A stretch of 64,000 bases of DNA from a virus (Duplodnaviria > Caudoviricetes): IMG/VR virus record IMGVR_UViG_3300023435_000009; one strand, 5' to 3'. The notes under the pieces were generated by a model, which ran no database searches, was not told the origin of the DNA, and worked only from the letters and a program-made list of their open reading frames with translations. Of this stretch, positions 1 to 64,000 are shown piece after piece. The first letter of the stretch is position 1; each line of letters starts with the position of its first letter. The position numbers and the translations under genes are program-made.

Positions 1-6
1 GAGGGC

Positions 7-234
7 GTGACCCTGGACACTCCAAACGGTGTTTACACCGATGCCTTGGAGGGTGTAGCCGAGTTCGCTCGGGGGACAATGGAAAACTTCCATGACGGGG
101 AGTCACCTGCCGAGATCGCTCAACAGGTACGCCAGCTACGCAAAATCCTCACACCCGTTGCCTGCGACCCCCGTAGCACCATCAATCGTATTGCTTCCGT
201 TTATTTAATGATGCAGGAAGCCCACCCTCATTAG
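7..234 (+). CDS. hypothetical protein
   Basis: ORF co-oriented with downstream tdk; GTG start; no recognised motif; may be 5'-truncated by the window edge. Confidence 0.45.
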   Translation: MTLDTPNGVYTDALEGVAEFARGTMENFHDGESPAEIAQQVRQLRKILTPVACDPRSTINRIASVYLMMQEAHPH

Positions 235-271
235 CCTTTTCCGGGTAGAGTAAGAGGAACGGGAGGGGTCG

Positions 272-826
272 ATGCGATTAGGTCAGTTAGAGTTGATCTG
301 CGGCTGCATGTTTTCGGGAAAAACGGTGAAGTTGATACACCGTTTACAAAATGCACAGAACGATCAACAGCACACACTAGCAGTAAAGCCCCAAACGGAC
401 ACCCGTTCAGGGGGGCGATTAGCTTCTCATGTGCAATCCGAATTTCCTGCAACGGAGGTGGGGTGCGCTGCGGAAATCCTTAGCCTTGTTCATCGGGAAC
501 CTCACGTGGATGTTGTGGGGATAGACGAGGCTCAGTTTTTCGATTCCGACATTGTGCCCGTGTGTCAGTCCATGGTTGACCGAGGTATCCGGGTCATTGT
601 GGCAGGGTTGGATCTGGATTACCGTGGGGTGCCTTTTGGCTCGATGCCTCAACTGCTCGCCCTGGCTGACAAATTTCTCAAGCTCACTGCCATCTGCACC
701 GTGTGTGGTGGTGAGGCGACTAGATCCCAGCGTTTGACCGAGTCAACGGAACAGATAGAGTGCGGGGCTAAGGCCGAATACGCAGCCCGGTGCCACGAAC
801 ACTTCACACCCCCAAAGGAGTCCTGA
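272..826 (+). CDS. tdk: thymidine kinase
   Basis: GCMFSGKT P-loop, VGIDEAQFF Walker B, AGLDLDYRGVPF, C-terminal Zn site CTVCG...RCHEH. Confidence 0.95.
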   Translation: MRLGQLELICGCMFSGKTVKLIHRLQNAQNDQQHTLAVKPQTDTRSGGRLASHVQSEFPATEVGCAAEILSLVHREPHVDVVGIDEAQFFDSDIVPVCQSMVDRGIRVIVAGLDLDYRGVPFGSMPQLLALADKFLKLTAICTVCGGEATRSQRLTESTEQIECGAKAEYAARCHEHFTPPKES

Positions 827-2166
827 TGGATCCTGTCACTGTATTTGCTCCTCTTGGGGACGACCCCCCGAAAGCGGATCTTTACTACGGTGCTAACGTC
901 ATAGACACGCTTCGGCAATTACCCGCTGAGAGTGTCCACACCATTTGCACCAGTCCTCCTTTTTGGGGTCTTCGTGACTATGGAACGCCTCCTCAGGTGT
1001 GGGGCGGAGAACCCGGATGTGACCATCTGTGGAAGGACGCATCATGTGTTAAGTGTGGGGCATGGCTAGGGGAATTAGGTGCAGAGCCGACCCCTGCGCT
1101 CTATGTCATCCACATTATATTGGTGTTTCGCGAGTTACATCGGATACTCCGCAAAGACGGGACAGCGTGGCTGAATCTTGGGGACAGTTATGCGAATGAC
1201 GGGAAGTGGGGGGGATCAACAGGGGGTAAGCATGCCTCAGGGCTTCATGGAAAGAGTGGGATTGGTAGGGGCAAAACAACCTCTGGTTTAAAGCCTAAGG
1301 ATCTGGTTGGCACTCCCTGGAGGGTGGCCTTTGCACTTCAAGCGGATGGGTGGTGGTTACGTCAGGATATCATTTTTTGTAAACCTAACCCCATGCCAGA
1401 ACCCGTGCGGGATCGCTGCACCCGACAACATGAATACATTTTCATGTTGTCGAAATCGAAACGGTATTTCTACGACAATGAGGCACTTCGAGAGCCTGCG
1501 GTAATGAAACCATTAAGGAGACCTGTTGGGCGTCCTAAAGATGTTATTTCTCGTCAGGGACAGTTGCGTCAAGCTTGGTCAACGGTATCTCGTGAGGTAA
1601 GTGCTCAGGATACCCCTGATGGGAAACGAAATAGGCGTTCTGTTTGGACAATCAGTACACAGCCTTATAGAGGTGCTCATTTCGCCGTATGGCCGGAAGC
1701 CCTGGTTGAACCTATGATCAAAGCGGGAACGAGCGAAAAGGGTTGCTGTCCGGCCTGTGGGGCACAGTGGGAACGGGTGATAGAAAAGGAAGGGGGGCGT
1801 GACTGGCGCAAGGACAAAATGATCCCCAAGGGTATACCCGGAGAACTTGCTGGGGAGGGTAGTTACAAAAGAGGACAATCGTCGTCACCCCTAACGGACA
1901 CAATCCAAAAACGAACTGTTGGATGGCAGGCTTCCTGTGCCTGTGCCCTTGAAAAACCTATCCCTTGTACTGTACTTGATCCTTTTTCGGGTTCGGCAAC
2001 CACGGGAGTCGTAACAATGCGTTTCGGCAGGGACTACATAGGGATTGATCTTCAAGAAGATTATCTGGATCTCGCCCTGACCCGTTTAGGGGGTGCGCCC
2101 TCCTCCTCACAGAAGAGTACTGAAACTGATGAGAGCAACCTCATCCTAGACCTGTTCGGGGAGTAA
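826..2166 (+). CDS. DNA methyltransferase, N4-cytosine/N6-adenine (beta class) with Cys-rich inserts
   Basis: TSPPFWGLRDY catalytic motif near the N-terminus, DPFSGSATTG SAM motif near the C-terminus; ATG at 826 overlaps the tdk stop. Confidence 0.9.
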   Translation: MDPVTVFAPLGDDPPKADLYYGANVIDTLRQLPAESVHTICTSPPFWGLRDYGTPPQVWGGEPGCDHLWKDASCVKCGAWLGELGAEPTPALYVIHIILVFRELHRILRKDGTAWLNLGDSYANDGKWGGSTGGKHASGLHGKSGIGRGKTTSGLKPKDLVGTPWRVAFALQADGWWLRQDIIFCKPNPMPEPVRDRCTRQHEYIFMLSKSKRYFYDNEALREPAVMKPLRRPVGRPKDVISRQGQLRQAWSTVSREVSAQDTPDGKRNRRSVWTISTQPYRGAHFAVWPEALVEPMIKAGTSEKGCCPACGAQWERVIEKEGGRDWRKDKMIPKGIPGELAGEGSYKRGQSSSPLTDTIQKRTVGWQASCACALEKPIPCTVLDPFSGSATTGVVTMRFGRDYIGIDLQEDYLDLALTRLGGAPSSSQKSTETDESNLILDLFGE

Positions 2167-2180
2167 GCCCGAACCCCTAA

Positions 2181-2208
2181 GAGATCATCTTCCGGCCCCT
2201 TGGAGTAG
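2181..2208 (+). promoter_or_regulatory. conserved bipartite motif (putative phage promoter)
   Basis: GAGATCATCT-N12-GAGTAG, followed by GGAGG and ATG 2229. Confidence 0.75.
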
Positions 2209-2228
2209 TTAAGGGTACGGAGGTGCTC

Positions 2229-3569
2229 ATGAAAAAGATACTTGTCGCCGGAGGTGCCCGTTCCCTCGTGTACGGTAATCTCTCCAGGAAGCTCGAAAAG
2301 AACGACCTCACGGTCGGGTGGTACATCTCGGATTTGGATGGTGACCCTTTCAGGGGAATCCCCTCGGACTGCGATGCAGTCCTGGTCATCCGAGATATCA
2401 TCAGTCACAGCCTCTACCATGAGGTCAACAAGGCTGCGAAGGAGAAGCCCGTCCCCATTGCCGTCATCCCACGGAAGTGGAGCAAAGCCGAACCCCTCCT
2501 ACGGATGCACGGGATACTACCCCCGGCCCGACAACCGTCGAAGGGGGTGCCCAAGGGGAGGGTTACGGAGACCGCCAAGGACTACGTCCACATGGAGATG
2601 CTCGGGGGCAGGGTTCCCAAAGCAGCCGAGGTCGAAGCCGCCGTGCAAACGGCCCTGGGACCGAAGGTCACCGTCTCTGCCAAATCCGTACATGGCATCA
2701 TCTCCTGGGTGCGCCAGGGGCTGCCCGTGCAACCGGAGAAGATCGCAGAGGATCTCAAGCAGGGCCTCAAGGATGCCACCGTCATGGTGGACCTTTTCGC
2801 AGAGGACAATCCCGCTGCAGCGCTGCGGGTGCCTGACCTGATGAAGGGTGCCTCTCTCCCTACCAAGGAGATGGCTGGAGACGAGATCGATCGTCTCCGT
2901 GCCCGTTGGCTCAAGGACAAGGCATGGCGACACAAATGCCAGGGGAACTGGCTGCGACGAGTCCTGATCAAGGTACAGGCCGAGGATCTCCCCTGGCCAA
3001 ACCTCAAGCAGTTGTACGCACAATCCAGGGCGCTTTTCGGGTTGATGCTACCCCATACCCTTGCCGTGGATGTTCGGGCAGACGTGTTGGGGGAATGGGC
3101 ACGACACCTGGACGCTAATAAGGCCAGTGCCTATCTGAAGCAGCACGCTCCCGAGTTGGACCTGATCACCCTCTGCAAAACGGGTCACGTCAAGCACCTT
3201 CACATTGGCACACGATACGTGACCTCGGTGATGGCCATCACCGAGTACCTGGATGAGACCAACCCTGAGCAAGTGGAGGCTCAGGGGACGGAGGAAGCTC
3301 CCACCTCTGCCCCGGCTCCCACCCCTGCCCCCAACGATGACCTGATGACCCTGGCATCCCTGGTGGAGGAGAAGCTGGCAGGGTTGATACGCCCCTTGAT
3401 CGATGAGGTGATAGCCTTGAGGCACCGGGTCGAGGAGGTTGAGTCGGTCTCTCCCGAGGCACCTGTCACTCTGCCACCCGAGTCCCCCGTTGCCGGGGTC
3501 CTGGATTTATTCAAACATATCCACGGGTTAGAAATCCGCTTCATAACGGACCCCAAAAAGGGGGGATGA
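2229..3569 (+). CDS. hypothetical protein with N-terminal DUF2325-like domain
   Basis: KILVAGG...IPSDCDAVLVIRDIISHSLYHEVNKAAKEKPVP resembles DUF2325; C-terminal coiled coil. Confidence 0.6.
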   Translation: MKKILVAGGARSLVYGNLSRKLEKNDLTVGWYISDLDGDPFRGIPSDCDAVLVIRDIISHSLYHEVNKAAKEKPVPIAVIPRKWSKAEPLLRMHGILPPARQPSKGVPKGRVTETAKDYVHMEMLGGRVPKAAEVEAAVQTALGPKVTVSAKSVHGIISWVRQGLPVQPEKIAEDLKQGLKDATVMVDLFAEDNPAAALRVPDLMKGASLPTKEMAGDEIDRLRARWLKDKAWRHKCQGNWLRRVLIKVQAEDLPWPNLKQLYAQSRALFGLMLPHTLAVDVRADVLGEWARHLDANKASAYLKQHAPELDLITLCKTGHVKHLHIGTRYVTSVMAITEYLDETNPEQVEAQGTEEAPTSAPAPTPAPNDDLMTLASLVEEKLAGLIRPLIDEVIALRHRVEEVESVSPEAPVTLPPESPVAGVLDLFKHIHGLEIRFITDPKKGG

Positions 3570-3871
3570 TACCCCGTTACGAAGACCCAGGTGGGCACGG
3601 ACATCCCGGCTGATGCCCCTTCAGATGTTTCCGGGGATGAGCGGGAGATGATTAGGATGAGAGGGGGAAGTCCCGCCTCTGCTACGAGTTTGCCCTCACC
3701 CAGCCCCAACTTGCCCACCTCAGATGAGAACCCCGGTTGAAGTTTGACCTCTGGTGACGCAGATTTCGGTTTCTCACCCTGAAACTAGACAAGGGGGCAG
3801 AAAAGTTTTGAAAAGGCCCCAACTTATCAGACACATCCGGCGACCCCTTTAACGGGGGCTTTTGGGAGGAT

Positions 3872-4573
3872 TCAGAGAGTACGACGGTGCATGTCCAGGA
3901 ACAGATCAGGTGGGGTGAGATTCTTGATCCGGGAGGCAATACTGTCAACGGCACTCGCCCTCGATTCAGGGGTTGCCCGGTCGTCCTCCCAGGGGATCTG
4001 ATACACTGTGACGCCTTGTTGTTGGAGAACACTGATCATGTGGCTGATCTCCTGATCGAGATCCCGGAGGTACTCCAGGCTGATCCCGCTTTCACAATCC
4101 CGTCCCAGCTCAGTCCTCATCCGCTTGGCTATGCGCTCTTGGGCGACCTCTGGGGACACCAGGATGTGGAGGCACACGGTCGGGAGAAGTACTGATGCTG
4201 TCATCCCGTGGTACAGGGTCTGATAGGTTTTGAACTCCCGGTCACTCATCATCCCATTCTTGAGTTGAAGCCTGGCGAAAGCTGTGTCGCCCTGGTAACT
4301 CCGATCCAGCACGGCGTGCCCGTGGCCCTGCATGGCGTGCCACTGGGCGTGAAGGTGCATCCGGTACCTCATCGCCAACAGGTGAATTTGCATCGGGAAG
4401 GCCCAAGCCTTGGGATCCGAGTAGTAGTCCGCCAGGTAAGGATTGGCGTTGTCCTTCTCATCCGGCTCGATCAGGGTGAGGGTGCCCTCGCCCAGCGCCA
4501 CACCCAGTTCTTGAGCCAGCGTGGTTTTTCCAGCGCTGATCAGTCCTTCAACTATCACGACCTTCTTTGCCAT
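3872..4573 (-). CDS. deoxynucleoside kinase family protein
   Basis: VIVEGLISAGKTT P-loop, VLDRSYQGD motif, LEYLRDL lid-region motif. Confidence 0.9.
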   Translation of the reverse strand: MAKKVVIVEGLISAGKTTLAQELGVALGEGTLTLIEPDEKDNANPYLADYYSDPKAWAFPMQIHLLAMRYRMHLHAQWHAMQGHGHAVLDRSYQGDTAFARLQLKNGMMSDREFKTYQTLYHGMTASVLLPTVCLHILVSPEVAQERIAKRMRTELGRDCESGISLEYLRDLDQEISHMISVLQQQGVTVYQIPWEDDRATPESRASAVDSIASRIKNLTPPDLFLDMHRRTL

Positions 4574-5444
4574 TCGTATCTCCCGTGTCTATGAGGATCA
4601 TTTGGATGCTCTGGTTGAGTGTGACGTAGGGGTCGGCGTCGACCTTGAAGCCCCTGATCTCGATACAAACACGGCCTCCGAAGGCCAGGGACAAACGGGA
4701 CCGGACGGTGAGGCCCTTGGCGTACTTCCGCACCTCTGTGACCACGTCGGGCGTGGAGACTACCTTGTTCCGCATGTCCTCCGAGGAGAAGAACACGGAA
4801 CCAACGGACCCGTGCGGGTACACCACCGTCAGACCCATTTCTCGGGCAGCTCGACTGAGAAGATACCGGGCGATCCAGAGGTGGTCGGCAACCACCAGGG
4901 CGACAGGAGGCTCCGGGTCGATGTTTGTCGGCAAACTCCGGTACCCCACTTTGAAGTCCCAATGGCCGAGGATGTCATCATGTTGGGCACTGTGGATCAT
5001 GATCCCGGCGTCCACGCACATCGCCAGATGCCTTTCGGCAACGGTTTGGCAGCCCACCTTACTCTGAGGTTCCAGACAGTAGGGCTGGCAAAGGCCCCAC
5101 CAGAATCTGGAGTCCTCCGCAGCGGTGTGTTTCCTGAGGGCTGCTCGTTTGTTGTCGTCTGTTGGAACGTTCTGGGGATCCCGAACCTCACACAGGGCGA
5201 TGAAGCTGGGCTGTGGGCGTACCGGGTCCGGGAGGTAGTGGCAGACGGACAGGATGGTCTGCTCGTCTGAGGCGCTACTTGAGGTAGTCCAGGGTTCCAG
5301 GATCGGAACGTCAGCCCCTTTCCCTGAGGCGACCGGGATCGTGCGGGTTTTGACCCTGGAGGTACCTTTTTCATCTATCCAAACGTAATCGGCAACCCCG
5401 AGACGCTGGTCCTCCCTCCCGGTGATCACACGTAGTCCAGCCAT
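4548..5444 (-). CDS. glutamine synthetase type II-like protein, catalytic residues degenerate
   Basis: ADYVWID..SRVKTRT, DPVRP...LCEV, VADHLWIARYLL, DADPYVT align with the GSII fold; EQEY is replaced by CQPY. Confidence 0.75.
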   Translation of the reverse strand: MAGLRVITGREDQRLGVADYVWIDEKGTSRVKTRTIPVASGKGADVPILEPWTTSSSASDEQTILSVCHYLPDPVRPQPSFIALCEVRDPQNVPTDDNKRAALRKHTAAEDSRFWWGLCQPYCLEPQSKVGCQTVAERHLAMCVDAGIMIHSAQHDDILGHWDFKVGYRSLPTNIDPEPPVALVVADHLWIARYLLSRAAREMGLTVVYPHGSVGSVFFSSEDMRNKVVSTPDVVTEVRKYAKGLTVRSRLSLAFGGRVCIEIRGFKVDADPYVTLNQSIQMILIDTGDTNGKEGRDS

Positions 5445-5470
5445 TGCGCCTCCTGGATCATCCTACCCCG

Positions 5471-6832
5471 TACAGCTTACCTTGATAAGAAGGCTTGTGT
5501 TTTTTGTTTTTCTTTAGTAAACTGCAACCATGGGATTGAGAACTTAAGGTAGCGAAATGATTCGGTCTTCTGCTCATAGCTTGCGGTTTGCAAACCCAGG
5601 TAAGGTGAGATTGGTAGGGGAACTTATCGGAGAGTATCGCCTTTTTGTCCAACGCATTCTAAACGACATATGGGAGAATGGCTTTCCAACGTGGGACTTT
5701 TTCCCAAGCTCAAACAGACTGGATTTCAAAGGCAAGAGCCTTCTACCCACAAAGTACCTCAAGCAGTTCCCAACAGAGATATCAGCAAGGCTTCAACAAG
5801 CTGCTGGTAAACAAGCCGTTATGATGCTCAAGGCAGCCACGGAGAAACGACGGAAACAACTTTTCGTGCTGGCTAACCTTCAGCGAGAAGGTAAGAAGTA
5901 CCAGTACCTCCAGTCAAGGGTTGACCGGCAACCTCTTGTGAAACCGGACGCTTCAGGAATCAATCTGGAACTAGATTCTCGTTTTGTGGGTTTCCAAGAG
6001 ACAGACATCTTTTTGTTTGTTCAACTCTCATCCCTTGGAATCCCACACATTAGAATTCCTATCAAAAAGACCCGTTGCTCTAACAAGTGGCAGACTAGGG
6101 GACTCCTGAAAGTATGTGTTAGGATCTCTGAGGACACACTACATCTAATTTACGAAGTGCCAAACAAAAGCGCCTCAGGAAGTCAGATAGTTGGTGCAGA
6201 CCAAGGTATCACAACTGCGTTGACTCTCTCAAATGGAGAAGCAACCAAACGTTGTCCTCATGGGCATACCCTCCAAACGATCCAAGCAAAACTTGCTCGT
6301 AAGCAAAAGGGGTCGAATGGTTTTCGTCGTACCCAAGAGCATCGCAAGAACTACATCCATTGGTCCTTGAATCAACTCAACTTCAAGGACGTGAAAGAAG
6401 TTCGTTTTGAGAAAATCAAGCATCTCCGCTTATCAAAGCGGAGTTCACGCTATATGTCACATTGGCGCTATACTTTGATCAAAGACAAACTTGTTCGTCT
6501 CTCTGAGGAGGAAGGTTTCCTTTTTCGGGAGGTTGCGAACGAGTTTAGGTCTCAGAGGTGTAGCGAGTGTGGCTGGGTCCGTAAGAGTAACAGGAAAGGT
6601 AAGACGTTCAAATGTGGCAAATGTGGCTTTACCATAGATGCTGATTTGAATGCGGCTTCCAACTTGAAGCTCGATCTCTTTGAGATCCAATGGTGGGTAC
6701 GGCTAAGTCAAATAAATCGTAAAGGGTTCTTTTGGACTTCTGATGGTTTGTTTGACGAAGGGCGGGAGTCTATAGTCCCCGCCACCATAAAAGACAATGA
6801 AAGTAAGAAATTGCTACAACATTGTTGACTAT
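5471..6832 (+). mobile_element. TnpB-only IS200/IS605-superfamily element, family A copy 1
   Basis: 1362-nt segment with a close second copy at 44072-45432; shared ends TAYAGCTTACC...GTTGACTAT (exact ends uncertain by 2-3 nt). Confidence 0.85.
5557..6828 (+). CDS. tnpB: RNA-guided endonuclease TnpB
   Basis: RuvC-I GADQG, RuvC-II VRFEK, Zn ribbon CSECG..CGKCG, RuvC-III DADLNAASNL. Confidence 0.92.
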   Translation: MIRSSAHSLRFANPGKVRLVGELIGEYRLFVQRILNDIWENGFPTWDFFPSSNRLDFKGKSLLPTKYLKQFPTEISARLQQAAGKQAVMMLKAATEKRRKQLFVLANLQREGKKYQYLQSRVDRQPLVKPDASGINLELDSRFVGFQETDIFLFVQLSSLGIPHIRIPIKKTRCSNKWQTRGLLKVCVRISEDTLHLIYEVPNKSASGSQIVGADQGITTALTLSNGEATKRCPHGHTLQTIQAKLARKQKGSNGFRRTQEHRKNYIHWSLNQLNFKDVKEVRFEKIKHLRLSKRSSRYMSHWRYTLIKDKLVRLSEEEGFLFREVANEFRSQRCSECGWVRKSNRKGKTFKCGKCGFTIDADLNAASNLKLDLFEIQWWVRLSQINRKGFFWTSDGLFDEGRESIVPATIKDNESKKLLQHC

Positions 6833-6860
6833 CAGAGTAGATGGTGCAAGGGAGGTGTGA

Positions 6861-7085
6861 ATGAAACGCCCCGACATCCATTTAGATCGTGTTTACGGGA
6901 TCATCCATCAGTGGCGTGTTTGTATTGAGGCGGCGCTTCTGGGGAACACGAAACCACTTGAAGCCGAGTTGCAGGCGCTTCACGACGGGGGCATCCCTTC
7001 AGGCTGTCACGCCCTTACCGCTGCGGACAAGGGCCGTCAGTATCGGTTCCGTGAGGAGAAACCGGACTGGGTAGAGGAGAAGTAA
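6861..7085 (+). CDS. hypothetical protein
   Basis: GGAGG RBS, ATG, short ORF. Confidence 0.55.
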   Translation: MKRPDIHLDRVYGIIHQWRVCIEAALLGNTKPLEAELQALHDGGIPSGCHALTAADKGRQYRFREEKPDWVEEK

Positions 7086-7476
7086 CGTGGTTAAACTTTG
7101 GCCCCTTCCGTGGCGTTGTCCTCATTGCGGGGGCACCCACTGCGACGTACACCCGACCTCTACCGTCGCCCTCACGCTGTACGTCAACACCGGGGACATG
7201 ACGTCCACGACGAGCTATACCGCACACGGGAGCACCCTGACGTGCGGGGCAACCATCACCATCTCCAGCACGAGTAGCGGTAGCACCCATTACGAGATAG
7301 GCGACCCCGTTTCCGAGGTTGACGCACCAGCCCGTCGCAAACTCGTTTATCCTCATCCTCGGGGAAGCCCCCGCCCGACGTTGAAACCGCCGCCACGGAC
7401 CGTTCAGCGGCGTCAGAGAGGACGTTACAACGCACGTCACTGTCCGACCCGACACTTCCATCGAACCTAAATCTGT

Positions 7477-7504
7477 GGGATCATCTCCCCGACCCGCAGA
7501 GTAG
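7477..7504 (+). promoter_or_regulatory. conserved bipartite motif (putative phage promoter)
   Basis: GGGATCATCT-N12-GAGTAG upstream of ORF 7540. Confidence 0.8.
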
Positions 7505-7539
7505 GGTAAGTGAGGAGCAAATGACCCCTGGAGGAAACA

Positions 7540-7767
7540 ATGCTCATCCGAGACGCTATCTGGGCAATCAGGGAAGACCCCACCAAGTGGGTTCGCCCCG
7601 TTGAGTGGCGGGCCAAGTTTTCAGCCATCCGGTGTATCGAGGGTGGGTTGCGACGGTACAATTCTCCCGTAGGACACGAAATCTGCGCCCTCTCCGAGGT
7701 CCGCTACATTACTGGAGAGTGGGAGATCCTCACCGAAGTTCAGGTCGCTGAGATGCTGGAGCACTGA
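7540..7767 (+). CDS. hypothetical protein
   Basis: GGAGG RBS; coupled to the next gene by a TGATG overlap. Confidence 0.6.
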   Translation: MLIRDAIWAIREDPTKWVRPVEWRAKFSAIRCIEGGLRRYNSPVGHEICALSEVRYITGEWEILTEVQVAEMLEH

Positions 7768-8678
7768 TGGATAAACCAGGACTCATGGTGGCCCTAGCTA
7801 TCGGGGATGCTTACGGTGCCGGTTTTGAATTTGCCCCACCTGAGATGGTCGCCAAGACCAACACGGTGCAGGGTTATCGCCCGCACCCCAAGGGCGGGAT
7901 CAAGCCGGGACGGTACACCGACGATACTCAGTTGAGTTGCGGGGTGGCCGAGTTCATGCTCTCGGATGATCCCTGGACGACCGTGTACCTCGCTCGTCGC
8001 CTTCTCATCGCTTTCAAGCGTGACCCCCGACCGGGATACGCTTCGGGCTTCTACAACGTCCTGCTGGAGTGTCAGAATGGCACGGAGTTGGTACAAAAAC
8101 TGACCCCTCAGAGCGACAGGTCAGGAGGTGCAATGCGGGCTGGTCCTTGTGGGCTGTACCCAACCGTGTGGGAAGCGATGAATTTGGCCGTGTGGCAGGC
8201 CAGCATAACCCATGCAACGGTAGATGGAATGAATGCAGCCGCTGCCGCTGCGGCCCTGGTGTTTGCTTGCCGTGAGGGTCATGACCAGAAAGATCTCCCC
8301 CACTACCTGAACGATGTGGTGCCGGGGTACTCCTGGGCGACACCCTGGGAGGGGCCAGTCTCCAACAGGGGAATCCCGGTGCTCCGTGCGGTGGTCACGG
8401 CGCTCGCCGGTCACAAGACGATGAAGGGGATCCTCAAGGCCAGCGTCGCCTTCACCGGGGACACCGACACGGTCGCCGCCCTGGCAATGGGCGCAGCGGC
8501 GATGCACCCGGACATCCCCTGCGATCTGCCCGACGTGTTGTGGGACAAGCTGGAGAACGGTCCCTACGGGCGGGACTACCTGCGAAAGCTGGACGCACAA
8601 CTTCTCCAGTCCTTTCATGTGGTTCCACCCGTGCCCGAGGAAGACCCACCGGATGAGGAGGGTTTGTTTTATGCCTAG
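7767..8678 (+). CDS. ADP-ribosylglycohydrolase (DraG/ARH family)
   Basis: LAIGDAYG, YTDDTQL, SGGAMRAGP, GDTDTVAALA metal-binding motifs. Confidence 0.92.
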   Translation: MDKPGLMVALAIGDAYGAGFEFAPPEMVAKTNTVQGYRPHPKGGIKPGRYTDDTQLSCGVAEFMLSDDPWTTVYLARRLLIAFKRDPRPGYASGFYNVLLECQNGTELVQKLTPQSDRSGGAMRAGPCGLYPTVWEAMNLAVWQASITHATVDGMNAAAAAAALVFACREGHDQKDLPHYLNDVVPGYSWATPWEGPVSNRGIPVLRAVVTALAGHKTMKGILKASVAFTGDTDTVAALAMGAAAMHPDIPCDLPDVLWDKLENGPYGRDYLRKLDAQLLQSFHVVPPVPEEDPPDEEGLFYA

Positions 8679-8976
8679 TCCATTAGACCTTCGCCGTTTG
8701 GCTGTTCAGATCGACAACCTGATGCGAACCAGCACCCACGGGTGGCACCCCGGCGATGAGATGGAGTTCAGACGTAAACTGAGGCCCTTGGAAACCCTGA
8801 AGGAGAGCCTTCCAGAGTCCCACCGGGGTTCCCCCGAGGGGGCTAGTCTCACGATGCAGGAGTACCGGGTGGCTCTGCGAACGATCCAGGATCTAGAGGG
8901 TCTCGTTCGTGACAATGATCCTCGCAACCCGAAACGGATGATACGGGATAGGGCTCGGGGCCGATGGGTCCGGTGA
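8671..8976 (+). CDS. hypothetical protein
   Basis: ORF overlapping the ARH stop, in an operon-like arrangement. Confidence 0.55.
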   Translation: MPSPLDLRRLAVQIDNLMRTSTHGWHPGDEMEFRRKLRPLETLKESLPESHRGSPEGASLTMQEYRVALRTIQDLEGLVRDNDPRNPKRMIRDRARGRWVR

Positions 8977-9275
8977 CACCCAAAGCTCGCTACAACATCC
9001 CTGGCAGAGGGAACTTCTCCAGCTATGAGTTGGCACTGCATGAGGGGAAGCGGGGCCTCTGGGTCACAGAGGCCGGTGAACGCATTTTCTTGGATGGTGT
9101 GTTGATAGTTTCACGCTCCAGGAAAAGCTCCCACACGGGGGGTGTTCCGGCCACCTGTCCCTATTGTGGCCGCACAACCTCGACCTATCCCAATGGACGT
9201 TTTCGCCGTCATGTTGTTGAACCAGGAGTACCCTGTCCCGGTTCGGGGCGATTCCCTGCGGATCTCCCCCGTTAG
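8973..9275 (+). CDS. hypothetical protein with C-terminal Zn-ribbon-like motif
   Basis: CPYCG...H...CPGSG; GTGA overlap with the upstream stop. Confidence 0.55.
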   Translation: MTPKARYNIPGRGNFSSYELALHEGKRGLWVTEAGERIFLDGVLIVSRSRKSSHTGGVPATCPYCGRTTSTYPNGRFRRHVVEPGVPCPGSGRFPADLPR

Positions 9276-9330
9276 CCTCCCTATACAGTAGCCTTGTCGA
9301 CCAGGGGTTGCCCCAGGGTGGAGGCTCAAC

Positions 9331-9777
9331 ATGAGGAGAGGAACGGAAGAGAAGGTGCCCGGCGGACTGGCTGTCGGCAAAAAGCCCTCCGATTTCAACC
9401 CCAAGCAATTGGGGAAGGGTCGGAAGGTGGAAATGGAACACACCACCGACCCCGACCTCGCTCGTGAAATTGCAATGGATCACCTCACCGAAGACCCCGA
9501 CTATTACAAAAAGTTGGAAGTTATGGAAAGTCAGAAAAATGCAGCCCACAGAATCGCCACCCGGTATTTCCAAGAGCGCAGAGCAGCCGAGTCTGCGAAG
9601 CAAGCCTTCGCCAAACGGACTCGTGAAGTCAACACGATGTGGGCGAAGATTGAGCGCCGTATGAAGAAGAACGCCCAGGAGTTCAAAACCCAGGGAGAGA
9701 CCGACTGGGGCTACGTCGGTGACCTCGGGTATATCATCGAGCAACTGGGGCATGTGATGGAAGGGTGGGATGAGTAG
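9331..9777 (+). CDS. DUF5661-like phage protein
   Basis: GRKVEMEHTTDPDLAREIAMDHLTEDPDYYKKL, a motif typical of this phage family. Confidence 0.75.
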   Translation: MRRGTEEKVPGGLAVGKKPSDFNPKQLGKGRKVEMEHTTDPDLAREIAMDHLTEDPDYYKKLEVMESQKNAAHRIATRYFQERRAAESAKQAFAKRTREVNTMWAKIERRMKKNAQEFKTQGETDWGYVGDLGYIIEQLGHVMEGWDE

Positions 9778-10591
9778 GCGGAACAACACGATTGGCGAGG
9801 TCTACGACGTCGCCAAGGCCATGCTCCTGAAAGGGCAGTCCCCCGATGGTAAGCCGTGGAACGGGGGCGCTCCCCGGATTGGGATGAGCTACGTCAATCC
9901 CGCCGTGCGACCACCCAAGGAAACGGTTCACCCGAAGGATGGCAGTGTCACCTTCAGGACGACGTGGGTGTACGGGTACAACCGCTTCAGTGACGGCTAC
10001 TACTGCGACGACTTTCGACTGATCCAACGCTTCCGAACAGCCCACCCTGCGTATGACACCACGTTGGAGTCGGCTTTCTACGACATTGCCGAATCTCGGC
10101 AAGCGAAATTGACTCAGGAGATAAAAAAGTTCTTTCAGACCCAAACTTGGAAGCCTTTTAGTGATCTGAAGGGGGTCCATGGGTCCGCAGAATGGGAAAC
10201 CCCAACGTTAGTTAGCTTCCAGGGCATTGACTTCGAGACCCCTCCTGGTGGTATTCTGTCGATCCGGGACAAGCTCAAGCTCAAGGTCGTCGTCGGGGCC
10301 ACCATCAATGCAGTGCCCTTGGATGCTGTGACGGACAGGCCCTTCTCCAATATGTCGGACAGGGAACTGAACGAATGGGTCGCCTTCTATGAGGGCCAGG
10401 CTCCCGAGAACTTCTGGATGGACGGAGAGCTTCGGATGAGCCGCCTGGCTGTTTATGCAATGTACCGGAAACGGTGGCGTGCGATGAGCCCTCGTGCTCA
10501 GACCGAGTTGCTGAAGTCTTTCCAGCGGAACAAGAGGGCTTCAGGAACCACGAAGCTGGCGCAACGATACTTTCAGGCCCTAGAGGACTAA
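9770..10591 (+). CDS. hypothetical protein
   Basis: long ORF in operon; ends with a KLAQRYF motif shared with its neighbours. Confidence 0.65.
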   Translation: MSRRNNTIGEVYDVAKAMLLKGQSPDGKPWNGGAPRIGMSYVNPAVRPPKETVHPKDGSVTFRTTWVYGYNRFSDGYYCDDFRLIQRFRTAHPAYDTTLESAFYDIAESRQAKLTQEIKKFFQTQTWKPFSDLKGVHGSAEWETPTLVSFQGIDFETPPGGILSIRDKLKLKVVVGATINAVPLDAVTDRPFSNMSDRELNEWVAFYEGQAPENFWMDGELRMSRLAVYAMYRKRWRAMSPRAQTELLKSFQRNKRASGTTKLAQRYFQALED

Positions 10592-10594
10592 CCG

Positions 10595-11338
10595 ATGGAT
10601 AGGCAAGCATCTGCGAGTAAACTGGGATCTTTGCTGGGTTTTCTAAAGGCCCTCTACCAGCAGCACCAGTCAGCGCACTGGCAGGTGGTTGCTGACTATG
10701 GGGACCATCTCCTGTTCGAGCGGTTGTACGAGAACCTTCCTGACGAGATCGATACGCTGGCTGAGAAGATTGTAGCTTCCTACGGGGGCAGCCCCGTTGA
10801 CGCCATTAAGGTGACCGAAGCCGAACTGAAGTACCTCAAGAAGTGGGCGAAGGAAAAGGGTCCGGTCACACGGTCCCTGAAGGCGGAGCAGGAGTTTCAG
10901 AAGTTCCTGGACACGACCCTTCAGTCTTTGGCCACGGGTGCTCTGACCACCGGGATGGAGAGTTTCCTGGGTGATTTGGCTGACAAGCACGAAACAGCGA
11001 TCTACCTCCTCAAGCAACGCATGGCCCCCACCGCAGCGGGTCGCCTGGCATCACGTTACCTGGAGGCTGTCAGGGGCACACTGGAGGAAAGACGGCAAGC
11101 GGTCAAAGACCACGTTCGGAAGGACCGGACATGGTTCGAGTTTGAAGATGACGTTCACAACACTATCATTTTCACCACCCGAGATCATGGGGATGTGGCC
11201 GATGGAGAACCAGGGGGACGAGATCTTCGGGAGGCCCGCAGTCTCTACCGGGCGTTGCATCTGGCCTTCAACCACGTAATCAAAGGTGAAGTAGATGTGG
11301 TTGACGAGTGGGTCAGTCTCATCGTGACCATTAAATGA
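10595..11338 (+). CDS. ferritin/Dps-like protein with C-terminal extension
   Basis: HQSAHWQV...DHLLFERLYE...IDTLAEK...DLADKHETAIYLL four-helix ferroxidase-like pattern. Confidence 0.8.
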   Translation: MDRQASASKLGSLLGFLKALYQQHQSAHWQVVADYGDHLLFERLYENLPDEIDTLAEKIVASYGGSPVDAIKVTEAELKYLKKWAKEKGPVTRSLKAEQEFQKFLDTTLQSLATGALTTGMESFLGDLADKHETAIYLLKQRMAPTAAGRLASRYLEAVRGTLEERRQAVKDHVRKDRTWFEFEDDVHNTIIFTTRDHGDVADGEPGGRDLREARSLYRALHLAFNHVIKGEVDVVDEWVSLIVTIK

Positions 11339-12360
11339 ACACCTGGGACGCAAATTCCTTCGACTGGAAGGCCCTGGAAGAGATCTACTGGTGGGTCAAA
11401 GGGCACCAGGCCCACCACCATGGGATCTGGGAGTTACCCTCCGGGTCCGACCGACACGTTCTCATCGCAGCCGGTAACATCCTGCTGGGGATGGCCTTCC
11501 TTGACACCCTTCCGGGCTCTCGGAACATCCTCAACCCGATGACGCTTCCCCGTGAGTATTTCGCCACCTTCCCTTCAGGGGGTGAGGCCGAAGCCGATGA
11601 GTTCGAGACTCAGATGAAGGCCCAGGCAGCCTACCCGAAAGAAGCCGCCGAAGTGGCTACGGACACGGCCAGCTTCTACACCATTGCCCCGGAGCAACTC
11701 GCCACCGTCTTTGAGGACGGCAAATGGACGGAGCACGCCAAGGCGCTCTGGAAAGATCACAAGGGCGACACGACGGCTCACGTCCGGGCCATGGACAAGA
11801 TCATCAGGCAGCACGGTGGTGCTGTGTTCAACACCGGGGCGGACGGCGTGTGGGAGATGAAGGTCTTCGACATAGATGACAAACCAATGGCCGAATCCAG
11901 CAAGGGCTTGCACGTTGAGGAGAAGGGGATGCTTTCACGCAAAAGTAGCCATAGAATTGCACTCAGGTACTTAGGGGTGTTGTCACGAAACTCCTCCAGT
12001 AGAGGGACACGGCAAGCATCCAAACCTTGGATCGGAGTCAGTACTAATGATCCTGATCTTCCGAAGCCCCTCCGTTCATTAGCAAGTAAGATCGCCAAGG
12101 AGCTGGACAAACTAGTCAGTCTAAGCGTTCACATCCACTTCTTGCAACGAGGTCAGGCGTGGAGAGCAGATGTGGTGCTTGCAGAAAGTGGGCGTGGGTA
12201 TATAACACCCACAATAATGTTATCAGGATATAACGGTGAAAACACCGTAGATGTTTCAATTGGGGGGACTGACGTTATTGGAAGTCCCATCAGCATAGCG
12301 AAAAAGTATGCAAAGATCATGGCAAGAGAACACGGGGAGCACATCCGCAGGTACAGGTGA
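11335..12360 (+). CDS. hypothetical protein
   Basis: long ORF, 4-nt overlap with the upstream stop; contains HRIALRYL motif. Confidence 0.65.
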   Translation: MNTWDANSFDWKALEEIYWWVKGHQAHHHGIWELPSGSDRHVLIAAGNILLGMAFLDTLPGSRNILNPMTLPREYFATFPSGGEAEADEFETQMKAQAAYPKEAAEVATDTASFYTIAPEQLATVFEDGKWTEHAKALWKDHKGDTTAHVRAMDKIIRQHGGAVFNTGADGVWEMKVFDIDDKPMAESSKGLHVEEKGMLSRKSSHRIALRYLGVLSRNSSSRGTRQASKPWIGVSTNDPDLPKPLRSLASKIAKELDKLVSLSVHIHFLQRGQAWRADVVLAESGRGYITPTIMLSGYNGENTVDVSIGGTDVIGSPISIAKKYAKIMAREHGEHIRRYR

Positions 12361-12387
12361 GTACTGTGAGGTGTCTTCATCTCGGGG

Positions 12388-13889
12388 AGAAGGGGTACTT
12401 GACAGTATCCGACTTACTTGCTAGAGATTAATTATTCCTGCTTGAATCAGGAAGCAGAGGTTAGCAAATGAAGTGTCGCATCTTCCGACTTCACAAGGAT
12501 ACCAATCAGTCCAAGATCGATAAGTTGGAAGCCCTACACAAAGCATACGTCAAGTACGTCCGCATTTGCGTACAAACGATGCTTGACCAGCAGGTCTATA
12601 ATCTCCCGAAAGCCGCCAAACAAACGTTCTTCCCACGGGCCACCAACCTTACGTCCCAAATCGAAAAGATCGCACGAGACCACGCTATCCAAATTGTGAG
12701 CGCTTGGGCCAAAGCCACTTACGCCCGCAAGTTGAAACCGACTATCACCAACCTCAAGCACGAGGGTACCCTCACCGAACAGGACGCCAAAGCACTCTGT
12801 GTCATCGGATTAAAAGCCATCAGTAAGCCCTGGAAGTTTATCACCCAAGACCATCTCGACGCCTACCACACCCTGTTGGACACCTACGGAGGTAATAAGC
12901 CTATCGTAAGGGACAACCTGCCCATGCGGTTGTCGGAGATGACGGCTCGGTTGGAGGACGCATCTAAAGCCCCTCTCGGGGACTTCTGGTTGAGGGTGTC
13001 TTCGTTAGAAGCTCGTAAGTCCGTCTGGTTGCCTCTCGTTGGGAATCTTTACATTCAACAAGCTGATCAGGTCAGCAAAGGGATCTCAGCCCGCAAAACC
13101 AAGCGAGGCTTTTGGCGCTTTGAGGCGGTCAGTAAGGCTGAATGGGTTGTTCCCGAAGCACAGGAAGGTTGGCCTAAGTTGGGCGTTGACGTTGGTCTGA
13201 ACGTCCTTGCAGCTACATCAGATGGAGTGATTTACGGTGAACACGTCAAACCTAAGTTCGACAAACTCTACGCTCGTGTCAGAAATCTTCGAGCAAATCG
13301 CCAACGGCAGGATTTGAAGGATAACAGCCCAAAGTTGGATCACCTTGAGAGCAAATTGAGTGGGTTGATCAAGACAGAGACGGGTCGTGTGGTAAACACC
13401 CTTATCGTTCGTCATCCCGAGACGGTGTTCGTGGTCGAAGATCTCGATCTTCGAGGTTGTAGGGGTCAAAAAAGGTTTGCTTACAGGGCGTTACAGATCA
13501 ACTTGGAAAGGAAAGCTCCAACAAAGAAAGTGAACCCTGCTTACACGTCGCAGGAGTGTCCTTCTTGTGGTTATGTTCATCGAGGAAACCGAAGTTCAAT
13601 AAGGTTCCGTTGCCGCTCGTGCGGCAGGAAAGCTCATGCTGATTGGGTAGGAAGCGCTGGTGTGCTCAGACGTTCTGGAGACGAACACATCAAAGCTAAT
13701 GATCACCCACGAGGCGTAAAACGAGTGCTAAGAGAGCGATTCCGTATTAAGCGGACCAGTTCCTTGGGATTCGGACGGCAAGAGCAACCGTCATCCGAGC
13801 CCTTACCGTTGGGCCGGGAGCTTACTACCGAGGCACTTGGGTTACCAAGGATCGGCACAGCCTCAAACTTGATGCCTGTTACATTCTAG
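12388..13889 (+). mobile_element. TnpB-only element, family B full-length copy
   Basis: 5' region (AGAAGGGGTACTTGACAGTA...ACTTACT...TTCCTGCTTGAA.CAGGA) and tnpB 3' region are shared with the remnant at 63771-64000; ends approximate. Confidence 0.7.
12468..13889 (+). CDS. tnpB: RNA-guided endonuclease TnpB (family B)
   Basis: LGVDVGLN, VVEDL, CPSCG..CRSCG, HADWVG RuvC/Zn motifs. Confidence 0.9.
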   Translation: MKCRIFRLHKDTNQSKIDKLEALHKAYVKYVRICVQTMLDQQVYNLPKAAKQTFFPRATNLTSQIEKIARDHAIQIVSAWAKATYARKLKPTITNLKHEGTLTEQDAKALCVIGLKAISKPWKFITQDHLDAYHTLLDTYGGNKPIVRDNLPMRLSEMTARLEDASKAPLGDFWLRVSSLEARKSVWLPLVGNLYIQQADQVSKGISARKTKRGFWRFEAVSKAEWVVPEAQEGWPKLGVDVGLNVLAATSDGVIYGEHVKPKFDKLYARVRNLRANRQRQDLKDNSPKLDHLESKLSGLIKTETGRVVNTLIVRHPETVFVVEDLDLRGCRGQKRFAYRALQINLERKAPTKKVNPAYTSQECPSCGYVHRGNRSSIRFRCRSCGRKAHADWVGSAGVLRRSGDEHIKANDHPRGVKRVLRERFRIKRTSSLGFGRQEQPSSEPLPLGRELTTEALGLPRIGTASNLMPVTF

Positions 13890-14176
13890 CAGGTTTTAAG
13901 GAATGGTACCGTAGTGACCTCCCGAAGGGGGGGCCAGCGATGTCGGAGAGTACAAATACGACGAGATGGTGGGCGAAGAAATCAGTCGCTTCCGTAAGAA
14001 GCTGGACCCATTGTTGAAGTCCTACCGGAAGCACATCAAAGAGGTCCAGTTCGGGGGCGAAGAAAAGTCCTGGATTCACGCCTACATCGAACTCAAATAG
14101 CCTCTCCTCGGTAGAACGCCTATCTGACATCCCACAGCATTGACTCCCACAGCGAAAGTGGGCAAAGGAGAAAGAC

Positions 14177-14524
14177 ATGAAAAGGATTCTGATTGCACTG
14201 TTGACACTGATCTTGGCGGCAGCATTCGTCTTGTCCTGTAACACCACGGAAGAGAATGCCGAGGACGTGACTGTTGCCGAGGACACCCTGGCAGACCTCA
14301 TCGAGGGCGACGTGCCCCTGACGGACGGAACCGTCGAGACTGTCGCAGCCCTGGACACCGTCCCCACCGAAGACACCCTTCTGGAAGAGATGCCCACCCC
14401 GGTGGACGTGATCCAGGACGAGCACACCCCAATGGACGCCGTTGGGGATGCGCCTCCGATGTACGACAACCTGGAGGAAACGCACACCCCGGTGGACGTA
14501 CTCCCCGAGGTCGCATCCAACTAG
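14177..14524 (+). CDS. acidic lipoprotein
   Basis: signal peptide with lipobox VLSC; Asp/Glu/Pro-rich low-complexity mature part. Confidence 0.7.
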   Translation: MKRILIALLTLILAAAFVLSCNTTEENAEDVTVAEDTLADLIEGDVPLTDGTVETVAALDTVPTEDTLLEEMPTPVDVIQDEHTPMDAVGDAPPMYDNLEETHTPVDVLPEVASN

Positions 14525-15205
14525 CCCACCAGTTTGTCCAACTCACCCCTCAGATACTTCACGGCTGAGATACGTTTCCCCAGTCGATGATCTGTGACCT
14601 GATCCCTCTGGAGAGCGATAGTTCGTACCTTGTCGGACATCATGCCTCTCCCCACCTGAGCTTTCCGTTGCTGGTTACGTTGGTCCAACTGAGAGGATGC
14701 CTCTGCCTCCTGTAATCGGGCAGACAGGATTGCCTTCGCCGTTTGTAAATTCCGGTACTGTGATCGTTCGTTCTCTACTCGGACAACCAGACCCGTGGGT
14801 TTGTGTGTGAGGATTACTGCAGACGAGGTTTTATTCCGATGTTGGCCTCCAGGACCTGAGCCACGGGTCGCCTGCCACTCCAGGTCTCGCTCGTTCAGTT
14901 TGACGGTCTGCTCGTCCACGAGAGAGAGTATAGCGATAGTAACTGTTGACGTGTGTGTCCTGCCCCGTTTCTCCGTGGGGGGTACCCGCTGCCATCTCAT
15001 ACCACCGGCTTCATGCCGAAAAGCCCTTACAGCCCCCTTCCCGACCGCCTGGAAGGCAAGGAAACCGGGACGGTCCTCCAGCAACACCACGTCAAAGGGA
15101 CCTCCTCTGTGCCCATCGCACATAAACACCGTACTGTTCATGAACCAATAAGGAGGCATCCCGACCTCCCTCACCTGCTCTTATTTCTATTATGACAGTT
15201 TCCAT
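14521..15205 (-). CDS. class-1 peptide chain release factor-like protein (domains II-IV), expressed via +1 programmed frameshift; about 227 aa
   Basis: Frame 0 from ATG 15205 (GAAGGAG RBS): METVIIEIRAGEGGRDASLLVHEQYGVYVRWAQRRSL-stop. The +1 frame continues DVVLLEDRPG...RWQRVPPTEKRGRTHTS...GSGPGGQHRNKT. Confidence 0.9.
15091..15106 (-). promoter_or_regulatory. RF2-type +1 programmed ribosomal frameshift cassette
   Basis: AGGAGG-TCC-CTT-TGA-C: internal SD 3 nt upstream of CUU-UGA-C, the prfB architecture. Confidence 0.9.
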
Positions 15206-16320
15206 TAGTTTGACTCCTTCTCTAGCCCTAGTCGTCGGCAGGCCCACCCAGCCCATGCCGGGGTCATTTGAAAATGTTCCGCAATGCGTTTTTGTGTCCA
15301 GCCTTGCCCCCTCAGTTGACGGAGTTCCTTTTCGACTTGATCAATTTTTGCGGGAGCTTTACCCCTCACCTGAAGCTTGTATCGGAAGCAATCAGGACAA
15401 AAAGGTTCCGTTAGGGCCACCAGTTCCAGTCGGTGTTTTCGTTGGCTTAGGACCAGTCTAGGATTCCCTCTGTGGCTCTGCACACGAGGAGACCAACCAT
15501 AAAGTAGCCGCAGTCTAGAGGCTAGAAACTCGACATCCTCCCAGGTGAAACCGTCCGTGCAAAAGGCTACCCCATACCCTGTATTAATCAGCCCACCATC
15601 ACCCCAGTACCAATGCGCTAACGCTCGGGGGGTTAGCCGGATGTCCAGAGGAATAATTTTTTTACCCTTTGGGTACCAACGGAGGCGCTGGTCCGTAAAT
15701 GTTTTGTATTTCAGTGTCCTTAACTGTAAACTCGGGTTACCTCGGAGAACCTGTTTCCCAATGTGACCGATTCTTGCCGGACGTGGTTTTATGTTGCTTT
15801 TAACACCCCCGGCCCTAAGTTCCCTTTGAACCTGTTCAAGCCATTCCTTTCGGTCTGCTCTTTGTGCTAGTCCCAGACGACCCTCACTGCCACCTGTTTT
15901 TTCCAACCAGGCGTCACCAAGAAGTAAACCATCGATTAATTCAAGGGACTCCTCTGTGGTAGGGAAGGTCTTGTGACAAATCAGAGTATGTGCCTCCTGT
16001 ACCCCCCGTAGAGGAACACCAGCCCGCTCTAAACGGATACGCACCCAGTTGCGACTGAAACCCGTTGCCTTCGCTAACTCAGAGACAGAACGTCCTGACA
16101 GATACTCAGCGGGAAGGCTTTCCGTTGTTTTTGCATCTCGTTTGCCTTGAGCGATTGTTGCAGCCTCACTGTGGGTGCGGAAAGAAACATCTGCTTTAGC
16201 CAACCGTCGATGAATCACAGGTGCTGAAACACCTAGTGCCTTAGCAATGTGCAACTCCAGTTCCCCCGCTTGGTACCGACGAACAATGTCTGCGTCATCC
16301 AACGTGAGTCTTTTGGGCAT
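15205..16320 (-). CDS. LAGLIDADG homing endonuclease with N- and C-terminal HTH-like segments
   Basis: LIDGLLLGDAWL and ALAHWYWGDGGL motifs; GAGGAGG RBS before ATG 16320; TAATG overlap with the release-factor gene. Confidence 0.85.
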   Translation of the reverse strand: MPKRLTLDDADIVRRYQAGELELHIAKALGVSAPVIHRRLAKADVSFRTHSEAATIAQGKRDAKTTESLPAEYLSGRSVSELAKATGFSRNWVRIRLERAGVPLRGVQEAHTLICHKTFPTTEESLELIDGLLLGDAWLEKTGGSEGRLGLAQRADRKEWLEQVQRELRAGGVKSNIKPRPARIGHIGKQVLRGNPSLQLRTLKYKTFTDQRLRWYPKGKKIIPLDIRLTPRALAHWYWGDGGLINTGYGVAFCTDGFTWEDVEFLASRLRLLYGWSPRVQSHRGNPRLVLSQRKHRLELVALTEPFCPDCFRYKLQVRGKAPAKIDQVEKELRQLRGQGWTQKRIAEHFQMTPAWAGWACRRLGLEKESN

Positions 16321-16376
16321 AACGTCCTCCTCTGACAGCCCCACTCTACACGACGATCTCTGACCGGCAAGGACTT

Positions 16377-16685
16377 TCACACCCACTTGTTCCGGGGGAC
16401 AAAGATCAGGGTGACGCTGTCGTCCTCCCAATCCACACCCTGGCATCGTGCCCATGTCCTAAACTCTCGTGTTTCTCGTCGCCACCGATAGATCCGGTCA
16501 CGGCACCCGATGTCACAGATGCCCCGGCTCATACGAGGACGACCGAAAGTGCGCTTGCGGCAGTGGCAGGCTAACGATGGGGTCTTGGCGTACCGATGTG
16601 GCTCCACATCCTCGGGAGCGCTGTAGATTTCAAGACGTGAACGGATGACATTTGCTGTCCTCTGGCGGCGGGTTCCACGGTCCAT
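16377..16685 (-). CDS. hypothetical protein
   Basis: GGAGGA RBS, co-oriented. Confidence 0.5.
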   Translation of the reverse strand: MDRGTRRQRTANVIRSRLEIYSAPEDVEPHRYAKTPSLACHCRKRTFGRPRMSRGICDIGCRDRIYRWRRETREFRTWARCQGVDWEDDSVTLIFVPRNKWV

Positions 16686-16778
16686 AGCATCCTCCTCCAG
16701 CGGGCGTCACCCGCTCGGATATGAAGGCACTATCGATGTGGTTCCTCGTGTCCATTGCTGAAGGATACCTCTGTCGTG

Positions 16779-17003
16779 TCAGGCTTGTCCAGTCGTTTTC
16801 GACTTAGGACAGGTCCATCGGCCATGGGCGTCCTTGGTCAGGGTCTTCGCTCTGCGGGCGTTGAACAGGACCGCTCCCGTGGAGCGCTTGTTGGTGTAGC
16901 CCACGCTGGCGCACAGGGACACGACCTGCTTCCCGAGGATCGGTCCGTGGTGTGCAACGATACGCTGAACGAGTTCGAGTGGTGTTTTGTGTTCCATTTT
17001 CAC
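16779..17003 (-). CDS. small hypothetical protein
   Basis: overlaps the stop of the upstream HA gene; co-oriented. Confidence 0.5.
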   Translation of the reverse strand: MKMEHKTPLELVQRIVAHHGPILGKQVVSLCASVGYTNKRSTGAVLFNARRAKTLTKDAHGRWTCPKSKTTGQA

Positions 17004-17335
17004 TCCTTGGTGTCCCAGGTGAATCCGAGAGCGTTCAACTGGGCGATCCTTTCCGGGGTCATCCTGACCTTGTGCTGCCCCTCCTGGACCGTTCCGACAC
17101 GGCTTCCCAGCTTGTAGCCGTCCGGGCTGACGTAGTTGTGGGGCACGGCACAGTGGCCGTGCGCCCGCTTGAACGCCGTCAGGTGGGAAAGGAAGTTGGG
17201 GAGCCAGGGCTTCTCGGATGTCCTGTTCGTCCTCCCAAGGCGTTGCACCACACAGTGACCGTGTGCCTTTCGGTAGGCCGTCAGGCGACTCAGGAACTCG
17301 GGGAACCAGGGCGTCTCAGGTGTCTTGTTCTTCAT
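17000..17335 (-). CDS. helicase-associated (HA) repeat protein (1 partial + 1 full repeat)
   Basis: WFPEFLSRLTAYRKAHGHC...PDGYKLGSRV...LNALGFTWD. Confidence 0.8.
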   Translation of the reverse strand: MKNKTPETPWFPEFLSRLTAYRKAHGHCVVQRLGRTNRTSEKPWLPNFLSHLTAFKRAHGHCAVPHNYVSPDGYKLGSRVGTVQEGQHKVRMTPERIAQLNALGFTWDTKE

Positions 17336-17358
17336 GTTCGTCCTCCTTGTACTGGAGA

Positions 17359-17386
17359 CTACTCAGGGGTGGGCTTGGATGATCCC
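17359..17386 (-). promoter_or_regulatory. conserved bipartite motif (putative phage promoter)
   Basis: GGGATCATCC-N12-GAGTAG; its TAG is the stop of ORF 17359-18078. Confidence 0.8.
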
Positions 17387-18078
17387 CTGAGACTCCAGAC
17401 AAAACCCAGAGCGTCCAGTTCGGTGACCATTTCGGGAGTCACCTTGACCTGACCCCCACCATTACGGGATGAACGAATACTGTTTGTTCGAACACCGAGT
17501 TGGTAGCCATCGGGGCATTTGTAGGATTGCGCCGGAGAATAGTCCCCGAATTTGGCATGGTACTCCTTCAGCCTCTTCAGGAATTGGGGAAACCACTCGT
17601 TCCCATTCCAGACGAACCCAAGAAGGTCCAGCGCCGCTATCATCTCTGAGGTAGGGCTTACACGTTTCTTGTCCTTTTTTCTTGTCCGGACATCAGATAC
17701 CCTCATCCCAAGGGCGTAACCATCGGGACATTTGTAGGACTTTGGGACACGGCAGTGCCCGTGGGTCTTTTTGTACTCCTTCATGTGGGACAGGAATTCA
17801 GGGAACCATTCGCACACAACCCAAACGAACTTCAGGGCATCAAGTTCAGCGATCATTTCGGGAAGGTGTCTGGACTTGTTATGCCGGACACTACTTACAC
17901 GGGCACCCAACCTGTACCCGTCGTCACACAGGTAGGACTGCGGCACTCGGCAATGTCCATGACATTTCTGATAGGCTTTGATTTCCCCCAGGAACACATC
18001 GAACCACGCTGGCCAAGGTTTTATCCGCCCAAGCTCAGTGAGGCGTTTACGGAATTTGTTGCTGTTACTCCTGCCCAC
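17359..18078 (-). CDS. HA-repeat protein (3 repeats)
   Basis: W-F..FL..LK.Y...HGHC.VP.SY.C.DGY.LG...LD.LGFVW repeats. Confidence 0.85.
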   Translation of the reverse strand: MGRSNSNKFRKRLTELGRIKPWPAWFDVFLGEIKAYQKCHGHCRVPQSYLCDDGYRLGARVSSVRHNKSRHLPEMIAELDALKFVWVVCEWFPEFLSHMKEYKKTHGHCRVPKSYKCPDGYALGMRVSDVRTRKKDKKRVSPTSEMIAALDLLGFVWNGNEWFPQFLKRLKEYHAKFGDYSPAQSYKCPDGYQLGVRTNSIRSSRNGGGQVKVTPEMVTELDALGFVWSLRGSSKPTPE

Positions 18079-18088
18079 GGACGACCTC

Positions 18089-18742
18089 CTACCAGCCGTA
18101 GGAAAGGCGGAGGAGTTGCATCGGAATGACTCGGCTGCGGTACGTAGTGAACGCTTGCTTCGGCACCTGGACGCCGCAGTGTTTGTGGACGATGGCCTCG
18201 AACTGCCGCTTCGCCTTTTCCAAGGGAGCGCTGGCGTTGCCCCGGAGGGCTAGGTTGATGACCAGGAGGAATTGTCCCAGGCGCTGCTGTTGGGACTGGG
18301 CAAAGGCGAACATCGGAAGGAGGATGCTCTCCAGGTGGAGGTTGCTGGGACTGCGAAACCCGTCGAACACGAGGACGCCGATGTTGCGGAGGGTCGGGTC
18401 GTCCAGGTCCAGGAGGAGCCGGGACATGTCGCCGCAACGCCACTCGGTGCGGTCGTCGTTGTAGTGGGTGGCGTTGCGGTCAAGGATCCCCTGGTTGGTG
18501 TTGACGCCGATGTATCGGCCATGGTCGGGGGCAAGGACGCCTTCGTCCAGGAGGAGGCCACAGGTAGCGTCAGGGGCATCACCGCACAACTCCATCCAGT
18601 CCCTGGTCAGGTGCCCGTCGTAGAAGAGGTTCGTGGGGCACTCTGGGTCACGGAGGAGGTCGAGGGTCGTGGTCCTGGTCTTGTGCTTCTCCGGGTGTTG
18701 TTCAGGGGGGAAGGAATGGATGTCAGCCTGCGGGGTGGTCAT
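18089..18742 (-). CDS. hypothetical protein, possible degenerate methyltransferase fold
   Basis: GC-rich ORF inside the HA array; YIGVNT...WRCGDM pattern weakly MTase-like. Confidence 0.5.
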   Translation of the reverse strand: MTTPQADIHSFPPEQHPEKHKTRTTTLDLLRDPECPTNLFYDGHLTRDWMELCGDAPDATCGLLLDEGVLAPDHGRYIGVNTNQGILDRNATHYNDDRTEWRCGDMSRLLLDLDDPTLRNIGVLVFDGFRSPSNLHLESILLPMFAFAQSQQQRLGQFLLVINLALRGNASAPLEKAKRQFEAIVHKHCGVQVPKQAFTTYRSRVIPMQLLRLSYGW

Positions 18743-19624
18743 GGGGTGTTGTCCTTCTTCTGATTGCGGAGATCCCAAACGAAACCGAGGACATCAATCT
18801 GGTTGATCTGAGTGGGTGTCAGTTTACGGCCATCCGCCGGGGCAGACGTATTTTTGGGGGGGTGTCTGTCCCCCGTGTGCGTCCATGTACTCTCTGAGGT
18901 GACAAAGGAACTCCGGCCACCACTGCCCTTTCGTGGTGGCGTCCCAGACAAAGCCGAGAGCACCGAGTTGGCTCCGCATAGTGGGGGTCAAGACCCGGTG
19001 ATTTCGTACCCCCGCTGTGTGATGGCCTAGTTTGTAGCCATCATCGCATACATAGGTGCCACGCACCTGACAACGGCCATGCACGGCCTTGTACGCCTTC
19101 AAATGTTCCAGGAACTCCGGGAACCACTCTGTCGGGACATCCCACAGGAAACCTAGTTGCTCAAGTTTCTCCGCCCTGCTCGGGGTGATTTGGACGCCCA
19201 CTTTGTGCCTTTTGCCTGTCCGAACAGCATTCACTTTTGGGCCAAGTCTATACCCGTCCTGACATCTGTACTGGGTGGGCACCTGACAATGGCCGTACTC
19301 GGCTTTATAGTCCTTCAGACGCCGGAGGAACTCGTCGAACCAACAGGGGATCTCCCAAAGGAAACCGAGTTGATCCAGTACAGGCACCATTGAGGGAGTC
19401 ACTGTCCGAACACTTTTCCCTTGTCGAAACCTGCGAATGTCCCCGACCCTGTTCCCCAATGTGTACCCGTCAGTACACTTGTAAAGCTGCGGCACCTTAC
19501 AGTCCCCGTGTTCTTCCTTGTACGCCTTCAGATGTGCCAGGAACACATCGAACCACGCTGGCCAAGGTTTCATCAGCCCAAGCTTGGCGAGACGTTCACG
19601 GAATTTGTTGTTCCTTTTGCCCAC
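18739..19624 (-). pseudogene. HA-repeat protein (3 full repeats) with a frameshifted, internally deleted fourth repeat
   Basis: Frame ends YVCPGGWP* at 18824; another frame continues DGRKLTPTQINQIDVLGFVWD to a stop at 18739 with ATGA overlap of the next gene. Confidence 0.75.
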
Positions 19625-19643
19625 GGACGACCTCCTACCAAGA

Positions 19644-19671
19644 CTACTCTGTAGGTGGCCGAGATGATCCC
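19644..19671 (-). promoter_or_regulatory. conserved bipartite motif (putative phage promoter)
   Basis: GGGATCATCT-N12-GAGTAG; its TAG is the stop of ORF 19644-20648. Confidence 0.8.
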
Positions 19672-20648
19672 GTTATTCGAACATCCCACATAAAGTCGAG
19701 GGCAGCTAGATCAGCAACCATGGGCAGGGTGATTTTCCTCCGACCTGTTGCGTCCCTACGGCCCTCTCTAACGCTGTTCGTCATGGCCCCTAACTTGTAC
19801 CCATCCCGACAGCAATATCCCCTGGGCACCATGCTGTCGCCGTGCTCCCGGTAGAACTTCGTCAGGTGACTGAGGTACTTGGGGAACCATTTGCCCGTCA
19901 GGTTCCGGTCCCGCTCGAACCCGAGGGCATCCAGTTTTAAGACCATCTCTGGGGTGACCTGGAGGGGCATCGACTCATCGCTGCCCTCCTCCAACCGGCG
20001 GATGCTCGTTCGGATGCGTTGGACCCTCAGGCCTAACTTGTGTCCATCCGCACATTCAAATTTGACAGGGATCGAACAGTTCCCATGTTCCGCCTTGTAT
20101 TCACGCAAACGCTGCACAAAGTCGGGGAACCATTCCGAGGGTTCCCATTCAAATCCAAGTGCGTCCAGGTCAGCAATTATCTCATCCGTGAGTTGCCGGA
20201 ACGCCTTCTTATTCAGTGCCCTTGCCCGTTTCGCTGCCCGAACAGCGGCGGCAGTTTTACCCAGGGTGTATCCATCGGGGCACTCATAAGGAACGGGTGG
20301 GTTTTGGCCGTCGTGAGCGGTCATATATTCCACCAGACGAACCCGGAACTTTTGGAACCAGCGATCTTTTGGAGCCAGCCAGTCAAAACCGATGGCATCG
20401 AGGGCAGTACTCATCTCCTCCGTCAACACACGGTTTGATGGGCGCTTCCTTGCGGAACGGATTCGCCCCACCTTGTTCCCTAAGCGGTACCCGTCTTCAC
20501 ACTTGTAGTTGTGGGGCACTTCACAATCCCCGTGCTCCGCCTTGTACGTCTGAAGGTGGGAGTGGAACTCATCGAACCACGCTGGCCAAGGTTTCATCCG
20601 CCCAAGCTCAACGAGCCGCAGTCTGAATTTGTTGCTCCTCCTACGCAC
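19644..20648 (-). CDS. HA-repeat protein (4 repeats)
   Basis: four HA-like units after the SNKFRLRLVELG leader. Confidence 0.85.
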   Translation of the reverse strand: MRRRSNKFRLRLVELGRMKPWPAWFDEFHSHLQTYKAEHGDCEVPHNYKCEDGYRLGNKVGRIRSARKRPSNRVLTEEMSTALDAIGFDWLAPKDRWFQKFRVRLVEYMTAHDGQNPPVPYECPDGYTLGKTAAAVRAAKRARALNKKAFRQLTDEIIADLDALGFEWEPSEWFPDFVQRLREYKAEHGNCSIPVKFECADGHKLGLRVQRIRTSIRRLEEGSDESMPLQVTPEMVLKLDALGFERDRNLTGKWFPKYLSHLTKFYREHGDSMVPRGYCCRDGYKLGAMTNSVREGRRDATGRRKITLPMVADLAALDFMWDVRITGSSRPPTE

Positions 20649-21567
20649 GGATGACCTCCCACACGAAACCGATGGCGTCGAGTTCCTTGATCATCTCGGG
20701 AGTCACTTTGATCCTGCCTATGCCTCTCTTAGCTTGTCGGACACCCTTTACCCGTGTCCCGAGCTTGTACCCGTCCTCGGGACACTTGTAGGATGTGGGC
20801 ACCTGATAGTCCCCGTGCTCCTTTTTGTATTCCTTCAGCCTCACCAGGAACTCAGGGAACCACTCCTTCGGATCCCACACGAACCCGATGGCATCGAGTT
20901 CCTTGGTCATCTCGTCGGTCAGGATGACCGTCCCTTTGCCTCTCTTAGCTGACCGAACACCCCTTACCCGTTCCCCCAGATGGTATCCGTCCTCGGGCCA
21001 CTTGTAGGACGTCGGCACCTGACAGTGGCCATGCTCCCTTTTGTATTCCCTCAGCCTCACCAGGAACTCAGGGAACCACTCCCTCGGATCCCACACGATC
21101 CCAATGGCGTCGAGTTCCTTGATCATTTCGGGGGCTATTTTGAGTCTCCCTTTGTCTCTCTTAGCTTGTCGGACATTATCTACTCTGCCCCCGAGCTTGT
21201 ACCCGTCCTCGGGACACTTGTAGGATTTAGGCACCTGACAGTGCCCACGCTCCTTTTTGTATTCCTTCAGTTTCTCCAGGAACTCAGGGAACCACTCCCT
21301 CGGATCCCATACGAAACCGATGGCGTCGAGTTCCTTGGTCATCTCGTCGGTCAGTGTGACGTTCCCTTTGCCTCTCTTAGCTGACCGAACAACCATTACC
21401 CGTTCCCCCAGATGGTACCCGTCCTCGGGACACTTGTAGGATTTAGGCACCTGACAGTGCCCACGCTCCTTTTTGTATTCCTTCAGTTTCTCCAGGAAGA
21501 GGTCAAACCAAGCTGGCCAGGAAGGCACATAACCCAACACACTGAGGCGTTGCCGGAACTTGTTCAT
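20641..21567 (-). CDS. HA-repeat protein (4 repeats, 216-nt period, ABAB)
   Basis: near-identical 72-aa units visible at DNA level. Confidence 0.88.
   Translation of the reverse strand: MNKFRQRLSVLGYVPSWPAWFDLFLEKLKEYKKERGHCQVPKSYKCPEDGYHLGERVMVVRSAKRGKGNVTLTDEMTKELDAIGFVWDPREWFPEFLEKLKEYKKERGHCQVPKSYKCPEDGYKLGGRVDNVRQAKRDKGRLKIAPEMIKELDAIGIVWDPREWFPEFLVRLREYKREHGHCQVPTSYKWPEDGYHLGERVRGVRSAKRGKGTVILTDEMTKELDAIGFVWDPKEWFPEFLVRLKEYKKEHGDYQVPTSYKCPEDGYKLGTRVKGVRQAKRGIGRIKVTPEMIKELDAIGFVWEVIRA
20660..21500. repeat. tandem 216-nt coding repeat x4
   Basis: recurring GATGGCRTCGAGTTCCTTG and CCGTCCTCGGG blocks with 216-nt period. Confidence 0.85.
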
Positions 21568-22271
21568 CTCGGAACCACCCAGAGGAAACCGAGGGCATCA
21601 AGTTTGGCGATCATCTCGGGGATCACTTGGAGGAAACCTTTGCCTCGTCTCCCGCATCGAACATGGCTCGCCTTTTCTCCCAACTTGTACCCATCGGGGC
21701 ACACGTAGTCCTTCGGGATGTGGCCCACGGGGTACTTTTCCAGCACCGCTTTGATGTGGGCGTAGAACTCTGGCCACCATTTGCCAGTGTTGCAGGCGTC
21801 CCAGACAAACCCTATAGCGTCAAGCTGCTCGACCATCTCGGAGGTGACCTTGAGACTACCTATGCCCCTCCTTCCGGAACGGATCACTTGTACTCGTTTC
21901 CCCAGCTTGTATCCGTCATGGTGGACATGCGTGCCAGGGGGGGCGCAGTGACCGTGTTCCGCCTTGTACTCAATCAGACGGCGAAGGACACCTTTGAACC
22001 ACCCGTTCCCGTTCCACGGGAAGCCAATGTCATCGAGCATCCGAATCATCTCGGACGTAAGCTTATGACCAGTTCCTCGGCGGTAGCTAGTTCGGATGGA
22101 GTTGGTTTTCGACCCTAGCTTGTACCCATCTTCGCAGGCATACGTCTGAGGGGGTGTCCTCCCGTCATTTTCCTCCATGTACCGTGTCATACGGGCCACG
22201 TAGTCCAGGAACCATTCGGATACGGGTTCCACCAGCCCCATTTCGGCCAGTCTTTTGCGGAACTTGTTCAT
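21564..22271 (-). CDS. HA-repeat protein (3 repeats)
   Basis: MNKFRKRLAEMG leader plus three HA units; ATGA overlap with the helicase stop. Confidence 0.85.
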   Translation of the reverse strand: MNKFRKRLAEMGLVEPVSEWFLDYVARMTRYMEENDGRTPPQTYACEDGYKLGSKTNSIRTSYRRGTGHKLTSEMIRMLDDIGFPWNGNGWFKGVLRRLIEYKAEHGHCAPPGTHVHHDGYKLGKRVQVIRSGRRGIGSLKVTSEMVEQLDAIGFVWDACNTGKWWPEFYAHIKAVLEKYPVGHIPKDYVCPDGYKLGEKASHVRCGRRGKGFLQVIPEMIAKLDALGFLWVVPR

Positions 22272-24247
22272 GGCATCTGCCCGTAGACCTGCTTCCAGTT
22301 GATTGTGATCGGGGGGAGCTTGAAGTGAGGGGAAGCGTCGGTGTTATCAATAGGGGGTTCAACTTTGTGCTCCTCAAAGTAGGACATCAAGGCGTCATCT
22401 ATCTGAGCCAAGGTGAACTGTGGCGGAGGTATCGCAGCTTTCAGACGTTCAGCGACCTGCTTCGCTGTCCTGCCCTCGAAACGGGACAGGAAGTCAACGA
22501 CCCTGTCCGCCTGACCAATGTCCGCCGTCGCCCCTTCGAACTCTTGGATCACTGCGTCGAAGACCGGCCTCAACTCCTCTCGGATGATGCGGTAGTCAGA
22601 CAAATCCCCGCCCTGGGCCTTCCTCCACAGGGTCTTGTGAAAGTAGGAGAAGGCTCGGGTTTGTTTTTTGAGGATGCTGTACGCCAGTGCTCGTTCAGCC
22701 TGTTCCATCTGCTCCTTGGACAACCGCATCGCTGTCCTCAGGTAGTGGGCCACCTCTTTGTTGGTCGGTTTCTTGACCCCACTCTCACGGAGAAGGATAA
22801 CGGCCTTGACCATGAGACCCATGGCCTCCCGGCACTGTTGAACATCAGCCCCGATGAACTGGGTGACATCCTCCCAGGTTTCCTCCGCCGGGCGATGCTT
22901 TTTGCCCTGACGCTTGTGCCCGATGTCCTCCAAACGTCGCTGGATGTCCCCCAGGATGTAGTCCTGGCCGACACTAAAATCCGCCATGAAGCACGCCGTC
23001 AGGAAGGCATGATCCTGGTGCTGCTGTTCGAACTGGGCAAACAAGTTCTCGGTCACACAGGGTACCAGGAAGGTGAAGGTGGCCGTGTTCTTGTGCTCCT
23101 CGGGGTAGCCATCGATGGCTCCCTTGAAGCGCAACGCCCGCCCCAGGCGTTGAAGGATGCGGACGAAGGAACTGGTCAGGCCGATGTTGTAGACATGGCT
23201 GCACAGGGGCCAGTCGGTTCCCTCATTGAACCGGGCACAGGCAAGGATCACGTCTACGGTGGAGTCCTCGTAGGCTCGGACCCGACGTTCCTTTCGGAGG
23301 AGGTGCTTGAGGGCGTCGGTGGCTCGTTGCCCCCCCTTGATGGCGTTGTGTACCCTCGCTCCCTGCCTGGTGAACTCGTCCTCCAGCCGTTTAGACCACG
23401 CATCGGCACTGTTAGCGGGGACGATGATGACAGCCTTGGGGCGCTTGTCCTTGACCCACAAGTCCACGATGTCGATACAGGTTTGGAGTGGGGCAGTACT
23501 GGTCATGGACTCGCCAGCAAGCTGATTCGTCGTGTTCGCCTTTATGCCCAGAGGATGTGTGCGGAAAGAAAGCTGCCCCGGTGCGTACTGGCCTCCCTCC
23601 ATGTGGGATGCCAGCGTGCGGTCCCAGCGGGGGGCGTTGTCATCAATAAGGGTATCACCGTCCGTGCGGAAGGGCGTGGCAGTCACGTGAATGACTGTGC
23701 CCCCTCGGGTCTGCCACTCCTTGACGAAGGTACCCACACCGTTCTCGGGGGCTGTGTGGTGTGCCTCGTCCACGATCAGGAGACGCCCGGTCATGTCCTT
23801 GGGGAGAAGGTCAGGGGCAAACCAGACTGCCGCCGCCATATGTGTCGTGACCAGCACCCGGTTAACCGGGCGGACACTTCTGACGTGATCTTTGAGGTAC
23901 TCCCGGCGCTTACCATCCCGAACTTGGAACCACTGAAGGGCCGCTACCGTGAGTGGCCCCCCAACAGACACTCTTCCCTGGGGTACTTCCTCGCTGGGGC
24001 GGATCTTCAGGTCTCCCTCATAGATGAAGGCATCCGAAATCTGACACTGTGGGGCGAGAACAACGGCTAACCGAAACATCTCCGTGTTGAGCAACCGTTC
24101 GGCCAGATAGGTCACCATGAGGGATTTGCCGCTTCCGGTGGGACCACTCAGCACTACCTCTCGTCTCCCGTTGGTGACGTGCCGGAACAAGTGCCGGAAA
24201 CAGTCCTGCTGATAGGGGCGCAAGGTACGAGTTTCAGGGGTTTTCAT
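22268..24247 (-). CDS. superfamily II helicase (type III restriction Res-like DEAH)
   Basis: SGPTGSGKS, IVDEAHH, TATPFR, RFNEGTD, LQRLGRALR motifs. Confidence 0.9.
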   Translation of the reverse strand: MKTPETRTLRPYQQDCFRHLFRHVTNGRREVVLSGPTGSGKSLMVTYLAERLLNTEMFRLAVVLAPQCQISDAFIYEGDLKIRPSEEVPQGRVSVGGPLTVAALQWFQVRDGKRREYLKDHVRSVRPVNRVLVTTHMAAAVWFAPDLLPKDMTGRLLIVDEAHHTAPENGVGTFVKEWQTRGGTVIHVTATPFRTDGDTLIDDNAPRWDRTLASHMEGGQYAPGQLSFRTHPLGIKANTTNQLAGESMTSTAPLQTCIDIVDLWVKDKRPKAVIIVPANSADAWSKRLEDEFTRQGARVHNAIKGGQRATDALKHLLRKERRVRAYEDSTVDVILACARFNEGTDWPLCSHVYNIGLTSSFVRILQRLGRALRFKGAIDGYPEEHKNTATFTFLVPCVTENLFAQFEQQHQDHAFLTACFMADFSVGQDYILGDIQRRLEDIGHKRQGKKHRPAEETWEDVTQFIGADVQQCREAMGLMVKAVILLRESGVKKPTNKEVAHYLRTAMRLSKEQMEQAERALAYSILKKQTRAFSYFHKTLWRKAQGGDLSDYRIIREELRPVFDAVIQEFEGATADIGQADRVVDFLSRFEGRTAKQVAERLKAAIPPPQFTLAQIDDALMSYFEEHKVEPPIDNTDASPHFKLPPITINWKQVYGQMP

Positions 24248-24566
24248 TTGCTGTCACCTCCGTCCTCAACGGGACGTCTTCGGGTTTTCGTAATCTCCAC
24301 TGGTAGGAGGGGGACATGTATCTTGAGGGGGTGATCCATCCGACACGCAGATCCCCTGTGCGGCTCATCATGTTTTCCTGCACCCAAAAACCGACATAGC
24401 GTTTGAACCTGTTCCTGTTGTCAGCGTGGCGGAACACGAAGTCGAAGGCGTCCTCTATGGTCTCGGCCTCGATACGCCCCTCATAGAGGTGGTGTGACTG
24501 CGTGGGAGACCGAAACCCAAAAGCGTACCACATCTTCAGTTCTTTGGTGTCGTCCTTTTCCGCCAT
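24234..24566 (-). CDS. hypothetical protein
   Basis: first gene after the motif at 24588; GGAGG RBS. Confidence 0.6.
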   Translation of the reverse strand: MAEKDDTKELKMWYAFGFRSPTQSHHLYEGRIEAETIEDAFDFVFRHADNRNRFKRYVGFWVQENMMSRTGDLRVGWITPSRYMSPSYQWRLRKPEDVPLRTEVTANENP

Positions 24567-24587
24567 AGTCAGACCCTCCTACCAAGT

Positions 24588-24615
24588 CTACTCAGTGGGC
24601 CTCTCAGATGATCCC
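24588..24615 (-). promoter_or_regulatory. conserved bipartite motif (putative phage promoter) upstream of the helicase-HA operon
   Basis: GGGATCATCT-N12-GAGTAG. Confidence 0.8.
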
Positions 24616-24656
24616 TTCGTTTCCCGATGGAGTAGTACAGACAGGAGGTGCAGCAA

Positions 24657-25475
24657 ATGACGACACAAGTGATTGCAACGGATACGGAAATGGCCCAGAC
24701 TTTGACTGACATCGGTTCCCTTGGTCAGGGAACGTTGGTGTCCCTCACCCTACGGAAGAAGGGGGTCGTCCGGGGCGGACAGATCTACGGTGACGACTTC
24801 GTCCAAGTTCTCATGTGGACGGGATTCCATTATCAGGCGCTGGTAGAGCGGAGCAACGCCAAGCTCACAGCGGAGTGGAGGGGCCATTTTCTTACTGATC
24901 TTCTCGGTGAGGTTCACGCCACAGGGCACCTGGAGGCTACAATCCGGGACGTTTCCGAAGCTGTTCAGGAAATTCAGGACAACTTCAGGGAGGTAATGGG
25001 GGGTCTCAAGGCTGACAGGATGCTGGACTCGGGGGTGGAACCTTTGACTCTTCCGGGGAAGGAGATGGACGAGGGTACTACGCTGGGTGGTCCTCCCGTG
25101 TCCAAGCCCGTCTTCGAGACGCTCAAGGTGGACGGCAACGTCATCTTGGGGGCCAAGGTCTACGTCGGAGAAGGGGAGGAGGGGAACCCCAGGGCACCTA
25201 CTCCGGGTACCATCTATATTGATGGGGTGAAGCTCGGGGAAATCGTCCGGGAGCCTGCACCGAACGGTAAATGGTCTCCGAAGCAGAGTGCCAAGACCGT
25301 GGCCAAGGAGATTATCCGCAAACGCCTCCCTGTGGGCCTGTACGTCCGTTACAGCCTGGATCGGGAGAAGCTGGTCACATGCAAGGTGGGGAAGGAAGCG
25401 TCGGCACACGCAAAGGAAGCGGGCGTTCCCATCGATCCTGAAGCTATCCGGTCCCTGTTCAAGATCGCCCCGTGA
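24657..25475 (+). CDS. hypothetical protein, paralog of 27529-28308
   Basis: shared KKG.VRGG..YGD..V....TGFHY..LV.RS and PGTIY...EPAPNG...KT.AK. Confidence 0.75.
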   Translation: MTTQVIATDTEMAQTLTDIGSLGQGTLVSLTLRKKGVVRGGQIYGDDFVQVLMWTGFHYQALVERSNAKLTAEWRGHFLTDLLGEVHATGHLEATIRDVSEAVQEIQDNFREVMGGLKADRMLDSGVEPLTLPGKEMDEGTTLGGPPVSKPVFETLKVDGNVILGAKVYVGEGEEGNPRAPTPGTIYIDGVKLGEIVREPAPNGKWSPKQSAKTVAKEIIRKRLPVGLYVRYSLDREKLVTCKVGKEASAHAKEAGVPIDPEAIRSLFKIAP

Positions 25476-25481
25476 CCCTGC

Positions 25482-26054
25482 TCAGGGGATGGGCGGAGCG
25501 TCGTCCGCTGTTTCCTGCCAGTCGCTAAACTCCTGGAACTCGTTGTCCTGGAACAGGACGACCTGGACCTCCTCGATGGGGAGGCGGGCTTCCTGTTTCA
25601 TGGCCTCGTGGAGGGCGTGGGCAAAGGCCGACACGCTGCCCCCGTAGACCCCTGCTGAGATGGCGGGGAAGGCGACCCTGTTGGCTCCGATCCGGGCCGC
25701 TTCCTTCAGGCAGTTGACGATGCAGTGCATGAGTTCATTGAGGGGCCGGGGTTCGACCCGCTCGCCCGGTCGGAGGCTTCGTATGCCGTACCCAGCGAAG
25801 ATCGGCCCCGCCGTGTGGATGACGAAATCGGCGTCCAGGTCGAAGCCCTCGGTCGTCCGAACCTGTCCGACCCGAATGCGGACACCCTGTTCCAACTCGG
25901 GGAACTCCCTGCACGCAGCCCTCAGCCCCGGACCCGCCGCTCGGTGAATGGCCCCGTCGACCCCCCCACCGCCAAGCATCCTGGGGTTGGCAGCGTTCAC
26001 GATGGCGTCCACCTGTGCGTGGACGATGTTCCCCCGGTAGTAATGCAGCCTCAT
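25482..26054 (-). CDS. macrodomain protein (MacroD-like ADP-ribose hydrolase)
   Basis: GNIVHAQVDAIVNAAN..LGGGGVDGAIHRAAG, VIHTAGP, AFPAISAGVYG. Confidence 0.92.
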   Translation of the reverse strand: MRLHYYRGNIVHAQVDAIVNAANPRMLGGGGVDGAIHRAAGPGLRAACREFPELEQGVRIRVGQVRTTEGFDLDADFVIHTAGPIFAGYGIRSLRPGERVEPRPLNELMHCIVNCLKEAARIGANRVAFPAISAGVYGGSVSAFAHALHEAMKQEARLPIEEVQVVLFQDNEFQEFSDWQETADDAPPIP

Positions 26055-26095
26055 TTTGCGTGTCTCCTTGCGGGGGTCCTTTGCCCTCACCTAGA

Positions 26096-26123
26096 CTACT
26101 CTGTAGGTCGGTCAGATGATCCC
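26096..26123 (-). promoter_or_regulatory. conserved bipartite motif (putative phage promoter)
   Basis: GGGATCATCT-N12-GAGTAG upstream of the macrodomain gene. Confidence 0.8.
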
Positions 26124-26139
26124 GGTACCTATCGTTTGC

Positions 26140-26712
26140 TCACTTGTTCAGCCCATTTCCCCACCGACTTGGTGAGGGGGTGTCTTCCTGTCGTCTGTTC
26201 ATCCGTGCCAGCAGATCCCGTTTCCGGGCCAGCCGCTCGATCACAGAGGCCATGCGCTTCCGTCCTACCGGGTTGGCGGAGTGGACCCTGATATCGTTCG
26301 GGATCGGGAAATTGATGTCTCGATCGAGTTGCTCTTCCAGCCAGCACAGGACATCATATCCCGTCACCTCACGCCCCTTCTCGGGACTGTAGTCAGCGAT
26401 GTCGTGGTCCAGGGACAGGGTCCCGATGGCCTCCTGCTGGAGCATCTCGATGCACCGTGCGTAGGTGCGGACGACGAACCAATCGATACCCTCACCTGGT
26501 TCGTCTGGGATGATCTTCATGTGTCTTGATTCGTACCAGGGACCTTCCGTGTCGCCGGGAAAGGGACAACCCCGGACGTCATCCAGGTAGAGGTTGATCT
26601 TCGTTGGACGGCCCCGGTAGTTCTTCCGGGCCACCACACGACAGTGGGAACAGTCCAGGTTACAGCCGATCTGAGGGTTGCCACACAGGGGGCATCTGTT
26701 GGAAGCGGTCAT
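26140..26712 (-). CDS. cyclic-phosphate-processing receiver-like domain protein
   Basis: LYLDDVR, LSLDHDI, TGYDVLCWL, VHSANPVG motifs. Confidence 0.75.
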   Translation of the reverse strand: MTASNRCPLCGNPQIGCNLDCSHCRVVARKNYRGRPTKINLYLDDVRGCPFPGDTEGPWYESRHMKIIPDEPGEGIDWFVVRTYARCIEMLQQEAIGTLSLDHDIADYSPEKGREVTGYDVLCWLEEQLDRDINFPIPNDIRVHSANPVGRKRMASVIERLARKRDLLARMNRRQEDTPSPSRWGNGLNK

Positions 26713-27344
26713 ATGGGGATCTCCTTGCTTTGACGGGACAGGACACTCCTCGAAACCTCGTTCCCAGGAAGGCATGCTGTCAACCATTTGATGTCCTCGT
26801 CACACAGCCGCTTGGCTGCGTCTAACGTCCGCACAGGTTTCATTGGTGCAACTAGCGGTCGGTCCTGGTCTGACAGCCTCACGGGCAGGTACACGCTGTC
26901 AGGGCCTCCGAGAACCATGTGGGTGGTGGCCCCGGAACCGTCTTTGTAAAACACCGTCCGAACGTAGATCAAGGGGTTGCCCTCGGTGGCTATCCTGGTA
27001 GTGAAATTACTCCACCAATGGATACGGACCACAGCAGCTTCGATCTGGTCTCGTTGTCGTTGGTCCTGTCGCTCTGCTGTCCGCAGCACCCACTCGTCAG
27101 GGGTCTGGTGTGCCTGACATGCCCTGAGGAAGATGAACAGGAAGACCGGCCACATCCCCAGGAGAAGGAAGAGGGTCTTCGGGGTCATCGGTCTGTCCTT
27201 GGGCCTGTGGGGGTGCTCGTTCACCCAGGTGGCGTACTCGGGTCCTCGGGTGTAACTCCCAGCCAGTCCTGCGAGGAACAACAGCATCTGGACAAACCCC
27301 CCGACCACAAACCAGCTCAGGACGATCTGGATGAATGTAACCAT
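26709..27344 (-). CDS. membrane protein
   Basis: two hydrophobic N-terminal segments; start approximate. Confidence 0.55.
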   Translation of the reverse strand: MVTFIQIVLSWFVVGGFVQMLLFLAGLAGSYTRGPEYATWVNEHPHRPKDRPMTPKTLFLLLGMWPVFLFIFLRACQAHQTPDEWVLRTAERQDQRQRDQIEAAVVRIHWWSNFTTRIATEGNPLIYVRTVFYKDGSGATTHMVLGGPDSVYLPVRLSDQDRPLVAPMKPVRTLDAAKRLCDEDIKWLTACLPGNEVSRSVLSRQSKEIPI

Positions 27345-27528
27345 CAGACAGCCACCTGTTCCTGGGTTTGGGCTACGATCAATTGTTGCTTCAGACGTTC
27401 TTGTAGTGAACGGTAACACTGGAAACAGAGAGGGTGATCCTGCCGCCACCGGAAGTTTCGCCCTCGGACAGAGGAGACCGCTTTCCTTTGCTTGCACCAT
27501 TTACACTGGTGTTTGTCAGTGCCCTTCA

Positions 27529-28308
27529 TCAGATCACCTGCTGTACGATCTGGACAACCTCGTCGGTTGCAATGAAGCCATTTTCCGCTGCCATGATTTT
27601 CGCCACCCCGCCTGCAGCGAGAATGAAGCCTGTACCCGGCTCCAGGACATAGCTGACGTAGCGGCTGACCGGGAGCATTGACCGCAGGGTGTTCTTGGCG
27701 ATGGTTTTGGGTTTGCTGTTGGGCTCCGGGATTGGACCATTTGGGGCAGGTTCCAGCACCTTGGAATGTGTCTTGAGAGCGTGGAGATAAATGGTTCCCG
27801 GCAAGGCGGCACGGGGTTCTCCCGTACAGTTCCGGCAGTGGCACATCCGGTAGGCTCCATTCCTGTCCCGTGTTCCCTTTACGCAATGATAGACCTTGCT
27901 CCCCCGGACGGTCTCCCCGTCAACCACCAGCGGTTCGAATACGTGACTGTTGGTTGCGGTGCTGTCCGAGGTGTTGTTCCCGGCGAGGCTCCTCTCGAAG
28001 GAGGCAATCAACTCGCCCCGTGCCTGCTCAACGTCCGCTACCGTGATTGTGTGGCCCTCGGCTGCGGCCTTGGTGATCATGTCCGTGGCCCACACGTCCG
28101 GGAGGACATTCAGACTGCGCTGCACGAGGCGATCATAGTGGAACCCCGTAATGAGTGTAACCCAAACCCTTTCATCTCCGTACACGAGACCGCCCCGGAC
28201 CGTTCCCTTTTTTGTGATCTGCAATCCGGTGAAACCAGCGTGAGCCTTTTCGAGCATGACGGCGAGCAGTTTGCTGTTGGCGTTGGTTTTCATCTCGTTC
28301 TCCTTCAG
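27529..28308 (-). CDS. hypothetical protein, paralog of 24657-25475
   Basis: see paralog; extra CHCRNC insert; start uncertain (28308 or 28287). Confidence 0.75.
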   Translation of the reverse strand: MKENEMKTNANSKLLAVMLEKAHAGFTGLQITKKGTVRGGLVYGDERVWVTLITGFHYDRLVQRSLNVLPDVWATDMITKAAAEGHTITVADVEQARGELIASFERSLAGNNTSDSTATNSHVFEPLVVDGETVRGSKVYHCVKGTRDRNGAYRMCHCRNCTGEPRAALPGTIYLHALKTHSKVLEPAPNGPIPEPNSKPKTIAKNTLRSMLPVSRYVSYVLEPGTGFILAAGGVAKIMAAENGFIATDEVVQIVQQVI

Positions 28309-28330
28309 GGTCATTTGCCCCTCACCTCTA

Positions 28331-28358
28331 CTACTCTGGGGTCGGAGGAGATGATCCC
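28331..28358 (-). promoter_or_regulatory. conserved bipartite motif (putative phage promoter)
   Basis: GGGATCATCT-N12-GAGTAG. Confidence 0.8.
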
Positions 28359-28457
28359 AAAAGGACACCCGGCCCCGTTTTCCCTTCAATAGTGCCCCTC
28401 CAGTAGAGGTTCAAACGCCGCTCGACGCTTAGACTGCTGGAGGCACTGGGGTGTGGC

Positions 28458-28982
28458 ATGGCCGAGTTAGAACGAGAGGTGCTGTTCCAGGAGTTGCGAA
28501 CGCTATCCGATGCATTGGATACGGCGTTGCCCGAGGACGAATTGTCCTTCAACCTCCATGGGATGACTATCTCAGCGGCTTTCTGCAACGGACACGTCAT
28601 GCTTCTGTTGTGGGACTACAAGGGGGTAGAGCCTACCACCTTCCCCAAGCACGTACACAAGGACGTAATCGAAACCATTGGACTTCTGAGGGGTGGGAAA
28701 TTCATCTGTAAAACCGAGGAGGGGACCACTGTGTTGTCCCGACCTGGGGACAGCCTCATTGTCCGTGCCAACACTCCCCACGAGGTGCTCTGTAAACCTG
28801 AGGATGGCCCTTGTTCTGGTTGGGTTCTTCTCGCACCCCCCGAGCAAAACTTTGTGCTACGAGAGGAGGAAAAGGGTTCCAAAGAGCCACGGTTCTGTCT
28901 CCTACACCGATCTGGTCGTTGCGCTGCTTCTGCTTCTGTCGCTGTTGACTGCGTCAAACTCAAGCTAATACCCGTGGAGTAG
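28458..28982 (+). CDS. cupin-domain protein
   Basis: FPKHVHKDVIETI and PGDSLIVRANTPHEV cupin motifs. Confidence 0.75.
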   Translation: MAELEREVLFQELRTLSDALDTALPEDELSFNLHGMTISAAFCNGHVMLLLWDYKGVEPTTFPKHVHKDVIETIGLLRGGKFICKTEEGTTVLSRPGDSLIVRANTPHEVLCKPEDGPCSGWVLLAPPEQNFVLREEEKGSKEPRFCLLHRSGRCAASASVAVDCVKLKLIPVE

Positions 28983-29438
28983 ATGATGACTGGCACACCC
29001 CCCATTGATGCGGATCGTACCTTCTGGAAATGGCAAGGACAAGTGACCCAAGCTCTAGAACACCTGAAGGAGTCGGTTGAGAAGATAGAGACTGACAGGA
29101 CCACCAGCCGAGACTACAAGTCTCTCTGCGATAAGGTCACGAGACTACAGAAGACCGTGGACGACATCCCTGGTGCCGTCCAGAAGGCCGTCACCGATGC
29201 ATACCAGAAGGCCGAGACCTCATTTAACCAACGGATCGAGGACATCGGTCTGTTGGACCTTCGCATCAAGACGGACACAGCAGTGACCGACATTGCGACT
29301 CTGAAGGAAGCAACGGGTACCCTGAAGAAGACGGCCATGCGTTATGGTTTGATCGGGGGGGGTGGCACGGCAGTGCTTACGATACTGGCGGCGCTGATCT
29401 ACTTCTTACTCACGGGCGAGACACCACCCGGCAAATAG
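28983..29438 (+). CDS. coiled-coil protein with C-terminal transmembrane helix
   Basis: heptad-like N-terminal region; GLIGGGGTAVLTILAALIYFLL. Confidence 0.6.
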   Translation: MMTGTPPIDADRTFWKWQGQVTQALEHLKESVEKIETDRTTSRDYKSLCDKVTRLQKTVDDIPGAVQKAVTDAYQKAETSFNQRIEDIGLLDLRIKTDTAVTDIATLKEATGTLKKTAMRYGLIGGGGTAVLTILAALIYFLLTGETPPGK

Positions 29439-29523
29439 ACCTACCAGCCGCCGCTAATCACGTTCCTTCTACTCCGTATTGTCCTTTCACCGTCTCTCCC
29501 AAAGTCAGCGATGATCGATTGGT

Positions 29524-29550
29524 GGATCATCGCTGGGCCGGACAGAGTAG
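29524..29550 (+). promoter_or_regulatory. conserved bipartite motif (putative phage promoter)
   Basis: GGATCATCG-N12-GAGTAG; the upstream box lies in an 11-bp inverted repeat (29506-29535). Confidence 0.75.
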
Positions 29551-29601
29551 ATGGTGTGTTGACAACGGGGATCCCCTGGGGAACCTAAAGGCGGTGGCAT
29601 C

Positions 29602-30099
29602 ATGAACGCTGAGTACACCGAGGAACAGATCCGGGCAATGGTCGAAGGGCAGGACAAGCTCAACAAACTGGCCCAGGACTATTTCTGGGATCGGTATCAC
29701 GCCGACCCCAGGTTCCGCTGCCTCGAATGGGATGAGGATGATGCGGCGAAGGATGAGGAGGACTACGAAGGGAGAGAGTTCCTCCATACTCCCTCCATCA
29801 ACAACATCAACTTCTATGCGGACACGGTCTTCATTTACTGCGAGGCCAGGGCTTGCGGGTGTGGCTGCTGCGGTTACGACAACCACACCTTCGAGTTCCC
29901 CCTGTCCTACCTCTGGCAGGACCAGATGGAAGTCTTGGTGGACATGGCTCGGCGGCAGAAGGAGGCCGAGGAGCGTCGCAAAAAGGAACTGGAAGCGGCG
30001 GAGGAACGTCGCCGGAAGGAACGGGAGAAGGCCGAACGCAAACAGCTTCAGGAGCTTGCCAAGAAGCACCCCGACGTGCTCGACGGGAGCACCCCGTGA
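29602..30099 (+). CDS. hypothetical protein, paralog of 30096-30389
   Basis: YTEEQIRAM...HTFEFPLSYLW; charged C-terminal tail. Confidence 0.65.
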   Translation: MNAEYTEEQIRAMVEGQDKLNKLAQDYFWDRYHADPRFRCLEWDEDDAAKDEEDYEGREFLHTPSINNINFYADTVFIYCEARACGCGCCGYDNHTFEFPLSYLWQDQMEVLVDMARRQKEAEERRKKELEAAEERRRKEREKAERKQLQELAKKHPDVLDGSTP

Positions 30100-30389
30100 G
30101 CGGGTACACGAAGGCCCAGGTCGAAGCGATGCTGGAGGCATCGGCATCGCTTCAGGTCCTGGCCGAAAAGCGTTTCTGGGCACGGTGGGACAACGACCGG
30201 GAATTCAGGAAGGGAGCGGTTTACCGTCCCGAGGTCGATCACATCACCTTCGAGGATGGCGAGGTTCACGTCCACTGCCTGATGCGCCTCGCCATGTGCT
30301 CGGACTATGACCATGATACTTTCAGCTTCCCTGTGGGAAATCTGTGGGAAACGGAGACGGACAACGACGACGAAGAGGACAGTGCCTAG
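30096..30389 (+). CDS. hypothetical protein, paralog of 29602-30099
   Basis: GTG start overlapping the upstream stop; YTKAQVEAM...DTFSFPVGNLW. Confidence 0.6.
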   Translation: MSGYTKAQVEAMLEASASLQVLAEKRFWARWDNDREFRKGAVYRPEVDHITFEDGEVHVHCLMRLAMCSDYDHDTFSFPVGNLWETETDNDDEEDSA

Positions 30390-30707
30390 AACTGAGGCTC
30401 TTCATCCATCGTCGGTGCCGGACCCCTGCCGCTGTTGAGCGTCAGGATCAGTGCCGTGTCATCGAAGGTCACCTGGAGCTTGCGCTGCTGGTTGGCCATC
30501 TGGAATTTGCGCCAGAGCGTGGAGGCGTTCCCGCCGCTTCGCATCCCAACCCGCAGGGTCATGGAACCGTCAGGGGTCTTCTTCAGATCCCCGATCATCT
30601 TCCAGATCTTGTCTGCGACGGCTTCCTTCAGGATAGGAACGAGATGGGCACGGATGCCATCGGGGTTCGCTTTGGCGAGTTTCAGGATCTCTTTGCGTAG
30701 GCTCATA
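30386..30707 (-). CDS. hypothetical protein
   Basis: MSLRKEILKLAKANPDGIRAHLVPILKEA N-terminus; GGAGG RBS. Confidence 0.6.
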
Positions 30708-31115
30708 AGGCCACCTCCATTTCTACAATGAGGTGGCCTTATAGCCAGCCTAACGAGAAGAGACTCGGGTGGGCTAACGAGGACCTGTCTCCGGTGTGAA
30801 GCCCTGCATGACGGGGATGCACCCGAGGTCGGGGTGGGGCCATCCTTTGAGGCACGTCCCCGTATCCATGTCATAGATGATGTCGGCACCGTGCGCCAGG
30901 GAGATTGACCAGGGAACATCCATCAGCGTGACGGGCGTGGCGTGTCCCTCCCGTGGGGGCACCTTCCACCATTTGCCTTTGATCAGGATTGCGAACATGA
31001 CGGCTCCTTTTCTTTGTGGAGGACTTCCCACTCCAACGTTTCGATCTGTTCCTGGAGTTTGAAATACCGGGCTGTCCACTTTGGACTACCCCGTTTGGAT
31101 CCAAGGAAGCATCGA

Positions 31116-31496
31116 TCAGCCCAAGTAGCTGCCGAGATACCATTTCGGGGTCAGGTCGACCGGCTTGTCAAACACCAGGTCCATCTCGCTGAGGCAATGG
31201 TCCTGGCAAAAACGGATGAGCACCTCGGTTTCTTCCTGGGTCACCGTCAAGGCTGAGGGGTCGAATGCCTGGGGGTATCCCCGGTTCGCAATCAGACTTG
31301 TGGAAGGTGTGGAAGGAACGGCAATGACGTAGTGGGGGTACTCAGCACTGCACACGTTAACGAACTCCACGGGCAGAGGCCCGCCCGGACCGTGCTCCTC
31401 CCACCACTCCTCTTCCTCGTCATTTTCCCAGGGGAAGGGATGGTCCTCGGGGAACAATATCCCGAAACAGATGTGGCCGTCTGTAGACATACCCAT
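31116..31496 (-). CDS. hypothetical protein
   Basis: co-oriented small ORF. Confidence 0.55.
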   Translation of the reverse strand: MGMSTDGHICFGILFPEDHPFPWENDEEEEWWEEHGPGGPLPVEFVNVCSAEYPHYVIAVPSTPSTSLIANRGYPQAFDPSALTVTQEETEVLIRFCQDHCLSEMDLVFDKPVDLTPKWYLGSYLG

Positions 31497-31497
31497 G

Positions 31498-31668
31498 TTA
31501 ATTCTCCGTCAGCAAAAGGTTTACACACCGCAGCTCATCCTGAGTCAAAGCCACCCCAACGTTGTAGTCGATGAGGCCCTCCAGGAGAAGCTGTTTCATC
31601 TTGGCTGGGTCGTCCGGGAGGATGTCCACGTCACCGGGAGTCTCGAAGGAGATGAAAACGGCCCTCAC
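31498..31668 (-). CDS. small hypothetical protein absent from the ORF track
   Basis: GTG-start 56-aa ORF (MRAVFISFETPGDVDILPDDPAKMKQLLLEGLIDY...) filling the gap in a minus-strand operon. Confidence 0.5.
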   Translation of the reverse strand: MRAVFISFETPGDVDILPDDPAKMKQLLLEGLIDYNVGVALTQDELRCVNLLLTEN

Positions 31669-31854
31669 GTCAACACTCCGTCAGGAGGGCGTCTATCAAC
31701 TCCGGGTGTTGTTTCCGAAGCTGTGGGAAATCCTCCACCTGATTGTCACGGGTTTCCGCCAAAGCGGAAAGGAGAAGCTGCCTCATCGCAGCGAGGTTCT
31801 CGGACGTGGTCTCGATGCCCTCAGGCACGTTGAAGTTCAGGGAGACGGTTTTCA

Positions 31855-32526
31855 TCACCGGGGTGCGTCCATCGCTGCGTCTACCGCTGCGTTCACCTTG
31901 GAGTGGACCGATGCCCACTCGTATGCCTCGTCTTCGGTGACCTTCCGCCCGAGTTCTCCAAACAGGTAGATCAGCATCCGGTTGAGGCTGCACTTTTGGG
32001 TGCGTATGTGAGCAGCGGACGCTTCACCATCACAGGTGAGGCGTTCCCCGGACAGGCCATCGTAGCACTCGGTGATGTTCTCCAGGATCTCGTGCTCGGA
32101 ACGATCACCCTTGACCAGTTCGAGGTTGTCGACATCGCTGTTGCGATCGCCTTTGCACGTCAGGATGTTGTAACCCCGCCCCGTGGTGTACCAACTGACG
32201 ATCCCGTGGACTTTGCCATATAGTGTTGTCAGATGTACTCGGTCCTTCACGTTGAAGTCCAAACCTTTGGGGTAGTCCAGCACCGGCCTGTCCGCTGCGG
32301 TTTTCCGCTTGGGTTCTCGCTGTTGCGTGTCCGTCAGCCCGAAGAAGGCGTAGCCGTTGATCGATGCCTTCCCTGTAATGACGGAGGCGACCTTGGAGAG
32401 GGAGCCATAAGACGACCCGTCATAAATGAAGTGGTCCTCCAGCACCTGAACCAGGACGTTGGCCCCCTTGAAATCCCTGGTGAGGAAGACACCAGCCGCT
32501 GGGAGCCTGGGGTCACGGGCCTTCAT
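31855..32526 (-). CDS. DUF2924-like domain protein
   Basis: RLPAAGVFLTRDFKG..VLVQV...YGSLSKVASVITG...NGYAFFGL. Confidence 0.75.
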   Translation of the reverse strand: MKARDPRLPAAGVFLTRDFKGANVLVQVLEDHFIYDGSSYGSLSKVASVITGKASINGYAFFGLTDTQQREPKRKTAADRPVLDYPKGLDFNVKDRVHLTTLYGKVHGIVSWYTTGRGYNILTCKGDRNSDVDNLELVKGDRSEHEILENITECYDGLSGERLTCDGEASAAHIRTQKCSLNRMLIYLFGELGRKVTEDEAYEWASVHSKVNAAVDAAMDAPR

Positions 32527-32901
32527 ACTGCCACCCGGTTCAACACATGCATCGGGAACTTGAACTGTTTGCCATCGTCACGGGTGGCGGACACGGGGAA
32601 CTTGGGGCGTCGGGTGCTCAGGCCCACCACCGTGTAGGTGCGTTGCCCCTGTTTGAAGGTTTTGCCGAAACTGTCGGTGGGGACACCCAACATCTGAGCC
32701 GTGCGGGCGAAGGCAGCGGGAACGGCATCGGAGGCACCATCAGCGTGGGCCGTCATCTCCTGGAACTCGAACTTCACGGTAAGCGTGTCCTCACCGTACC
32801 GTCCGCCCCGATAGATGATCTGTATCCCAAGGGCTGCCGCCAGTTCGCTCATCGCTTCCTTCGCTTTCTCCACGATCTGATTCACTTGCGGTTTATCCAT
32901 C
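32523..32901 (-). CDS. hypothetical protein
   Basis: AGGAGG RBS before MDKPQVNQ; follows the motif at 32944. Confidence 0.6.
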
Positions 32902-32943
32902 GTGCCCTCCTGTAGTGGGGTCATTTGCCCCCGTTCACACTGA

Positions 32944-32971
32944 CTACTCCGCCACCCGGCGAGATGATCCC
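32944..32971 (-). promoter_or_regulatory. conserved bipartite motif, left member of a divergent pair
   Basis: GGGATCATCT-N12-GAGTAG. Confidence 0.8.
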
Positions 32972-32982
32972 GCAATGTTACA

Positions 32983-33010
32983 GGGATCATCTGGCGGGCG
33001 TCCAGAGTAG
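32983..33010 (+). promoter_or_regulatory. conserved bipartite motif, right member of a divergent pair
   Basis: GGGATCATCT-N12-GAGTAG, 11 nt from the opposite copy. Confidence 0.8.
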
Positions 33011-33029
33011 CTGAAGTGAGGAGGGCGTA

Positions 33030-33485
33030 ATGGAGGAACAAATCCGCTACTGCAACATCGGTTACGACCTTGACGGAGGGGGTTATTCCTTTGAGCCACC
33101 CCCTGAAGCTCTCGGGAACCTCGGTGTCGTAGTCTGGGAGGATCCGGACACAGACTACATCCCATGGGTCGTCGGGGATGACGATCATCACAGCCGCCGG
33201 GAGTTCTTCGGACTGTCAGCCCCCCTGTATGCCTTTGCCCCCAACAGTGGTCATTTCCAGCGCACGGTGTGGCCATCCAAGTACAAGGTCGGTGAGGACA
33301 CCTTCTACCTTGTACGAGATGGCACCGTGAACGAAAGTGAACGGGAATGTTCCTGTGAGGGGGACGAAGTTGACTGTGACCGTTGTGATGGTGAGGGCTA
33401 CGTCACCTCCCCTGGGGGAGAGTGGGCACTTTACGCCCTGCAGGCGGACACCAATCCAATAACAGGAACGCATAAGGAGAGTTGA
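33030..33485 (+). CDS. hypothetical protein
   Basis: GAGGAGG RBS; CSCEG..CDRCDG Zn-like motif. Confidence 0.6.
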   Translation: MEEQIRYCNIGYDLDGGGYSFEPPPEALGNLGVVVWEDPDTDYIPWVVGDDDHHSRREFFGLSAPLYAFAPNSGHFQRTVWPSKYKVGEDTFYLVRDGTVNESERECSCEGDEVDCDRCDGEGYVTSPGGEWALYALQADTNPITGTHKES

Positions 33486-33702
33486 CGATGGCAACCGCCT
33501 ACAACTGGTATGTGCAGCGAAAGTTCGGGGACAAATGGGGTTCTTACGAGTTGGACTGGCAGGGGGAAGCTCGGTTCAAGCTCACCCCGGAAGAGATTCG
33601 CTCGGTGCAGGAGGGGACGCCTCTCGTAAAGGGAGACATCCGATTCACGGCTGACCCCGTCGAGGTTCCTGACAGCTTCCTGAAGGTCTCGAAGGAACCG
33701 AC

Positions 33703-33990
33703 ATGAGCATTCACTTCATCGATCAGGGCACCCCCGAGTGGGACTACGCCTGGGACCAGTTGGCGACAGCGGACATCAACCTGGGCCAAGCGGATCCCAT
33801 TGCCTGCGAGCACCCCGAGTGTGGTGAAATCTGGCAGTACATGGGAACCGTGTACGAGAACGTGCAGGGTATCCCGGCAACAGCATGGCACCAGTTCCGG
33901 CACCGGATGCACCCGAAGACCAGGCAACGGGAAATCCGCTCAGTTTTGGCCCGTCCCGGCTGGGGGGCCTCCGTGAAGAAGACAGGATGA
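33703..33990 (+). CDS. hypothetical protein
   Basis: overlapping start/stop operon organisation; WQYMGT...HQFRHRMHP. Confidence 0.6.
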   Translation: MSIHFIDQGTPEWDYAWDQLATADINLGQADPIACEHPECGEIWQYMGTVYENVQGIPATAWHQFRHRMHPKTRQREIRSVLARPGWGASVKKTG

Positions 33991-34562
33991 ACCCCGACAC
34001 CCTATGTTTCCTGGACATCGATGGAGTGTTAAACCGCACCTCCTGGTTCAAGAAAGCGAAACGGTTGAACCTCGGACGGGACCATCTCGACCCGGTCCTA
34101 TGCCGCAGGCTCCAGCGAGTGTTGGCCCCTGTGGACGCTGCTGTGGTGATCTCCTCTACCTGGAGGCACCTGTGGCACATGAACGAACTGGTCGATATGC
34201 TGGGTGACAAGGGTCTCACAGCACCCATCATCGGACGGACTCCTGTCATCCATCTAGATGATGCTGAACTTCACAGGACTGCCGGGCGTGGGATGGAGAT
34301 CCAGTGGTTCCTCCGCACCTATCACCCGGAACCGGAAACGCTGAAGATCGCTATCCTGGATGATAACTCGGACATGGGGCAGCTTCGTTCCCGCTTGGTA
34401 CAGCCTGACACCTTCAAGGGGTTGACCTATGCGGACGCACGATCCCTTAAGGAAATGTTGGCCACGTCCCTGGGGCCGATGGAGTGGGCACCGGATGCCC
34501 TCCAGTACGAAGTTGGCACACGGGCGGTCCCCTGCTGCATCGCTGACTGGTCCCTGATTTAG
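33987..34562 (+). CDS. HAD-superfamily phosphatase, RNA-repair-associated type
   Basis: FLDIDGVLN, VVISSTWR, RGMEIQWFL, ILDD motifs. Confidence 0.85.
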   Translation: MNPDTLCFLDIDGVLNRTSWFKKAKRLNLGRDHLDPVLCRRLQRVLAPVDAAVVISSTWRHLWHMNELVDMLGDKGLTAPIIGRTPVIHLDDAELHRTAGRGMEIQWFLRTYHPEPETLKIAILDDNSDMGQLRSRLVQPDTFKGLTYADARSLKEMLATSLGPMEWAPDALQYEVGTRAVPCCIADWSLI

Positions 34563-34605
34563 TGAACGCTTTGAGGACGCAATGAGGACACGGAGCCAAA
34601 AGAAA

Positions 34606-34632
34606 GGATCATCTCCAGGACCGTTGGAGTAG
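34606..34632 (+). promoter_or_regulatory. conserved bipartite motif (putative phage promoter)
   Basis: GGATCATCT-N12-GAGTAG. Confidence 0.78.
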
Positions 34633-34693
34633 ACAAGGTAGCAGTTGCACTCGCTGAGGGTGCATGGATTGAAACCAAATGAGGAGGCACCAA

Positions 34694-35566
34694 ATGAGTG
34701 CAATCGAGATCGAAGACACCCGCAACGCCGACGCCATCGCCAACTCCCCCGACTGGAAGACCGCAGTGGAGGACCTTCTTGCCCTCTGGGCGGAAGCAGG
34801 TCGTTGCTACTCCAGCGGTGAGGTCACCGCAGTCCTGCGGGTCCATCGTTCGGACTTCGCTTTCAGGACCACCATCCTCGGTTCCTACCTGCGTGACCTG
34901 TTCTACGGGGACACCCTCCCGCAGTACGGGAACGGCAACGGTCCCTGCTCCCCGGTGCAGCGCAGCCGCTTCACGGTGGGCCTGTATCCGGACCGGACCG
35001 AGCCGGGTGTCGAGGTGTTCGTGTACGGACCGAACACCGATGCCTGCGACGCCCACGAGTTCGAGATCTTTGTCCCCCGCTGGGACCAGGGACGGATGGA
35101 GACGATGGCGGACGCCCCTCCCCCTTCCCTGACCACGACCAGCGCCGCCAGCGCACCCGGTACCCTTGCCCACGCCAACGCCCAGGCAGCGTACACGAAG
35201 AACGTGGTCATCGCCGGAGCGGCCTCCAAGCTCAAGGCAGACGACTACGTCGCCTCCGTGCGGACCGAGACCCGCCAGGAACCCCGGATGCACCTGGGGC
35301 GGGGGATCTTCGAGGCCCTCTGCCACATGAGCGGGACCAGCATCCGGGCAGGCCAGCCGGTGTTCGTCCAGGTGGAGACCGACAGCAATGTCATTGTCAC
35401 CCTGACGGATCCCGGCATCGGGGCCAAGGCGTGCAACATCTCCTCGGAAAAAGGCTGTGTACTGTTCTCCAGCGGCGACAAGGCCAACCCCTTCCCCTGC
35501 GGGAAGTACTACAAGGTCACGGTCAGCCCGACCGAGATCACGGTGGACCTGTCCCAGGCCGTGTAA
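34694..35566 (+). CDS. hypothetical protein (GC-rich)
   Basis: GAGGAGG RBS, long ORF. Confidence 0.7.
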   Translation: MSAIEIEDTRNADAIANSPDWKTAVEDLLALWAEAGRCYSSGEVTAVLRVHRSDFAFRTTILGSYLRDLFYGDTLPQYGNGNGPCSPVQRSRFTVGLYPDRTEPGVEVFVYGPNTDACDAHEFEIFVPRWDQGRMETMADAPPPSLTTTSAASAPGTLAHANAQAAYTKNVVIAGAASKLKADDYVASVRTETRQEPRMHLGRGIFEALCHMSGTSIRAGQPVFVQVETDSNVIVTLTDPGIGAKACNISSEKGCVLFSSGDKANPFPCGKYYKVTVSPTEITVDLSQAV

Positions 35567-35613
35567 CGACCGACCACCCGACTCGGAGCAATCCGGGTCG
35601 GGTAGGGTAAGGC

Positions 35614-36024
35614 ATGGCGAAGACCCCTCCTACTCCCAGGCCCGTCACTCCTACAGCCCTCCGAACGGCCTGTGAGAAAGCCTTCCCCGGTGTTGACATA
35701 CATGTGACCGAAAGTGCTGGGGTGGTGTGGGTGGCCTTCTGGGTCTGGAACTTCGAGGTCATCTTCACCGTGGTCACGGCCAAGATGCATCACAAGGACA
35801 AGGTGGGCACAGGACGCAATGAGGTGCGCTTCCGGTGGGTTGACCAGCGGGGGCACCAGCCCATCCGTGCCCTTCAGGACATCAATGATATGAGAGGCAT
35901 AGAGGAGGCCCTACGGTGGCTCCAGGAATACGTCAACGGCGTCGCCGCTGCCATCGCAATGTCACAGGTTGACCCGTTCGATCATCCTTCAGGTTTGCTG
36001 GGTGGGATTACTGATATCCCCTAG
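35614..36024 (+). CDS. hypothetical protein
   Basis: co-oriented ORF. Confidence 0.55.
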   Translation: MAKTPPTPRPVTPTALRTACEKAFPGVDIHVTESAGVVWVAFWVWNFEVIFTVVTAKMHHKDKVGTGRNEVRFRWVDQRGHQPIRALQDINDMRGIEEALRWLQEYVNGVAAAIAMSQVDPFDHPSGLLGGITDIP

Positions 36025-36801
36025 CCGGTGCCTTTTGTTGCTTTTCAGTGCCTGTTCTAGGATGGACAGTTGGACACCGTTGGCGAAGGCGAACTCCACC
36101 AGGGCTTCTGAGTCTTTGGGTAGGCAGGCACCCCCGAAACCGAGCTTCCCGTCCGGTCCAGGCACGTCACAGTGCATAGGGTTGATCCAACCTCCCGCCA
36201 GAGCGCCCTGCTTCACCCTGTCAAACGTCACGCCGAGTTTCTGGCACAGGGCATACATCTCGTTCCACCACGCCACCTTGGTAGTGTAGAACGTGTTACG
36301 GGCGTACTTCACCAGTTCGGCCTCCTCCCACGTCATCTGGAGGATCGGTACGTCCGGCCACAGTTCCTGGAAAAGGCCCACAGTGGGCGGCTGTGGGCCT
36401 TCAGTGCCGAGGATTATGCTGGTCGGTGACGCAAAGTCCTGGTCCGCAGTCCGGGCGGTCAGGAACTCAGGGCTGAACACGAGGTTCGGAAGATCAAACT
36501 GGGAGGCCAGCTTGAAACACGTCCCCGGCAACACAGTGCTCTTCAGCACCACGATGCTGCTCGTCCCCTGGAGGTGGCGGAAGGCTTCGTAGACGTGTTT
36601 CAGATCCTGACCTTGTTCCCCAGTCGGGGTTGGGACACAGACGAAGATCAAAGGACACTCTTTGACCGTCCCCATGGCGTAGGTAGATCTGTCCGGGTTG
36701 GTGTCGTGTACCCGGACGATATAGCCTTTGCTTCGTAGGAAAGCGTGGACAGCACCCCCCACGTAACCGTTTCCGATGAGTCCACCCAGAAGCTGTGACA
36801 T
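35989..36801 (-). CDS. UDP-glucose/GDP-mannose dehydrogenase family protein (short form)
   Basis: LIGNGYVG, FVCVPTP, KSTVLPGT, SPEFL, AELVKY, GFGGACLPKD. Confidence 0.9.
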   Translation of the reverse strand: MSQLLGGLIGNGYVGGAVHAFLRSKGYIVRVHDTNPDRSTYAMGTVKECPLIFVCVPTPTGEQGQDLKHVYEAFRHLQGTSSIVVLKSTVLPGTCFKLASQFDLPNLVFSPEFLTARTADQDFASPTSIILGTEGPQPPTVGLFQELWPDVPILQMTWEEAELVKYARNTFYTTKVAWWNEMYALCQKLGVTFDRVKQGALAGGWINPMHCDVPGPDGKLGFGGACLPKDSEALVEFAFANGVQLSILEQALKSNKRHRLGDISNPTQQT

Positions 36802-36820
36802 GGATCCCCCCTTTGCTCTC

Positions 36821-37447
36821 CTACTCCGATGCGGGTGCCACCGGACGGAAGAGGACCCAGTCGTGGAACATCCGAGGCAGCGCTGCTTCGCACTTGTCAC
36901 GGATAGCACTCCGCAGTTCAACGGTGTAGCCCTCCTGCTTAGACGTCGCTTCCAGCGTTTCAAGGCTGAACTCGACTGCCCTGGGATACGTCCAAGTATC
37001 GGTAGCGGTGTCCTTCTCCCCAAGGCGTAAGGATGCCAGGATGAGGCTACCTTCCCGCAAATGAGGCCGGATGTTGTGGAGGAACTCAGGTAACTGGGGT
37101 GCCCCAATGTGCGTCAGTACGGAGTGTGCAAACACGATATCAAAGGTCCGCTCTGCCTCTGATGAGTCGAAATCGGAACAGGTCAGCAGGATGGTGTCCC
37201 GATCCGGGTCCAGGGGGGCCACAGCGCCCGTTACGTCCTCGTTCGGCTCGATTCCGGTGTACCCCCCCTCATTCAGGTAGGGAACCAGCAAACGGGCAAG
37301 GCCGAGGCATCCGGCACCCACCTCCAAAACCGAAGACGAAGGTGTCAGTCCGTGGTCTCTCAGGACTTTGAACTGTAGTTCGGAAGCTACAGCCCACTCC
37401 TTGGGGTTGCCTCCGCCGACATGCACAATGGCCTCATCTATCCTCAT
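36821..37447 (-). CDS. class I SAM-dependent methyltransferase
   Basis: VLEVGAGCLG, YTGIEP, FDIVFAHSVLTH. Confidence 0.85.
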   Translation of the reverse strand: MRIDEAIVHVGGGNPKEWAVASELQFKVLRDHGLTPSSSVLEVGAGCLGLARLLVPYLNEGGYTGIEPNEDVTGAVAPLDPDRDTILLTCSDFDSSEAERTFDIVFAHSVLTHIGAPQLPEFLHNIRPHLREGSLILASLRLGEKDTATDTWTYPRAVEFSLETLEATSKQEGYTVELRSAIRDKCEAALPRMFHDWVLFRPVAPASE

Positions 37448-37546
37448 TTGTTCATCCTTTGTGACTTAGATGTCGCACCCCAAATCCTTCCCGAAGGGGC
37501 GAGGCAGTCACTGTAGGGGTTTGGATCCCATTGAGGTTTGATCATC

Positions 37547-38362
37547 CTAAACCTCAATGGGATCCAGATGCGGGTTTTTCAGAAGACTGCTCCCCAATAC
37601 CGCTGTCAGATCAGAGTCCCGGTGCAGCACTCTCGGTTGGAGAACCTTCTCCCGCCCCATCAGTTTGAGAATCGCTGCCTTATCCCCTGTTACGTTCGGG
37701 AGTGGCTCCGGTATAGTCCGGGCGAGCCAGCGAGCGTGGACGGCACCCACGAACTGACTCTGGGTCAGGTCCAGAATGTGGGATGAGATCGCCCCGTCCC
37801 AGGTCTGACCTGGCGCAAGAGTTGGAATCTCCACCAACATCACCTGACTGCGGGCACACACAAAGTCCAGGAGAGCGAGGCAGTCTTCAGTGGAGATGTG
37901 TTCTATAGCATGGGAGGATACGAAGATGTCGAATGTTCCCATATCGGACATCTCCCAAAGAGGCTTGTCCGCAGCGATGTTCAGGACCCCTCGTCCGATG
38001 GCCTCTGGGCTCGTCTGTTGAACGGCGTAGGGGACCATTTCGTACCCGGTCCACCCTGCAATGGGGAAGACCCTCATACACTCTGCTGCCAGCCACCCAT
38101 CATAGGAGCCGAACTCAACGACCCGTGCCTGAGAAAGGTCCATCCCCCAGTCCTTTAGTTGTTGGAAGGACCGGAGGAACCACTGCACGTCAGCGCAGTG
38201 CTGCTGTTTGAGTTTGGGGTACAGTGTGTCCCAGATCTCACGGTGCTCAGCATAGGTGAACTCAGGGTAATGTGCCCGCCAGAGATCCCATATTCGGGAC
38301 GATGTCAGGAAGTCCTGTGCTCCCTTGATCTTATCGACGATGTTCCGATTTTCTCCTACCAT
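37547..38362 (-). CDS. class I SAM-dependent methyltransferase
   Basis: VVEFGSYDG, WTGYEM, FDIFVSSHAIEH. Confidence 0.8.
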   Translation of the reverse strand: MVGENRNIVDKIKGAQDFLTSSRIWDLWRAHYPEFTYAEHREIWDTLYPKLKQQHCADVQWFLRSFQQLKDWGMDLSQARVVEFGSYDGWLAAECMRVFPIAGWTGYEMVPYAVQQTSPEAIGRGVLNIAADKPLWEMSDMGTFDIFVSSHAIEHISTEDCLALLDFVCARSQVMLVEIPTLAPGQTWDGAISSHILDLTQSQFVGAVHARWLARTIPEPLPNVTGDKAAILKLMGREKVLQPRVLHRDSDLTAVLGSSLLKNPHLDPIEV

Positions 38363-39399
38363 GGTATCAACTCGTCCGGGGTTTCCTCTGCGGGCACCCC
38401 GTCTAGAATTTGGGTGAGTCGTTCAGTAAGCAACCCGACCCGTGCCGAACAGGTGTGGTTTCGTTGGATAAGCCGAGCAGCATTACGAGTGATCCTTCTC
38501 CGTTCAGTGTTGTTCTTCAGATAGTATCTTAGCTTGTCCAGGTAATTTAGGTGGTCAATGACCACCATCGTTTCTCCGTCCACGAACCCGTTGATTGCTG
38601 CGTCCTTGGGCAGAGGGGCCATAACGAGGCATCCGCAGGCCATTGACTCATAGAACTTCTGAACGGGGACATTGATGATGCTCCCACAAAAAAGGATCGT
38701 TTTAGACTGTCTCAGACAATCAGCATACCAGTTTTGGTGCTTGTCGAAAACAGGGATATCGCTGGTCTTCTCTCGGGGCGTTGTGGAAATCAATCTAAAA
38801 ATGATGTCCTTAGCCTCACGAGACCGGAGATGATTTGTTACAAGGATTCGAATGGGATAGAAACGTCCTATGGCTCCGGTAAAAAACACGTCAAAGGGAC
38901 GCTCTTCCTCCAAGGTTGTGTGGAAAAACCATTCAGGCACACAGAAGGGTACCCGGAGGAAAGGGAGATCCGAAGCCGGTTGGAGGATCCGTTTGTAAGG
39001 ATCCGTCATCCAGGCTGTCATCACGTCCCACCCTTTACCCTTGGTGGGAAAAGGATTCTGGGGAAAAGGATGCTCATCTATGTTTCTCACCCAGTGCAGC
39101 CACTGAGCGAGGAAGGCACTGGAGAGAGTGGGGACCATTTTCACAGCTTGGGTCATGGCAGGTTCCGCCCAGTCCACGATCATCTCTGAAACAGGCCGAA
39201 GGTGTGACAAAGCATGAGGGTCGCTTTGGACACGGAAAACATTCAGGGTTGCGGGACCTTCATTAAAAGCGACATCAGCGGACTGTCCCTCATCGACTTG
39301 TGTCAGATGAGGAGAGCGACCCATTGCTTCGAACAGATGTCGAGAGTGGGATCGGTCACTGATGGTTGACACTGGGATGCGTACACGCAGTTTGGTCAT
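38356..39399 (-). CDS. glycosyltransferase, GT-B (CgeB-like)
   Basis: DVFFTGA...YADCLRQSK...KFYESMACGCLV...GFVDGE. Confidence 0.8.
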   Translation of the reverse strand: MTKLRVRIPVSTISDRSHSRHLFEAMGRSPHLTQVDEGQSADVAFNEGPATLNVFRVQSDPHALSHLRPVSEMIVDWAEPAMTQAVKMVPTLSSAFLAQWLHWVRNIDEHPFPQNPFPTKGKGWDVMTAWMTDPYKRILQPASDLPFLRVPFCVPEWFFHTTLEEERPFDVFFTGAIGRFYPIRILVTNHLRSREAKDIIFRLISTTPREKTSDIPVFDKHQNWYADCLRQSKTILFCGSIINVPVQKFYESMACGCLVMAPLPKDAAINGFVDGETMVVIDHLNYLDKLRYYLKNNTERRRITRNAARLIQRNHTCSARVGLLTERLTQILDGVPAEETPDELIPW

Positions 39400-39400
39400 C

Positions 39401-40435
39401 TTAGCGTTTCCATGCCAGCAGCGTTCGCATCAATCCACTACCACGTTCTGCGACCACAGAACCTTCTCCAGCGGCCCCCGATTTGCGGCACCAATCGAAG
39501 ACAGCTTCAGGTTTCACGAATGAGGAGTTTCCTCCTACGGGATCTTCGGGAGCAGGACAGTCGAGGAACACAGTGGGAGCCTTTGCCACCAACCGCCGGA
39601 AGATCTCATGTCCCTGTTCATCCCGCCCATCCACTTGGTGGTGATTGAGCAGGGATAGGCAGACGATGAAGTCAGTTCGTTTCTGATGTTCGGTCACGTC
39701 CGGGATGTTGCCACATTTGTGGAAGCTGGCCCGAGGTGCCTTGTCCTCGTCACACCAGGCCCCGATGACCTTCATCCACGCCAGCGCATTGCCCGTGGCG
39801 ACACACTTGGCGTCGAGATCGATCCCGACCATACTGTGACCCCGCCGGGCGAGGCCGCATGTCAGTACGCCCGAGTTACACGCCACATCCATACCGTAGG
39901 TTGCGTTTGGGAGATGTTTCGCCAGGTAGTCCCCCAGGACGGCAGCCCGGAATTCCGAGTCCCTCCGCCATCCCCTCCAGAGAGACAAGTCGGGATGCTC
40001 CACCCATTGGTATAGGCTCAGACCCCCGTTCTGGGCAAACAGAGCTTCCTTCAAACGCCACCACTCCGAGGCTCGGTAAACAACTTCCACGGGTACTTTG
40101 GGCAACCCCAGGGCGAGGGCTGTGCAGGATCGGTGCAACCCGTCAGTGATGATAATCTGACCATGCGGATTGATCGCCACCTTGATCCGTTGCTTAGGAT
40201 CGAAACCCTTGGTCTGGATAGACCGCAACAGTTCCTTGACGCCTTCCAGATCCCGGTCATGACCCGAGGGAGTGTATTCCTCAGGGTCCTTTCCGGCGAT
40301 GAGTCCTTCTATAACGGAGGACCGGGTGTGTAGGGCCAGTGCCCTGACTCCAAGGCCACCTTCCTGCCACCAGAGCCAGTGAGGGGGCACTTCGATGTGG
40401 TTACCAAAATAGATCTCTGCTTCTTTCGGGTTCAT
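39401..40435 (-). CDS. ParB/Srx-like domain fused to a methyltransferase
   Basis: SIQTKGF...IIITDGLHR; MDVACNSG...GIDLD. Confidence 0.75.
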   Translation of the reverse strand: MNPKEAEIYFGNHIEVPPHWLWWQEGGLGVRALALHTRSSVIEGLIAGKDPEEYTPSGHDRDLEGVKELLRSIQTKGFDPKQRIKVAINPHGQIIITDGLHRSCTALALGLPKVPVEVVYRASEWWRLKEALFAQNGGLSLYQWVEHPDLSLWRGWRRDSEFRAAVLGDYLAKHLPNATYGMDVACNSGVLTCGLARRGHSMVGIDLDAKCVATGNALAWMKVIGAWCDEDKAPRASFHKCGNIPDVTEHQKRTDFIVCLSLLNHHQVDGRDEQGHEIFRRLVAKAPTVFLDCPAPEDPVGGNSSFVKPEAVFDWCRKSGAAGEGSVVAERGSGLMRTLLAWKR

Positions 40436-40437
40436 CT

Positions 40438-43400
40438 CTATCCCTTCCAGTTTCCAAAGCAACCCTGACACGCCGGGTGAGCGTTCGGCTGGTCCCCCGT
40501 TACGGACAGCCGCAGTTGAGCATAGTGGTTGTTCTGCCAAGTACCTCCGAGCCGTATGTTACCGGAGGACTCAGATGGGGGATCTATCCGTCTGCACCCC
40601 GAAATCGCTCCCTTGGCGTCCAACCCCAGAGAGACCATCGGTGACATACATTTGCCTGGGGCACCCTCTGGCCCCAGGATCACCTCAGGCCACACCTCGA
40701 CCAATTCCGCCCCCGGACAAGTTTTGGCGTGTGCTATTTCCGCTAACGCTTTGTCAGATCTGGGGGTTAAGACGTCGTTCAAGAAGTCCTTGTCCAATGG
40801 GCCATTGTGAGGCAACACATTGATCAGGTGTACGAATTGAACTCTAAGTTCCTTTGCCAGAGCTAGGAGGGCAGGGATCCTGTGTGCATTGCTATTCGTT
40901 ACGACATAGGACACTCCCGAGCGGATCGGGGAGGCACTCATTAATCGGATCCCCTCTAATACCTTGAGCCAGAAATCGGTGCGGGTCGTGGCCTGGTGCT
41001 CCTCCGCCGTGGTGGCATTCAAGGACACGGAAAGGTAGCTGATGGGAAGCCCCTGAAGCTCCGCAGCATTTTTCCAGAGGAGACTGCCGTTGGTGATGAG
41101 CCCGACAACAACCTTATGTGACCCGCAGATGCGAATCAACTCCGGCAACTGTGGATGCAGCAGCGGTTCCCCGAAACCAGCGATACAGCAGCCCCGGATG
41201 GTGGGATACCTGTTCAAAGCTGTCGTCAGGGTTGCGGGGGTGATATCCCCTTGTTGAGGCACGCCTTCGGGAGTTTGTCGTTTGCAGGGGGTTGTACCGA
41301 ACACACATTTGAAATTGCACTTGTCTGTGAGGTAAAGGGTCATCTCACGGGGTCCATGGCTGAACTCCCCTACGTAGGAAGCAAGGCGACGGTAGTCCTG
41401 ATCTGCAGCCCGGAAGTCCATCTCCTTGTCCTCCGGTTGTTCCCCAGTCAGCCCCACGGTAGCACCCAAAAACTTGGCCTGGCGAATTTCGTTGCCTGGT
41501 TCAGCCAACCACTCCTGCATCAACATCTGAGGGTACTTTGACAACCAACCCATCCAGGATAACTTCCGATGTTTCTGCATCAGTCGCTTCCAACGGACGA
41601 AAGCCATCTCGGGTGTCTGGGATGCGAGATGCGTTCCAAAGATCTCGGCAGTCCGGGTGTATTCCTCGGTCCACACCCCATTAGTTTCTTTGCGGACTCT
41701 ACCAGGGGAGTTGTCGGCCACGATCTCGTGGCCGTTTGTACGCAGTAGCTCATTCTGGCCCATCTCACAGGAGAGGGCTTCTTTGTACGGGTACTGTTTA
41801 CAGATAGCGTGATTGTATATTTTGACACCCTGAATGGGTCGGTGAACGTCATCGTCCCACAACCACCCAACATACTGAGCAGCTTTCGTTGTCGTGATCT
41901 TTTCATAAAGGCGTCTGATAGCAGAGGGATCTAATAGCATATCAGCATCGATCTGAACGTAATAGGGTGTCTGACAACGATCCATCATCTGCTGGAAGGC
42001 CCGCCACATAGGGGCTACATTACGAATATCCTCCCGAAGAAATAGGGAATCCTGGTTGTCTAAGTGTTTGTGACAGGTCGGTGTTGATGGTTCTCCGCTA
42101 GAGATAACAAATACGGTCACAAAGTTTTGCAGATCCTGTTTGCCATTTGCCATTTCTGATTCCTTTGCCGGGTGTGCAGGAGGATTTACCCTAATAGGGT
42201 GTACGGGAGGGTTTACCAGGGCAGGAGTGGAAAGCGACAAAGCTGGGGCTGTGACCGCCGCTGGGACGGGTTCCTGTGGCATCATGGGGAAGCCTAACCC
42301 TTGCAGAATGTCAGTAGCCTCCGCCTTGTACTGGAGGGACAACCTGTCAAGCAGTTCCCTTTGGGCATGAAGCAGTTTAATCCTGTCCGCCGGATGATCA
42401 AGAAGATGCTGGGTAAGCCTTCGGATTTCATCACTAGCAATGGCTGGTCGGACACAACATAGTTCCTGTGCCCATTTTGGCAGATCCTTGACCCAACGAA
42501 TAGTATCACACAAAACTACGGGGGTGCCTGCGTAGATGGCCTCCATCACGAGGTAAGGCCAGGTGTCCGACAGGCTCGTGTGGATCATCACGTCCATAGA
42601 GGACACGAGTTTGACGGCTGCTCCACGGGAAAGTACACCGTATGTTTTCCAACTCTGAGCGGCAACGAGAAGAGCCTGAACGGCAGCCCCCCGCAGTTCT
42701 AATGTTGATGACGTTGACAGGTGTAAGTGTCCACTGGTCTGGGTTGCTCCTGCAACGCATGCCAAAATATTTTTAGCATTCGAAGGGTAATGTCCGCAAA
42801 ACCCCACCATCACAGAGCCTGGCTTTTTTGGTGCCCTCCCTAATGACTGAAGTCGTTGGGAGTCCCATACGGGGACCATTCGGGTAGCTCCTACAGGAAG
42901 AACATCTCGGGTTTCAAGCCACAGGAACCGGCCCTGTCCACTGGCTGACATCCGTAGAGCTTCGCTTAATGTTCCTCCCTCACCCATCAGATCAGAGCCA
43001 GCAAAGCCACTGTGCCACAGAATGTGTGCAAGTTTGGGGTAGTAGGCACAGAGTTTTCGTGCTCCTGTCCACCAGCCATGGAACAAAACGGGTTGACCCG
43101 AACGGAGTGCCTCATCCGCTTCTGCACGAGAGACTGCTTTGAACCCGATGCTCAAAAGACCGTCAGTGAAGGCTTGTTGTCCGGCCCCTCCGGGGACACA
43201 TGTGAGCGGGACGTTGCCTTGGGGTACGAGGATGGGGGGTGGTCTGGGTGTGATCACTTGGGGAGTAGCCGAAATCTTTTTGGGTGCTTCTTTAGGGGGG
43301 TTTGGAGCTACCCACGTGCCGTCCAAAACACCTAGCCCCCGGCGAAGGAGTTCCTTAGCTTCAGACTCCGCCCATGTTGCTCTGTTTCCTTTACCTGTCA

Positions 43401-44046
43401 CTATAAAGCGACCCCGGACCATTGAGCGTTCTGACTCCAGCACAGGCCGGTCCCAGATGTTTTCCCCATGCTGAAGGCATACGGGCATCCCTTCGAGCAA
43501 CGAAGTGATATCCTTGTGCGCTGGTTTCCGGGGGAGCCTGCGGATTCTATATGCAGCCTTGGCATCCTTGCCATTCGGGATTGGGGGCCACCCTCGGATT
43601 TCCCTCAGGAGCTTCGTGGTGTAGGACATAGAGGTGCCCACCAAGCCATCCTTGTCCCCCTTCCAGAAGGTTACACAATCGTGGATCATGTCATAGAAGT
43701 AACAGTTTCGAGTGCCCGACCATTCATAACCCTCCAAGAAGGCTTGGATAGAAGCCGCAGCCCTGTTCGGAGGTTGAAGGTCATCATCATCCGCCAGCAT
43801 CACCAGTTCAGCGTCGGTCCTGGCCACCAAGGCGTTCAGCTTCACCGTGACCTTGGGATCGGCAACAACCTGATAGGGAACATCTGCTTCAGCGGCCACC
43901 TCTTTGCCAGGGTCCTCAGCCTCTCCCGCCACCAAGATCTCAACATCCCAACCGTCAGGAATGCCCTGCTGTTGCTGGAGAGAGTCCAGGCACGCTCGGA
44001 GAAGCTGCGGCCTGTGATGTGTAGCGACTAGGAAAGCGGCTTTCAT
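40438..44046 (-). CDS. multidomain protein: GT2 + GT-B + GT-A-like + radical SAM/SPASM (about 1200 aa)
   Basis: VATHHRP..LADDDD; HTSLSDTWPYLVMEAIYAGTPVV; YVQIDADMLL; LTDKCNFKCVFGTTPC, GFGEPLLHP, C-terminal CMSP..GC..CQGC. Confidence 0.85.
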   Translation of the reverse strand: MKAAFLVATHHRPQLLRACLDSLQQQQGIPDGWDVEILVAGEAEDPGKEVAAEADVPYQVVADPKVTVKLNALVARTDAELVMLADDDDLQPPNRAAASIQAFLEGYEWSGTRNCYFYDMIHDCVTFWKGDKDGLVGTSMSYTTKLLREIRGWPPIPNGKDAKAAYRIRRLPRKPAHKDITSLLEGMPVCLQHGENIWDRPVLESERSMVRGRFIVTGKGNRATWAESEAKELLRRGLGVLDGTWVAPNPPKEAPKKISATPQVITPRPPPILVPQGNVPLTCVPGGAGQQAFTDGLLSIGFKAVSRAEADEALRSGQPVLFHGWWTGARKLCAYYPKLAHILWHSGFAGSDLMGEGGTLSEALRMSASGQGRFLWLETRDVLPVGATRMVPVWDSQRLQSLGRAPKKPGSVMVGFCGHYPSNAKNILACVAGATQTSGHLHLSTSSTLELRGAAVQALLVAAQSWKTYGVLSRGAAVKLVSSMDVMIHTSLSDTWPYLVMEAIYAGTPVVLCDTIRWVKDLPKWAQELCCVRPAIASDEIRRLTQHLLDHPADRIKLLHAQRELLDRLSLQYKAEATDILQGLGFPMMPQEPVPAAVTAPALSLSTPALVNPPVHPIRVNPPAHPAKESEMANGKQDLQNFVTVFVISSGEPSTPTCHKHLDNQDSLFLREDIRNVAPMWRAFQQMMDRCQTPYYVQIDADMLLDPSAIRRLYEKITTTKAAQYVGWLWDDDVHRPIQGVKIYNHAICKQYPYKEALSCEMGQNELLRTNGHEIVADNSPGRVRKETNGVWTEEYTRTAEIFGTHLASQTPEMAFVRWKRLMQKHRKLSWMGWLSKYPQMLMQEWLAEPGNEIRQAKFLGATVGLTGEQPEDKEMDFRAADQDYRRLASYVGEFSHGPREMTLYLTDKCNFKCVFGTTPCKRQTPEGVPQQGDITPATLTTALNRYPTIRGCCIAGFGEPLLHPQLPELIRICGSHKVVVGLITNGSLLWKNAAELQGLPISYLSVSLNATTAEEHQATTRTDFWLKVLEGIRLMSASPIRSGVSYVVTNSNAHRIPALLALAKELRVQFVHLINVLPHNGPLDKDFLNDVLTPRSDKALAEIAHAKTCPGAELVEVWPEVILGPEGAPGKCMSPMVSLGLDAKGAISGCRRIDPPSESSGNIRLGGTWQNNHYAQLRLSVTGDQPNAHPACQGCFGNWKG

Positions 44047-44071
44047 GTCCCTTACCTTTGGTAGAGGAACT

Positions 44072-45432
44072 ATAGTCAACAATGCTGTAGCAATTTCTTG
44101 CTTTCATTGTCTTTTATGGTAACGGGGACTATAGGCTCCCGCCCTTCATCAAACAAACCATCAGAAGTCCAGAAGAACCCTTTACGATTTATTTGACTTA
44201 GCCGCACCCACCATTGGATCTCAAAGAGATCGAGTTTCAAGTTGGAAGCCGCATTCAAGTCAGCATCGGTGATAAAACCACATTTGCCGCATCTGAACGT
44301 CTTACCTTTCCTGTTACTCTTACGGACCCAGCCACATTGGCTACACCTCTGAGACCTAAACTCATTCGCTACCTCCCGAAAAAGGAAACCTTCCTCCTCA
44401 GAGAGACGAACAAGTTTGTCTTTGATCAAAGTGTAACGCCAGTGTGACATATAACGTGAACTCCGTTCACCCCTACGGAGATGCTTGATCTTCTCAAAAC
44501 GAACTTCTTTCACGTCCTTGAAGTTAAGTTGATTCAAGGACCAATGGATGTAGTTCTTGCGATGCTCTTGGGTACGACGAAAGCCATTCGATCCCTTTTG
44601 CTTACGAGCAAGTTTTGCTTGGATCGTTTGGAGGTTATGCCCATGGGGACACGACAGTGTCGTTGCACCATTTGAAAGAGTCAACGCAGTAACTAATCCC
44701 TGGTCTGCCCCAACTATCTGACTTCCTGAAACGTTTTTGTTTGGTACTTCGTAAATTAGATGTAGTGTGTCTTCAGAGATCCTAACACACACTTTCAGGA
44801 TTCCTTTAGTCTGCCACTTGTTGGAGCATCGAGTTCTTTTGATGGGGACTCTAATGTGTGGAATACCAAGGGATGAGAGTTGGACAAACAAAAGATGTCT
44901 GTCTCTTGGAAACTCACAAAGCGAGAGTCTAGTTCCAGATTGATTCCTGAAGCATCTGGCTTAACAAGAGGTTGCCGGTCAACCTTTGACTGAAGTCGTT
45001 TGTACTTGCCACCTTCTCGCTGAAGGTTGGCCAACACGAAAAGTTGTTTCCGTCGTTTCTCTGTGGCTGCCTTGAGCATCATAATGGCTTGTTTTCCAGC
45101 AGCTTGCTGAAGCCTTGCTGACATCCACGTTGGGAACTGCTTGAGATATTTTGTGGGTAAATGATTCTTGCCCTTGAAGTCCAGTCTGTTTGAGCTTGGG
45201 AAAATGTTCCACGCTGGAAACCCCTTCTCCCATATGTCGTTTATGATGCATTGGACAAAAAGGCGGTACTCTCCGATAAGTTCGCCTACCAATCTCACCT
45301 TACCTGGGTTTGCAAACCGCAAACTATGGGCAGAAGACCGAATCATTTAGCCACCTTAAGTTCTCAATCCCATGGTTGCAGTTTACTAAAGAAAAACAAA
45401 AAACACAAGCCTTCTTATCAAGGTAAGCTATA
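44072..45432 (-). mobile_element. TnpB-only element, family A copy 2
   Basis: 1361 nt, collinear with 5471-6832, same ends. Confidence 0.85.
44076..45346 (-). pseudogene. tnpB: frameshifted tnpB
   Basis: the T5 run of copy 1 (6010-6014) is T4 here (44890-44893), splitting the ORF. Confidence 0.85.
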
Positions 45433-46050
45433 CCACCCAGAGGAGTTCTCAGCACCTATGAATATGGCGGAGAGTTCCACGGCACGCCTGATGCGGTCAA
45501 TAGTGTCCTGGATGAGAGCCTTCGCTTTGTCAGACGGTCCTGAAGCGGCCCTGAGAAGGTACGCCGGATGGTAAATCGGCACGATAGGGATCCCACCAGC
45601 CTCATAGATCAGATCCGTTACCTTGAGCAGCGAACCCATCGCACCCCACTGCTGGGACAATTTACTGGTGGCATGCCTTCCCAACGTGATCAGGACTCTC
45701 GGACCGATGGCGGCGATCTGACGTTGGAGGAAGGGGTAGCAAACAGCAACCTCGTCAGGCTGGGGGTCACGGTTCCCCGGAGGCCGACATTTGAGCACGT
45801 TGGCGATGTAACACTCATCCCGTGTCACCCCCGCCCTTGTCAGGAGAACGTCCAGGATGCCCCCCGCACGGCCCACAAAGGGCACTCCCTGCTCATCCTC
45901 GTGTTGACCGGGTGCCTCTCCTACGATCATGATGCGGGCGTTGGGGTCACCGGCTCCGAAGACGACATTATGTCGATCTTTTTGGAGCCTGCATCGGGGG
46001 CAGTTCACCAGGGCTTTCTGGATGTGTTTCAGGGTCTCTTTCGACATCAT
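45418..46050 (-). CDS. udg: uracil-DNA glycosylase family 4
   Basis: CPRC, VGEAPGQHE, FVGRAG, NVLKCRPP, LGRHA, IYHPAYLLR; its stop lies inside the IS left end. Confidence 0.93.
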   Translation of the reverse strand: MMSKETLKHIQKALVNCPRCRLQKDRHNVVFGAGDPNARIMIVGEAPGQHEDEQGVPFVGRAGGILDVLLTRAGVTRDECYIANVLKCRPPGNRDPQPDEVAVCYPFLQRQIAAIGPRVLITLGRHATSKLSQQWGAMGSLLKVTDLIYEAGGIPIVPIYHPAYLLRAASGPSDKAKALIQDTIDRIRRAVELSAIFIGAENSSGWYSLP

Positions 46051-46194
46051 TTCTCCTTGGGGCGATTTATCATCCATTTGGGAAGGGTTCAAAGGCGACC
46101 TTCATTCGTGCCCTTGCAGTAACAGCGGGGACAGACCAGTCCTTGGTTTTTATGGCCATTGTGTTCTCTCCCATTGTGATGGGGCCTCTAAGAT

Positions 46195-46878
46195 TCAGGG
46201 GGTGACATCGGGCTGAAACGTCGGTGTGACGACGGCGGGTCTCCCTGGGAGCATAATTCTGTTGTCCTGAAGGGGGAGGCCCACTACATCCACGAGGGGG
46301 CTCTGGGCCAGCAACTCGTTGGCGGAGGATTCGTCCAGATCGAACAGGTACTCGTCCTCCTCAGCGTAGGCTCGTAACGTGTCGTTCTCCCAACGCACCT
46401 CTCGAACCATCTCATAAGGTCCGAGTACCCGACGCCGAGCACGTTCTGCCCACTCTGTGTCCACGTAAATCCTATCAGGTGGGGTGCCCGGATCCGCTTG
46501 GTGGGTAACGGAGAGAAGGGCAGACCCAAATCGGATTCTGTTCCTGGAGGGGGGAACCACACCACCGTCCCCTCCCATGGGGCGATTAAGGGTCTGCATG
46601 ATCGCCCGTGCCTGGATGAACAGCTCGTCTCGGTCGTCCTGGCAGTCAGCGATAAGGAAGCAACTTTGACTTTGCCTAAGGTCCATGCACGCTCGGACAC
46701 ACATCCAGGTGCTGGCCCCAAGCTGACGGAAACAATCGTCGGTAGGAACTTGGGGTTTTGTGGAAAGCAACCCGCCACTACTATGACGAGAGACGTTCAT
46801 CAGGAAAGCATCCTGCATGAACTCATCCAAGGGACGCAGACCCAGTCTGCTATACGCCCTCTCCAATCCACTCCACAT
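46195..46878 (-). CDS. hypothetical protein
   Basis: long ORF co-oriented with udg. Confidence 0.55.
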   Translation of the reverse strand: MWSGLERAYSRLGLRPLDEFMQDAFLMNVSRHSSGGLLSTKPQVPTDDCFRQLGASTWMCVRACMDLRQSQSCFLIADCQDDRDELFIQARAIMQTLNRPMGGDGGVVPPSRNRIRFGSALLSVTHQADPGTPPDRIYVDTEWAERARRRVLGPYEMVREVRWENDTLRAYAEEDEYLFDLDESSANELLAQSPLVDVVGLPLQDNRIMLPGRPAVVTPTFQPDVTP

Positions 46879-46892
46879 CGGTGCTTGTTTGA

Positions 46893-47498
46893 TCAGGGAT
46901 CACCTCCGGTAGTCAATTCCAAAATAGTACGGAGCCGTGGTTCTCTAAACAGGGGAAAGCCATAGGCCACGTCATCCAGGAACGACCCCGTCGCCCCAAT
47001 ACGGTGCATCCGGGCAAGGAGGGAGTCCGTATCAAAGGTGGCCCCATAGTAGGCCCAGTCTTCGGGGATGGTACCCCAGATCCGATTTCGTAACCTTCCC
47101 CTGTGCCTGGGTTTCTCAGTTTTCCAGGTCAGGTCGACCACTTTGCCGTTGATGGAGGCCCACCCGTGGAGGGTGGGGACGCTGTTCAACCCGATGGCCC
47201 ACCCCTCGCAGTAAATTAGTTCCCGTGATGTATCGAAAGCCACCAAGAGTTGGGCGTTGTAATAGCAATGCCCCAATCTGAAGTGTTTCTCGGGGCACAG
47301 GGTAAGAGCTTGCAGGACTGTGGTCCTTTCCTGCGGGGTCAAAGGACCAGAGGAAAAGGGTGAACCCCTGTCCAGGACATAATCCTCGCCACCTTGGTAG
47401 TTGTAGCCCTCCGGGAAGACGAGTCCGAGCCTCTTCTTGAAACGGACGGTCTCCCTCAGATACTGGAGCAGTGTTTCCTTGACGGTCCCCACGGACAC
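46893..47498 (-). CDS. hypothetical protein (Cys-His, papain/transglutaminase-like pattern)
   Basis: GHCYYNAQ...YCEGWA...LHGW. Confidence 0.55.
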   Translation of the reverse strand: MSVGTVKETLLQYLRETVRFKKRLGLVFPEGYNYQGGEDYVLDRGSPFSSGPLTPQERTTVLQALTLCPEKHFRLGHCYYNAQLLVAFDTSRELIYCEGWAIGLNSVPTLHGWASINGKVVDLTWKTEKPRHRGRLRNRIWGTIPEDWAYYGATFDTDSLLARMHRIGATGSFLDDVAYGFPLFREPRLRTILELTTGGDP

Positions 47499-47769
47499 CT
47501 CCTGTCACTGTTCTACTCGGATGGGATAGAAAAGCGCACCGGCTCAGGAGGATTGTCGTCCTCGGTCAGTTCCCAAAACCTGTAGGGGGCCTGGGAGTCA
47601 TCATCCGTGTGGCTCACCCACCAAGTGTCAGGGTGTCCCTCTACTGGTTTCAAGACGACCCCGTGTGTTGCCCGGCGTTTGGCGAGACTGGCTTTGACAG
47701 CCACAATATCACAGGTGAGGTCGGGATTTGTCAGTACAGGTAAATCTGGCCTGATTGATGTGACGTTCA

Positions 47770-48642
47770 TTAGAAGAGCCACAGAACTTGGCCAGGTAGC
47801 GCCCCATGATAACCATCTCTGAAGCGGACATTTGCGGGTACTGGTTCCGGGGTCACCTGTCCGACCTTGATTGTGTAGGAACACGATCCCGTACAGGTGA
47901 CGGCAAAATAGTTAGGAACGTGCGCCTGTCGTATCTCTACCAGCTCGTTATAGAGCACCTCGGGTGTCTGATGTCCCCCATACGGTAGTTCTTCCCAAGC
48001 AAAGAGCACCTTTCCTTTGTGGCGCACCTGCCCCAGGAAGACGGCTTGCTTGTGGGCCTGCAACCCTTTATAGATGCCACCCACGACGAGATCCTTGACC
48101 CGTAGCTTCCCACCACGGGGGAGCCGCCGTTGCGCCTCTACTTTCTCCAGATCCTTGTAGAGGAGAGAGTTCATCGGGGCCAGTCGCATCGAAGATCCGA
48201 GCTTCACCCACCTGAACGGTCCCTCCAGGATCCCGTCCGGGGGAATCCCCTGGGTGAAGATGATGTAGAGGATCACATCCTCCCGCAGATCCACAAGGTG
48301 GTTTTCGGGGGTCATTACCTTCCAGGCACGTCCACCTTCCGCCCGGAGGTCAAGCCCCACGAGCTTCAGGTAGGGGATCGGGTCATTGTCCCGCAGGTCG
48401 AAGGTGGCGTCGTCGGCCCTGTCCACCACACCACCGACGTTACCCAACGTCCAGTAACGAGCGGTGGTGTCCTTTTTGGACTTGGCGTCAACGACCATGA
48501 CGGGGGTGGCATGCACCATCCCCACGTACATCTGCTGCTCGATAGGTTCCCTGGCGAAGACTTTGAGCTTCTCCGGGATGCCCCCGCTGTTGCCTCTCTT
48601 GGCGTAGATGTTCATATCCCCCTCCTCAGCACCAGTAGGCAT
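47770..48642 (-). CDS. hypothetical protein
   Basis: long ORF in a minus-strand operon. Confidence 0.65.
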   Translation of the reverse strand: MPTGAEEGDMNIYAKRGNSGGIPEKLKVFAREPIEQQMYVGMVHATPVMVVDAKSKKDTTARYWTLGNVGGVVDRADDATFDLRDNDPIPYLKLVGLDLRAEGGRAWKVMTPENHLVDLREDVILYIIFTQGIPPDGILEGPFRWVKLGSSMRLAPMNSLLYKDLEKVEAQRRLPRGGKLRVKDLVVGGIYKGLQAHKQAVFLGQVRHKGKVLFAWEELPYGGHQTPEVLYNELVEIRQAHVPNYFAVTCTGSCSYTIKVGQVTPEPVPANVRFRDGYHGALPGQVLWLF

Positions 48643-49498
48643 AGAGCAGCGGCCTCAACTGATCGAGGAAAGCCGCAGGGTCGATCACACAGTCCAACCA
48701 CAAGACCAGGGCCACCACGGTCATTGGCAGGGGTGGGCGGAAGTCCCGCTTCAGGTGCCGTAGGAGGGCTCCTGTGGCCATAGGTCCGTATAGGTCGTCC
48801 CCTCGTACCCTTGGACCCCTCCGGACCCCTGTAAGGTAGGAGTAGGTCGAGTCACAGAGCTTCACCGGCCCCAACTCGTCCACGATGTTCCCCAATTCAT
48901 CCGGCGAGGGCACGGGGGCGGTGGGATCCAACCTGAAACTCCGTGCTGGTTTGCGGAACCGGATGCGGAAGCCGTTGTAGGGATAGATGCCGGATTGCCT
49001 GAGGCGACGCACCCTCGTCTGTTGTCCGTGCCACTGGGACTCCTCGACCCAATCCAGGGTGTTGTCCCTGCGGTGCCACTGGGTGGAGCACTCAGGTGGG
49101 ACGAACATCAGCACCTGGGGATCGCCACCCTCCGTTTCATGGATGAAACACTGTTCCGGTGCCACCCCGAACATCCGCTGGGGATCACGCTCCAGCATCT
49201 GTTCAATCATCTGGATGTCCCACTGGAAGCTGTGCCCCGAGATCGCACGGGGATCCTCCCTGCGGTGAAGCTCGATGATGTCAGCCTTGTTCCGTTGCAT
49301 CCAGGACATGAAATCCTGAAGGCTCGTGGCACACCGCTCCTCGGCGGTAGCGGCGAGCTTCTCCCAGTCTAGCCGGGGGTCCAACATCGTTGGATTGAGG
49401 GTGTCGGGGGAATCGATCTTCAGGTTGGTGATCCCGTAGCCGACAGTTTTGTGGACCCGGATACCCATCAGATCTCCCCGATCTTTGCCGCCAGCCAC
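48626..49498 (-). CDS. hypothetical protein
   Basis: long ORF in a minus-strand operon. Confidence 0.65.
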   Translation of the reverse strand: MAGGKDRGDLMGIRVHKTVGYGITNLKIDSPDTLNPTMLDPRLDWEKLAATAEERCATSLQDFMSWMQRNKADIIELHRREDPRAISGHSFQWDIQMIEQMLERDPQRMFGVAPEQCFIHETEGGDPQVLMFVPPECSTQWHRRDNTLDWVEESQWHGQQTRVRRLRQSGIYPYNGFRIRFRKPARSFRLDPTAPVPSPDELGNIVDELGPVKLCDSTYSYLTGVRRGPRVRGDDLYGPMATGALLRHLKRDFRPPLPMTVVALVLWLDCVIDPAAFLDQLRPLLYAYWC

Positions 49499-49842
49499 CG
49501 GGCCATATTCCAGCCCACCTCGGTGGGTTCAAATCGAGCCGTGGGGGAGAAGTGTTCCGTGTTTTCCGAGAAGTGAGGGTCGATCTTCCCCTGTCGGAGC
49601 AACTGTGCCAGGGTCACGTTCAGGAACAGGAGCACCTTGCGGCCCTCGTAGTTGGTGCAGTCCAGGTACTCGATCTCGATGATCAACGCCCCTGGGTGGT
49701 CTTCATCCCAACGCAGGACTTTGTAGCGGGACGGGTCAGGGTTGGGGAGAGGAGGCGCAGGGGTTGAGGGTTGGGGGCAACAGCCGCCACGGGGTTTGTC
49801 AAAGGAACTCATGCTGTTACTGAACCCAATGTGAAGACCCAT
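49468..49842 (-). CDS. hypothetical phage protein
   Basis: IEYLDCTNYEGRKVLL motif. Confidence 0.6.
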   Translation of the reverse strand: MGLHIGFSNSMSSFDKPRGGCCPQPSTPAPPLPNPDPSRYKVLRWDEDHPGALIIEIEYLDCTNYEGRKVLLFLNVTLAQLLRQGKIDPHFSENTEHFSPTARFEPTEVGWNMARWLAAKIGEI

Positions 49843-50015
49843 CTAAAACCTCTCGATGAAGACGTGTGTGACGGTGATCCGCCGCACCAATCCTCTTTGA
49901 GCGTCCCTGACCTTTCCCGTTTCAGAGAAGCGTATCACCTCATCTACTCGAAGCCTGCCTTTGATGATCAAAACACGCTGCGTGGAGTGGGTTCCGACCT
50001 TGGCTATTATCCATT

Positions 50016-50729
50016 TCAAGGGGCTTCACCGATGGCCTCCTGCTGGAGCTTGTCCAGGTTGAGTACCAGCCCGCAGCGGTTGCATCTCATGTCGCAGAGG
50101 TTGCGGGTCACGGTCTCGGGGCTGTCCCACACGGTCCCGATAGGGTGGCACGAGGATGCTTCCCCGGCGACCACGGTGCCGTCCGGATTGATAGAGGGCG
50201 TACAGAACTTCCCCAGACCCCAGAGGTATGCCAGCGCCTGCCCCACGTTCCCGAAAGATCGGGCACAGCTTCGAAGGTTGAAGCAGTAAGGGGTGAGCCG
50301 GTTGCACAGGAGCTTATTGGTCAAAGCCCGCCCGAAGGGGGCAACCTGTCGGATCTGGTTTTCGTATTTGACCTTGGGGTGGGGGAACACCTTGATCGTG
50401 TCGGGGTAGAATCGGGGATCGTTGGTGACCTGGACACCCCACACCTGGGGAAGCACCTGCTCCCGTAGTTCCTCATTGGCCAAGAAGAGTCCGTTGGACA
50501 TCAGAAGCACCTTCAGCCCCATCGTGTTGGCGACACTCAGGAAGGTCAACAGATTGGGGTTCTCCGTGGGCTCCCCGCCGCTCAGGAACACCACGGGGGC
50601 GTCCAGACTGCGAAGGAAGTTCAGGGCCATTAGGTACGTGTTGAAGGCCATGTGCGCCCCGTTGTGGCTGGCCTCAATCAGGCAGTGGGTGCAGCCCATC
50701 GTGCAGCAGTTGGTGATTCGGATCAGCAA
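50016..50729 (-). CDS. radical SAM protein
   Basis: ITNCCTMGCTHC (CxxxCxxC), SGGEPT, SNG; C-terminal Cys cluster. Confidence 0.85.
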   Translation of the reverse strand: MLIRITNCCTMGCTHCLIEASHNGAHMAFNTYLMALNFLRSLDAPVVFLSGGEPTENPNLLTFLSVANTMGLKVLLMSNGLFLANEELREQVLPQVWGVQVTNDPRFYPDTIKVFPHPKVKYENQIRQVAPFGRALTNKLLCNRLTPYCFNLRSCARSFGNVGQALAYLWGLGKFCTPSINPDGTVVAGEASSCHPIGTVWDSPETVTRNLCDMRCNRCGLVLNLDKLQQEAIGEAP

Positions 50730-51929
50730 AGTTACCTCCTAAAGAGGGGTTTCCGTTGTGTTGCACATCACGCTTCCCTTAACCGTTCACCCGCTTCATA
50801 CAGGATAATGCCTCGTCGGTCGTCCCACTCTATGTCCAACGCCATCGTTAACAGGATGTCAGCTAGTAGCGTGTTTGGGACAGCCCCCAAGAACGGTGGG
50901 TCTATCGTTTTGTCCAGCCATCCTCGTATGCGTTTCTCTTGCAAAGGTTCTAACGGAAACCGCCCCAAAAGTACCAGCATTTCTTTGACCGTTGCCATTA
51001 GCAGCTTCCTTTTGGCTGTATGGCCCCGGCCCTCACGGAAACGTCCTGGCCGTCCAGCGAAAGGGTCACGGCCCCACCCTCACAGAGGCGGCAAAGGAGT
51101 TTGTTGGCGTCTTTGACGTAGATGGGGATGCCTGTAATCGCCCGGAACACCACGAACCCTTTCCGAGTCTGGCGGTCCTCCTGGTGGTATCTCTCCTGAA
51201 CCAATCTGGACTCATCGAGGGGTTCCCATTTGGGATGGCCATAGCCAGGAGCGAACTGACTGACGGAACGAGGGATGAAGTCCCCGATGGAAATCGTATG
51301 TTTAGGGAAGCCCGTCATGTGTTTATAGTCCTGTGATAACGGATCTCACAAGCAGCCACAGCGTCCGCACCCGTATTGTAGCCTTCGAACTCTCTAACCG
51401 TATTGAGCCCGCAAGTCCAGTGCTTCCCTACGTTGCAGATCATCCCCACGTGCCTGTGTCCTTCCAGCACAATGTATGCTTCCTGAGTGTCCTCCTGCCA
51501 AGCTCCCGTTTCCGAAGTACCCTCGAAGGACACGGGACGAAGATGGTAACGATCAGGCAACTTGGGACGAGACCCCGAAAGCACAGAGCGTGTCAACGCT
51601 TTTACTTTGCGCTGGTAGCGGACAACCTCGAACAGGCCAAGGATCAGGAAGGCAATGCCAACAACGACATAGGCATTCATCACTCTACCTCCCAACCGGG
51701 CTGGACCCACATGACCTCGTTGCGTTCCTTCACGATGACTTTGCAGATTTCGTCATCGGCGGACATCTTGATCCCGTCACGGGAACAGCCGACCACTTCC
51801 TTCGTGGCGGTGTCCTTGTAAACGGTCGGGACGTCGGACAGGACGAACAGTAGAGCGACAAAGGCGAACGCCGCCAGGATACCAAGGGTACGAAGGGGAT
51901 GTTTCATTTTGTTATGCCTCCTACCCTGT

Positions 51930-51957
51930 CTACTCAGGGGTCGGCTCAGATGATCCC
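51930..51957 (-). promoter_or_regulatory. conserved bipartite motif (putative phage promoter)
   Basis: GGGATCATCT-N12-GAGTAG; its TAG is the stop of the MTase gene. Confidence 0.8.
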
Positions 51958-53672
51958 TCATCATCACCCCACAGATCTTGGAACGTTTGTTGGTCCCAAA
52001 CCCTGTCGTTATCCTTCTTGCGTAAAATGTAAATTGGATCCGGGAGTGGAACATACTCTTCCCGAGGGCGGTAGAGGGGTAACAAAGGCTTCTTCCCCCT
52101 CTCATAGTCGTCCCAGGACAAAACCTGGATCCGGGGACACCTCGGATTAGGAGAAACCGGAAGAGCGTCGTTGGTTTCCTTCAGATACCGTGCATCTGAA
52201 TCATTCATGGGATACAGGCTGTAGGTTACGAAATAGGGTGGACGAGAACGCACACCACGGATCAAACCGTCCTCTAACTTGGCACGAGCCTTCCCAATCT
52301 TATTCTGAAGTGACCCGGTCTGTGCCGTGATGTCCACCCAGGCCAGTAAAGTCCCGTCCTCCCTGTACAACCTTCCGTCTTTACCCCCATCAGCACCAAG
52401 GGAGTCTGATCCCTCCGCCTCCAATAAAGCCACCCACACTTGTTCCAGTTTTTTATGTCCCTTCAACCCTTTGAGCACCTTGCTGTTGAAGGCTGGATTG
52501 GTGCTCAATTTATGCGCTCCGGCGTAGGTGCGAGGTGACCCGGTCAATTCGATTTTGTCTAACGCAGGTGACTCAGGAAAAGCCTTCGTCAGACGCTCCA
52601 ATGCAAACTCCGGGAAGTGGATGTTCACATCGGAGACCCAGAACCGGCGGTTTGTTCTCATCGCAGCCACCGCCGTTGTTCCTGTTCCTCCAAAGGGATC
52701 GATAACCAGATCGCCTTCTTTGGTGGTGGCTTTAATGAGGGCCTCCACCAGAGCTTCCGGTTTCTGTGTACTATTGGCCCATTTGCCTTTCACTTTTTCT
52801 TTGGGTGTGAGGAAAAGGTTATCCCAAAAATGGGATGCATTTTTAAGGATGCCCCCGTCGCCCACGTAAACCTTCTTCCAGGGACGCCGGTAGATCCCTC
52901 CGTCCTTTGCCTTACTGTCCGTGTAGTCCAACAGCCCTTGATCCTCGTACTCTTGCATCGTTTTCCGGGTGATGCCCCTGATGCATTTGTACCCCGTCCA
53001 TTCATAGGTATAGGCGGGATGTCCTCCGATCAGGTCCGAGCGTGTGTACTCTCCAATTGCGTCCGTGTAGGTTTGCCTTCGGCACTTTAGGGGGATCTGA
53101 TGGCTCTCCCAATAGGGTTTGGCTCCCCCCTTCCAGATCACTGTCAACGTGTCCACGCAACGTCCCTGCCACTGGGTGTTGGGGCGTTCCTTAGAGGTTC
53201 TTCTCCAGTAGATGGGCTCTGCTGGGGTGTTGAAAATATAACGGCAGAGGGTGTGTATGGTAGTCCCGAACTTGTCATCCGCATGGAAGATCAAAGCGTG
53301 ACCGGGTCTCAGTGCCCGGTGGGACTTCCAGATGATATAGGCCACATTGATCAGAAAGGCCCATTCTGAATTGGGCCTTAGTACCTTCTCCATCTCAAGG
53401 AAGTCCAGTAGGCCCGTACACTTTTGAAGGGCCTTTTCTGCTCTCACTGTTTCCTCCGAGGCCATTTTGGACAAGGCGCTAAAAGCCTTGTTCTGAGCTT
53501 CGTCCGCTCCCTCTAACCCATAAACAGGGTTAAGGGTGTACGGTGGATCCAGGTAGATGCACCCCGCTACATTCTCGGGCGTTAACAGAGGGGACAGAAC
53601 GTCCCCAACATGACCGAAACCGAGCCAATTGCCATCATCGTAAAGCATTTTGAGCACCTCCTTTTCAGACAC
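51930..53672 (-). CDS. N6-adenine DNA methyltransferase with C-terminal restriction-endonuclease-like region
   Basis: IYLDPPY, TQKPEAL, DPFGGTGTT; C-terminal ADGGKDG...WVDI segment. Confidence 0.85.
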   Translation of the reverse strand: MSEKEVLKMLYDDGNWLGFGHVGDVLSPLLTPENVAGCIYLDPPYTLNPVYGLEGADEAQNKAFSALSKMASEETVRAEKALQKCTGLLDFLEMEKVLRPNSEWAFLINVAYIIWKSHRALRPGHALIFHADDKFGTTIHTLCRYIFNTPAEPIYWRRTSKERPNTQWQGRCVDTLTVIWKGGAKPYWESHQIPLKCRRQTYTDAIGEYTRSDLIGGHPAYTYEWTGYKCIRGITRKTMQEYEDQGLLDYTDSKAKDGGIYRRPWKKVYVGDGGILKNASHFWDNLFLTPKEKVKGKWANSTQKPEALVEALIKATTKEGDLVIDPFGGTGTTAVAAMRTNRRFWVSDVNIHFPEFALERLTKAFPESPALDKIELTGSPRTYAGAHKLSTNPAFNSKVLKGLKGHKKLEQVWVALLEAEGSDSLGADGGKDGRLYREDGTLLAWVDITAQTGSLQNKIGKARAKLEDGLIRGVRSRPPYFVTYSLYPMNDSDARYLKETNDALPVSPNPRCPRIQVLSWDDYERGKKPLLPLYRPREEYVPLPDPIYILRKKDNDRVWDQQTFQDLWGDDEGSSEPTPE

Positions 53673-54193
53673 TTCTACCCCAACGGGTGTGAAAGGAACG
53701 GAAAACCAGCGCTTTGGGTGGCTGTGTTAGGAGGCGGGAGGTACCTTCCGACCCGGACCCCAGATGCCGTGCTCAAATCCCGTGGTGCTTTACGAGCCCG
53801 TATGGTCCCACACACCGTCGCCCAGGTATGTGATGTCGTCCCAGATCGTGCCATGGGATTTTCCCACGTCGGTACTGAAACTGTAGATCATCACGGTGCC
53901 ATCGTTCAGTCGGCAATAGGAGTTGGTCTTTCTGCCCACGAAAGTGCTCAGTTTAGAGCTTTCCGCCAGGGCCGAAAACCAGAAGGATCTCTGATCAGTC
54001 CTATTTCGCATGGGGGTAATCTCCTCTTTGTTGAAGACCGCTGCATCGCAGAGGGGCTCGAAGAAGCCACCCTCGGACAGTGGTTTGCAAGCGTATTGAT
54101 CTGGATCTGCCGGAGTCCCTCTGTTCCATTCCGCTGCACAATGGAGAACGTGCTTGCAGTCCTTACAACGGAGTAGGTCCTTTCGGGACGACA

Positions 54194-54598
54194 TCACTCC
54201 TCGACCTGAACGATGATGACCTTCGCCACGTTGCCCATGGGGAAGGTTTCCTTCAGGGCCTTGTGCGGACCACGAGCCGGGACCAACACCTCGATGTGGT
54301 GCTCCGAGAAGGAGATCAGCGTACCACGGGCACCCGTCGCCCCAGGCCCCTTGGTCCGGGGGACCACCTCGACGGTGTCGCCCCGCCTGTAGGACACGCA
54401 GGTGCTGTATATGGACTTCGAGGGCAGGCTGTCTTTGAGGACCTGGATCAGGGCCGGTCTCAGTATGTCCCCGAGGATGGTGGCGAAGTGTTTCGTCAGC
54501 GTCTTCATCCGTTCCTCGGGGTACCCCCCGAAGATGTCCCACACGGCCCTGCTAACCCCCGTCCTCACGAGGTCTTTCTGGTCTTCCATCGACAACAT
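54194..54598 (-). CDS. hypothetical protein
   Basis: AAGGAG RBS; follows rtcB. Confidence 0.55.
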   Translation of the reverse strand: MLSMEDQKDLVRTGVSRAVWDIFGGYPEERMKTLTKHFATILGDILRPALIQVLKDSLPSKSIYSTCVSYRRGDTVEVVPRTKGPGATGARGTLISFSEHHIEVLVPARGPHKALKETFPMGNVAKVIIVQVEE

Positions 54599-54619
54599 AG
54601 CGACGCTCCTTCGGGGCTG

Positions 54620-55807
54620 TTACGCCCCTGCCTTGAAGTTGTAGACCGGCTTCAACCGGGCCTTGATTTCGACCGTGTCCCCGATGCAGTCCTCAACGGT
54701 CTGCGAGTCCTTATATGCCATCGGAGCTTCATCCAAGGTTTTCCGGGTCACACAGGAGGTCCAAACGTCCTTCATCGTGTCCCTGAATTCCTCCAGGGAC
54801 AACTCCCGCTTGGCCCTTCCCCGAGCCATCTTCCGTCCGGCCCCGTGGGGTGCCGAGTTGTTCCAGTCCTCGTTACCTTTGCCTTCGCCCAAAATACACC
54901 CATCCCGCATATTCCAGGGTATGATGAGTTCTTCCCCTGCCTTGGCCGAGATGGCACCCTTGCGGATGATGTCGTCGTTCCCGATGAAGTTGTGTACCGA
55001 TGTGACCATTTCCAGGTCTGCCAGTTTCAACCCGAAAAAGCGTACCAGTTCTGTAGCCATCACCAAACGGTTCAGGGCTGCCAACTGTTGGGCCAGACGC
55101 ATTTCACGAAGATAGGACCGAGCGTCATCTCCAGTCAGCCAAGCGAGACCACCCCAGGAACCCAACTTGGTCTTGGCAACATTTTGATGCTTCTCAGCTA
55201 CCCGTAGACCGAAATTCCGGGAACCGGAATGGATAATCAGCCAAACATCTGCACCGTCCTTTTCCTGATCCAGTTCTAAGAAGTGGTTCCCTGACCCCAA
55301 AGAACCAAGAGAATGCCACACCTTACTCCCATCTCCTCGGGCACTCCAGTCCACATCATTCACGGTGTCCTGAAAATCAGACCAGGAAGGGCCTCTCCCC
55401 AAGTAGTGTTTGAACAAGTATGGGAGGTCTTTGGACACCTCTGTTCGGTTCCGAAACCCCGAAGGGACATGGGTTCGCAAATGCTTATCGAAAGCTTCGA
55501 AATCAGTCTGATCTTTGGTTGTGCCCGTTAACCGAACAGCGTTTACGCCGCACCCAATATCGACCCCAACAAGAGAGGGCACAACAGCCAAGTCCTCCTC
55601 ATCCAGGGGGCAGGTGAATCCGATCACACAACCAAAGCCTGCGTGATGATCGGGCATGATCCTCACTTTGGCCCCCGCAAAAGCGGGGAGATCCAAGAGT
55701 GCGTAGATCTGCTGAGCCTCCAATTGATCTGGGTAGTCCCCGTAAACAACAGCCGTTGTCCGGCCTCCCTGAATGGTGTGTCCTATACTCATTAAACCCT
55801 CCGTCAC
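54620..55807 (-). CDS. rtcB: RNA ligase RtcB
   Basis: IMPDHHAG, GVDIGCG, SLGSGNHFLE, IHSGSRNFG, HNF, PHGAGR, LDEAPMAYK. Confidence 0.95.
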   Translation of the reverse strand: MTEGLMSIGHTIQGGRTTAVVYGDYPDQLEAQQIYALLDLPAFAGAKVRIMPDHHAGFGCVIGFTCPLDEEDLAVVPSLVGVDIGCGVNAVRLTGTTKDQTDFEAFDKHLRTHVPSGFRNRTEVSKDLPYLFKHYLGRGPSWSDFQDTVNDVDWSARGDGSKVWHSLGSLGSGNHFLELDQEKDGADVWLIIHSGSRNFGLRVAEKHQNVAKTKLGSWGGLAWLTGDDARSYLREMRLAQQLAALNRLVMATELVRFFGLKLADLEMVTSVHNFIGNDDIIRKGAISAKAGEELIIPWNMRDGCILGEGKGNEDWNNSAPHGAGRKMARGRAKRELSLEEFRDTMKDVWTSCVTRKTLDEAPMAYKDSQTVEDCIGDTVEIKARLKPVYNFKAGA

Positions 55808-55813
55808 AAGGGT

Positions 55814-55841
55814 CTACTCAAGTGGGACCACGGATGATCCC
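55814..55841 (-). promoter_or_regulatory. conserved bipartite motif upstream of rtcB
   Basis: GGGATCATCC-N12-GAGTAG; its TAG is the stop of the endonuclease gene. Confidence 0.8.
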
Positions 55842-56626
55842 ACTTGGTGTTTTAAACGCCAAGCACGGGCAGTGACACTTTTTTCTGTTCTCCCAAGCCG
55901 TTGTGCCGCTACATAAGGGAGTTCGGCCCAAACAACGGCATCTTCTTCCGGGGTCCACCTTTTGTAGGGTGGCCTTTGTCGCATTTCAGGAGGTCTCTGC
56001 CAAAGTAGGACAGTGGCTGATGCCTTCTGTTTGCGCTCTAAGGCCAATGCTCCTGGATAATAAAAGGCTTGCACCAAGGACTGAGCATCCTCCTTCAAGT
56101 ACATTATATTGAACATGTTGTCTCTTTTGTTAGGCTGTAATTTTCGGGGCTTACCCGTGATGGCTTGACAAAAACTCATGAAGGCGGCAGCGATGTGGGG
56201 GCTTTTCGTGCCGAAACTGACAAAAGGAAAACCTTTTCCTGTGATGCCTACGGATCCATCTGCATCAAGCCACCCCCGAAAATAGTCAGAAGCAGAAAAG
56301 GGGGTCTCGGGGGTTTTTACAGAGGTAGACTTTTTACCCGCAGGAAGTCCTAATCTCTGCAACTCCTTTCTGAAATGCCAATTGGACACCCTGAGGCTAC
56401 AGGACTCATAACCCTGTTTGAAGTTTGTGTCCCGGCAACGTGTAGACACACTAGAGTAAAAAGGGATGAGCTTCTGAAAGGCACACAAAAGAGGCTTATC
56501 CGAAATCTGAAGTTCGATTGTTAATTTGCCCTTGTTACCTGGACCTTGCCACAGGTGGCCGTCTGCCTGTGTAAAACCGAAAAAGTAGGCCCATTGGGGA
56601 TCCCTGAGATCAATGTTGTAAGTCAT
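55814..56626 (-). CDS. double-motif LAGLIDADG homing endonuclease
   Basis: YFFGFTQADG and YFRGWLDADGS motifs. Confidence 0.9.
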   Translation of the reverse strand: MTYNIDLRDPQWAYFFGFTQADGHLWQGPGNKGKLTIELQISDKPLLCAFQKLIPFYSSVSTRCRDTNFKQGYESCSLRVSNWHFRKELQRLGLPAGKKSTSVKTPETPFSASDYFRGWLDADGSVGITGKGFPFVSFGTKSPHIAAAFMSFCQAITGKPRKLQPNKRDNMFNIMYLKEDAQSLVQAFYYPGALALERKQKASATVLLWQRPPEMRQRPPYKRWTPEEDAVVWAELPYVAAQRLGRTEKSVTARAWRLKHQVGSSVVPLE

Positions 56627-56648
56627 GGTGACAACCTCCTGTCACCAT
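56625..56648 (-). promoter_or_regulatory. hairpin sequestering the translation start
   Basis: ATGGTGACA-GGAGGT-TGTCACCAT: perfect 9-bp stem with the SD in the loop and the AT of ATG in the stem. Confidence 0.75.
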
Positions 56649-56738
56649 TTCCTTGTGGATAGCCATTTTATTGAGATGCCTTTAGGACCCGTTCCCTGTT
56701 GTAGAACGCTGCAGTGGGGAATGGGACTATGGGGTCCG

Positions 56739-57668
56739 CTAACGGACGCAGCGTGTGCCGATACCGTCGTTGTCTATGTAAACACCGTTGACGCTGGCCT
56801 CTAGGAAATTCACGGACCAGGCATACAGATCACTGCCCGCCATCATAGCCGAAGACCAGTAGGAGGTGCAGCCCCCCTCCATCTCTTCCGGCCAATAGCA
56901 GCCCCCTTCTCCGGGGCCGTCCTTCCAGGAGCAGCCAGCGCACTGGTCTCCGTCATCGCAAAAGACGTCAAGGCAACCATCCTCCTCAACTTCGCAGCTA
57001 TCACTTCCAAGTTCTGTGTCCGCACAGCCCCGGATCAAACTCCTAAACTCCGAGATCGTTGGTAGCCGCCAACCTGCACCCTCACCCGCACAGTGCTCCG
57101 ACGCCCCAGCCCAGGACAGAGCCACAGAGGCAGAGAGCTTTGTCTCCCAGGTCAGCCCCGTTGCGGAGTCCATCCAAGTACCGTCATCCTGAATCCCCCG
57201 ATGGTCGGGCTCGTAACAAATACAGACCTCGTAAAACCCATCAGACCCACATTGTTGTAGTCCCGCTAGGGCACCGGGACAGGGGCAGGCTATTGTCTCT
57301 CCCTGCGAACAAGGACAAGCGCATGTCGTGTAAAAGAACCCGTCAAGATTGCACGTTTGATCGGACATATAGCCGTCACTACACACACAGGATTGAGACA
57401 CCCCCGGAATACACTGTGGGAAACGGGGCTCCTCAACGCAGAAGAAACCCACGCACACGTAGTCGCTGTCGCAGTCCGACGTCTTCGTGCAACTCTCCTT
57501 CTGATTGACCTCGGGTTCAGGCTCCTCGCAGACAAGGTCCACACAGATCAGACCGCTGTCACAGTCATCCGTCCTCGTGCAGCTCTCTCCTTCGCCACTT
57601 GTGCGGCCCACCTCCTCGTCACAAGACGTGAAAGCCAACAGAGCCAACAGCACAACCAGATACCTCAT
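56739..57668 (-). CDS. Cys-rich lipoprotein with C-terminal DUF1566/Lcl-like domain
   Basis: lipobox FTSC; repeated SCT.T.DC.S...C units; DSATGLTWE, WRLPTISEFRSL, AWSVNF, RCVR. Confidence 0.85.
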   Translation of the reverse strand: MRYLVVLLALLAFTSCDEEVGRTSGEGESCTRTDDCDSGLICVDLVCEEPEPEVNQKESCTKTSDCDSDYVCVGFFCVEEPRFPQCIPGVSQSCVCSDGYMSDQTCNLDGFFYTTCACPCSQGETIACPCPGALAGLQQCGSDGFYEVCICYEPDHRGIQDDGTWMDSATGLTWETKLSASVALSWAGASEHCAGEGAGWRLPTISEFRSLIRGCADTELGSDSCEVEEDGCLDVFCDDGDQCAGCSWKDGPGEGGCYWPEEMEGGCTSYWSSAMMAGSDLYAWSVNFLEASVNGVYIDNDGIGTRCVR

Positions 57669-58333
57669 CTCTACCCCCCCCTTTGTTTTATAAATCAGCC
57701 ACAATGAGCACCACGGTGCCCCAGTGCAATCCCTCATATTCTAATGCATCCATCTTCTAGCGCTCCTTCGAACCATACGAGATCACAGTACAGGGAGGAT
57801 CCACCTTGCCATCCAGTCGTGTGAATACGTCAACAGACCAGTGGGGGAGTTTGGAGGGGACAATCAACATCTTCACCCTTCTCTTACTGTCCAGCCAGAA
57901 GTAACGGAGGTTCCAGCGTTCTTGGCCGGAAACGTCCACCCAGCGGGTAGACGGTCCAAAGGCCTTGACGTGAGGGAAATCCAGCCCTCTCTGGTAGATG
58001 ACTCGGTTCAGTACCCGACTTCCGGTGCGGAAATCGAAGTGGCCTTCGGGAGTTCTCCCCCGGTAGATGGGTCGTTCCTTCTCACAAAAGATAGGGCCAC
58101 CCTTTAACGAACGACCCCAGGCGTCCTTGTCCTGCTCCTTTGCACTCCTGGATGTCAACGTTCGGAGCACCCTGGCGTGTGGCGTGGCCAAGCATTCCTG
58201 GGCCTTCCTCCTGAAACCGTCGAGGGACACCAACGTGCCCTCCTTGTAGTCTTCTAGGAGAACCTCCCATACTCTCTTGTTCTTTTTAGCCTGTCCCATC
58301 TTGACCTCCAGGATCATTCGTCCCTTACACCTA

Positions 58334-58361
58334 CTACTCTGCGGGTCAGGGAGATGATCCC
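58334..58361 (-). promoter_or_regulatory. conserved bipartite motif (putative phage promoter)
   Basis: GGGATCATCT-N12-GAGTAG. Confidence 0.8.
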
Positions 58362-59711
58362 TCGACCTTGGGCAGGACAGGCGAATACCGGGTGTTATCC
58401 AGGCACTCACGGAGGAGGGCGTCCAGGGTGGCATCGTTATCCTCGGTGAACTCTACGGCAACAGCGTCCCGCAGGAGTCTGAGGCACTCGGTGATGTTGA
58501 CCACGTGCGGTCCTTGGCGAACCTCCTCCTTGAAGATCTTGCGGAGCATCCATCGTTGGAAACGGGTCATGTCAGCCCTCCTCGATGTCGTCGTTGCCCC
58601 GTCCGGAAAAGCGCTTGCCCTCGTGTATCACGGTCCCAGACGGATCGACATAGATGCGCCCGGTCTGACAGAGGTCCCCGTTCACGGAGATGGTCCTCGG
58701 TCCCCTGACACATACCTCGTGAGCAACCAGCCACGCCTCTATTGCCGTGGCCACCTCCTCGCCCGTAAATTCGATGTTCACACCGGGGCCGAACTCGGTT
58801 TCCCCACTCCCCAGTTGCACCTTCATTGGGACACCTTCACCTTGTGGGTGCTCATCCACCTGGGGCCGTCCTTGTGGTACCCGCCTGTCACGACCTCATA
58901 GTAGCGGTCGCCTGCCTTGATGCGCCCACCCTTATGGTCCTTCCGGGCCGTCCGCACTTTGCTCTGGCGGGAGAAGGTCTCGACCATGAAGCCGAGGTCG
59001 CACCGGCAGTTGTCTTGGGTTTCGTCACAAAAGGCACAACGTGCGCCGTCACCTTCCCCGTCGAAACAACCACACTCGGGGGCGTCGCCATCGGTGTAGT
59101 CATACCATCCGCAATGCGGGCAACGCATCCGGCGGTATCCGTGGTCGTCAGCCCATTGCTCTCTGTCGGTGTGTGTGCTCATCGTGTGTTCTCCTATGCC
59201 TCGGTCAGGATGTCTATGGTCCGATAGGACCCCTTGTTGTCCCACCCTGCGATGGTGCTGATGCTGATGTCGACGTTGCACATGTCGTTGAGGAATTCGA
59301 GAGTGCCGTGCGGACCTTCCCCGCTGTAGCCCCATCCGAATCCCGTGTAGACCATCAGGACAATCTCCTGTATGTCTGTGTCACGATACGCCGCTTCCGT
59401 GCGGTAATCCGAACCATCAGTGTGGAATACCACGGTCTCAGGTATCCCGTAACGGGCCTGCATGTAGCGAGCGTTATCCAAGGAGATGTTGGTCACACCG
59501 CACTCATCCTTGAGGGACTTGGGAACCTTGCGGTTGGCCCGTCTCCAGGAACGGGCAGCAGCCTCGGCTTTCCTTTTGGTCCTCATGGTCACAACACCGT
59601 GGGGAGAGCGGAACTTCCACTCGTGGTCCCGTTCCTTCCACACTTCATAGAGTTCCTTGGTGTGTTTCTTCACGGTGTCTCCCCTGCGGGGTCATTTGCC
59701 CCTCACCCTTA

Positions 59712-59739
59712 CTACTCTGAGGTCGGAGGAGATGATCCC
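59712..59739 (-). promoter_or_regulatory. conserved bipartite motif (putative phage promoter)
   Basis: GGGATCATCT-N12-GAGTAG. Confidence 0.8.
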
Positions 59740-60052
59740 ACTACTTTGTTTCCCAAGGTCCTCGGGGAAGTCGTTCCTTCCACGAATCCTGGACGGCCTC
59801 GCTCTCGTACTTCCGGCACCCACAAACGAATGCCTCCTCCCCGCTGGGGGAAAGCTCGGTGTGGCCGAAACTGTCCTGGAGCCACCCATGATGGATCAAG
59901 GACCGCCACGTTGCGATGTAGGTCTTTTGCTTGGCCAGGGAGGTGCTAAGGACACGCCTGAGGGCCTGGTACTGACGTTTGGTGGGTTTCAGGTTTTTGC
60001 TTGTGATCGTCATCAAGGTGCTCCTTGCAGGGATCATTTGCCCTCACAAGTA

Positions 60053-60080
60053 CTACTCTGGTCCTGACAACGATGATCCC
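60053..60080 (-). promoter_or_regulatory. conserved bipartite motif (putative phage promoter)
   Basis: GGGATCATCG-N12-GAGTAG. Confidence 0.8.
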
Positions 60081-60146
60081 ACCTTGATCCCACCTTGTGC
60101 CAGGGACACGACGGTAGAGTAGATGATATAAGGCTGGGGGGCATCT

Positions 60147-60665
60147 ATGGGAAACAAAGAGCAGGAGAAAGAGAAACGGCGTAGGAAGGCAGCACAGCGC
60201 CGTGCAACCAAGCGTAAGGAAAGGACAGCCAAGGCCAGACAAACAAAGCCCAAGGGGCTTGCCGATGTGACCCTGGAGGAGTTTCCAGATGAGCAATTGC
60301 TTTTCTGGCTGGCTCAGGGTGTCAACTATCTCGTATCCGACTACGACAATGGAGTCTGGTCCCCGTTGGTAGAGGGCATCTACGAAGGCAAGGTACCTTC
60401 AGCGGAGGAGCTTGCCCGGCTGGTGATGGCTCGGTTCGCTGACGAAAAGGAATGGCCCATAGAGGCTAAGGCTGCAGTTGCCTGGTCCGTGAGTGACCGG
60501 AACATCGTCTACATCTACTACAAGGAGGTGCTCCGCCGCCTCCGAACAACCTATCCCGATGTGGATGACATCGAGGCACTCGCACGGCAACCGCATCAAC
60601 CCCAGGTCTGGCAAGTGTTCAAATTCCTCCGTGACAAGCTGCTGAAGAAGAGTGTTGGCCGATGA
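60147..60665 (+). CDS. hypothetical protein with basic N-terminus
   Basis: first ORF of a plus-strand operon ending in thyX. Confidence 0.65.
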   Translation: MGNKEQEKEKRRRKAAQRRATKRKERTAKARQTKPKGLADVTLEEFPDEQLLFWLAQGVNYLVSDYDNGVWSPLVEGIYEGKVPSAEELARLVMARFADEKEWPIEAKAAVAWSVSDRNIVYIYYKEVLRRLRTTYPDVDDIEALARQPHQPQVWQVFKFLRDKLLKKSVGR

Positions 60666-60954
60666 GTGACGGAACAGGCTCCACCAACCGTTTGGCCCGT
60701 AAAATCCGAGCAGGAGGCTGTTGCCCTGTTGGCAGTTACGAGCATCAGGTGCCCATGGCCCTTCGGGGACGTCGGCAGGAGATTGACATCTGTATTGCTG
60801 ATATTGTAGCCGCCCTGAACGCAGCCAACATCATCACCGTGGCAAGTTGCTGTGGGCACGGCGGGGAGAGGCTCGGAGACATCCTGTTGGAGGATGGGCG
60901 TGTGCTGTCTATTCAGATGCCCGAAAGGTCTACGGACACAACGGAGATCAGGTA

Positions 60955-61548
60955 ATGAGCACAGGAATTCGATTCGTAGACGTTCTTTTGCCTAAGCTGA
61001 GAGATGACAGCAAGACCCAAACCCGTAGGGTGGTGAAACCGCAACCCGACCAAGGGGGTGTCATTCGTCAGGGGCAAAACGAAGATGATCAACCTGTGTT
61101 TGTTGTGACCGAGTCTGGTTGCGGCGGGGAGTGGCACCACAACATCCAACCCCGTTATCTTACTGGTGACAGTGTCTACCTTCAGGAGCCCTTTTGGAGT
61201 AATGTGACAGGAAGCTCTATTCGGTTCTACCAGCCAAAGGGCAATGGTTGGGTTCCTGTATCTGGAAAGGGCTTGTCGGCGGCATATGCCCGCACCTGGC
61301 TCCGCATCACCAACGTGAGTGTCGAACGGTTGCAGGACATTAGCGAGGACGACTGCATTGCGGAAGGGATCGAGATGCAGGACGTGCGCCCCGGCAAATG
61401 GTTATTTCACGCTCCGGGTGTTGACGCTGATTTCTACTCAGCCCAAACTGCCTTCGCAGCCCTTTGGGACAGCCTCGCCAAACCTGATTTCCGTTGGAAG
61501 GACAACCCCTGGGTCTGGGTCTACACCTTCAAAAGGAAGACCTCATGA
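60955..61548 (+). CDS. ASCH-like phage protein
   Basis: KTQTRRVVKPQP, LRITNVSVERLQDISEDDCIAEG, NPWVWVYTF. Confidence 0.8.
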   Translation: MSTGIRFVDVLLPKLRDDSKTQTRRVVKPQPDQGGVIRQGQNEDDQPVFVVTESGCGGEWHHNIQPRYLTGDSVYLQEPFWSNVTGSSIRFYQPKGNGWVPVSGKGLSAAYARTWLRITNVSVERLQDISEDDCIAEGIEMQDVRPGKWLFHAPGVDADFYSAQTAFAALWDSLAKPDFRWKDNPWVWVYTFKRKTS

Positions 61549-62270
61549 TCCTGTTGAAACCCAGCTTCCACATCGAAGAGGGACTGTTCGGTGATGATGC
61601 ACTGCGTCTCATCGAGCGTGCCGGGCGTATCTGCTACAAGAGCGAGCCGAGGGGCAACCCGAAGGCCTTCGTGCGGAAGCGCCTCAGGCAAGGTCACGAA
61701 TCCATCCTGGAGCACGCTGGGTTCACCGTGCGGTTCGTGGTTGATCGGGGGATCTCGCACGAGTTGGTTCGACACAGGCTTGCGTCCTTCTCCCAGGAAA
61801 GCAGCCGTTACGTGGATTACACAGGAATGAAGTCGGACGGCCACTGCCAGTTCATCATCCCATCTTGGTTCGGTTCCGAGTACGAGGGTGGCTACTGGTT
61901 ACATTGGGAACAGGACAACTACCGCCGGGTCTGGCAGACGAAGGAAGGCGAAGCTTTCTATCAGGACGTCTGGTTGATGCCCGAGGACCCTGTCAGAATG
62001 TGGCTGAACGCTATGCTCCAGGCTGAAGGTCACTACCAGGCCCTTCGGGGAGCACAGTGGACACCACAGCAGGCCCGGAGCGTTCTACCCAACTCCACCA
62101 AGACCGAGATCTTTGTCACGGCAAACATCAGGGAATGGCGTCTCATAAGGAAACAACGGACAGCCCACGCTGCCCACCCGCAGATGCGGGAGGTGACGAT
62201 CCCCCTGTTGAAGGAGCTACGAACACGGACCCCTGTCCTGTTTGAGGACATCGAAGGAGCACCTGAATGA
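61545..62270 (+). CDS. thyX: FAD-dependent thymidylate synthase
   Basis: GHESILEH, SHELVRHRLASFSQESSRY signature. Confidence 0.95.
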   Translation: MILLKPSFHIEEGLFGDDALRLIERAGRICYKSEPRGNPKAFVRKRLRQGHESILEHAGFTVRFVVDRGISHELVRHRLASFSQESSRYVDYTGMKSDGHCQFIIPSWFGSEYEGGYWLHWEQDNYRRVWQTKEGEAFYQDVWLMPEDPVRMWLNAMLQAEGHYQALRGAQWTPQQARSVLPNSTKTEIFVTANIREWRLIRKQRTAHAAHPQMREVTIPLLKELRTRTPVLFEDIEGAPE

Positions 62271-62490
62271 CACTGGATGAGGCAATAGAGCACGCTGAGG
62301 ACACAGCCCGCCAGAAGCACAAGGATGGCCCCGACTGCACCTGTGCGGTGGAGCACCAGCAATTGGCTGAGTGGCTCAAAGAACTCAAGGCCCTCCGGGA
62401 ACGGGACGCTACAAAAATCGGCTCCGAGGTGGTCACCGAGACCCCTTAAAGTAGGTCGTGTCCTTTAGAAATGGATGCGTGGATTGAAAT

Positions 62491-63066
62491 CTAGCCCAGC
62501 ATCACCTTGTCCCGCCAGTAGTAGTAGGAGGCCTTCAGAGCGGCCTCGAAAGCCTCCGGCGACATCCCCGTGGCCGAGCCACCGTCATCCCCGAAGTGGT
62601 TGGCCATCAGGGTTTGAGGGATCATCGGCTCCTCATCCTCCGCAGAACAGAACTTCCCCAGCACACAGATGACGTTCCACTCGGTCTCGACGTAGGTTTC
62701 GTCCTCGGCCAGGACATCCCGATGGTAGAGCACGACGTCCACCGACCGGGGCGTCACCTTGGCCTCCGAGATGGGCGTGGGGCACTCGTACCCAACGGAC
62801 ATGCGGGGCGTCTCGCCGTCCCTCCGGGCCTTGTAGGACCCCCGGAGCTTGTCCCCCTCCTGGAGCACACGGATCCCTGCTTTGAAACCATCGGGTGAGA
62901 CGGGCACCAAGACGACGCCGTCCCGGTAGCCAGGGCGCTGGAGGTCGAAGTTCTCCTGGACCCGTTTGAGCAGTTCCTCGTCCGTGATCTCCCAGTGGGT
63001 GAGTCCGCTGTTGGGATCCCGTTGCCGGTCCACGAAAGGGCTCATTGCGATGCTTGGTGTCTTCAT
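62491..63066 (-). CDS. DUF3228-like protein
   Basis: GYRDGVVLVPV...ARRDGETP...VDVVLYHRDVL. Confidence 0.6.
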   Translation of the reverse strand: MKTPSIAMSPFVDRQRDPNSGLTHWEITDEELLKRVQENFDLQRPGYRDGVVLVPVSPDGFKAGIRVLQEGDKLRGSYKARRDGETPRMSVGYECPTPISEAKVTPRSVDVVLYHRDVLAEDETYVETEWNVICVLGKFCSAEDEEPMIPQTLMANHFGDDGGSATGMSPEAFEAALKASYYYWRDKVMLG

Positions 63067-63124
63067 GTTTCCTCCTGCCTGACAGGACGGACGGGGCTGT
63101 CAGGTTGTGACAGTTATACTGCCG

Positions 63125-63550
63125 TCACCTGTCTTCTAGGGGGATGCACGTTGCACGGGATGCCCCCCGAAGGCGACCATCGGCACCTTTCCACAGGAGC
63201 ACCCAGGAGGAATGCTCCTTCTCAAGCCAAGGGAGACGTCCATTAACGGCCCCTCTGGTTCGCACGATGGTCGAGCTTTCGCTGTCCCCTTGTGCTACGA
63301 GACCTTCCACATCCCAGATGTAGATGTGTGTGCCTCGTGGGACTCGGAAGAAACGGGTTTCCATAAAGATGTCGAAATACCCCGCTACCACCATGTCTTT
63401 GCGAGATGGGATCTTATCCGGTTCATACCCCATGTCCTCCATGCATTCAGCCCATTCCTCGTCTGTGTAGGAAGCAGGGGCTACTGTGATTTCGTTAATG
63501 CAGCGGCCATCCACTATTTTGTTTGGGCAGCGAGCACTACAGGGTATCAT
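63125..63550 (-). CDS. hypothetical protein
   Basis: first gene downstream of the motif at 63603. Confidence 0.55.
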   Translation of the reverse strand: MIPCSARCPNKIVDGRCINEITVAPASYTDEEWAECMEDMGYEPDKIPSRKDMVVAGYFDIFMETRFFRVPRGTHIYIWDVEGLVAQGDSESSTIVRTRGAVNGRLPWLEKEHSSWVLLWKGADGRLRGASRATCIPLEDR

Positions 63551-63602
63551 TTTGTCTCCTGGCCCTTCGGGTATCCATTAGCGTCCTCATGTACACCATT
63601 AA

Positions 63603-63630
63603 CTACTCGGACGGTCCCCCAGATGATCCC
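63603..63630 (-). promoter_or_regulatory. conserved bipartite motif (putative phage promoter)
   Basis: GGGATCATCT-N12-GAGTAG. Confidence 0.8.
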
Positions 63631-63770
63631 ACTAGTCGCCTTGGTGCGACTTCCCCGTCGTCTGAACTCCTGGTAGCGGGTGACCCCCAGGTGTTCCTTG
63701 AGGTACCTCGCCGTGTCTTTCCTTGGGATTGTGAAACTGAGGGTTAACGACAAGTCTCCGTCGTCCTCAA

Positions 63771-64000
63771 AGAAGGGGTACTTGACAGTACCCCTCAAAC
63801 TTACTAAAGTCTAATTGTTCCTGCTTGAAACAGGAGGCTGTTATGGCAGGAAGGCTTATGCTGATTGGGTAGGAGGTTCTGGTGTGCCCAGATGTTCTGG
63901 GGGTGAACACATTGGTACTAACGATCACCCACGAGGCGTAAAACGAGTGCTGAGAGAGCGATTCCGTCTTCGACGGACCAGTTCCTTGGGATTCGGACGG
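63771..64000 (+). mobile_element. internally deleted miniature derivative of the family-B TnpB element (runs off the window)
   Basis: left-end hairpins joined directly to sequence homologous to about 13622-13779 of the full tnpB. Confidence 0.85.

What the first reader, a model, noticed from the sequence alone, without database searches (positions are those of the whole stretch)
63771..64000. Guide-only miniature of the family-B TnpB element
Seen: 63771-63835 matches the region upstream of tnpB at 12388-12460 (20-nt identity AGAAGGGGTACTTGACAGTA; hairpins AGGGGTACT-TGAC-AGTACCCCT and TTCCTG-CTTGAAA-CAGGA). It is joined directly to a homologue of the tnpB 3' part (GRKAYADWVG...RTSSLGFGR), with about 1.15 kb deleted. 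A sigma70-like TTGACA-N17-TAAAGT is present. Established: the omega-RNA overlaps the tnpB 3' end. Inference: a non-coding cassette that supplies a second guide in trans to the intact TnpB at 12468, a step toward CRISPR-like multi-guide use. The shared 20-mer could instead be a preferred target site.
Basis: partly seen in the sequence, partly recalled or inferred. Interest (0 to 1): 0.65.

Follow-up and report, generated by a model that had tools for sequence, protein, structure and literature searches.

The report
Guide-RNA-only mini transposon in megaphage
The window ends inside a 350-360-base, protein-less copy of an IS607-type TnpB transposon that keeps both ends, a promoter and the complete guide-RNA (omegaRNA) scaffold; it has spread to at least seven sites in this salt-lake megaphage lineage, and it is a clean new example of the already known "standalone omegaRNA" kind.

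Summary
Window 63771-63838 is the left end of the tnpB element at 12388-13908. It is fused to that element's last ~285 nt, with 1,164 nt of tnpB deleted.

An identical IMG/VR contig (L001) supplies the missing part. The right end is complete, the element is 350-360 nt, and a unique flank (the guide) follows.

The same deletion junction occurs at seven or more different insertion sites in related contigs, so this is a transposed family and not a local deletion. Full copies elsewhere carry a serine-recombinase tnpA, which makes the family IS607-type. The ends read ..ARGGG|T at the left and ..AACGG|T at the right.

The retained 3' part is a structured RNA: 74 pairs, 34 with changes on both sides, 96.8% paired against 33-50% in slid controls. 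The minis keep that structure, with 4 broken pairs against about 22 expected. All seven minis keep TTGACA-N17-TAAAGT.

The most likely reading is a non-autonomous element whose omegaRNA is used in trans by a family-B TnpB to cut insert-free alleles. Transcription and trans use were not shown.

Standalone omegaRNAs are already published, and this scan found similar minis earlier in the same genome. Verdict: a new member of a known kind. The "step toward CRISPR" idea is untested.

The parts
63771..63779 (+). Left flank and boundary: AGAAG (flank) followed by GGGGT. The G-rich target/TAM-like motif (consensus A-R-G-G-G, then T) contains the presumed GG crossover dinucleotide.
   Evidence: The flanks of ten copies diverge 5' of GGGT but are purine-rich. 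Loose ends of metagenome contigs begin at L001 3263/3264. IS607 is published to use a GG core and a TGGG TAM (10.1101/2023.11.20.567912).
63774..63795 (+). Left-end palindrome AGGGGTACT-TGAC-AGTACCCCT. It is probably a recombinase binding site, and it overlaps the -35 box.
   Evidence: Read directly from the sequence. It is conserved, with G-U/T-type changes, in all minis and in the tnpB-only full copies, and in diverged form upstream of tnpA in G001. Its function is inferred.
63782..63810 (+). Sigma-70-like promoter TTGACA-N17-TAAAGT (10 of 12 matches).
   Evidence: Found by the scan. It is identical in both boxes in 7 of 7 minis; the full copies have TAGAGA or TAAAAT as the -10 box. There is no expression data.
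63818..63835 (+). Hairpin TTCCTG-CTTGAAA-CAGGA. This is the 5'-UTR hairpin of tnpB in full copies, and it lies at the 5' end of the predicted mini transcript.
   Evidence: Read from the sequence, and conserved in all copies. It forms in the MFE fold of the predicted transcript.
63838..63839 (+). Deletion junction: full-element position 68 joined to position 1233, with GC microhomology. 1,164 nt of tnpB are missing.
   Evidence: The same junction is present without gaps in every mini of the family.
63845..64000 (+). First 156 nt of the ~285-nt omegaRNA scaffold, equivalent to the tnpB 3' end from the RuvC-III HAD motif onward. It continues to window-equivalent 64129 (L001 3333-3617) and ends ...AAGGAACGGT. 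The guide, AGGGTTTGTCCGTGAGGATT, follows at L001 3618-3637.
   Evidence: L001 is 100% identical to window 60513-64000 and runs on beyond it. The m_win copy has 74 of 74 pairs canonical. The single-sequence fold gives z -3.3.
12388..13908 (+). Full-length tnpB-only family-B element, the reference copy and candidate trans partner. It holds the left end, promoter, tnpB 12468-13889 and an omegaRNA overlapping the tnpB 3' end; the right end is at 13907 and the guide runs from 13908/13909.
   Evidence: PF07282, OrfB_IS605; the RuvC D/E/D residues and the CxxC..CxxC motif are conserved.

Best explanation
The feature is the first 230 nt of a 350-360-nt non-autonomous derivative of an IS607-type tnpB transposon. 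From left to right it consists of:
- the left end, with a recombinase-site palindrome and a TTGACA-N17-TAAAGT promoter;
- the 5'-UTR hairpin;
- after a 1,164-nt internal deletion, the last ~285 nt of the element, which is the complete omegaRNA scaffold and ends at the right end ...AACGGT.

Shown:
- The architecture and the intact right end.
- The same junction at seven or more independent insertion sites, which means it was mobilised after the deletion.
- The scaffold is a conserved, covarying RNA structure that the minis have kept.

Inferred:
- A serine-recombinase TnpA encoded by full IS607 copies elsewhere in this phage lineage moves it in trans, between GG(T) cores.
- The left-end promoter transcribes scaffold plus flank.
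- A family-B TnpB, such as the intact one at 12468-13889, binds this RNA in trans. With the 3' flank AGGGUUUGUCCGUGAGG as guide, it cuts A-R-GGG(T)-adjacent insert-free alleles of this locus in sister or co-infecting genomes.
- Recombinational repair then copies the mini back in (homing or retention).

Here the insert lies antisense inside a small reconstructed 106-codon gene.
For: Architecture:
- The right end and unique flank come from L001, which is 100% identical to the window's last 3,488 nt.

Spread:
- In the 188-kb relative contig there are 3 full copies and 5 minis with the identical junction.
- More mini sites occur in metagenome contigs: L037 is a new site, and L036 is a complete copy of a site that is truncated in G001.
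- Contig depth over the element is 10-28 times that of the flanks, and further unseen flanks appear as loose ends.
- An independent mini with a different junction that also keeps the omegaRNA region exists in another phage contig, L023.

Family:
- Resolvase-type tnpA lies directly upstream of two full copies.
- Ends read ARGGG|T...AACGG|T. This matches the published IS607 GG core, TGGG TAM and scaffold ending UCGG (10.1101/2023.11.20.567912).

RNA:
- 74 consensus pairs, 34 with changes on both sides; 96.8% of cells paired against 33-50% when slid; 0 of 500 shuffles reach the observed values.
- Within the minis alone, 40 substitutions fall in paired columns but only 4 cells are broken, against 21.8 +/- 3.2 expected (0 of 2000 simulations).
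- Promoter boxes are identical in 7 of 7 minis.

Partner and site:
- TnpB keeps its catalytic motifs.
- Removing the 350 nt between the two GGT repeats rebuilds a 106-codon minus-strand ORF that is start- and stop-coupled to its neighbours.

Literature:
- Standalone omegaRNAs are mobilised and work in trans (PMC10691335).
- PATEs often encode omegaRNAs that need TnpB in trans (10.1101/2023.03.14.532601).
Against: - There is no evidence of transcription or of TnpB binding.
- No serine tnpA lies in the 64-kb window or in L001, so present-day mobility in this genome is unproven.
- The mini scaffold is only 89% identical to that of the TnpB copy in the window, so compatibility is assumed from the conserved structure.
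- Structure conservation in the minis could partly reflect gene conversion from selected full copies; mosaic blocks are shared between minis and fulls.
- pN/pS of the retained tnpB fragment is 0.50 in both minis and fulls, so it does not separate RNA constraint from coding constraint.
- No insert-free allele was found, so the empty site and TAM are reconstructions.
Confidence: 0.75

Rival explanations
1. It is a dead relic. An internally deleted element was copied a few times in the past and now merely decays. Its RNA, if made at all, has no role.
For: - There is no tnpA in the window.
- One family member, G001 97456 (also in L030), has lost its 3' half.
- Small indels occur near the 3' end in two copies.
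- An earlier scan note (e1-5401882) describes a 123-nt decayed relic elsewhere in this genome.
- No expression data exist.
Against: - After about 9-12% divergence the complete minis keep 97-100% of 74 pairs, far better than random placement of the same substitutions.
- Promoter boxes are invariant in 7 of 7 minis.
- Both ends are intact.
- The window copy has 74 of 74 pairs intact.
Confidence: 0.13
2. The retained tnpB 3' fragment is translated into a small C-terminal TnpB peptide (about 88-98 aa) that has its own function, for example as a modulator of TnpB.
For: - The tnpB frame stays open through the fragment in all minis.
- A 98-aa TTG ORF is listed at L001 3303-3599.
- pN/pS is 0.5, as in the full copies.
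Against: - No conserved start codon or ribosome-binding site exists in that frame. The ATG after AGGAGG in the window copy is out of frame and reads GCG, GTG or ACG in other copies.
- The frame is broken near the end in m_G120 and m_G0.
- The fragment begins inside RuvC-III and cannot fold as a nuclease.
- RNA pairing explains the conservation.
Confidence: 0.04
3. It is a domesticated, distributed guide set. The phage keeps many standalone omegaRNAs as a multi-guide arsenal for one TnpB, aimed at competing phages or the host, and so stands as a functional precursor of a CRISPR array.
For: - Minis are at least as numerous as full copies in the relative contig: 5 against 3.
- Each mini has a different guide.
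- One mini (G001 185 kb) sits in a repeated motif, so its guide matches other motif copies 14/16; one of those copies is next to GGGT.
Against: - Every guide is simply the local flank, as expected from transposition.
- No guide matches any sequence we hold elsewhere better than chance allows. The window guide's 15/16 hit in G001 lacks a TAM and any flank homology.
- There is no array-like clustering.
- The window copy disrupts a gene rather than sitting in a dedicated locus.
Confidence: 0.08

Closest known systems
Standalone (effector-less) omegaRNA elements of OMEGA systems, and PATE-like IS200/IS605 derivatives that encode omegaRNAs (Altae-Tran 2021 as cited in PMC10691335; Meers et al., 10.1101/2023.03.14.532601)
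   Same: - Protein-less.
- Bounded by the transposon's own ends.
- Mobilised to several sites.
- Keeps the full guide-RNA scaffold with a site-specific guide outside the right end.
- Must rely on TnpA and TnpB supplied in trans.
   Different: - It derives from an IS607-type (serine recombinase) element, not a Y1/IS605 element.
- It resides in a roughly 0.5-Mb phage.
- It carries its own conserved sigma-70-like promoter directly upstream of the scaffold.
- Trans activity is not tested here.
IS607-family tnpA(S)-tnpB elements with omegaRNA, e.g. the C. botulinum IStron/IS607 (10.1101/2023.11.20.567912) and IS607 itself (PMC6188088)
   Same: - Serine tnpA lies upstream of tnpB in related full copies.
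- No inverted terminal repeats and no target-site duplication.
- GG at both junctions.
- G-rich motif 5' of the left end (A-R-GGG here, TGGG in C. botulinum).
- The scaffold ends ...CGG and the omegaRNA overlaps the tnpB 3' end.
   Different: - The mini has neither tnpA nor tnpB.
- It has no group I intron.
- No Rfam family matches its RNA.
- An invariant T follows the right-end GG.
MITEs (miniature non-autonomous transposons), including those reported in giant-virus genomes (PMC6004678)
   Same: Short internally deleted derivatives that keep only the ends, are amplified to several copies, and are mobilised in trans inside a viral genome.
   Different: - The ends are not inverted repeats.
- The internal part is a functional-looking structured guide RNA, not filler.

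Membership tests
IS607-family TnpB element | Serine-recombinase (resolvase-type) tnpA associated with tnpB | tested here: met
   PF00239 hits lie directly upstream of two full family-B copies in the related contig G001, with the ORFs overlapping tnpB by 4 nt. None is present in the window or in L001. The feature is therefore met for the family but not for this copy.
IS607-family TnpB element | No terminal inverted repeats or target-site duplication; GG core dinucleotide at both junctions and a G-rich TAM 5' of the left end | tested here: met
   Ten left junctions read ..A/R-R-GGG|TAC (GGGTAT and GGGTGC in the two tnpA-bearing copies) and fifteen right junctions read ..GAACGG-T| followed by unrelated flank. 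The exact crossover position is ambiguous by 1-3 nt.
IS607-family TnpB element | TnpB with RuvC D/E/D residues and a zinc ribbon (TNB domain) | tested here: met
   This holds for the partner at 12468-13889: PF07282 at 6e-13. The motifs GVDVGLN, VVEDLD, AHAD and CPSCG..CRSCG are conserved among relatives. The mini itself keeps only the region from the last Cys and HAD onward.
TnpB omegaRNA (reRNA) | Structured RNA overlapping the tnpB 3' end and ending at the right end, with covariation support, followed by a variable guide | tested here: met
   13 sequences and 74 pairs, 34 of them with changes on both sides; 96.8% paired against 33-50% when slid. The flanks after ...AACGGT are all different.
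Standalone omegaRNA / PATE-like non-autonomous element | No protein gene, both transposon ends retained, and found at multiple sites with the same internal structure | tested here: met
   1,164 nt of tnpB are deleted. The left and right ends are intact. The identical junction is present at seven or more distinct flanks.
Standalone omegaRNA / PATE-like non-autonomous element | The RNA is expressed and loaded onto a TnpB encoded elsewhere | not testable with these tools
   No RNA run lists the stretch. This needs RNA-seq or RIP and a cleavage assay.
CRISPR array or proto-array | Tandem repeat-spacer units transcribed together | tested here: not met
   The copies are dispersed single units kilobases apart, each with its own ends. 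The window holds only one mini and one full copy.
Any curated Rfam RNA family | Match to a covariance model | tested here: not met
   There was no hit at gathering thresholds on the window plus L001, and none at E <= 1 on L001 3200-3700.

The most novel reading that the evidence does not exclude
In this megaphage lineage the guide-only minis, which have their own promoter and are at least as numerous as the tnpB-bearing copies, are not mere parasites. They would act as a dispersed multi-guide system: one or a few TnpB genes use many standalone omegaRNAs to cut insert-free alleles in co-infecting relatives, giving gene-drive or marker exclusion at many loci. That would be a natural intermediate between one-guide transposon nucleases and array-based type V CRISPR.
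Probability: 0.12. Interest if true: 0.7.

Novelty: new member of a known kind. Interest (0 to 1): 0.35.

Why it matters
This is a well-resolved natural case of a guide RNA surviving and spreading without its nuclease gene, inside a phage of about 0.5 Mb rather than a bacterium. It comes from the less-studied IS607 branch.

The family gives a ready-made covarying alignment of a roughly 285-nt omegaRNA, clear left and right ends, and a candidate TAM (A-R-GGG). It also offers a set of natural guide/target pairs that could be tested for trans-acting TnpB homing between co-infecting phages.

It does not change current concepts. Standalone omegaRNAs acting in trans are published, and the scan had already met similar minis in this genome.

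Tried and rejected
- No whole genome is held for the window. The continuation came from IMG/VR contig L001 instead.
- Rfam gave nothing at gathering thresholds or at E <= 1.
- No RNA holder is listed for the stretch. All 24 holders are salt-lake DNA runs, so there is no information on expression.
- Laying contigs of 4 DNA runs showed no contig joining across the element, i.e. no empty-site allele. It showed only repeat-type depth and loose ends at the boundaries.
- A search for orthologous loci of the neighbouring 338-aa gene in IMG/VR returned only the same contig.
- A homologue search with the C-terminal piece of the split ORF returned only itself. The 38-aa N-terminal piece is below the tool's 40-aa minimum, so it was not pursued.
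- pN/pS of the retained tnpB fragment is 0.50 in both minis and full copies, which is uninformative.
- tblastn with the G001 TnpA against the window and L001 gave nothing below E 0.6.
- The PDB sequence search matched only the TNB/RuvC C-terminal part of Cas12f, CasPhi and TnpB-like chains, so there is no close solved relative.
- Guide matches elsewhere: the window guide has one 15/16 hit in G001, without a TAM or flank homology. It was treated as chance or a short shared peptide motif.
- Looking up earlier scan notes by sequence returned nothing.
- Whether G001 is a non-overlapping part of the same phage or a relative could not be decided. It shares no orthologous genes with 20 kb of the window and has no RtcB.

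Full report
**1. Observation**

The window ends at 64000, inside the feature. The 20-mer AGAAGGGGTACTTGACAGTA occurs only at 12388 and 63771, with 0 expected. A 27-mer of the tnpB 3' part occurs only at 13752 and 63974. Alignment shows that 63771-63838 equals the region upstream of tnpB (12388-12455) and is joined directly to the equivalent of 13617/13623 onward. In full-element coordinates, position 68 is joined to position 1233, so 1,164 nt are missing. The hairpins and TTGACA-N17-TAAAGT are present.

**2. The missing right half**

No genome is held for the window. An exact-word scan found IMG/VR contig L001 (6,459 nt). Its first 3,488 nt are 100% identical to window 60513-64000, and it continues 2,971 nt further.

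In L001, homology to the full element runs to ...TTTTAAGGAACGGT(A) at 3617/3618, equivalent to window 13907/13908. Beyond that the two flanks differ. The mini is followed by AGGGTTTGTCCGTGAGG, and the full copy by ACCGTAGTGACCTCCC.

The mini is therefore complete. It measures 360 nt by homology, or 350 nt between the two GGT repeats. The right end is not truncated.

**3. It is a family, and it is IS607-type**

A 188-kb IMG/VR contig (G001, CheckV 36% complete) holds three full copies and five minis. The minis align to the window's mini without any gap at the junction, at 91-95% identity. The contig comes from the same kind of habitat: the Logan runs that hold the sequence are salt-lake metagenomes, and G001's flanks occur in them.

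A junction-specific pattern found further sites in metagenome contigs:
- L037 is a new site.
- L036 is a complete mini at a site where G001 and L030 carry a 3'-truncated one.
- L035 joins the window's left flank to the right flank of a G001 full copy, probably an assembly chimera across the repeat.

At least seven distinct flank pairs share one deletion junction. That means a single deletion followed by transposition.

Contig depth over the element is 10-28 times that of its flanks, and loose ends begin exactly at L001 3263/3264 and 3617/3618.

A different phage contig (L023) has an independently derived mini with another junction that also keeps the 3' RNA region.

G001 has no Y1 transposase. 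It has three resolvase-type genes, and two lie immediately upstream of full family-B tnpB copies, overlapping tnpB by 4 nt. The left ends of these tnpA-bearing copies begin AAGGGGTATTTGAACAG and AAGGGTGCATGAGCAG, which are related to the AAGGGGTACTTGACAG of the tnpB-only and mini copies.

The left junctions read A/R-R-GGG|TAC in the minis and tnpB-only copies. All fifteen right junctions read GAACGG-T followed by unrelated sequence. This matches what is published for IS607 elements: a GG core dinucleotide, a TGGG target/TAM, an omegaRNA scaffold ending UCGG, no inverted repeats and no duplication (10.1101/2023.11.20.567912).

AGAAG is flank that fits the purine-rich target preference.

**4. 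The retained part is a conserved structured RNA**

Thirteen sequences (seven full, six mini) were aligned from the mini junction to the right end (A2). RNAalifold predicts 74 pairs, and 33-34 of them have compensatory double changes.
- 96.8% of cells are paired, against 33-50% with the partners slid.
- Pairs with changes on both sides number 34, against 4-10 in the slid versions.
- 0 of 500 shuffles reach any observed measure.

The window's mini has 74 of 74 pairs canonical.

Across seven minis, 40 substitutions fall in paired columns relative to the mini consensus, yet only 4 pair cells are broken. Random placement with the observed mutation spectrum gives 21.8 +/- 3.2, and 0 of 2000 simulations were as low as 4. 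There are two caveats: shared descent, and gene conversion from full copies. Mosaic blocks such as GGGCGATTAGAGCGGTCGTC are shared by m_G168 and f_G132.

The single-sequence fold reproduces the main helices, with z -3.3. For the predicted transcript with guide, z is -4.7. No Rfam family matches.

**5. Coding or RNA?**

The tnpB frame stays open in the minis, and pN/pS is 0.50 in both minis and full copies. This test does not discriminate. No in-frame start is conserved, and two minis have frame-breaking indels near the end. The fragment also starts inside RuvC-III. RNA constraint is the simpler explanation.

**6. Promoter**

TTGACA-N17-TAAAGT is identical in both boxes in 7 of 7 minis. The tnpB-only full copies have TAGAGA or TAAAAT as the -10 box. 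In the mini, the promoter lies about 40 nt upstream of the scaffold. Expression could not be examined.

**7. Partner and transposase in this window**

TnpB at 12468-13889 matches PF07282 and OrfB_IS605 and keeps the D/E/D residues and both CxxC pairs. PDB relatives match only its C-terminal part. No serine tnpA lies in the window or in L001.

Earlier scan notes, which are AI-written and which I did not re-check, say the genome is a 528-kb salt-lake phage with several TnpB/IscB elements. They also report another ~370-nt orphan omegaRNA mini (e1-5401876) and a 123-nt relic (e1-5401882).

**8. Insertion site**

The mini lies antisense between minus-strand genes. Removing the 350 nt between the GGT at L001 3265-3267 and the GGT at 3615-3617 rebuilds a 106-codon minus-strand ORF. 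Its ATG overlaps the stop of the upstream gene (TAATG), and its stop abuts the start of the next gene. The mini therefore appears to split a small gene.

The reconstructed empty site is ...CTCAAAGAAGGGGT|AGGGTTTGTCCGTGAGG..., a TAM-like motif followed by the guide match. No uninterrupted allele or homologue was found, so this remains a reconstruction.

For the G001 mini at 185 kb, the reconstructed empty site (CAAAGGGT+ATGTGGATTGAAACAC) resembles other copies of a repeated motif, RGGRTGYGTGGATTGAAAC. This independently supports the boundaries.

**9. Mechanism**

The best-supported reading is a non-autonomous IS607-derived element moved by TnpA(S) in trans. Its own promoter makes an omegaRNA that a family-B TnpB uses in trans to cut insert-free alleles, and the mini is restored by recombination.

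This is the published logic for IS605 and IS607 and for standalone omegaRNAs. The structure, ends, spread and conservation are shown here. Transcription, loading, cleavage and current mobility are inferred.

**10. Novelty**

The kind is known: [quoted passage not shown] (PMC10691335), and "PATE elements, which often encode omegaRNAs" (10.1101/2023.03.14.532601). What is particular here:
- the IS607 origin;
- the megaphage host;
- a conserved dedicated promoter;
- minis at least as numerous as full copies;
- insertion into a gene.

The CRISPR-precursor reading is not excluded, but nothing here supports it.

Verdict: a new member of a known kind, of moderate-to-low interest.

Noticed in passing
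L001 3035-3705, minus strand (window 63547-64217 equivalent): Removing the 350 nt between the two GGT repeats rebuilds a 106-codon ORF. It is coupled by TAATG to the upstream 338-aa gene and abuts the next gene's start. The mini therefore seems to split a small gene of unknown function, antisense to it. No homologues were found.
   Followed up: partly
window 34655-34676 and 62468-62491; G001 near 183-186 kb (L029): There is a repeated ~20-nt motif, RGGRTGYGTGGATTGAAAC. One G001 mini is inserted in a copy of it. Its guide therefore matches other copies 14/16, and one of those copies is next to GGGT.
   Followed up: partly
window 26060-26123 and 28290-28358: These ~65-nt stretches match five places in G001 at 77-89% identity, several of them within 0.3-1.5 kb of minis. 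Otherwise the 20 kb of window searched shares no genes with G001. They are probably a repeated regulatory motif of this phage lineage.
   Followed up: no
window 44259-44378, minus strand (inside ORF 44076-44891): A third TnpB-like zinc-ribbon/TNB segment, 40% identical over 40 aa to TnpB-B residues 353-392, in addition to the TnpB genes at 5557-6828 and 12468-13889.
   Followed up: no
L035 (FUWD013109582.1, 1,402 nt): This contig joins the window mini's left flank to the right flank of the G001 full copy at 103 kb. It is most likely an assembly chimera across the repeat, but recombination between copies cannot be excluded.
   Followed up: no
L011/L030 versus L036: The mini at G001 97456 has lost everything after scaffold position ~175 in G001 and in a second contig. 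It is complete at the same left flank in metagenome contig L036, so this is a later truncation.
   Followed up: partly
L023 1440-1882 (IMGVR_UViG_3300009514_000515): An independent mini in a more distant phage, with a different deletion junction. It keeps tnpB codons ~354-470, the whole omegaRNA region and the right end GAAGAACGGT.
   Followed up: partly
alignment A2 (minis and full copies): Mosaic blocks are shared between particular minis and particular full copies, for example m_G168 with f_G132 and m_G0 with f_win. This suggests gene conversion among copies.
   Followed up: no
L004 258-273 (G001 about 151392): A 15/16 match to the window mini's guide (AGGGGTTGTCCGTGAG) lies inside a gene with an HELGH motif. 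It has no GGG(T) immediately 5' and no flank homology, so it is probably chance.
   Followed up: partly
window 15205-16455, minus strand: A LAGLIDADG homing endonuclease with HTH domains lies 1.3 kb downstream of the full TnpB element. The window also holds two N6/N4 DNA methylases, RtcB and a 1,214-aa glycosyltransferase/radical-SAM fusion.
   Followed up: no
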